In this document: positions 1-44,353 of the stretch, piece by piece
Position numbering within the stretch: the stretch's first letter is position 1
Layout: each line of letters starts with the position of its first letter
Source of the DNA: Catajapyx aquilonaris
Taxonomy: Eukaryota
Direction of reading: 5' to 3'
Length of the DNA: 44,353 nucleotides
NCBI GenBank assembly: GCA_000934665.2
Contig: JYFJ02003249.1
Span: 1-44,353 of the forward strand
Program-made: the position numbers and the translations under genes
Notes under the pieces: generated by a model
Told to the model about the DNA's origin: nothing
What the model saw: only the letters and a program-made list of their open reading frames with translations
Database searches by the model: none

Positions 1-327
1 GGGGGGGGTTCTTTGTTGCAGAGAGAGTGATTGGTCAAAGACCAATGAAAGTATGCCATCTAGTTTATTTCCACTTAAAGAAAATGAACATTCCTTATTA
101 GGACAATGAGATGTATTACAAGCGAGCCCAGATGTCCTAAGCCAATCTGACAAAGCAAGGTGTCACTTAGAACATTCACAATTTATTTACCATCATCATC
201 ATCATCTACATGTGAAGTATATAGTATTTACTTTAGCAACATTTGAGAAGCAGAAGCCAAACTGCTCTAGTACAGTATTTTCGAGAGCTGTGAATTTTTT
301 AAGGAGGTCTTTCTTTGTCAGAAGCAT

Positions 328-696
328 TTAAAAAAACTCAACACAAGTTTCATCATAGTTGACCTTAGTCACTCTCACTAACATTGCCTTTAGAGTTTCC
401 ACACTCAGTTGACTTTTGTCACTGGTCCACACGCTATTCATGAGGGAGAATACCCTTTCAGTGGCAGCATTTGTCCCAGGCAAGCAAAAAAGGAATTCTG
501 CTAACTTAAGATTTTTTTTGTATGGGACATGGTTAGTTTTGAAATGTGACACCATACGAATATACTTATTCATTCCTTTCCGGGACAACTTGGCCGAATT
601 CGGGACAAATGGGGACGAATGACCCTTGAAAAAATCCGGGACAAAGGGTGAAAATTCGGGACTGTCCCGGAAAATTCGGGACGTCTGGTCACCTTA
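328..696 (-). mobile_element. hAT-family DNA transposon, internally deleted: terminus at 696 joined almost directly to the C-terminal hATC dimerization-domain coding remnant
   Basis: ORF 328..588(-) contains LPGTNAATERVFSLMNSVWTSDKSQLSVETLKAML, matching the hATC 'P.S.A..ERVFS' pattern. The reverse complement of 650-696 reads TAAGGTGACCAGACGTCCCGAATTTTCCGGGACAGTCCCG, a typical hAT terminus with subterminal CGGGAC repeats (581-682). The other end is not identified in the window. Confidence 0.75.
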
Positions 697-962
697 CATA
701 TCAACAAGACGTGGGTTCTAAAATATACCATGGAATTGGCCAACCTCTCTTCCCTCTTCTGTCACACGAGCAGATACTTTTCAATGTATTGACTATATAC
801 AATCATTCTTTGAACAATGCCTTAAATGATCGCTAATTCAAAATAAACATGCACTGCCTGTTATATACTGTAATAAAATGGCAAAAGTTCATTGTAATGA
901 TCATTTTAATGCATTTTTTCCTTGGGGTCCAAAAAGACCCCACGGCACAGTTCCAGGGTTAA

Positions 963-1352
963 GGGTGGGATAAAGGTCCCGGCGCTTATAGAGGTTGACA
1001 TGTTAAGTGTCGGGCATAAGAACTCCGTAATTACTGAACAGAATGACATGAATTTTTTGACACAACACGACACAACAACCCTTGTCACGGTTATGTTGAG
1101 CGAAACCTGTTTTAGGGATTCAGTTAATTATGAAAACCACGAAACTGAGATGAATTTGAAGGCATGTGAGGAAATAATGTCCCGTGAAGAATAAGGACCA
1201 AATGAGCAAAATCGCTCAACAAACCAGTGATGTAGAATGCTGTGACGAATGGGGAAAAAATAATCATGTCATTCTGTTCAGTAATTACGGAGTTATTAGT
1301 CCCGACATTTAACATGTCAACCTCCATAAGCGCCGGGACCTTTATCCCACCT
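963..1352. mobile_element. Non-autonomous MITE with ~95 bp terminal inverted repeats and TTAA flanks (Kolobok-like RR termini)
   Basis: TTAA(959-962)-GGGTGGGATAAAGGTCCCGGCGCTTAT...GAATGACATG mirrors CATGTCATTC...ATAAGCGCCGGGACCTTTATCCCACCT-TTAA(1353-1356). The superfamily is inferred only from the TSD and terminal bases. Confidence 0.7.
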
Positions 1353-1925
1353 TTAAACACAGGGAGGGAATGGAGGCTGGTTCGACGTCAGGCCGCATGT
1401 CGCTACCTACCCCGTGAACCGTGATTGGTCGGTTCGAGGCCCTGCCTCCCCGGCCTTGCGCTCACTGCGTACAGAGCCGCAAGCGATGCGTTTAGTTGTG
1501 TCAGGATGTTTCGAACAGCCCTGAACGACCCTCAGAGCCTGTCCACGCCCCCTTCTCATTGAACACGTCACTGTACGCCATTGCGAGCCGCACGCTCCGA
1601 CCAAAATACGGGCCTAGTAGATCTATTCCTGACTTAATAAGGCAAAGCCGAATAAGGTATGTTCTCACTGGGGCAACAATTCAATCTGAAACCAAAAATT
1701 GCATCTTGTTTTGTGTCCCTAAGTGTATACCGAACTTCTTTTACTATATATATATGTGACTCAAGGCCCTTTTACGCCGCAAGCTTTAAATAGTGGAAAC
1801 GCCAGTTTTCTACTCCCATAAACACAAAACTATTGTGGTGCAATTTTTTCGCCCTATTTTGGTCCATTGCACCTGTGAGACTATACATTTAGGCCAATCA
1901 CTTGAGTATTTTGTGTAATCCAAAA

Positions 1926-2164
1926 TTATGTGTGTTATTGCGGATGAATGTGATGAACAGTACTGAAATAATGATAATAATGTAGTAATTTATTTCCTGC
2001 ACCTGCCAATCTTGGTGATTGCGACTGATTCTTTCCTTTGGTACTTATGTGTGTTATTGCGGATGAATGTGATGAACAGTACTGAAATAATGATAATAAT
2101 GTAGTAATTTATTTCCTGCACCTGCCAATCTTGGTGATTGCGACTGATTCTTTCCTTTGGTACT
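1926..2164 (+). repeat. Near-perfect tandem duplication, ~119 bp period, in the 5'UTR intron of ARH3 copy 1
   Basis: TTATGTGTGTTATTGCGGATGAATGTGATG...CTTTCCTTTGGTACT occurs at 1926 and again at 2045. It is single-copy upstream of the other paralogs. Confidence 0.9.
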
Positions 2165-2183
2165 ATATTAAAGGTAGCGGAGG

Positions 2184-3928
2184 ATGGCAGAATCCACTGA
2201 CCTGATGACACCCACAGAATCACAGATGGACATCAACGATGCTCCAATGGACATGGAGCTCCTGGCAGATAAGTTCAGGGGCTGCCTGGCTGGAGCCCTG
2301 ATGGGGGACTGCCTGGGTGTTCCCTTTGAATTTCAGTTCAAGATAGTGAACCTCTCAGAGCTTAACAAGTACTTCCACAATCTAAATGACCCTGACAGCG
2401 AAGGTACGGACAGGCTCAAAGCAGACATCTTCTTTTTGCCTTTGTTTCACCTGTTGCTATATTTGCAGAGTCGTTCAAGAAGTACACGGACGACACTGCA
2501 ATGACCCGCTGCATTGCGCGTTCCCTGCTGGCAAAGAGAGGATTTGATGCAAAGGACATGGCCAAACGGTCAGTTTTCTGCTTCAGAATTGGAAATTCAG
2601 TTGTTGCATGGACAGGAGGGCCTCGTAAACACAGTATAAGAAATCATGAGTATATTTGGGTATGATAGATCATAAGTGAGGCTTTGCGTTTCATTCCTCA
2701 TACACTGTGTATTTTGTCTGGAGGACTTGTGCATTATTATGTCATGCTTTGAAAACTTGTCATTACAGATTTGTAAAGGAATATTACTCAGCCCCAGGCC
2801 GAGGTTATGGTCATCTTATCAGGAATGTATTTTTTGCACTGAAGAAAATGAATGTGCAGGATCCATTCGGCCCTGCAAAGGCACAATTTGAGGGAGCAGG
2901 CTCGTACGGCAATGGTGGTGCAATGCGAGTTTCTCCCGTTGCTCTATTTGCATTCAACAATGAGGACGAACTAATTGAGCTGGCCAAGAAATCTTCCCTC
3001 ATAACACACACGCACCGGATGGGGTACAATGGCGCAATTTTGCAGGTATTTAAAGTGCTTTTTTCTTACCTGAAAGCTTTCGTGAACAAACACACATGCA
3101 CAGTAAAAATTACACAAAAATTAATAATGTGGATTTCAGTGAGTGCAGGTCGAAATAATTCAACAAGTTAGGGACAGAACCATTATGTTTTGTATTGTTG
3201 AAAATTAATTGTGAAACTTGCATTCTGCCTGAGACTTGCTACACTCAAATCACACACCAGTTCTCAACAAATATTACTGTTATTTGAATGCATATGCTTT
3301 TTTGTGCAGTGCTTGGCTGTCCATGAAGCATTGAAATCCAACCCACGCGAGCCCCTGAATGCAACTGAATTCCTCTCCAACCTGAAGAAGAAAATGGAGA
3401 AGTTGGAAACAGAGTCGGAGAAGAACTTCCCGGAAGATAAGACCTTTGAATCACATGCATATGCCAAAAAACTAGACGAAGTGAAGGAACTACTGGAGAT
3501 GAGTTCCAGTGAGAGGGGTGACGGAAGAGACTTTGATGATCTGGCAGTAGATTCCCTGGGAAATAACATTACTGCATTAGGTTCAGTGCCAATAGCAATA
3601 TTCGCAGTCCTTTCTGCTCAGGAAAGCCTTCCCAACATTGAGGCAAGTACTGCATTATTATGATTTGTACCACAGTTTTATGTCGGCGGTTATATTTTTT
3701 CAGACTGATAATAAGTTCCAGCGATGCGTCCAGTACGCCATATCCCTTGGAGGAGACACGGACACCATTGGGTCAATGGCAGGTGCAATAGCTGGTGCTC
3801 ACTTGGGTTTTGAAGCCACCCCAAAGACCCTCCACAGACACTGCGAGGAGTTGGGTATATCTGTCAAGTTGGCTGACGAATTATTTCATGTTGTGATTGG
3901 GAAGGGTCGCTCATGTCAGCTTATGTAA
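2184..3928 (+). CDS. ADPRS: ADP-ribosylhydrolase ARH3-like, copy 1 (type A), ~384 aa; exons 2184-2403, 2469-2568, 2769-3045, 3310-3642, 3704-3928
   Basis: Motifs FRGCLAGALMGDCLG.PFE, YTDDT, RGYG, GSYGNGGAMR, THTH..GYNGAILQ, LGN, GGDTDTI. Exons sum to 1155 nt in frame. The last intron is GC-AG. Ends SCQLM*. Confidence 0.9.
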
Positions 3929-4950
3929 CGTTATGTGAGCATTTTCTATTAAAAGGCACACACTGTAGCCCCAGAAATTCTGGGTGCGTATGAGTATATC
4001 CACACTCAAATTCGGTGTTTTTCTTTCCCCCTCCTTCACCTGACAACCCCGACGCTCATGAACCTGGTAACCCGTCTAAAGATGGCGGCGTCCAGTGGCC
4101 CACTGGCCCAACAACATTGCAAAATATTTCACTGCGTACTACACTACTTGACACTTGGTCGCACAGCACTTCAGCTTGGGCACCTGCACTGACAGGTAAC
4201 CATTTCTGTAAGGCTTTCCACTGCATGTCCCTTTTACACTGTTTAATATTTTGCTCACTGTTATGCTGTTGTTGAATATGTCCTGATATTTATGGAACTT
4301 GAGCAAACAATGCTGTCTGGTATACTCAGTATTGATGAGACATTCATTCAGGATGAGGACTTGTCATTCGTGTGTTGCATGGGAAGCTGATGAGTCATAT
4401 GTATCTGTGCTACACTAATCAACCGGCTATAGAAACCTTTCCCTGCACTGCAGAGATCTGATAGCATCAAAAGCAATATACTTACAAATACTGGATGCCC
4501 AGCAGGCCAATAAGGTATGTTCTCATTGCTGGTGCAACAATTCAATCTAAGACCAAAAATTGCACGTTATTGTTTTGTGTCCCCAAATGTAGTCAACTGA
4601 TTCTACGTATGTGATTCAAGGCCCTTTACTTGAATTGAGCCGCTCCCTTTTACGTCGTAAGCTTTAAATTTAGTGGAAACGCCAGTTTTCTACTACAGCT
4701 GTATAAACACAAAACTACAGTAATGCAATTATTTGCCCAATTTTTGTCCATTGCACCTGTGAGACTGAACATTTAGGCCAATCACTTAACCTTTTTTTTT
4801 GCCATCTGAAATGATGTGTGTCATTGTGGCTGAATGTGATGAACAGTACTGAAATAATGAAAATAATGCAGTAATTTATTTCCTGCCCCTGCCAATCTTG
4901 GTGATTGCGACAGTTTATTTGCCTGGTACTACATCTACAGGTGGCAGAGG

Positions 4951-7081
4951 ATGGCCGAGTCCAGCAGTGACCTGATGACATCCACAGCATCACAGATGGA
5001 CATCGACAATGTTCCTATGGACATGGAGCTCCTGGCAGATAAGTTCAGGGGCTGCCTGGCCGGAGCCCTGATGGGAGACTGCCTGGGTGCTCCCTTTGAA
5101 TTTCGGTTCAAGATAGTGAACCTCTCAGTGCTTAACACGTACTTCCACAATCTCAATGACCCTGACAGCGAAGGTATGGACAGGCTCAAAGCAGACATCT
5201 TCTTTTTGCCTTTGTTTCACCTGTCGCTCTATTTGCAGAGTCGTTCAAGAAGTACACGGACGACACTGCAATGACCCGCTGCATTGCGCGTTCCCTGCTG
5301 GCAAAGAGAGGATTTGATGCAAAGGACATGGCCAAACGGTTAGTTTGCTGCTCCTGAATTGGAAATTCAGTTGTTTCATGGACATGAGGGCCTCGTAAAC
5401 ACAGTATAAGAAATCATGAGTATGTTTGGGTATGATAGATAAGTGAGGCTTTATTTTGCTTTGTCTGGAAGACGTATGTATTACATCATTATTTCAAAAC
5501 TCGTCATTGCAGATTCGTAAAGGAATTTTACTCAGGCCCACGCAGAGGTTATGGTCCTCACATCATGAATGTATTTTCTGAACTGAAGGAAATGAAAGTG
5601 CAGGATCCATTTGGACCTGCAAATGCACAATTTTGGGGATCAGGATCATATGGCAATGGTGGTGCAATGCGAGTTGCTCCTGTTGCTCTATTTGCATTCC
5701 ACAATGAGAATGAACTAATTGACCTTGCCAAGAAGTCTACTCTGATAACACACACCCACCGGATGGGGTACAACGGTGCGATTTTGCAGGTAATTAGTGC
5801 CCTTTTTGCTTTCCTTAATACTTTTATGAACACACACATATCAGGGGACATAGTCAGAGACAGAACTATTGTGTTACCGTATTATCCCGCAAATAGCGGC
5901 ATGCCGGTATAAAACGAGGTCGACCAGCATGCCGGTATAACCTGGGGGTGGCCGGCATGCGGCAATATCCGAGGTAGATTTTCTTAATTTTGAGTCAAGG
6001 TGTTAAATTTTTTGCGATGCTTCTGGTAGCATACTAAAATAATGTTCCGGCTAAAAATGTGCGAGTGCAGGTCTGTGACAATGTGCAACTCATGTGTGAC
6101 CAATCCCATCGTCAGACAGCTTTGAGAGGGGAAATCCCTGGCTCAACACAAAGGATCAAGGCCAACGCTTTCAGCCCTTCGCCTTGCTCAATAGCTGTGA
6201 AAATAGCTAGTGTAAAACCTCGTCTTATACCGGCATACCTCGTCTTATACCGGCATGCCGGTATAACCACCTCATTGAGCATTTCTAAAACCTGGTCGAC
6301 CTCGCCTACACCGGCATGCAGCTACTTGCCGGGTAATACGGTATTTATTATTGAAAATTAATTATGAAACTCGAATTTTGTCAGAGACTCGCCAAACTCA
6401 AATGACATAAGTTACTGAACAAATGTTACTGTTATTTGATTGCATTTGCCTATTTTGTGCAGTGCTTGGCTGTCCATCAAGCATTGAAATCCAACCCACA
6501 TGAGCCTTTGAATGCAACTGAATTCCTCTCCTACCTGAAGAAGCAAATGGAGAAGTTGGAAACAGAGTCAGAGAAGAACTTCCCGGAAGATAAGACCTTT
6601 GAATCACATCCATATGCCAAAAAACTAGACAAAGTGAAGGAACTACTGGAGAAGAGTTCCAGTGAAAGGGGTGACGGAAGAAACTTTGATGATATGGTAG
6701 TAGATTCCCTGGGAAATAACATTAGAGCATTATATTCAGTGCCAATAGCAATATTCGCAGTCCTTTCTGCTCAGGAAAGCATTCCCAATATTGAGGCAAG
6801 TACTGTATTATTATGATTTGAACCATAGTTTTATGTCTGCTGTTGTCTTTTTGCAGACTGATAATAAGTTTCAGCGATGCGTCCAGTACGCCATATCCCT
6901 TGGAGGAGACACGGACACCATTGCGTCAATGGCAGGTGCAATAGCTGGTGCTCACTTGGGTTTTGAAGCCACCCCAAAGACACTCCACAGACACTGCGAG
7001 GAGCTGGACACAGCTGTGAAGTTGGCTGACGAATTATTTCATGTTGCTATGGGGAAGGGCCGCTCATGTGAGATTATGTAA
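4951..7081 (+). CDS. ADPRS: ARH3-like copy 2 (type B), ~385 aa; exons 4951-5173, 5239-5338, 5513-5789, 6463-6795, 6857-7081
   Basis: Same motifs and exon sizes (223/100/277/333/225), frame intact. A MITE sits in intron 3. Ends SCEIM*. Confidence 0.9.
5877..6341. mobile_element. Tc1/mariner-pogo-type MITE (TA TSD, CCGTA termini) in intron 3 of ARH3 copy 2
   Basis: TA|CCGTATTATCCCGCAAATAGCGGCATGCCGGT ... ACCGGCATGCAGCTACTTGCCGGGTAATACGG|TA. The paralogous empty site in copy 4 (~12281-12300) reads GTGTTATTTATTATTGAAAA, confirming the TA duplication. Confidence 0.85.
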
Positions 7082-7269
7082 CGTTATGTAAGCTTTTTTT
7101 TTAAATAACCTCTTCATTGTAATGCAGTACTTCCGAGTGTTTAATAAAAATGATTGTTATTCTGTTATTTAATCACTACAGGGCCAACACTGTTTTATCG
7201 TACACACTATAATAAAAGCCCTGAAATTCTCTGTGCGTATGAGGAACTGTATCCAGACTAAATTGCAGT

Positions 7270-7930
7270 GTTTTTCACCGGACAACCCCGACGCCCATGA
7301 ACCTGCCATAGATAGATGGAACCTGCTAACCCGTCTAAAGATGTCGGCGCCCAGTGGCACAACAACATTGCAAAATATTTCACTGAGTACTTGACACTTG
7401 GTCGCACAGCACTTCAGCTTGGTGACTTGCACTGACAGGTAACCATTTCTGTAAGGCTTTCCACTGCATGTCCCTTTCACGTTGTTTCAATATTTTGCTC
7501 ACTGTTATGCTGTAGTTGAATATGTCCTGACCTCGCATACCCTTTTTTGATATGTATGGAACTTGAACAAACAATGCTGTCTAGTATACTCACTCTGAAG
7601 ACCAAAAATTGCTCATTGTTTTGTGTCCCCATCAAGTATGTGATTCAAGCCCATTTACTTGAATTAAGCCTCACTCTTTTACGTCGCAAGCTTTTTTAGT
7701 GCAAATGCCACTTTTCTACTATAAACACAAAACTATGGTGATGCAATTATTTGGCCTAGTTTGGTCCATTATTGCACCTGTGAGACTGACCATTTAGGCC
7801 AATCACTAAAATTGGCAAAATGTGGATAAGAGAGACGTTGTTGTACTACAATCTGTTGGTTGTATAGAGGATATTGTGGCAGAGTTTTGAAATTCATCGT
7901 TGCAGATTTGTAAATGAATTTTCCTCAGAT
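7270..7930 (+). pseudogene. Truncated relic of an additional ARH3 copy: promoter/5'UTR region followed, after a deletion, by the start of coding exon 3
   Basis: 7270-7810 repeats the 4030-4790 upstream region of copy 2. 7895-7929 TCGTTGCAG|ATTTGTAAATGAATTTTCCTCAGAT resembles the exon 3 acceptor and start (FVNEFSSD vs FVKEFYSD). Confidence 0.55.
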
Positions 7931-8534
7931 AGATTCCGTAACTTCCGTACAAGTAGGCCTACTGTAGTTGAATGTGTCATTTCCTCACATGTTCCTCAAC
8001 CAGATGGAGACTTCCGTTTCTGTGGTTTTGTGATAATAAACGTTGTGGCTACTTGAATGCTTCACAGGCATTGGCCAGCTGCCACACCAACCCTAAGGAA
8101 CTAATGAACCCTTCCAGATCTATTCCTGACTTATTAAGGCAGAGCTGAATAAGGTATGTTCTCAGCAATTCAATCTGAAACCAAAAATTGCACCTTGTTT
8201 TGTGTCCCCAAGTGTACTGAACTTCTTTTCCCTTTTACGCCGCAAGCTTTAAATTTACAAGTGGAAATGCCTGTTTTCTGCTATAAACACAAAACTATGG
8301 TGATTGCAATTATTTGCCCTAGTTTGGTCCATTGCACCTGTGAGACTGAACATTTAGGCCAATCACTTAACCTTTTTTTGCCATATGAAATGATATGTGT
8401 CATTGCAGATGAATGTGATTAACAGTACGGAAATAATGAAAAATAATAATGTATAGTAATTTATTTCCTGCACCTGTCAATCTTGGTGATTGCAGTTATT
8501 CTTTGCCTGGTACTACATTTAGAGGTGGCAGAGG

Positions 8535-10310
8535 ATGGCCGAGTCCAGCAGTGACTTGATGACACCCACAGCATCACAGATGGACATCAACGATGCTCCA
8601 ATGGACATGGAGCTCCTGGCAGATAAGTTCAGGGGCTGCCTGGCTGGAGCCCTCATGGGAGACTGCCTGGGTGCTCCCTTTGAATGTAGGTCCAAGATAG
8701 TGATCCTCTCAGAGCTTAACAAGTAGTACTTCCACAATCTCAATGACCCTGACAGCAAAGGTATGGACAGGCTCAAAGCAGACATCTTCTTTTTGCCTTT
8801 GTTTCACCTGTCGCTATATTTGCAGAGTCGTTCAAGAAGTACACGGACGACACTGCAATGACCCGCTGCATTGCGCGTTCCCTGCTGGCAAAGAGAGGAT
8901 TTGATGCAAAGGACATGGCCAAACGGTTAGTTTTCTGCTCATGAATAAGCTCTTGATACTGGAAATTCAGTAGTTGCATGTGGACAGGGAGGACCTCGTA
9001 AACACAGTATAAGAAATCATGTACGTATGTTTGGGAATGATAGATCATAAGTGAGGCTTTGTGTTTCGTTTCCCATATTCTGTGTAATTTGTCTGGAGGA
9101 CTTATGCATTATGTCATACTTTGAAAACTTGTCATTGCAGATTTGTAAAGGAACATTACTCAGCCCCAGGCCGAGGTAGTGGTGCTCATATCAGGAATGT
9201 ATTTTTTGCACTGAAGAAAATGAAAGTGCAGGACGATCCATTTGGCCCTGCAAAAGCACAATTTGAAGGAGCAGGCTCGTACGGCAACGGTGGTGCAATG
9301 CGAGTTTCTCCCGTAGCTCTATTTGCATTCAACAATGAGGACGAACTAATTGAGCTGGCCAAGAAATCCTCCCTCATAACACACACGCACCGGATGGGGT
9401 ACAATGGCGCAATTTTGCAGGTAATTAAAGGGCCTTTTTCTTACCTTAAAGCTTTTGTGAACAAACACACATGCACAATAAAAATTGCAAAAAACAAATG
9501 TGGATTTCAGTGAGTGCAGGTCGAAATTCAACAAGTCAGGGACAGACCATTATATGTTATTTATTGTTGAAAATTAATTGTGAAACTTGCTTTCTGTATG
9601 AGACTTGCTAGACTCATATCACATACCAGTTCTCAACAAATGTTACTGTTATTTGAATGCATATGCTTTTTTTGTGTAGTGCTTGGCTGTCCATCAAGCA
9701 TTGAAATCCAACCCACATGAGCCATTGAATGCAACCTTGATGCAACTGAATTCCTTTTCAACTTGAAGAAGAAAATGGAGAAGTTGGAATCAGAGTCGGA
9801 GAAGAACTTCCCGGAAGATAAGACCTTTGGACCATATCCATATTCAAAGAAGCTAGACAAAGTGCAGGAACTACTGGATATGAGTTCCAGTGAAAGGGGT
9901 GACGGAAGAGACTTTGATGATCTGGTAGTAGATTCCTTGGGAAATGATGTTACAGCATTTGGTTCAGTGCCAATAGCGATATTCGCAGTCCTTTCTGCTC
10001 AGGAAAGCCTTCCCAACATTGAGGCAAGTACTGCATTATTATGATTTGCACCACAGTTTTATGTCTGCCGTTATATTTTCTACAGACTGATAATAAGTTC
10101 CAGCGATGCATCCAGTACGCCATATCCCTAGGAGGAGACACGGACACCATTGGGTCAATGGCAGGTGCAATAGCTGGTGCACAATTGGGCTTTGAAGCCA
10201 CCCCAAAGACACTCCACAGACACTGCGAGGAGTTGGGTACATCTGTGAAATTGGCTGACGAATTATTTCATGTTGTGATGGGGAAGGGTCGCTCATGTCA
10301 GCTTATGTAA
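8535..10310 (+). pseudogene. ADPRS: ARH3-like copy 3 (type A), disrupted; exons 8535-8760, 8826-8925, 9141-9420, 9680-10023, 10086-10310
   Basis: In-frame TAG inserted at 8724-8726 (AAG TAG TAC vs AAG TAC). An 11-nt duplication CTTGATGCAAC at 9736-9746 makes exon 4 344 nt instead of 333 (frameshift). RGYG is changed to RGSG. Confidence 0.88.
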
Positions 10311-11338
10311 CGTTATGTGAGCATTTTCTTTTAAAATAAACCCTTTCATTGAAATGCAGTACTTCAGAGTGTTTAATAAAAATGATTGTGTGGGGCCAAC
10401 ACTACTGTTTCATGCTGTTTTTTACCCCCCNCCGACCCTGTTGAACCTGGCAACCCGTCTAAAGATGGCGGCGTCCAGTGGCCCAGCGACAACATTGCAA
10501 AATAATAATAATAATATTTCAATGCGTAGTGCGTACTTGACCAAATGTACTTGACACTTGGTCGCACAGCACTTCAGCTTGGGCACTGACAGGTAACCAT
10601 TTCTGTAAGGTTTACCACTGCATGTCCCTTTCATACTGTTTAATATTTTGCTCACTGTTATGCTGTAGTTGAATTGTTGAATAATTATGTCGCTGATATT
10701 TATGGGACTTGAACAAACAATGCTGCATTGATGTGACATTCGTTCAGGATGTTGACTTGTCATTCGCGTGATGCACTGGAAGCTGAAGAGTCATATGTGT
10801 CTGTCCCACACTAATAATCAAACGACTATAGGAACCTTTTCCTGCACTGCAGAGATCTGATAGCATCAAAAAGCAATACTTATACAAATACTGGAATGCC
10901 CAGCAGGCCAATAAGGTATGTTCTCACTGCTGGTGCAGCAATTCAATCTAATAAGACCAAAAATTGCACATTGTTTTGTGTCCCCCAATGTATGTATGAT
11001 TCAAGCCCCTTTACTTGAATTAGGCCTCTCCCTTTTCCGTTGCAAGTGCAAATGCCACTTTTCTACTATAAGCACAAAACTATGGTGATGCAATTTTTAT
11101 TTACCAATTTTGGTCCATTGCACCTGTGAGACTGAACATTTAGGCCAATCACTCAACCTTTTTTATGCCATCTGAAATTATGTGTGTTATCATTAGCTCT
11201 TGGTGTTATTGTGGATGAATGTGATTAACAGTATACTGAAAAAATGAAAATAACGTAGTAATTTATTTCTTGCACCTGCCAATCTTGGTGATTGCGACTG
11301 ATTCTTTGCCTGGTACTACATTATAAAGGTGGCAGAGG

Positions 11339-13027
11339 ATGGCCGAGTCCAGCAGTGACCTGATGACACCCGCATCATCACAGATGGACAATGTTCCTAT
11401 GGACATGGAGCTCCTGGCAGATAAGTTCAGGGGCTGCCTGGCCGGAGCCCTGATGGGAGACTGCCTGGGTGCTCCCTTTGAATTCCAGTTCAAGATAGTG
11501 AACCTCTCAAAGCTTAACACGTACTTCCACGATCTAAATGATCCTGACAGCGAAGGTATGGACAGGCTCAAAGCAGACATCTTCTTTTTGCCTTTGTTTC
11601 ACCTGTTGCTCTATTTGCAGAGTCGTTCAAGAAGTACACGGACGACACTGCAATGACCCGCTGCATTGCACGTTCCCTGCTGGCAAAGAGAGGATTTGAT
11701 GCAAAGGACATGGCCAAACGGTTAGTTTTCTGCTCCTGAATTATTGGAAATTCAGTTGTTGCATGGACAAGAGGGCCTCGTAAACACAGTATAAGCAATC
11801 ATGTGTATGTTTGGGAATGATAGATCATAAGTGAGGCTTTATTTTGCTTTGAGTTTCATTTTCCATTTTTGTCTGGAAGACCTATGCATTACATCATTCT
11901 TTCAAAACTTGTCATTGCAGATTCATAAAGGAATTTTACTCAGGCCCACGCCGAGGTTATGGTCCTCATGTCGTGAATGTCTTTTCTGAACTGAAGGAAA
12001 TGAAAGTGAAGGATCCATTTGGCCCTGCAAATGCACAATTTGGGGGATCAGGATCATATGGCAATGGTGGTGCAATGCGAGTTGCGCCTGTTGCTCTATT
12101 TGCATTCCACAATGAGAACGAACTAATAGACCTTGCCAAGAAATCTACTCTGATAACACACGCCCACCGGATGGGGTACAATGGTGCGATTTTGCAGGTA
12201 ATTAGTGCCCTTTTTTCTTTCCTTATTCCTTTCATGAACACACACACATATCAGGGGACATTGTCAGGGACAGAACCATTGTGTTATTTATTATTGAAAA
12301 TTAATTATGAAACTCGAATTCTGTCTGAGACTTGCTAGACTCAAATCACATACCAGTTCTCAACAAACGTTACTGTTATTTGATTGCATTTGCCTATTTT
12401 GTGCAGTGCTTGGCTGTCCATCAAGCATTGAAATCCAACCCACGCGAGCCCCTGAATGCAACTGAATTCCTCTCCAACCTGAAGAAGCAAATGGAGAAGT
12501 TGGAATCAGAGTCGGAGAGGAACTTCCCAGGAGATAAGAACTTTGAATCACATGCTTATGCCAAGAAACTAGACAAAGTGAAGGAACTACTGGAGATGAG
12601 TTCCAGTGAAAGGGGTGACGGAAGAGACTTTGATGATATGGTAGTAGATTCCCTGGGAAATAACATTAGAGCCTTATATTCAGTGCCAATAGCAATATTT
12701 GCAGTCCTTTCTGCTCAGAAAAGCCTTCCCAATATTGAGGCAAGTATACTGTATTATTATGATTTGTACCATAGTTTTACGTCTGCTGTTGTCTTTTTGC
12801 AGACTGACAATAAGTTCCAGCGATGCGTCCAGTACGCCATATCCCTTGGAGGAGACACGGACACCATAGGGTCAATGGCAGGTGCAATAGCTGGTGCACA
12901 CTTGGGTTTTGAAGCCACCCCAAAGACACTCCACCGACACTGCGAGGAGCTGGACACAGCTGTGAAGTTGGCTGACGAATTATTTCATGTTGCTATGGGG
13001 AAGGGCCGCTCATGTGAGATTATGTGA
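11339..13027 (+). CDS. ADPRS: ARH3-like copy 4 (type B), ~383 aa; exons 11339-11555, 11621-11720, 11921-12197, 12407-12739, 12803-13027
   Basis: All ARH3 motifs present; exons 217/100/277/333/225 in frame. Ends SCEIM*. Confidence 0.9.
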
Positions 13028-14131
13028 GCATATTTTATAAAAACATTGCCAGTGTGATTCATAGAAATGTCTTACGTTAGTGTGTTGATGAATAATATAT
13101 TTTTATCTTGCTACTTTATTTACACCAAAGACAACAATTATCCTAATAACGAAATTATTTTGTGATGAGAGATTGTCATCTATTTTTCTCTTAGGAGGTG
13201 TTGTAGAGTGCAAATGTTTTGCTGCCATAGATACATCTAGAAAAATAAAGTGTCTTTTTGAGTGCAGATATTCAAGCATATTGCCATAGACTGTGCCATA
13301 GACTCACTTGGCCATCTTGCATCAGAGCACTATCAGAGCCATCATCAGCACCTTATTTTTACTACTGCGAGCGATTTGATCAGCAATGTTGTATCGGTTC
13401 TGACGTCACAACGCAAGTGATAGCTGTTTAACATTGCGCATGTGTTTACAACCCAGCGATGTGCATCGCTACTGCATCGGCAAGGGAGACAAAGACTATC
13501 AGGTTGTTTATGGCTCGAATTTTTCTCCCTCATTGTTCGGTTTGTTTATGAACCATGGATACCTAGCGAGGTGCAGATAGTCTATTTCAAACAGACCTTA
13601 GCAATGTCAGATGTCATCACTGATGCCATATCCCATGTTTGTTATCATCCTCTGAATATTAACAGAGCATCCATGTGTCAATCATTTGCTAATGGCACTC
13701 AGTCAGTAACGTTCCCTGTTAAATGCCAATGTAGATTTACTTCATCATCATTATTATTAATTGCTGAATATAATTTGTTTGTGGAACCTCATACTTCGAA
13801 CGACTCTAATTTCAAATGCTTAATTCGAGAAAAGGGTGACAATGGAATTATGCATTGTTATTCAGTAAGTGAGGATTTATAAGTATGATCACATCGTGTA
13901 GGAAATAATACAGATGAAAATGCTGTTCGCCATGGCTGTTACGTTTAAGTTAGAGGCTGTTGGAAATGAGTAAAGAAAGGGAACACTGTGGCTGAATGTG
14001 ATGAACAGTACGGAACCTCAAATAGTGTAGTGGTTTATTTCCCCAATCCTGCCAACCTTGGTGATCGTGACTGTTTATTTGCCTGGTACTACATCTACAG
14101 ATGGCAGAGGGTGCCAGAGTCCAGCGACCTG

Positions 14132-15788
14132 ATGGTATCCACAGCTACACAAATGGACATCAACGATGCTCCAATGGACATGGAGCTCCTGGCAGATAAG
14201 TTCAGGGGCTGCCTGGCCGGAGCCCTGATGGGAGACTGCCTGGGTGCTCCCTTTGAATTTCAGTTCCAGAGGTTAGTGGACAACTCGGTGATTAACAAGT
14301 ACTTCGACAATCTCAATGATCCTCACAGCAGAGGTAGGAAGGCCAAGCTCAAAGCATGCATCTCATTTTATTCTCTCTTTCACCTGTTGCTACTTGCAGA
14401 GCAAGTGAAGAGGTACACAGACGACACTGCAATGACCCACGGCATTGCACGTTCCCTGCTGGCAAAGAGGGGCTTTAATGCGAAGGACATGGCCAAACGG
14501 TTAGTTTGACACTTCTGAATGTTCTGATTTGGAAATTCAATTGTTACTTAGTAGGAAAGTGCGGCACAGTAAAATGAGATAACTTATGCTTATGTAAAGC
14601 AGCACCACAATATTGAAATTGCTTTGAAAACTTGTCATTGCAGATTTGTCGAGGAATTTGTCTCAGGTTCACGTCGAGGTTATAGTATTCATATCTCTCT
14701 TATATTTGTGGAACTGAGAGAAACGAAAGTGAAGGACCCGTTTGGCCCTGCAAGTGCGCGGTTTGGTGGAGCAGGCTCGTACGGCAATGGTGGTGCAATG
14801 CGAGTTGCTCCTGTTGCTCTATTTTCATTCAACAATGAGAAGAAACTGATTAAGCTGGCCAAGAAATCCTCCCTCATAACGCACACACATCGGATGGGGT
14901 ACAATGGCGCAATTTTGCAGGTGATTGGTGTGCCTTATTCATCCCTAAGACTTTTGTGGACAAACGCACATAGGCGCAGGAAAACTGGTGCCGGAAGAAA
15001 TACCTTACTACAAATAATCACATCATTCTTTTCCTTCCATAAGTTAGCCATTTATTGTTGGCAAATAATTGTGAAATTTGCATCTGCATGAGACTTGCTA
15101 GACTCAAATCACAAACGGTACTCATCAGAAAATATTCTGTTATTTGAATGCTTTTGCCATTTTTCATGTAGTGCTTGGCTGTCCATCAAGCATTGAAATC
15201 CAGCCCACACGAGCCCCTAAATGCAACTGAATTTCTCTCCAACTTGAAGAAGAAAATGGAGAAGTTGGAATCTGAGTCGGAGAAGAACTTCCTGGAAGAT
15301 AAGACCTTTGGACCATGTCCATATTCAAAGAAGCTAGACAAAGTGCAGGAACTACTGGAGATCAGCTCTAGCGACAGGGGTGACGGCGGAAGAGATGTGG
15401 ATGAGCTTGTAGTAGATTCCTTGGGAAATAATGTTACAGCATTAGGTTCAGTGCCAACTGCAATATTCGCAGTCCTTTCTGCTCAGAAAAGCCTTCCCAA
15501 CATTGAGGCAAGTACTGCACAATATGATTTGTACCACAGTTTTATGTCTGTGTCATTTTGCAGACTGACAACAAGTTCCAACGATGCATCCAGTACGCCA
15601 TATCCCTTGGAGGAGACACAGACACCATTACGTCAATGGCAGGTGCAATAGCTGGTGCTCACTTGGGTTTTGAAGCAACCCCAAAGACACTCCACCAACG
15701 CTGCGAGGATCTGGACACGGCTGTGAAGTTGGCCGACGAATTGTTTGAAGTTGCGATGGGGAAGGGAAGCTCATGTGAGATTATGTAA
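14132..15788 (+). CDS. ADPRS: ARH3-like copy 5, ~379 aa; exons 14132-14333, 14400-14499, 14644-14920, 15172-15507, 15564-15788
   Basis: Motifs conserved (YTDDT, GSYGNG, GGDTDT), frame intact. The paralogous start codon is GTG here (14111), so the next in-frame ATG (14132) is used. Ends SCEIM*. Confidence 0.82.
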
Positions 15789-16019
15789 GCATTTTTTTAA
15801 AAAAATCTGCCTATGCAATACTGTTTTACTGTATTGATAATAAATCTATTTTATGTTACATTTATGTACAGCAATGTATTCCGTAGTCTGCTCCGAGGTG
15901 TTGTACTGTAGAGTGCAAAGGTTTTAATCCTATTTAAGTCAGGTACGCTGTTCTTAAATTCTGGTTAAATATCAAGAACCGTATCGAACTTGAAGATACA
16001 GTTGTCTTTTTATCCTCAT

Positions 16020-16085
16020 CTGTCAACCCTGGAGCGCATGACTGTTTCTTCGTCTGGCACCCCTGTTTGAAGATGGCGGCGCCCA
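16020..16085 (+). promoter_or_regulatory. Housekeeping-type start region with YY1-like AAGATGGCGGC overlapping the ATG of copy 6
   Basis: AAGATGGCGGCG at 16070-16081, preceded by CTGGCACCCCTG. Homologous blocks are retained at ~4030-4100, ~7275-7360 and ~10430-10485. Confidence 0.5.
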
Positions 16086-17656
16086 GTGATCCTCCGACGC
16101 TGGAGACGCCGAGAGACGCACGCGACGCACAAGTGGACATGGAGCGTCTGGCCAACAAGTTCAGGGGCTGCCTGGCCGGAGCCCTGATGGGAGACTGCTT
16201 GGGATCCCCCTACGAAGGAGAGTTCAAGCTGGTGGCCCTCTCGGTGCTCAACAAGTACTTCAACAAGCTCAACCAGCCTGAGACCAGAGGTATAATAATC
16301 ATTGACAGGCTCAAGGTCATTTTGTACTCACTTGTTGATTTGTTTGCAGTGCCGTTCAAGAAGTACACTGACGACACTGCAATGACCAGATGCGTCGCAC
16401 GTTCATTGCTCGCAAAGAGGGACTTCGACGCAAAGGACATGGCCAAACGGTTAGTTTTCGCATTGTGACACTGTGGCATGTTGAGCAACACTTTTTTATT
16501 GTTGCAGGTTTGTAAAAGAATTTTACTCAGATCCACGCCGAGGATACGGACAGAATGTTGTGGATGTCTTTGCGGCGCTGAAAGCAACCAAAGTGGAGGA
16601 CCCGTTTGGCCCTGCAAAGGCACAATTTGGGGGTTCAGGCTCTTACGGCAACGGTGGAGCAATGCGAGTTGCTCCCGTTGCCCTATTTGCATTTAACAAT
16701 GAGGACAAAATGATTCAGCTTGCCAAGAAATCCACTCTGATAACGCACACTCACAGGTTGGGGTACAATGGCGCAATTTTGCAGGTAATGCCTCGTGCAC
16801 ACACAAAATCATGTCCAGAGGATAATGTAGATTTTGATTGCATTTGTCTCTCCTTGTGTAGTGCTTGGCTGTCCATCAAGCATTGAAATCCAACCCAGAC
16901 AAGCCCCTGAATGCAATTGAATTCCTGTCCAATCTGAAGAAGCAAATTGAGAAGTTGGAATCTGAGTCGGAGGAAACCTTTCTAGAAGATGAGAAGGTCA
17001 ATTTACATTCGTATGCCAAGAGGCTAGACAAAGTGAAGGACCTACTAAGCACCAGTGCGAGCGGAGAGGACTGGAGCGATGAGAGACACATGGATATTCT
17101 TGCAGTGAATTCCTTGGGAAATGATGTAACAGCGTTAGATTCAGTGCCAACAGCAATATTTTCAGTCTTACGCGCACAAGAAAACCTCCCCAATATTGAG
17201 GCAAGTGCCGCACTGTTATAATTTTCATTCTGTATGTCTTCCAAAAAGACATTTGTGCCTTCATGAAAATTGTAATTATTTCTTTTGAGAAGAAGGCTAA
17301 CCACAGCAAATAACTAATGCTTTTGTTTCTACATTTCTAGTAGTTACAATCAAGATCCATTTGCATGGAAAAAAATCAGAGCAAAATAAAGACCAGAAAT
17401 TTTCTGTCTTGATTAACAATTTTTTTTTTTCCAGGCTGGAAATACGTTCCAGCGATGCATCCAGTACGCCATATCCCTTGGAGGCGACACGGACACCATT
17501 GGGTCAATGGCAGGTGCAATAGCTGGTGCACACTTGGGCTTTGAAGCCACCCCAAAGACACTCCACAGACACTGCGAGGAGCTGGACACGGTTGTGGAGT
17601 TGGCTGACGAATTGTTTGATATATTGGAGAAAGAGCGTTCGAGTGAGGTTGTGTGA
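16073..17656 (+). CDS. ADPRS: ARH3 copy 6, most canonical and probably parental, ~384 aa; exons 16073-16289, 16350-16449, 16508-16784, 16862-17200, 17435-17656
   Basis: Starts AAGATGGCGGCG (MAAP...). Has GDCLGSPYEG and DPRRGYG, closest to the canonical ARH3 pattern. 1155 nt in frame, ends KERSSEVV*, AATAAA at ~17715. Confidence 0.92.
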
Positions 17657-19729
17657 GTGTATTGTACAAAAATCATGCGAATGTATTTCCTAAGACTGTT
17701 TTTAGCTTAATATTAATAAAGTTATTGTTATACTATGAATTTTTTTTTCACACCGAAGGTCAATCTGTTTTGCTGCATGTTATGGCAGAGTGAAAAGAGT
17801 CAAGAGTGCTACTTTGAAAAGGTTACTCACTATTAATTGCGATTATTGATTTTTCTAAATGTGAACAAGGTTGTGACAGTTGAATGCACAATGCAATATC
17901 CAGGCTTGTTTTTTCTCTCACCCTTCTGAAATAAGAAAATGTGCGTGATTAAAAAGAGTAGGCAATATTGTGAATATTGACCACTCAAAACCTAGGTGCC
18001 CCTGTGAAAAGAAGAAACTGTCACCCGACATCCAGCAGCCAATCTTGTCGTAAGTGTACTTGGGTATTAGTTCATTTTGTCAGATAATATGTAGAGTACA
18101 TGTGGAGTAGAGTGGAAGCATCTGAATACCATGGATAAAAAGGCGCCCTTTTATAATTATTTTCTCCAGTCAACCAAGCGTGAGAGGGTCCCTTCGACCT
18201 ATAGGGGGAAATATGATAACCAAAAAAAACTGACCTTTTGTTGGAGAAAATGCCTCCAAAATAGTTACTCGTAAGTTTGGAGCTAATCATGCCTAGTACT
18301 GCAGCAAAGCTGTAATTACATGTGCACGAGCTTGTACAAAAGCATTGCTCCGGCTTCAATGCCGGCTTCAATACTGCACATTTCATAAGTTGCCCCCCCC
18401 TTCATTCTCTAAAGTGGTCCAAACTAGCAAATAATGTGCAAGTGCAGCAGCCTAAGGATTGTGTTCTCCATCTCGGTCAAGCTGCAATTTTTGGAGCCAT
18501 GCAAACAAAAAAGTGTGGTCAGAGGAATTTAAGGGAAACAAGAACGGAAGGTGTGGAAGTATATTAATACCCCCTTTTTTGGTCTGAACAGCTGAGTAAA
18601 TAAAATGTCACGCGATGAGCTCGGCTGCACTTTTCAGCTGCAAAAAAAAACCTTTTCCAGGTAATTTCATCTCCCTCAAAGCGGAAGAAAATGTGTGTTT
18701 AGGAAGGAAGCTTAACTTCCGGACAAACTTATAGAGTAGCAAGCATCAGAGAGATTAATGCGACGTGGAAAACTTTCCCCCCTGCCGTATTTAACATTAA
18801 ATCAGACAGACTAATAGTGAAAGTTTTCATCTACTAATGAATGGGGGAGGCTTTAACCCTTGACCTCGTTTTATGGAAATAGGTCAGGGAATTGCGGAAA
18901 TTTCCGGTGGGAAATCATCAATGCAGAGACGTTATTTATCTATCATTACATATACTTCTAAGTACAGTAGGCTATGTGCTCATAGCTGCATAGGTTAATA
19001 AGGATTTCCGAGCGATAAAATAATTATTTCTGGTTAATTGAATTGAACGTCAAGCTTAATTGAATTGGACACACAAAATAACGAATGGGATTATTGGACA
19101 TATTTTGTACAGTACACGATATACCCAAGGTCAGTAGAGTACAGTACTTAGAAGGGGTGGTTGGGTGGCCTATGGCGACCATTCGTCCTTGCCTCAACCT
19201 GGAAGGAGGATGCTGTGACCGTACTTGGTGACGTGTGACCAGACCTGCATCGTGTACAGCACCTCGACGTACCGGTATGTAATTATTATTGTAGGACTAA
19301 TAGGACGAGGCAATCAATGGTGCATGTGATCCATAAATTCTGATCTAAAATATTATTCTGCACATTTTATTGCCCTGTTGGACTTAGAGAAGGTGACAAA
19401 GGTGGCAAGCTTTTTCTTCTGGTCTGTTGCTTGAGCTGCTAATATGGAAGGGTTTGAAATTTGCATGTTTGAAAGATTTTAACCTCTCAAACGACCCGAG
19501 GAGAAGAGAGGAAATTATTAAAAGTCGAGTACCATTCACCAAAGCAGACTCTGCCATTTGCTGCTGGTTGCAAAATGTGGCAACCTTTCAAGTGGGATAT
19601 TTTAATGGGCCAACATTACTACGTGCATCTATTTAATTATGAATTACCAGTTTTAGTAGCCTAAATGATATGGGGATAGAGCTCGGATTGTTTGGATGTG
19701 AGTAAATCATTTGGCTAATTAAATGCCAT

Positions 19730-22670
19730 TATCCTTACATGTAGGTAACTGTTACAGCATAAAATTAATATTATGTGATTTTTTTTGACTGGTTTAACAT
19801 TAGTGCTGGGGCTATGCATGATTGTGTGATGCTCAGATCATGTGACCTATGCTCATTCATTACACTTTGCAGATGATGCATCTGATTGATCTCTGGACAT
19901 CGCCTGCCTGATTCTTCCAAACCAACAGCCACTTTGGCCTCATCCAAATCAACTTCTGGAATCAAGCGATGCGAGGTGCTGTCATCACCAGATGCCTCAA
20001 ATCTTCTGTTGCCATCTACTCTCCTGGCAGACCAGACATGGTAAGCATTACACTTGTATGATACACCTCATTTGTTGAAGTGCTGAAGCTGTCCATGCAA
20101 TGAATTGGGAATCCAGCGGATATTGGAAGCTATTTGCTCGGTCAGTGAGAACAGTAGTGATCAAAGTAATTCCAAAATTCACTAACCAGAGATTGGCGTC
20201 ACTCATTTTAAAATGGATTAAATATTTTGTATTCATTTACCATATTCTCCAGGACTATTTGTTTTCCATCAATATTTCCTCCCCAATCTTCCTAATTGCC
20301 TTCATTTCCATTCCATATACACTTCATCTAAAATAATTAATTTGAAAATTAATTCCATCTTGACATGAATGGTGTCCATCACTGACCACAACTGCTGTTG
20401 ACAGTATTAGAGGCTTATAACCCATTTTTTCAGTTCTGCACAAAAAGAGTCGAGCATTGTCGAGTTACAGTCTGGATACATTTTCAGTCGAAGGTTAAGG
20501 AGAGACTCGTAATTGCAATGTTTTTGGTCATATAATCATGGAGAAACGTCTTAAAATTTTCTTTTGCTTAATTTTTCTTGCAATGATTTTTCTTAGCCCA
20601 TTGGACCTAATTCGCAAATTAATTCAATACAAGTCATACCTGGATCCATTGCTTTTTTATTCGCCATTCATTTCAGTTCACCAGAGTGAATTAAATTCGC
20701 CAATTAAGTTGAAATTGTTTTTGGCAATAATTACTGAGATCTTGATTGTGTCAAGTGATGATAACATTGCAGGACTTGAAGTACAGTAGTTCAAGACGTG
20801 GCCTATTCACTGCCCACAATTGCTGACAATGATGTTGATATTGCGTAAGTTCATCCAGTCTCATTATTATGTGAAGGTTCTGGGTTCTTTGCAGGCATCT
20901 AACATATCTTGGTGGAATTAGTAGTTTGCTAATGTCATTAAAATTTTTAAGACGAAACACTTCATTGTGTGGCAATGATAATTAGTACCTTAGCTAATGC
21001 TTTTGATAACCACTATTACATGTAGCTGTTCAAAAGTCACTGCAGGGCAAAGCATGCAATTGCCACAAAGATGCAATGAGCGCTCTCTCAATGACAGTTG
21101 ACAGTCATGTGACTTATATACTCATTGCACCTTACAGAATGATGAGCCATCTCTGGACATCGCCTGCCTGATTCTGATGCCAAACCAACAACCGCTTGGG
21201 CCTCATCCAAACCAACTTATGCAATCAAGCGATGCGAGGTGCTGTCATCACCAGATGCCTCAACTCTTCTGTTGCCATCTACTCGCCTGGCAGACCAGAG
21301 ATGGTAAGCATTACACTTGTACACCTCATGATTGTGTTGAAGTGCTTAAGCTGTCCATACATTAGGCAATGAATCTGGAAGCCAGCGGATATTGGAAGCT
21401 AGCGCTTGGTCAGTGAGAACAGTAGCTTTGAGAAGATCAAAGTAATTCCCTAACCAGAGATTGGCATCACTCATTTTAAAATTGATTAAAGATTTTGTAT
21501 TCATTTACCATATTCTCCAGGCCTATTTGTTTTCCATCAATGTTTCCTCCCCAATCTTTCTAATTGCCTTCATTTCCATTCCATACACTTCATCTAAAAC
21601 AGTTAATTGGAAAATTAATTCCATCTTGAAATGAATGGTGTCCATCACTGCCCACCACTCCTGTTGACAGTAGAGGCTTATAAACAATAATTTCAGTTCT
21701 GCACAAAAAGAGTCGAGCATTGTCGAGTTACAATCCAGCTAGACATTTTCAGTGTTGCAGTGTTATTGGTCATATAATCATGGAGAAACGTCTTTTAATG
21801 CAGAATTTTTCTGTTGCAATATGTTGTATTCTCTATGGCTTGGAAGTAAAGTACATTCTTTAAACGTTATTAAGCCACTTTAGGCCAAAATGATGTTATT
21901 TTCCAGCAATTATTATGTGACAAATATTCTACCTGTTAATTTTGAAAGCTTGTGCTTATTTCGTCACAAGCCTTTAATTGCTAGTTACACTGATGTTGCC
22001 AGTTGTAATAGTTTCCTAGTGCGTTGTTGTCAGTACTATGGTATTCTAAGGCGGAATACATTATGATGGGGAGATTTCAAGAATTTATTTGATGCTACTG
22101 TCACATGCAGTGCCATTTTGGCATCTAAATGTCAGTTTGCAAACAATCAATCGAGTCTATATGATCCCAGTTAATGGATATCAAGCCATATTACAGCAGA
22201 AATTTGTATTATTATTCCCAGCTGTAGAATAACAATGGCAACTTGATGAGCAATGTTGAAGGATTATTAAATGAAAATATTAGGGTCACACACATTCAAT
22301 TTGTCTGTTCCGTTTTTGAGCACTTTTAGCCCATTGGACCTAATTCGCAAATTAATTCAATTGAAGTCATACCTGGATCCATTGCTTTTTTATTCCCCAT
22401 TTATTTTTCACCAGAGTGAATTAAATTCGCTAATTAAGTCAAAGGTTCTTTGACTCATCTGATTATGTTGATTTTTTTTTTTTTGGGCAGATCTTAATTG
22501 TGTCCAGTGATAACATCACAGGATGTGGCCTATCAGCATCTTGGACGATAAATTATTCCAATCTCATTTATGCAAATAGGGCTCCCAAGTTCAGACAGTA
22601 AATATAACTTGAAGGAATTTGTAGTCTGCTAATGCCATGAAACATTTCTGAGATGATGGTTCAACAGCAT
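19730..22670 (+). repeat. Diverged tandem duplication (~19730-20960 and ~21010-22670); the second unit carries ~500 bp of extra sequence (~21795-22325)
   Basis: Shared blocks: ATCTCTGGACATCGCCTGCCTGATTCT (19889/21149) through TCATGGAGAAACGTCTT (~20550/~21793), and TTAGCCCATTGGACCTAATTCGC (20594/22327). Confidence 0.85.
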
Positions 22671-22930
22671 TGTGGTGATTGAAGATGGAGCAGCAATCAG
22701 AAGAGCAACGATTATTGTGAACATCTTTATGGTACAGCCTGGAAGGGATCAAGCAGCCTAACACACAAGTTACTTTGAAGATCCTGGAAAGAAGCAGCAG
22801 TCAGAAAAACAACTATTATTGTGGACATCTTTATTGCTATTTTTGTACAGTGTATATTGGCTGTAAGAAATAAAGAAAGTGCTTCATTGTCTCTCCTCCC
22901 TGCTGATGGCCAGGGAGAGGCTTTGGACGA

Positions 22931-23022
22931 TGGGCAATGTAAGATACGTTGCCTCCCCTATCCTCCCAGGGCTTGCCCTGGGGGGGTAGGGGAAGAAGGG
23001 CAACGTAACTTACATTGTCCCA
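22931..23022. repeat. Imperfect ~90 bp hairpin
   Basis: GGGCAATGTAAGATACGTTGCC..CCCCTATCCTCCCAGGG pairs with CCCTGGGGGGGTAGGGG..GGCAACGTAACTTACATTGTCCC. Confidence 0.75.
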
Positions 23023-23281
23023 CGTGCACCCCCATCCACCAAAGCCTCACCCTGCTGACCAACAGCAGGCAGAGGGGGGAGGGACAGAGGCACTGGAGTG
23101 AACGAATGAGACTCTCTCACTGGACTCTGAAAAAAGTTTACAGGGAAAAGGGGAGGAGTCAACAAGATAGGCTCCGCGACAGCGGACTTTGCGAACGCAG
23201 GAGCGGCCGGGGCCGCCCCGAAATTACGACCCCGGCCTTTTTTCGACGACTCAAACTACGATATTTTTTAGCCCGCAAGTT

Positions 23282-23322
23282 TTCCCCCTTCGACGTCATG
23301 CACATGACGTCGAAGGGGGGAA
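23282..23322. repeat. Near-perfect 41 bp palindrome in a CpG-rich patch
   Basis: TTCCCCCTTCGACGTCATG-CA-CATGACGTCGAAGGGGGGAA. Confidence 0.85.
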
Positions 23323-24142
23323 GCCTAAATGCAGGCGGTAAATCGACCTCTCTTCAACAACATGGGCCAAGAAGTGTTAGCACATGATGCTAAAAAGGGG
23401 AAGATCTGTAGTGGGGAAAGGATGCTGTTGACTGGAACCATCTGGGCTGCATATGACTGAAGAGAGAAGAGAACAGGGATACAAGAAAAATGATGCTGAT
23501 CATTTCAGTCAGGACTGGCTTCCAGGATGGCACCATCTCAGCAGCAGGCTGCAGATTATTTGCACTGAAAAGAGAACAAAAATTAAATTTTCAATTCAAA
23601 AACATACAAGGAAAAGGTCAATGCAATTACATGGAACTTGGTTCTTCTTGTGCACAGAAATTAGACACATTTCAGCACCCTGACATTGAATTGATATTCC
23701 CCAGCCATAAAACAGCTCTATGTACACATGGTCTCGTCATTTGTCAACGAGAGCAATGCCAAAGAAGCTGATAATGGTCAAATTGCAGATCCTGATGGCA
23801 TCTGCAGCAGAACTAATTAAGTGGCAATGAGGAATTCAAGCTCAGCACAGGACTGGTTTCCCCTCATTTCCCCAGAGAAAGCAGATACGTTCAGAATAAT
23901 GTCATTTTATTGCTGTCAGGTAATTCTCTCACTAGTCAACAATGCACAGGAGCAAACACTCAAATCCATGCAACTGCATTGAGACCTTGATCTTTCACGA
24001 TACTGACCTACAGCATGTCTCATCATGGGCATCCTCCTCTGGCGAAAATGGTCCTGGAAATCACTGAACCTGGAAGGAACAAAAATGCAAAATCAAATCA
24101 GGTGAAACATGCGCAATCCATGGTTATGCAAGACCCAATATA

Positions 24143-24487
24143 TACTGAAGTGCCAAATGTCATGCAATAGCAACATGAAACTTTTTAAATCACAGGTGTT
24201 GTCATGAGGCGAGGGGAACAGCTCATGGCACTGATTTGTGACGATGGGAGATTCCAGCAGGATCATTATTGATTCAAGGAGCATTCTGATGTGGCCAGAC
24301 TGAATCCAATCCAGCATAATTTATGGGACGTGGTGCCAAGGTCAGTTCTCCAGGGAGCTGTGGGTGGCTATCCAGACGGCATGGCTCAACATCTCTCCAG
24401 GTCCACATGGAATCAATGCCACATCGAGTTGCTGCACTTCTCGGGGCTACAGGGTATACCTATCCAATGACTTTTGGCACTTCATGG
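24143..24487 (+). mobile_element. Tc1-like transposon deletion derivative with both TIRs and frameshifted transposase fragments
   Basis: Left TA-TACTGAAGTGCCAAATGTCAT, right ATGACTTTTGGCACTTCA. Internal frameshifted peptides DGRFQQD, PD/LNPIQH.LWDVV, RELWVAIQTAWLNIS and MESMPHRVAALL match the Tc1 'FQQDNA', 'SPDLNPIE.LW' and 'ESMPRR.AA' motifs. Confidence 0.8.
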
Positions 24488-25188
24488 TAACACAGCCACC
24501 ATGGATAAACAGATTCACATTGATTCAAATTTTATCATCCACGACAGTCACTGAATTACTGCTGCAACTCGCCCAGAAAAATGTGCTAATGTTAGGATAT
24601 ATCAAAAACAGAAGCAGCAATAAGGAGTGGTAAGTGATGCAGAAGAAGTCAATTGATCAACATATGGCAATACAAATGCAATTAGAAAAGGCCCAAACGA
24701 TCATCAAGCCAATCACCCGATATGCGCCTACAATATGGATCACCCTACTAGGAGACACTTCATATCACAAACAGCCATGGACGATCGACAGTAAATTATA
24801 ATGACTGGCACAACTGGGCATGCAATTCGCCTTAATTCCATTCAATTCTCTGAAGAGTTACTATCAGCTTCCCTGTTGTACTGCAGATTTGGCTCAAGAG
24901 TCAGGACCAACTCCTGGACTTCCAGACATTCCCTCCTCACATTTCGTCCAGGTCATGGGCAGGTATGGCCTGCACTCTGCCCTCCACACCTTCTGGTTTT
25001 GCTCAGCTGCTCATGTACACTGAGTAGATTCCGAATTGCGGCATCAGTCCAACCCGTTTCTGACACTTCGCTAACAGTCCAATATTTCTGGGCACATGTT
25101 GTAATTCTTCGCGGGAGATTGCACTGCAGCATGTGTCCAATTTCAATACATTTCAGGAAGTGCTCAATTGCACTTTGGGGCTACGACA

Positions 25189-26110
25189 TATTCACTGCGA
25201 AGCATACTTAGGCGCTTGATGGAACCTGGGAGGAAATGGTTACTTCGCAAGTTAACAAGCAATGACAAGGGTATGGTGACAATTATTAATTATGTTTTAC
25301 ACCTGGGCTTAATTTAGCAATGAAAATGCACGTACTGAGCATTAGTACCTATCCCTTCAATTGAATTTTTCTCGTAACTAATCTGCTTATTAATTAGCAG
25401 TGTCTTTTTAGTGGCTATTTAAATCTCTTGCAGGGCACCACTGTACTTGCCCAATGCCAGTGAAGTTCACTTGCATGTCCATCTTACAAAAATGAATGTT
25501 TTAATGACACCTTGTGGCCCCAACATCTTCCATATGCCTCATTAGAATATAAATTGTATTGTAGTACAAATGTTACAATTATGCAACTTCTATTCTAATG
25601 CCTATAGTCTACCTATCTATACTTATTATAATAAATGGTATAATCATACAACTTATAGTATTCTATAATGTTATCTATGCTATTTATATAATTCTAATTT
25701 TAATACAGCTTATATTCTAATGAGGCATATGTAAGAATATGTTGAGGCCACAAGATATTAAAACAAGATTCATTTTCTATTCATTCATTTTTTGTACGTT
25801 GGACATGCAGGTGATTTTCATGCTAGGTGAACTTCATTGGCATTGGGCAATACAATGGTGCCCTGATTATTATGTTGGGAAGAGATTTAAATAGCCACTA
25901 AAAAGACACTGCTAAACAATAAGCAGATCAGTTACGAGACAAATGCCATTGAAGGGAAGACTTAACTGAAAGACTATAATCACGCGAAATTAAGCCTTCA
26001 AGTGAAACATAACCATCAATGTCACAATGCCCTTGTCGTTGCTTGTTAACTTGCAAAGAAACCACTTCCTCACGTTGAATCAAGTGCCTAAGTATGCTTC
26101 GCAGTGAATA
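25189..26110. repeat. ~920 bp imperfect palindrome (foldback/MITE-like) with an AT-rich centre near 25630
   Basis: TATTCACTGCGAAGCATACTTAGG (25189) vs CCTAAGTATGCTTCGCAGTGAATA (to 26110); TTAGCAGTGTCTTTTTAGTGGCTATTTAAATCTCT vs its reverse complement at ~25881; ATATGCCTCATTAGAATATAA vs TTATATTCTAATGAGGCATAT. Confidence 0.85.
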
Positions 26111-27960
26111 CACAACACTCACCACCAGTTTGAGAAGGCTGCCAATTGGTAATATGCAACTCAACTCATTGTTTCCATCTGCCAGATTTAACGTTCAACT
26201 CCAATGCAACTTCTTTACAAATTAGCACTTCCAGGCCATTTTTCAGAGGTGGTACACGCATGTACAGATTACATACGACTTCCCAAAGCATAATTAACTT
26301 GATTGTCAAAATAATGTCAATATAGATTCAGTATTCAAGGCACATGCTTTTGACGAGCAACTCCCATAAAACTGAATATCCAATTTCAACTGTCCTTATT
26401 TGATTAATTTCCATTTTAAGCACCTGCTGATAGCTATAGGCTCCCATAGTTCATTTTAATGCACAAGTTATCATTCGGTTACCACAGCAATTCCCATTGA
26501 ACATATCTAGAAACATTAATTTCATTAATCCTGCCGCCTTCATCACATATGCCCTTGGACTGGGTCTCACAAAATATTAAAGCACTATTTTGCACTGAAA
26601 TGAAACCTAGCACTACCTCAAGTCAAATGTCTCTGCATCCCACTAGACAAGCCCCACATCAGTGATCTGATTGATGTCCAGGGCGAGTTTTCAGCAGCGA
26701 TTCCTAATTGATGCAGCCACAAACACTAAATCAGACTGGAGGCATGCGTTTGGCAATGAACCTGACATACACACGTCTGTCACTACTCCAAAGTACTGTG
26801 CGTGGATGATCCCATTTCCCATCAAGACGCGAGGCACCAATAAATGAAAGCAAGACAATAGGACTCACCAATAAGTGAGGCATCTGAAGTCACTAGAAGA
26901 ACCATAATTGCGCTGGGGGCCGGTGATGAAATGAGATGACCATGTTGCTGGATGGAGTGTCTCGGCGAAATGAGTTGTCCATCGCAGCTGTCACGTCTCC
27001 AGAGCAATTATGTTTGAGTCTGCTTCTGCAAAGGGAGGATTGAATTAGATCAAAATGTCAGGCAAAAAGTCACTAATAAACTATGGATTGGGTTTAGGTT
27101 CTCGTTTATCAGTTAAAAGTACAATATATTTTGTATCATCATCTAAATGGAATATTGCACACTTCCTAATTTTCAGGAAAAATGCAAATGCTATTTACAG
27201 CACTAAAAGGTAGGCTGCACCTTTAAATAATCCATTCGCAAGGCAAAATCAATCCTGGAAATAATCTTTGTTTACCATGCCCAATTTGAGTCATAATTTG
27301 CAAACTGAAATGTAATGAGTTCAATATTCTAGTGGAACCTCATGACTACCCTTATCAAGTATGGTACAATGGGCCAGCTTGGCTGAACACGTCAGTTGCC
27401 AGTTTTAGTTAATTATGACTCGACAAATTGGGCATATTCTGCCATTATTGCAAATGCTGCAATCAAAATTTCCACACGTTCCAATAGCTTCTTGAGCCAT
27501 TTTAAAGGTTAAAAATTCGCTATCCCATGACTTGAGGCACTTGCACCACATTTTATGTTTACCAAATCCAAAAAAAAAAGGAATGCCATATAAATTGAAA
27601 CTATTCCTTGGCTTCAAATATGAAGGTGAAACAAACTTTACAACTGCATCACATTATCTCGGGTTCAAAATCACTGCAGCACGTATTATAATGCAATTAA
27701 TCTCAACTCACCAGATGAACATTTCAAGGCATTTGATGCACCATTCCGACATTGGCCGCTGTGATGAAAGTCAGATGTTGAGGTGTGTTCTAGCAATCAC
27801 GTCTCCATGTGAAAGGGCAGGCTCAGATGGAAGGCAGCAGCAAGAGGAGGCCACATCAGCATCTCAAGGATAATAATTGCACTTCACCTGCAAATAAAAT
27901 CATTTGTAAAATAATGCGTATACCACACCCCAATTACAAAAATATCTTAGTTAAACCATT

Positions 27961-28218
27961 AAACCATCGCATCGGTAGGTTGCGATAAAATGGCGCATTT
28001 TCACTGACCTTGTAATACCATGTAACCCTCGTGAGGTGATGTACCATTTTACATTTTGAATAACATGTAATGGCCGGTAAAATATTGTTCTACGTCACAT
28101 CTGGCGTGGAAGCGAAATTATCCAGGTTTGATGTAATACATTACAATTTCACCGGCCATTACACGTGGGACAAGGTCAGTGAAAATGCGCCATTTGATCA
28201 CAACCTGCCGATGGTTTT
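27961..28218. mobile_element. MITE-like element with ~50-60 bp inverted termini
   Basis: TCGGTAGGTTGCGATAAAATGGCGCATTTTCACTGACCTTGT vs ACAAGGTCAGTGAAAATGCGCCATTTGATCACAACCTGCCGA; inner pair GTAATGGCCGGT/ACCGGCCATTAC. Confidence 0.65.
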
Positions 28219-30403
28219 GCTTTTAGTCTCATCATACGTGGCTCGTTATTTTCCTGCAAACGCATTTGCAATAAGTCCCTAATATCGATCATTGGCAAAA
28301 GGAGTGAACCTAATCGTTACTTGTGTATAGTGCAGCAAGTACCCCCATCTAAATGGTATACACACACCTGCGCTTGTCCTGCAGCCGGTATGTGGACGAG
28401 CACGTCCGTCTTCAAAGAAGGTCTAGATGCAAAGAGAGCGAGCAACCTTGGAGAGAAGGCCACAAGGGTGGGTCCCACCCCATTCCGGATCAGCATTCCA
28501 TGTTGGCTATGACCTCAGTGGTCAAATGTCCATATGGATACTACGTCAGGTACCATCAGCATCAACTCCCACAGTTCAACGCGCAAAGCAGGGTTTCGCA
28601 ATGATGACGACAAACCTTATCAGTTCCATTTCCCCCTCTCTTTCTGCACGTTTTCAACAAAATAAAATAGCCACCTCGTGCAGTCCTTGCTAAAACCGAT
28701 TCAACAGTTGTCCTAATCACCTGTGAGCATGTTGCCTCCCAATTTGGCTCTAGATGGCACCCAACCCACATGCTCGATCTGGATGGGAAAAAAACCCTTT
28801 CGTGTGTGAAGCGAGCCCCTGCCTCTTAGACGCCCATGTGAACAAGAGGGGCTCGTTGGTTGCACGTTTCCCAGGATGATATTAGTCCAATCCCCAGCTC
28901 TTTCAATGCACGGAACTTTTGCATGGCTTCCTTCAAGCCGTGTAATCAACAATTATCCAGGAAAACCCAATGTCCACGATCGATAGTCTGGCCGCCCAAA
29001 GTTGTCAATAACAGCTGGATGAAGCCTTACATTTCCGGGGAAATACTAATTAAAACTGCAGGAACAGGCGGGGTTTTTTTTCCGTACATGGAGCTACCAA
29101 TACCGCTTAGGAACCTTTACTGATCTGAAAAATTAAAAGGTCAAGGTGAGGAGCGTGTTATTTTTAAACGCTGATTATGCATGCTATAGAGGTGCAAGAG
29201 GGTGTCTAATAATATTACTGATAACTGCAGTACGTACACGTAATGCAATAAAGTCTTGCAGTATTTCTAGGTAATTGCGATGCAACTATCCTTTTGAAAT
29301 TATTTGTCGCTAAATTAACATCCTGGATTACCTTGAAGATATGACAAAAAACTGATTATTCGACAATTAACAACAAGTTGCGGAAAAAATTAATTACTCT
29401 TCATGTCAGCGCAATTATGAGTCGGCAAACGACAATGAGCATCATTACGCATAAGCAACTCTCATCCATTGTACCTACATTCCAATTTGAAAGTTAATCC
29501 AACCTGCACCAGAATAATTATGCTAATGATTGAGCATTCACAGTTCGATTCACTCCATCATAGCCTGTTATTCTAACCCCCCAAAAACAGCAGTTGCATC
29601 CAACTTCCTTGCAATCTCCCAGCAAGTCACGAGAGATTATAGTACGAAAATATTGTATAGCGCCTCTCAGCTTGAACTCCGGTTATTAATATCATAATGT
29701 GACAGGTCCCCAAAAAGTTATTGGGCCGTATTCAGAGTCAACAACAAGAGTTTAGTGCAGGGCTTTAAACCACGTGACCCAGTTCACTAAGGAAAGTCGC
29801 ATACAGAGTCGCGCTTTAGGCCTAGTGCGGGCCTAGTGCGGACTTTAGTGCGATCCTGCTGAAGCGGTGCACTAAGGCAAAACTTAGTGAAGGGGACCCA
29901 TTGTTTTTCCCCTATGTTTGTTGGTATGTGCCTGAGAAAGTCCAACTGGGAAGAACAGCGAACAAGGGTATACAATATTATCTGAAGCCCTTGAATTCCC
30001 AACCGAATCAATCCTGAAGGGCGTAAACAAGGGGTGGATGGGTGGCAGGGGTCATGTAAGTCAATTAAATGAGAAAATTTTGGGTGATGAGGGCGGCATG
30101 CGCCGGCGTCGTTGGCGTCGCTACCCAGCTGTGGGGTAGGGTAGGGGCTGTAGAGAGGCGCCGCCGCGGTAACAGAGAAGGCGTCGTGTGCAGTAGCAGC
30201 ATCAGCAGCATCGGTTGTGTCGGGTGGAAAAAAAAGGAAAGCGTTCCGGTCGTCAACGGTGGTGTTGGGCTGGATATAATAAGGAAATAGAATAGGCGCC
30301 GGAAGCATCGGTCCCTGCTGGAGGAGATGGGGCTGGAGCCCCCTCCGTATCTCCTCTAGTGGGAGCACCCTAGGTCTTGCCCCGGGCAGAATCAGCATCC
30401 GAA

Positions 30404-33400
30404 ATGAGCTCGGAGGAGAGCAGCGTCGCCGGGGAGGATCTGGAGCTAGAGCTGGCCAAAGGAGCCAGGGCCAGACTCAGACCCGGACGACTCGATGACC
30501 TCTGCCGACAGACCAGGTTCACACGACAGGAAATCCGCGTCATGTACCGCGGGTTCAAGCAGGTCAGCCTTTTTTAAAAAAAATTAAAAATGGGGCAGAG
30601 ATTTAAGCCTAAGGTAACAAACTGCGATGGCGCCTAGAGAGGCAATAAGGCGAGAGGAAAAGGGCACCACCCGAAGACTTACGGCCATTTGGCTCACATC
30701 CAAACCCATAGTCCCCAGAAGTGGAGGGCTCATGGGTATAGAGTGGGTGGGGCTGGGTGGGGCCAATCTGCTACCATACCCCCCATAATGTCGACCGTGG
30801 AAAGGGGTTAGCCGACCTCCCAATTACACACATTTGTATAAAGAAAGAAAAAAACTGTGCAGCAGGAGACGCTTGCACAGTGAGATGCAACATCGATCCA
30901 GGGGTAAGGTAACTGAGGGGGGGTAGTATCAGTTGGGGGGGGGGGGTGTCCAGACCGGATTTTCAAATGAGGACCAAAAACTAGGATGTATGGATGTTGT
31001 AGGAAGATGCTTCGGATCGATCTAGCCCTCCCCCAAACCGACCAGAAACTCTCGTGGTGACGTCAGCTTTTCCTGACGTCACAAGTGGACCCCCCCTTTC
31101 CCTTTTCGACAACAGTACAGATTTTTTAAAATATAATATTACAACTATATAAAAATGGGAAAATGGTTTTTTTTAAAAAAAGAAAGGCGCGACCACTTCC
31201 CAGTCCAATTCCTGGGTGAATAGAGCGCGCCGACCCTTTCTCCTGGCTGGGATAAACCACAAGAGTCCTTGCGGTCAAGGGTGCGGTTGTTGTATAACTC
31301 CATAATTACTGGGGAAGGGAAGTGGAAAATTTTCAGGCATCGTTGCGTAACTGGTCATCTTCACTACTTTCTGAACATTCAAAGAATGGTATAGAAATGG
31401 ATCAATCGCTTCTTGAATGCGGATTTTTTTGTACACATGGTGGAAATTAATGGAGAGAAGCACCTCTATGAAGGCTGCGATACTTGTGCTTCTCCACTGC
31501 ACACTGTACCACCCCTGTGTGTTTGCCCAGTCCGACGTGAAGGTTTGCGATATCCGAAGTGGAAGTAATCTGAAAATGCACACTAGATTGGCGGTCGCTT
31601 CCATCACAAAGATCCATTACCTGATTTATCCTCCTTTCATTAGGTTCCGTTCATGTATGGTGCTACGGTTTTTATGATACACACAAAACGCGAATTTTCA
31701 CCAGTTAATTTTCGTTGCGGCATGTAGCCCAGGTGCATTAACGTGTGTTTAATTATTAAGCTGTTAATTAATAACGCAACCAACTTTAAAAGGCGCTATA
31801 CATTATGAATCACGACCCTAGTGTGCGGGTAAATCCATCAGTATACATCGTTATAATCTCGCAAAACAGGATCAGCGTAATCTATTTTGTTTGCCCGCCA
31901 CCTTCTTTTTTTTTTCCTGATCGCACAATCTGAAATTAAGGTCAAATGGTGACAACAAAATGATTATAAGGGTTCACAGAAGGGGTGGTGGTTTGCTCTG
32001 CGTGAGAGCTCGAGTGGCAGTAAAAACATAATAGTAAAAAGAGCTAGGGGGGAGCTTAAATGGCTTTCCGAGAAGGACTTTTCTCCCAGAGAGTCCTTGT
32101 CGTACCGCCATAGCCATTAACTTATACATTTGTCATGATACTCTATGCGTGTAGCAAAAATCACACAAAATGTAGGCGTGTGGCGTGATATCGCTCGAAT
32201 GGGTTTAATTCGGGTAATGGAAGACAGGATTCTCATAGAAAATGGACACGTGTCCTGCGGGGAGATGTGCTGTGTGACCTATTTTCCAGTCAACACTTTG
32301 TACGGATGTATTTAGTGGCACGAAGTCCGGTGCTCTGATTAAGGGAGTTGTCATAATGAGGAGTCACGACAACATCAGGTAGATGAAAAAAAAATGGGGT
32401 GAAAAAAATGCGTGTTCGTGTTATTACGCAAGCAAGATGTTATAACGAAGGTCAAATTACAGGTGGTTAATTTGTCTTGCATTACAGAAAGCTGTTACGT
32501 GATCGATAGCAGCCTTTGCCACTCATTTTTGGAACCAACTTCGGAACTATTAATAAGGATTCGACAATTAATTTCACTGACTATAAATAGCCCAAACCGT
32601 CCTTCAAACTATTTGATTCATACAAATCATTGAAACTCAGAGCGAGTAATCAACTGCAATGGACGGAATTATCAATATTGCAAAGTATTTATGGAAATAT
32701 TGAATGCATAATATTACTCTATAGAAGTAGTATAAAAATAAATTCAATATAATTAGGATAGAGAGGACAGATTTGTGATATTTTTTTTCATACGAATTTG
32801 TTGGAACAACTTGTTTCTAGTCGACGCTGCACATTACCAACTCGTGCGGTCACATTCAGTCCGGGCTCAAAATTGCCTGTTGCGGCGGAGCAGCATCCAT
32901 GCAAATGCCTAGCCTTAAAAAAAAATCATAATTGCCATTCTCAATTGCGAGTACCAAAATTATATATTCTGTTACACTAAAGCAACCGAGCCCTAGAGAT
33001 ACATTTAGGATCACATATATGAAGCATGCTGTGTACTGACCGCAGCCATGTCGTCCTCTGCAAATGAGCAAAATGAACCTTGTAAATTGCAGAGAAAATG
33101 AAGGACCTACCTCTCTACGGCCATACTCCTGCCTTTTAGTGCAGTAACAATCATTAATAATTCCACTCAGTGGCAGGCCATGGAATTCTTGTCCTGCTCT
33201 ATACGCGCCGTGCGGTTACTGCGAAACAGCAGCACAAAAGTCAGTAGGTTACGCTGAGTCAGCAGTAGCGTAAATTAATCACGAACATTTCTTCGTGCAC
33301 AATTAATTAATAATCCTGGCATATATCCTTATGCGGAAAAGCTGCCAGTTTCCTTATTTAAATTTTTATATGCTTTCAATGCTGGAAGTATAATGACATT

Positions 33401-36400
33401 TCAATTGCAGTGAGAATTACAGTGAAAAGGGTGCACGCCATGAAATCAAAACGTCAACAGGGCCAAATAATGAACCGTACGGTGTGTAATACAGCGCAAT
33501 TACAACACAGCGCAGTAATAAAACCTGAACGTGTGCATATACTGTACAAAATATTATTGCTATATCAATAATTCAATATGAAAATGACGCAATGCGTTTT
33601 GGACACACCCGCACGTACTAAATTGTGCGTACTTAACAAACACAATGCCGCAATTTACATTTCCGTTATTTTCAATCCCCAAAAATTGGGGGTATTGACT
33701 TAATTATTACAAATCCGATTCCGTGCAGCGACAACACTCCGGGACAGTAATCCTTCCGATTCTATTGAAATGCTAATCACATCGGTACTGCCCATGTAAC
33801 ATGCATTTTCGCGATTAATTGATTGCGACTCTAACCCCGCGCTTTTATAGCCTTTAAAAAAAATCTCACGCACAAGCTCACGCTTAAGATGTCGGAATTC
33901 TCTCGTTAATTAACTATGTATAGAATTGGAAAAAAAAGCGGATCCTTCTCACAAATTGTCCCCAACATGACATCCGCCTGGGTATAGCTTTTTGTAGCAA
34001 TGATAAAAAGAGCCGGAGCCATCGCAATCGTCGCGGGACTAATACACGTAAATCCGGCTTTCAATTGAGAAGCGTCTCGAAAGAAGAAAAAAAAAATACA
34101 GTCCCCCCAAGCAGACCAACATTTTTGTCGCATTGTCCCCAAGCTTCTCGCCAAAGTTTGCTCATCACTCACATTTTTTTGTTGCAGAATCAGGATTGAT
34201 CGAAGGATGTTTCCGACACTTGGAAATGTATATGAGATGAGTAGAGGCTTGATGTTTTGTGTACCAAAAAAAAAAAAAAACATGTAGGAAGAGTGGGTGG
34301 GGAAATGAGTGGGAGGGTTGTTGCCGCTGCTTCCCGCCACAATCGATCTGTAAGGTGGTCCAAACGCAAGCGCAATGTCCAACTGCGGTGGGCAAAGGAG
34401 TAGCCAGAGTTTGGCAACAACAACCAAAAAAAAAGTGCTATTTTTCTACAGGGGGTGTAAATTTGTCATTCTGAAAAGACCTGACCCGGATTACCGCAAC
34501 AGGAGCAATTTCGTGCCCACTTTACTACCCAAACCCAATGGTAAAGCACCCCAAAAAAAAAGTAGGGCAGTGGGTCGGACACATACGACCTTTTTCTTCC
34601 TAATGGCCCCAGCACAAATTATGCGAACCCATTTTTGCAGTTTATTTTTTTGGGATGGGCGCCAACTGAGACCAGTTTCATTTGTTACACCATACGTGTT
34701 CGGGACACTGTGAGATGGGCGAATCATATTCATTACTGCGCGACGAGTCGTATCAGGGAATTTGCCCAACGCCACCCACAGCTCTCCATTACGAATGTGC
34801 ATTATATGGGGAGGCTCTATTAGCTGTATGTCTCGGCACGGAGCCAACTGTCCTGACATATTGCCAATGAATTAGGCAGCCCTATTTAAAAGTTATTAGC
34901 TTAAAGAGGCGGAGGAAAATAGCCACCCCCCCCCCCCCGGCTTTGGGAACGTGGAAAAATGCGCAACTGGTTTTAAATTGATTTTCATTTCGGCGTACTT
35001 GAAACGGTTTCTCGCAAAAAAATATATATTTATTAATTTTTTTTGCACGAAATATTGCAATTTGTCCACATATGCGAAGTGATCACATTTTAGCTAGAGT
35101 AAGACGATTGAAAATTCTGACTCCGAATATTACGAAATTCTCAACAAATACCGTTCACTTTGAATGCAATTTCCCATAAATTAAAATATTAATACAATTT
35201 GACAAATGTAAATTGAAGGGTGTTATGCAATAATGTGTCAACTCATAAAAATGTCAAAATTTAGTTAATCCCAGGAACATATACCCAAAGGATCGTGTAC
35301 TTCATTCAGTTTAAAACAAAGCTGGCGAATGCCTTAAATGACCGAAAAGGACACTCAATTAAGCTTCTCAAAACTGTTCTCATGTGGGTTGACTCATTAT
35401 TGCATATCGCCGTCCAATTAGCCTGTAACATTTGCGTCTTTTGCCCGTGTGACATCGAGAATAATTTGCTGCAGGCTACTGTATATATATGCCAGCAGTA
35501 TTTCACCTGTCTTGCCAAGTTCAATGTCACTCTTCTGTATCACGCCATTCAAGATTCCTGCTATACACAGCTATATATATATACAGCAGTCTGCAACTTT
35601 TTGCATGCCCCAAGTTTTCGCCCACTATTCACCCGAGTGAGAAAGGTTAAGCTACACGGAACAATGTTCTTCCTTGATAGGAATGCCCCGAAGGAATCGT
35701 CTACGAAGAAACTTTGAAGGATATTTACGCCAAGTTTTTCCCTTACGGGAGTAAGTACCCCACGTCTTCTTTTGCTGGATTCACAAAAATTCTTTTAAAA
35801 TGCTTTAGTTGCACCATTTCTTTTGTAAATCCAGCCAATGTATTATTCCTAATTATCATCACACACTAATTATAATTTTTTCGCAGATGGCAATGCATAC
35901 GCGCACCATGTGTTCAAGGCATTCGACGTGAACAGCAACGGATCAATCAGTTTCCGAGTAAGTGCCCCCTAATGAATTCCTAACCTTTAAAATCAGATCC
36001 TGAGCATTGAAGGATCAAAAAAAGGGGGGGGGGGAGGTATCCCACTTGTCCTCATTTGGGCTAATATGCCCAGGGCTTTAATATGTCCCTAGAGGGGATC
36101 TTGTGAAGGATGTTACACCAGGTTCCGCCCCACCCCGGTCCTATAATAATTCCCCGTGTCCCTGGACTGATCGATCCTCCATTTCCCCCCATTGACCTGC
36201 TGCTGCTCTGTGTGCACACTAATACCCTTCCAGTTAATATGTGTGTGTGTGTTGGTTATTTTGCATATAGGACATGCTCATGACGTTATCCACGCTGCTC
36301 CGCGGATCCACCAGCGACAAACTTCGCTGGGCCTTCAAACTGTATGACCTGAACGGAGACGGTTGCATCACGCGCACCGAGCTGCACGAAATCGTCGTCG

Positions 36401-37117
36401 CCGTTCACGACCTCATAGGCCGATCGCACTCACATGCCGTACGTTTCCACACAAAATAATAAAAGGCCTGTCGTTCAAAGCAGCTTTTTTTTTTTTGCGC
36501 AAAATCCAGCTGTGGCAGCTGGAGCTGCCACAGTTCAATTTTGCGCAAACAAGCTGCTTTGGAGAACAGGATATTAATAAACAAATAAAATGAATTTGAT
36601 GGTTGGTACAGGGTGCTAATAAAATACCATTTTGACAGCTTGAGGAGAAACGAACTCGGGAGCAGGTGGAACGAGTCTTCCGCAAGCTGGACCGTAACCA
36701 GGACGGCATTATAACCATCGAGGAGTTCATAGAATCCTGCCTCAAGGTATATACCACACCCTGTACTGAAAAGAGAGAGAGAGAGATAAAAAAATTGGGC
36801 CATTCATATTCCACTGCATACTTTTCGCCCTCAATTTGGCCGACAACTCGCTAAAGCCTTCCAACTTCGGAATATGAATGGCCCAAGCCTGTAGAGTGGG
36901 GAAAGAGAGAGAAAAAAAATAGCCCATTACAGGTTCATTTCCGTTTCGCGCATTGAAATTCATGTCGCCAGACTCATATTTCTTTTTCCTCCTTTTCATT
37001 TCCACATCTGCGACGTGACTACTGGGAATTTCCATATATACCATCTCAAAAAAAAAAAAAAAAATCAAGGATGAAATGATCAGCCGCTCGCTGCAGAGCA
37101 TGGACTCGAGCGTCTAG
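30404..37117 (+). CDS. KCNIP: Kv channel-interacting protein (KChIP)/calsenilin-like EF-hand neuronal calcium sensor, ~207 aa; exons 30404-30562, 35681-35750, 35887-35957, 36271-36438, 36639-36746, 37070-37117
   Basis: [105 protein letters not shown]...|[42 protein letters not shown]. Intron phases are consistent. The N-terminus could extend through upstream exons. Confidence 0.92.
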
Positions 37118-39037
37118 AATTTTTTTTTTGTGCGTGTTTTTTTTTTTTTGGCAGCAATGTCGACAAACGACGAGCGACGACGACTACCTCCTATCTTTAC
37201 CCCCACCATTTTCCCAATTTCAAATCCAACCCATTTTAACAGAGGGACAGAGAGGCGTATCCCGTAGCTCTGCAGAGTGTACGCAGTGCCTTGGCCACGG
37301 AGCTACTTCTACGACGACCACGGATTTTGGCAACTTCAGCCGCGTGGTTCAATCTCGTAAATGCCTCCCCNACCCCCCCCCCAAAAAAAAACACGACGAG
37401 ACTAGAGCGACTGATAGGCGCCATATTATAGATGTATGGCCGCATAGCTCATTGCTAGCTCACCTTCCTGGCAGTCAGCTTCCCTATTTTTTTTCTTTTT
37501 CAAATCCCATCCTTTAAGTGCTGGATTTTAAAAATAATAATAATAATGGACAGTTCCAGACTCCTCCTTTCCAAGTCGTTTGAAACGAAGCAAATAGCGG
37601 ATCTCCTCGTACTAATTAACAAAATCCTAATCTTCCTACCGCCTCGGCTTAGTTCCCGAGGCCTTGATTCTGTAACGTTGAACACAGCAATAATAATACT
37701 CGGTAATAACTAATAACTAACTAATAATAAAAAGTCAGCCAGCTTCCATTCAATAAAAAAAAAATCCCAAAGTCACGTTTATTTTAACAGGTATAGGTAA
37801 GTACATAGTGAGGGTCACCTTCAGCAGGTAAGAATTAACGCGCGCAATATTGACATCATGGTCATGTAATTTGTACGGATTTGATTGCGTAATTGTCAAT
37901 GTTTGGCTTGTAGTCTTCAAGCAGAAGCTCGAGCCAAGAAGAGGGACTACGAGAGGGGGGATTTAATCAAATCAGCCTTTCCCGTAATCAAGTCGCGCCA
38001 TCTAATATTCTCATTTCACAGCTCGATACCCTCGAAAAGAAACGGAGCGGCGAAAACTGCAGTGGGAAGACGTCACTTTGTATAGTTATGAGTTTACGAA
38101 GCATTGGAGCTCAAGTTGCAGGGAAGCAAGTTGATTATCATCATTATACAACACTTTTAGGGCGGTGCTTAAATGGTTTTTAAAAAAATAATTACAAGTC
38201 TGCTGGTGGGTTCAAAAAAAAAACTAAAAATGACAGAAATATTTGCATATAAAATTTGAGCCACATTTGGTTCTGATTTCTTCTTGAATTTTTCCGATCT
38301 GTACTTTACGTGCAGGCTACTTGTACTTGCTACAGTACTTGCGCAAGGCGTGATATAACATGGGCAATACCTCTGGAATTCCCCTTGTGGATAGGTAAAT
38401 CATGTACAATTCATTCGAGTAATAACCAATTCCGGCCAAGTTTCCCTGCCAGCTATTGACAAGTTCCTATTTGCTCCATCGGCAGTAAAAAATTGCTGGT
38501 CCAATAAATTATTGATGAGGCCCGTGGTGGTAATGAGGCTCAATGAGTGATTGGCTGTGGCCAAGTGGAATCGATCATTTTACTTCCCGACCTCTTGCAT
38601 AATAATTTATTCATGCACCCATCCTCGGCTGGGTTGTAAGGGAGCCAACAAGACATGATGTCAATTTACAAGAAGCTGCATGTACTTAGAGTGACGTCAG
38701 GTAAAAGAGTCATTACATTCCACCCCAGGAGAGGTCAAGCTCAAGGTCGGCTTATGGACCCATCCGGAAATCATCGTCAAGGACTTTTGATCAGGATGAT
38801 GAGGTAGTTAGTTGCTCGTGGTTGGATAGTCAAGAGACGCACATGTGTGTGTGTGTGGGGGGGAAACAGGAAGAAGCGCGATAAAAACACAGCACAGCTT
38901 GCACCTCATTGTCACTTCCAGCTCGATCCAGTAAGGTACGTTCGATAATGGTCGCAGAACAATGATCGGATTGTTCTGCGTTTTACATCAGGGGTTGATG
39001 ATAAACCAGTTGTTTGGTACTGATTCTTACAGCAATT

Positions 39038-39931
39038 ATGAAGGTTTTTCTGCTTGTTGTTTTCGTGGCTCTGATGGCCCACTGCGATGCCTGCTCTGGC
39101 CCTGAGGACTGTGCTGAAGGAGAGTGCTGTTCAATAGGTAAGTATACACTCTTCACGCCCACAACACTTTGTCAGCGATCGTATCAATAGCTATTCTGGC
39201 ACGCGATCATCTTAACAAGCATACGAGCCTATCTGCCAAACATTATCACATGACACTATCACTTGCATTTATTATGAGCAAGTGTCCGAAACAACATATT
39301 TGACCTAAATGCAGTGGCTATTCACAAACGGAATTTTATAATATTCCTATATAATATATTCCAACCGCGCTTACGTCAACTGGCTAGTTATACAACTCAT
39401 ACGTAATGCTCACAATATTTGGTGGCAACTCGAGTCAATGTTATTTCTGGTCTAGTACAGTCACCAGCTGAATTATCCCGACATGATCGCTCTTTTTCTC
39501 AGCGGATATCCTGGTAGGCAAGGGCCATCCTCAGCCTCTTCCTTCATACGTACTTTTACTTTTTTTTAATAATAATAAATATGTACGGTATCTGTTTCCG
39601 TATAGTTGACCTTTTTTTTATCAGGATACCCGCAGAGAATGTGCAGTACATCAGTTATAGGCAGGTTTCACTGCAGTAATATGATTATGGCTTATGGTAA
39701 TCGACAGGAATGATGCGATACAGTATCCCAAGCTGCCGTCCTATGGGACAAGTTGGGGACAGGTGCAGACCAGGAGCCAGTCCCATAGACGCTGTCCTGA
39801 GCTACCCGGACGGATCCACCAGGGAAATCAGCAATACCTACACTCTCTTCTGCCCTTGCCAAGATAACAAAGGCCTCCAATGCAGCACAGACTCAGCCAC
39901 CTGTGTCCCCACTAGGGGAAACAATTTGTAA
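39038..39931 (+). CDS. Astakine-like (prokineticin-domain) secreted cytokine, 107 aa; exons 39038-39137, 39708-39931
   Basis: Signal peptide MKVFLLVVFVALMAHCDA, then a 10-Cys domain CSGPEDCAEGECCSIGMMRYSIPSCRPMGQVGDRCRPG...LSYPDG...YTLFCPCQDNKGLQCSTDSATC. No AVIT N-terminus. The GMMRYS.P.C and YP.G features match astakine-2 type proteins as recalled. Confidence 0.88.
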
Positions 39932-40899
39932 ACATAACAATTTAGCCATTCCCTCATCCATCTCTTCCCAATAAAACTTCGATGATGATGATAATAAAAA
40001 CAACATTGCATGACTAAACCTTTTTTTCTTTCGTTCTCCGTCTATATATCGTCTGCATTGTGCGTAACCAAGTTACGTAGTAATAAGTTTATCCTCCTTT
40101 TTTTCGGACTTTGGAGGACAATAGCAAAATTCTAGTGCACACTTTCTCTCGGGCTGACAGGAAATTCGTAGTATCTCAAGATTTGCGTCACCACTTTTTA
40201 AAACAGTAGGTATCCAGCCGATGCACACAACCTATTGATCATATCTAGCAAAGCACTAGGGGGGGTTTGTTGGTTCGATAAGACCTTCCGTTCTGCTCAC
40301 GGGATGTAGTCTCCGCAGTTTCACTGTTCAATGCATATGCATCATCACACAGCTGCGACATAAACGTAGGGTAAATGCTAACAATAATTGCTTATTTTGT
40401 CTGAAACGTTCAGTGAGCATAAGTATGTTATACATAATTCTGACAATTCATGTTACAGACATATTGGAAATGCGGAGTAAGTACCGTTTGTTTCTAGCTG
40501 CAGATGATATCTTGAAAGAAACGCACGTATGCATACAGGGAAAATCCTTGGTTCGATACGTTATAACAGTATCCGCTTTCAAACGCGAATTTTTTTTTTG
40601 CAAATTATTGCTCAGCACAATGCAATCAGCAGAGTACGGGAATCAGCTTATTAAGCTAAAAGTCTTCATAAGTAATTGCTAGGTCAAACCCCTTTCTTAA
40701 TCGAAGCAAAAAAAGCAACAAAAAAGTACAGGATTTCCTAATGAACAGTTTTCAAGTTTCTCCAATAGTTTGCTATCATTGTAAAAGTTTTGTGCTCAAA
40801 AAGTTTAATAAAATATTTCATTACAAATGTAAACAGATCCGCCCATACTTGTTAGCATAAGGTCGAACATGAAGTAATGTTTTAATTTTCAACGTGAAG

Positions 40900-43259
40900 T
40901 GTCCCAGAATCCAACCAAAGTAAGGGTCCTAGAGGGACACTACAAGTCTCCAAAGCCATCACAGTCAGATGACGAGTCAGAGGACTCTGACTTTGAAGAT
41001 GACGAAGAGGACGACATCCCCGACGAACTTCATCCGGAGCACCTTCGGCTGATGGGCCGCATGGCTGGAGTCTACTGGGACTCGGTGGGACCAGACTTCA
41101 CCCCCTGGCCACCGGGGTACGAAAACATGCATGTCCTTGCAGACAGGAGCAAGGAGTTTGCTAAGAACCCGGACGCGGCCATAGCCAAGTTGAAGCGCAA
41201 GTACGGTACAGACGTGTTCACCACCAGGCTGGCACTCAGGGCCACTGTCATCCTCGGCAGCAACCCTGCATGCGTCGAGTTCTTCAAAGGTTCTCCTTCA
41301 TCCCTATTGTATTTTCATTACACCCTGTACCTACATGTACAACAGAGCCAATTACATTTCAGGTTTTGAGGAAGAGAAGGTTGGATTTGTCTATGTCTCT
41401 CGAATGAGGGACATACTTGGGAAGAGGTGTTTCCTTTTTCCGTCACTACCACCAGCACCTCCAACTCCGCCACGTCCGGAGGCTGTTCCACAAAAAGGGG
41501 GGAAAGGCGCCAAGGGTGCTAAAGGTAGAAAAAAAAGTGCTGCAAAAGCTCCAAAGCCTGAAAAAGCAAAGAAGGATAAAAAAGGTAACTAAAGTGGTAA
41601 AGGGTGGTGTACAAGTGACACAAATAATAATGTCGAAAATAATGTAACACTGAAGGTAAGAAATCCGCAAAAGTGGAAGAACTGCTGCCAGAAGTCGACC
41701 CAGATGCGCCTCCACCACCTCCACCACCAACCATGGCTCAGCGGCTTGCAGCAGCAATTCCTGCTGAGTTTACCATTATGCTTGAGGACAGAATTTACAC
41801 CGATTTCTTACCAGGCTGGGTGACAGCACTTCCCGTGAACAAGCCTCTTGACCTCAAAGCAGCCTTGAATGCAATTATGTCAGAGTTTGTCATCTGGCTC
41901 ATGACAAATGTCACTAAACAGGCCGATGCCGAACTTATTACCAAAGTGCAACAAACCACCGAGGTCCAACACACAGGCAAGGTTTTGCTATTCAAACACT
42001 TCACGTAGGGTCGTCATAAGTACAATAAATTAATGGATACTTTTCAGCACTACTAATGCTGTGTACCGACTTCAAGCGCCCTGTGGCGAAGAATCCTGCC
42101 CTCATCCAAGCCATAGCAGCTAAATCAACACTCATTACCATGATAACTCCCTTCATGGCCTACCATGAGACCGGTAATGCTTAAGTCATGCAAAAGTAAA
42201 TGTAGCAGTATATTTTAACTTACACACCGCTACATTTTAGGCCCATGGATGTCAATCCTAACAGCATCATGTGCAGACTCAGAGGAAAGTAAGGACCAAT
42301 TCTCAACCCTGATGTCACCCCTTATGGTCAAATGCCTGGCTTCCATTCTCTTGTCACTCATAATCACCTCACCAACGTGGCGACCTGTTCGTAACCGTTC
42401 CCATCATTCTGGGAAAAAGCCCATTACAAACTTAACAAATGCATTTCTTGCACATTATTCCGCAGCCTATGGAGGACCCAGACTGGGGAGATTTCCCTCC
42501 TGAAGATCTGGACCCAATCTTGTTCGAAGTGCTGAGGATGTTTCCTCCTCTTACAATGGGGTACGGAGTCACCAAGACGATTACAACCATGTTTGGATGT
42601 TCCCTAGGCGAGGACCAGGCAATGATCCCTTACCTGTGGATGGGGCAGCGAGATCCCAATGTGTTCCCTTCCCCGGACAATTTCAACCCAGGTCGATGGA
42701 CGGAACAGTAAGTTCATCGCACTAACTGCAAATATGGACCACCTACAGTACCATTCCTCAGTGGATGTCACTCACCTGACCAAACCCTGCTTCCTACTGG
42801 GAATACTTTGTTGTTTCATGTCACTTATCATTGTTGCACTCCCTGTCATTGAAAAGCTTGTTTCCGATGTTGCAATACTGGAACAATCGTTCCAGTAAGA
42901 GGCATGGCCAGGTCATTCATGCTCACTTACTCTAACATATTAATATTGCAGGTCAGAATTGGCAAGAGAAATACTATTCCCATTTACATGCGGAACTTTG
43001 GGGAAACTCCTCGGTGAAGTGTTTGTATGCACAGTGAAGGTTAGTGTTTGCCTGTCAGAGTAGCTTGCAATATTCTTGATCACAATGTGGTCTCCCGCAG
43101 GCATTCATAGGGAGCTTTGGCAAATTGTACCGATGGGAAGTGATTGACAATCCTGATCTGATCCAATGGGAGAAGTTTCCAGTGCTGCAGCCCAGAATGC
43201 CAGTCATGGTGGTACTCAAAAAGCTTCCTCAGAGGGCTAAACCTTTAAAATCGATGTGA
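40900..43259 (+). CDS. Atypical cytochrome P450-fold protein (CYP26/CYP16/CYP120-like N-terminal pattern) lacking the heme Cys; exons approx. 40900-41289, 41363-41584, 41656-41976, 42048-42173, 42241-42386, 42466-42707, 42952-43039, 43101-43259; possible start micro-exon 40470-40476
   Basis: PWPPG...DRSKEFAKNP....KRKYGTDVF..RL..R.TV (Pro hinge/A-helix/beta1), EVLRMFPP (ExxR), QRDPNVFPSPDNFNPGRW (meander/PERF), LFPFTCG, YRWE..PDL..EKFPVLQP. The frame is continuous with 60-80 nt introns. The start and two donors are uncertain. Confidence 0.75.
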
Positions 43260-43580
43260 AAATGTATTTCATCTACAAAATCTGCGACTATATTTTACAA
43301 GAGCTTCATTTCAGATGGTCAAAACAATGCTGACACTTACAGCATTTCAAAAAAATTAAATGTACTGTGTGGTGAGAGAAATAAAATCACATGCTTTCCA
43401 TAACAATTCTTGACTATTAATCACTCTCTCGAGACATACAGTGTTGTAAGCACTGATTGTAAAATATTAACAACACCAGAACCCACAAGTGTTTGTCCAC
43501 TTTGTCATTAGCAGGGACTTGGCACCATTCCATAATAACGCTGAATGACCCCCCGACAATCCCCGCCGGTAGCACCAGTC

Positions 43581-44179
43581 TCATAATCTCTTGCTAAGAA
43601 TGTTATGAAGGCGCCTGTGATCTCTCATGAGCGCTTTATCTCTCAGTGGCCTCAACACTCCGCACGGCAAGGTCTCGCTAATGACCAGAGCTGCCGTCCC
43701 CAGCCTGGCAGCATCCCTTACCTCTCCTCCTTTGACCACGGGAGGTTCCGACACTAGTCTGCAGCATTCCTCCATACGGTGCATCACAAGCTCCAACACC
43801 TGCCGAAGAATCCACCCATCAATATTAAGTGTTTCTAGAAAATGGCAACTGACCAAACCTGCTGTGCAAGTATATGCTCCTCGTTTGGCTCCAGTACAAA
43901 TGCGGCTGCGGTACCTGCCGATGCCCTCCAAGCCACCACGACGACTCCAGCCATCCTGAAGTACCCTCTGATGCTCTCAGGGTATTCTCCAACTTCTCTA
44001 AGCAATCTTCTTTGTAAGGCAGCCTCTCTCTCACCGTAGCTGAGTCTGCACAACCATTCTTGCTTCACCCGGCTTGCCACGGACGTGTAGGACCAGGACG
44101 TGTCTTCCGGGCCGTACCGACGATGCAGTACCACACGCGGTGTCTGCTCTAGGGTCAGGAGAAGCATTGCATGGACCAT
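43581..44179 (-). CDS. AP5S1: AP-5 complex subunit sigma-1, ~179 aa; exons 44179-43859 and 43799-43581
   Basis: MVHAMLLLTL...VASRVK...RGYFR...VAW...AFVLEPNEEHILAQQ|VLELVM...ETLPCGVLRPLRD resembles the AP5S1 pattern (MVHAFLIHTL...RGAFRL...VVW...LVLDAHENLLLAE...FLPHGQLLFLND). A 59-nt GT-AG intron joins the two ORFs in frame. Confidence 0.8.
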
Positions 44180-44237
44180 GGCTGGGCAAAAATCAGTCGA
44201 AACTGGCCGAAATCAAAACGTTCCATTTTCAGCAAAC

Positions 44238-44325
44238 GGCGCCATGTTGGAAAAAAAAGTAGTATCGATAATCCAACATATCGATATTTTCGACAAATAT
44301 CGATGTTTTTAACTAAATATCGATG
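44238..44325 (-). promoter_or_regulatory. Housekeeping promoter of AP5S1: DRE cluster plus a YY1-like motif
   Basis: TATCGATA at 44263 and 44279, TATCGATG at 44298 and 44318; CCAACATGGCGCC on the minus strand at 44238-44250. Confidence 0.65.
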
Positions 44326-44353
44326 ATTTCTGAAATTCGGTGATGGTCCAATG

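Follow-up and report, generated by a model that had tools for sequence, protein, structure and literature searches.

The window analyzed here, a stretch of 44,353 nt of Catajapyx aquilonaris (assembly GCA_000934665.2, contig JYFJ02003249.1, forward strand), harbors six ADP-ribosylhydrolase genes of the ARH3 type in tandem. Five of the copies end with the letters of a CaaX box, and in two of these the last sense codon and the stop codon together act as a 5' splice site. Our best explanation, in which we place moderate confidence, is a young ARH3 array with a CaaX tail of single origin, which would be farnesylated when the stop codon is retained, and whose box is removable by splicing. Within it, the gene models and splice joints stand as established, as do the one-time origin of the tail and, in yeast data, the competence of the motif.

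ARH3 (ADPRS/ADPRHL2) is the animal hydrolase of serine-mono-ADP-ribose and poly(ADP-ribose), and is described as soluble, residing in the nucleus, the cytosol and mitochondria. To our knowledge, no other eraser acts on serine-linked ADP-ribose. A multiplied ARH3 bearing a lipid-anchor signal on its new copies would point to ADP-ribosylation substrates at membranes, and such a lineage would offer a natural experiment in eraser retargeting. The array also provides a concrete case of alternative processing toggling a putative lipidation signal. A box that overlaps a used donor calls for caution in the motif reading of C-termini in tandem arrays: the end of a genomic frame need not be the end of the protein.

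The six ARH3-type ADP-ribosylhydrolase genes form a young array in tandem within an animal genome, and each copy is modelled with five coding exons:

2184..3928, + strand: ARH3 copy 1, intact, 384 aa, ending in CQLM and stop (3914-3928)
2184-2403, 2469-2568, 2769-3045, 3310-3642 and 3704-3928, + strand: exons of the copy 1 gene model
4951..7081, + strand: ARH3 copy 2, intact, 385 aa, ending in CEIM and stop (7067-7081)
8535..10310, + strand: ARH3 copy 3, pseudogene, tail letters CQLM and stop (10296-10310) kept, out of frame
11339..13027, + strand: ARH3 copy 4, intact, 383 aa, ending in CEIM and stop TGA (13013-13027)
14132..15788, + strand: ARH3 copy 5, frame intact, 379 aa counted from its first in-frame ATG, ending in CEIM and stop (15774-15788)
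16073..17656, + strand: ARH3 copy 6, intact, 384 aa, the conservative copy, ending in SEVV and stop (17642-17656)

Copy 3 exhibits an in-frame TAG (8724-8726) and an 11-bp frameshifting insertion (9736-9746), so that its tail is not translated in frame; contigs of the DNA runs exhibit no indel difference in the region of these lesions. The start ATG of copies 1-4 reads GTG in copy 5, and a high-copy repeat has enlarged intron 3 of copy 2, now 673 nt long. Every copy has AATAAA or ATTAAA, a poly(A)-like signal, 20-217 nt downstream of its stop codon. The four intact CaaX copies (1, 2, 4 and 5) are under purifying selection, with dN/dS values of 0.25-0.44 in all 10 pairs of the five intact copies.

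The RNA evidence consists of the contigs of one small run, X5, the kind of which is not on record as RNA and which is cDNA-like by its joints; three DNA runs (X1-X3) served for comparison. Seven of the 14 X5 joints match within-copy introns; joints are seen at introns 1, 2 and 4 of both copy 5 and copy 6, and at the GC-AG intron 4 of copy 1. None of the 14 is present in the three DNA runs. X5 covers part of the array only (gaps include 4196-4719 and 10484-12055), and its depth is counted per contig with contigs common to paralogues, the depths being unfit for weighing isoforms. For instance, the X5 contig over exon 5 of copy 3 has copy 1 letters at all three variant places. A ranking of the copies by expression was rejected, since X5 contigs are shared between paralogues.

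The exon frames match the PF03747 domain (E = 1.5e-20 and 3e-17). The scores for the exon frames of copies 4 and 6 are 74.5, 63.7 and 45 bits against a curated cutoff of 26.2, while the short exon 1 frame reaches only 18.8 bits alone. Among the matched PDB sequences, 11 of 12 are ARH3 chains (human, mouse and coelacanth-type, best E = 1e-20), and the named matches in protein searches are likewise ARH3. These matches bear out the family assignment of the original prediction. YTDDTAM and GGDTDTI, the metal-binding motifs, do not vary across the five intact copies; GGDTDTI was aligned to the solved ARH3 chains, and YTDDTAM was equated by motif only. The binuclear metal site comprises, in human numbering, Thr76-Asp77-Asp78 and Asp314-x-Asp316-Thr317, as given in PMC8141533. 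Judged from their sequences, the copies are of the ARH3 type, not ARH1/ARH2 or bacterial DraG/Tri1, and they are predicted to hydrolyze Ser-ADP-ribose/PAR. Their nearest named relatives are arthropod ARH3s (45-53% identity), on which ground a vertebrate (fish) origin was rejected, and the libraries searched contain no relative above about 53%. A search for proteins of near length gave 80 matches among 246 candidates, the best at 43% identity, and a scan of 1.84 billion representatives gave 935 matches at E<=0.001 and none at E<=1e-30; none of all these is near enough to count as an orthologous duplicate.

The C-terminal ends read GKGRSCQLM in copies 1 and 3 (to 3928 and 10310), GKGRSCEIM in copies 2 and 4 (to 7081 and 13027), GKGSSCEIM in copy 5 (to 15788) and KERSSEVV in copy 6 (to 17656). 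Copies 4 and 6 stop with TGA, the other four with TAA. All tail letters cited in the original prediction are thus present in the sequence. Cys at -4 and Met at -1 are fixed, as it described; position -2, aliphatic throughout, also varies (I or L), in addition to -3. Its count of five CaaX copies is correct for the letters, but copy 3 is dead: in copies 1, 2, 4 and 5 the translated frame has its Cys at precisely the fourth residue from the end, and copy 3 retains the letters only. The tail comprises 11 residues past the last one aligned to mouse ARH3 (V of ELFHV, chain residue 343 of 347). The linker preceding the CaaX letters turned Gly/Lys/Arg/Ser-rich in the CaaX copies, and the eight residues before the tetrapeptide differ strongly between copy 6 and the other copies.

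The tree of the copies is (c6,(c5,((c1,c3),(c2,c4)))), and the tail of copies 1-5 aligns position for position with that of copy 6. The tail thus has a single origin on the stem of copies 1-5, where three point changes converted S-E-V-V-stop to C-E-I-M-stop with the stop unmoved, and a later two-gene duplication generated the alternating CQLM and CEIM types. That the tail is derived, as originally proposed, agrees with the more conservative nature of copy 6, which is the top-scoring copy against 10 of the 12 outgroup proteins, and with a canonical CaaX end being found in none of 230 homologues. The accompanying argument from conservation does not stand. The constancy of the tail is no greater than shared ancestry predicts, because there was one inheritance, not five, and because the changes are no fewer than expected. 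Given the summed branch length of the clade of copies 1-5 (0.285 changes per site), the Cys and Met codons, six bases in all, would be expected to carry 1.7 changes and carry 0 (Poisson P ~0.18), and the 12 tail bases together would be expected to carry 3.4 and carry 2. The four tail codons exhibit zero synonymous changes that could reveal constraint. The TAA of copies 1-3 lies within a 10-nt tandem duplication of the tail end, and is therefore not a simple codon change. The second unit of this duplication is found at:

3929..3940, + strand: copy 1
7082-7093, + strand: copy 2
10311-10322, + strand: copy 3

The Met codon and the stop codon of the box (AT/GTGA, AT/GTAA) constitute a consensus 5' splice site, and in copies 4 and 5 this site is used in X5. 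The argument of the original prediction that the stop stays in place even when its codon changes loses its force here: ATG followed by TRA yields GTRAG, a 5' splice site, and copy 6 already has GT/GTGAGT across its last codon and stop, at the homologous place. The features revealed by the X5 joints are the following:

13024..14100, + strand: read-through intron from copy 4 to copy 5 (X5 joint 13023->14101, GT..AG)
15785..15871, + strand: read-through intron from copy 5 (donor AT/GTAAGC; X5 joint 15784->15872)
15872-15942, + strand: exon of 71 nt after the copy 5 tail donor (X5 joints)
15943-16001, + strand: next intron, into the exon holding the copy 6 ATG (X5 joint 15939->15999)

The joint between copies 4 and 5 is found in one X5 contig, with 30 letters on the shorter side, and in no contig of the DNA runs. 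Its donor GT consists of the G of the copy 4 Met codon and the T of the copy 4 stop, its acceptor AG is located 31 nt upstream of the first in-frame ATG of copy 5, and the joined frame is open (..GKGRSCEI-I-WQRVPESS..). The two joints downstream of copy 5 have 68 letters on the shorter side, again with no contig in X1-X3; here the joined frame reaches a TAG 13 codons past the joint. Splicing at the Met/stop donor thus removes the CaaX box. For the copy 4 tail, X5 contains one spliced and one unspliced contig. The latter (12994-13452) runs across the copy 4 stop and 425 nt past it, and may stem from read-through RNA before processing instead of representing a mature 3' UTR. For the copy 5 tail the sole X5 contig is the spliced one, and X5 has a depth of 0 at 15799, within the part that is spliced out. 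For the tails of copies 1-3, X5 yields no contig that bears on the choice. In copies 1-3 the 10-nt duplication sets a strong donor (GTGAGC/GTAAGC) 7 nt behind the stop, so that the frames of these copies end in CaaX whichever donor is used.

K-Ras4B (CVIM) and the lamins are well-known proteins farnesylated on a CaaX box, and the array tails share with them Cys at -4, an aliphatic residue at -2 and Met at -1. The farnesyltransferase consensus originally recognized in the tails is supported by published yeast data, in which both tetrapeptides are rated competent. In supplement files 7 and 8 of PMC9231725, CEIM and CQLM are prenylated and cleaved according to 13 of 13 models, with a score of 1 from PrePS, one of the two predictors suggested for this purpose in the original prediction. 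Two frequency-based scores of CQLM are 0 in file 7; otherwise both tetrapeptides receive the same positive calls as CVIM, the control in both PMC9231725 and PMC10320760. In PMC10320760, the Ydj1 HM scores are 4.59 for CEIM and 4.85 for CQLM, above the cutoff of 3 and the CVIM score of 3.66. Since this work reports high tolerance at a1, the earlier worry about Glu at -3 is a minor one. All these ratings concern the yeast enzyme acting on reporter proteins, the organism here being C. aquilonaris, and it is for yeast farnesyltransferase that the a2 and X residues of CEIM and CQLM are acceptable. The tails are a competent, though unproven, candidate farnesylation signal, present only in stop-retaining transcripts; lipidation, membrane binding and a selective value of the tail we infer. 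The retargeting to membranes and the G-protein substrates envisaged in the original prediction are likewise putative. Titles and opening abstract lines in the literature yielded no paper on a prenylated ARH3, in line with the earlier statement that none was described. Taken as a whole, the prenylation interpretation is partly supported.

According to our best explanation, stop-retaining transcripts encode hydrolases of one domain, with their metal-binding motifs intact and a tail of 11 residues carrying the CaaX box, and these stop-terminated proteins would be farnesylated. Read-through transcripts of copies 4 and 5 are spliced at the Met/stop donor, destroying the box, and encode either copies 4 and 5 joined in frame as two domains or copy 5 with its end replaced by 14 other residues. 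One may go further and suppose, though we consider it unlikely, that the stop used as donor offers a unit-by-unit choice between a farnesylated, membrane-bound, single-domain eraser and soluble, anchorless, tandem-domain hydrolases, the 10-nt duplication being a later lock of copies 1-3 into the anchored form. If true, the gene array would be a splice-or-stop switch for the localisation and valency of an enzyme.

A tentative but credible alternative is that the CaaX-like tail is incidental: three neutral changes in a fast-evolving C-terminus, kept by the youth of the copies and having no role, the proteins being cytosolic or nuclear like other ARH3s, lipidated or not. The single origin and the unremarkable number of changes in the tail bases, with no synonymous change revealing constraint, agree with this view, as do the strong differences in the preceding eight residues, the same letters in the dead copy 3 and the loss of the tail from the transcripts seen for copy 5. 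However, the three founding changes and the two later ones (E to Q, I to L) all fit the consensus, the motif is positive in all 13 models, the linker changed its composition as well, and the absence of such an end from the 230 homologues makes its origin by drift improbable for any one family.

Two other readings concern the joints themselves. That the array is mainly one transcription unit, the real products being multi-domain ARH3-ARH3 proteins made through the Met/stop donors with monomers as by-products, we regard as distinctly unlikely. The joint from copy 4 to copy 5 is in frame, copy 5 has GTG in place of the ATG of other copies, and the same donor combined with an AG 10 nt before each ATG would preserve the frame from copy 1 to 2, 2 to 3 and 3 to 4. 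Yet this compatibility was inherited from one duplication and counts as a single observation, and an in-frame joint is seen for only one of the five inter-copy junctions. The copy 5 to 6 joint meets its stop after 13 codons, the stop and frameshift of copy 3 would end any longer frame, and copies 1-3 have the strong donor behind their stop. Each of copies 1-4 retains an ATG, a poly(A)-like signal follows every copy, and a search for longer relatives gave one protein of 433 aa and no multi-domain ARH3, which is weak evidence. It is highly improbable that the assembly produced the read-through joints by fusing near-identical paralogues into chimeras, with no splicing at the stop. X5 is known as contigs only, and three of its 14 joints (3040->6458, 5787->16860 and 8924->2768; 21, 23 and 79 letters on the shorter side) do link different copies at homologous exon borders; these probably reflect paralogue ambiguity or chimeras and were set aside. 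Both tail joints, in contrast, link non-homologous places (a tail to the 5' region of the next copy) with exact GT..AG ends at the same position in two copies, one of them is followed in its contig by a further canonical intron, and both are absent from the three DNA runs.

Compared with known ARH3s, the array copies have the same PF03747 domain, T-D-D and D-T-D-T metal-binding motifs, single-domain organization and similar length (here 379-385 aa). They differ in forming six tandem copies instead of one gene, and in the 11-residue extension of five copies ending in C-x-[IL]-M, with no canonical CaaX counterpart among the homologues above. Human ARH3 carries an N-terminal mitochondrial signal; the N-termini here are acidic.

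In ZAP, only one isoform, arising from alternative 3' processing, has a CaaX box. ZAP-L, the long isoform of PARP13, was reportedly found by Charron et al. in 2013, a study cited by PMC9087173, to be S-farnesylated, its membrane targeting depending on the C-terminal farnesyl. It would resemble the array proteins as a member of the ADP-ribosylation machinery with a C-terminal farnesyl, putative in the array copies, but it is a PARP-family member that lacks catalytic activity and erases nothing, and it belongs to an unrelated family with no tandem array. Unlike CaaX-box farnesylated proteins, the array tails have neither an adjacent polybasic run nor a second Cys, containing one Lys and one Arg (one Lys in copy 5), and splicing at the last codon of their box can remove it. 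The read-through joints resemble those of conjoined genes, or read-through chimeras of tandem duplicates, in linking a last exon to the next copy with GT-AG ends and in being absent from DNA runs. They differ in their donor, which in two copies is formed, at the corresponding position, by the final sense codon together with the stop, and in that the copy 4 to 5 fusion keeps the frame of two complete enzyme domains, whereas the copy 5 to 6 fusion does not.

Six tandem copies of one gene occupy positions 2184-17656 of the forward strand, and a protein search of the whole window with copy 6 as query found no further ARH3 fragments beyond these six. Their exon frames match the ADP-ribosylglycohydrolase family (PF03747, highest score 74.5 bits, cutoff 26.2), and ARH3 chains account for 11 of the 12 solved-structure sequences matched (best E-value 1e-20). 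Arthropod ARH3s, from shrimp, barnacle, bugs, springtail and centipede, are the nearest named relatives, with 45-53% identity; none closer is present in the protein libraries searched. Five-exon models, derived from landmark peptides and splice sites, have introns of 56-673 nt and give open frames of 384 (copy 1), 385 (copy 2), 383 (copy 4), 379 (copy 5) and 384 aa (copy 6). Copy 3 is a pseudogene, its reading frame being interrupted by an in-frame TAG (8724-8726) and shifted by 11 inserted bp (9736-9746); contigs of three DNA sequencing runs, which may share the assembly's sample, exhibit no indel differences at these lesions. In copy 5, GTG replaces the ATG used by copies 1-4, the next in-frame ATG being 7 codons downstream. 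An AATAAA or ATTAAA is found 20-217 nt downstream of every copy's stop. Intron 4 exhibits a GC-AG boundary (GAG/GCAAGT) in all six copies.

Intron 4 of the six copies
3643-3703, forward strand, copy 1, GC-AG; joint confirmed by cDNA-like contigs
6796-6856, forward strand, copy 2, GC-AG
10024-10085, forward strand, copy 3, GC-AG
12740-12802, forward strand, copy 4, GC-AG
15508-15563, forward strand, copy 5, GC-AG; joint confirmed by cDNA-like contigs
17201-17434, forward strand, copy 6, GC-AG; joint confirmed by cDNA-like contigs

At 673 nt, intron 3 of copy 2 exceeds its counterparts in copies 1, 3, 4 and 5 (209-264 nt) because it harbors a high-copy repeat (about 5880-6290), with a DNA-run depth of 1210-1880 in the bin 5768-6291 versus about 15-80 elsewhere, and many loose contig ends at 5895-5960 and 6197. 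Directly upstream of the copy 1 start codon, a 119-bp unit is perfectly duplicated in tandem (1926-2164; 2.0 copies, 100% match). The unit begins anew at a loose end (2164) of one DNA-run contig, so that its copy number may vary. The assembly has A at position 9315 where all covering contigs of four runs, and the other five copies, have T; the A is likely an assembly base error or a minor allele.

Pairwise dS is lowest among copies 1, 2 and 4 (0.11-0.18), rises to 0.28-0.36 in comparisons with copy 5 and reaches 0.55-0.66 in those with copy 6, and dN/dS ranges from 0.25 to 0.44 in all ten pairs of intact copies. The motifs YTDDTAM and GGDTDTI, which house the metal ligands of human ARH3 (Thr76/Asp77/Asp78 and Asp314/Asp316/Thr317, according to PMC8141533), do not vary among the intact copies. 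Given these invariant motifs and the dN/dS values, the intact copies look like working enzymes.

The locus is an array of ARH3 genes bearing a CaaX box, with stop codons that also serve as splice donors. The C-terminal letters are as originally predicted: CQLM-TAA in copies 1 and 3, CEIM-TAA in copies 2 and 5, CEIM-TGA in copy 4 and SEVV-TGA in copy 6. Aligned base by base, copy 6 (AGT GAG GTT GTG TGA) and copy 4 (TGT GAG ATT ATG TGA) are separated by three point changes, with the stop position unchanged. The maximum likelihood tree of the coding sequences is (c6,(c5,((c1,c3),(c2,c4)))), supported at 90/91, 97/97 and 100/99, c1 to c6 being the six copies; accordingly a two-gene unit was the latest duplication, and the CaaX-like tail had a single origin. 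That the tail is derived, as had been proposed, is upheld because 10 of the 12 outgroup ARH3 proteins give their highest score with copy 6 and none of the 230 homologues fetched has a canonical CaaX end. Cysteine at -4 occurs in five of these 230 (CTKN, CQRL, CTCH, CVTH, CSHT).

The motif itself appears competent, on data from yeast FTase acting on reporters. CEIM and CQLM are both classed as prenylated and cleaved by 13 of 13 models (PMC9231725, supplement file 8). PrePS, which the original prediction had named as a check on the tails, gives 1 for both in the 8000-Cxxx table (PMC9231725, file 7), as does SVM; in the same file FlexPepBind gives 0 for both and likewise for the control CVIM, and CEIM obtains frequency-based scores of 1, CQLM of 0. 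Enrichment factors in the in vivo Ydj1 screen are 1.80 (CEIM), 1.50 (CQLM) and 1.05 (CVIM) (PMC10320760, supplement). The Ydj1 HM scores are 4.59, 4.85 and 3.66, respectively, against the authors' cutoff of 3, and the authors describe a1 as a highly tolerant position (PMC10320760). The alignment with mouse ARH3 (2qty) reaches as far as chain residue 343 of 347, the V in ELFHV, which leaves 11 extra residues, AMGKGRSCEIM. Any stop-retaining message is predicted to encode a tail that would be free and would end in a competent box.

Constancy of the tail had been offered as a sign of function, an argument that does not survive: it adds nothing over shared ancestry. The clade of copies 1-5 has a summed branch length of 0.285 changes per site. 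This clade-wide average rate predicts 3.4 changes over the 12 tail bases, where 2 are observed (GAG to CAG plus ATT to CTT, both along the branch leading to copies 1 and 3), and 1.7 in the Cys and Met codons, where 0 are observed (P about 0.18). There are no synonymous changes in the four tail codons, and all five changes that created or altered the tail fit the consensus.

A cDNA-like run (X5), the record of which carries no RNA label, provided 14 joints where a contig skips a genomic piece; none of them occurs in the three DNA runs. Seven are within-copy introns (intron 4 of copy 1; introns 1, 2 and 4 of copies 5 and 6), three of them, the GC-AG joints, matching after a 2-4 letter ambiguity is applied, and these validate the gene models. 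Three joints linking different copies, having homologous exon borders and short sides, were treated as paralogue ambiguity. A low-depth joint inside copy 5 (15418->15534), with CT..AC ends that read GT..AG on the minus strand, may stem from a spliced antisense transcript or be an artefact. The other three are read-through joints.

Read-through joints in X5
13023->14101, forward strand, copy 4 to 5, GT..AG, 30 letters on the shorter side
15784->15872, forward strand, copy 5 to 6, first joint, 68 letters on the shorter side
15939->15999, forward strand, copy 5 to 6, second joint, same depth class as 15784->15872

The donor GT in copies 4 and 5 consists of the G of the Met codon and the T of the stop (AT/GTGAGC and AT/GTAAGC, respectively). 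The 4->5 join stays in frame (..GKGRSCEI-I-WQRVPESSDLMVST..) and continues through the entire copy 5. The 5->6 join yields ..SSCEIINVFRSLLRGVVL before a stop ends it; both destroy the CaaX box. At 15799, within the segment that the copy 5 joint skips, X5 depth is 0, and one X5 contig (12994-13452) is unspliced across the copy 4 stop, these contigs giving presence and not proportions. The array might also be read as one multi-domain gene, a weak alternative: just one in-frame joint was observed, copy 3 is dead, a stop closes the 5->6 join, and a search for longer relatives turned up a single 433-aa protein and no ARH3 of several domains. A 10-nt repeat (RTGGCAGAGG then ATGGC..) precedes each start codon in copies 1-5 (14091-14131 in copy 5), with an AG immediately ahead of it. 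The read-through transcript takes this AG as its acceptor in copy 5, where the upstream repeat unit also yields an out-of-frame ATG.

Copy 6 already has GT/GTGAGT at the position of the Met/stop donor, so that the donor-like site predates the CaaX box. The pattern of a stop fixed in place while its codon changes is real but otherwise explained: ATG followed by TAA or TGA reads GTRA, and a change from TGA to TAA preserves both the stop and a GTRAG donor, while the TAA of copies 1-3 arrived with their common 10-nt duplication of the tail end. These three copies have a weaker GTAACG at Met/stop and GTGAGC or GTAAGC 7 nt downstream of the stop, splicing from which would leave CaaX-stop in the message. 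Copies 1 and 2 encode the box whichever strong donor operates.

The splice donor leaves the prenylation idea unrefuted, because stop-retaining messages and copies 1 and 2 still encode the box. The original prediction is supported in part: it retains a competent motif on extra C-terminal residues, but loses the conservation argument and the fixed stop, which the donor explains. In our estimate it is about as likely as not that one or more paralogues are farnesylated in vivo, and less likely that farnesylation is the selected function. A full-text literature search, judged by titles and abstract openings, found no prenylated ARH3, in agreement with the original prediction. The nearest precedent within the ADP-ribosylation system is the long isoform of ZAP/PARP13, which is reportedly farnesylated.

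Features neighbouring the array
36636-36854, forward strand, EF-hand exon (PF00036, E-value 1.7e-06), neighbouring gene fragment
39701-39931, forward strand, Cys-rich frame weakly resembling the MIT-like atracotoxin/prokineticin family (E-value 2.9e-04, below cutoff), neighbouring gene fragment
40878-42711, forward strand, cytochrome P450 exon (PF00067, E-value 1.3e-08), neighbouring gene fragment
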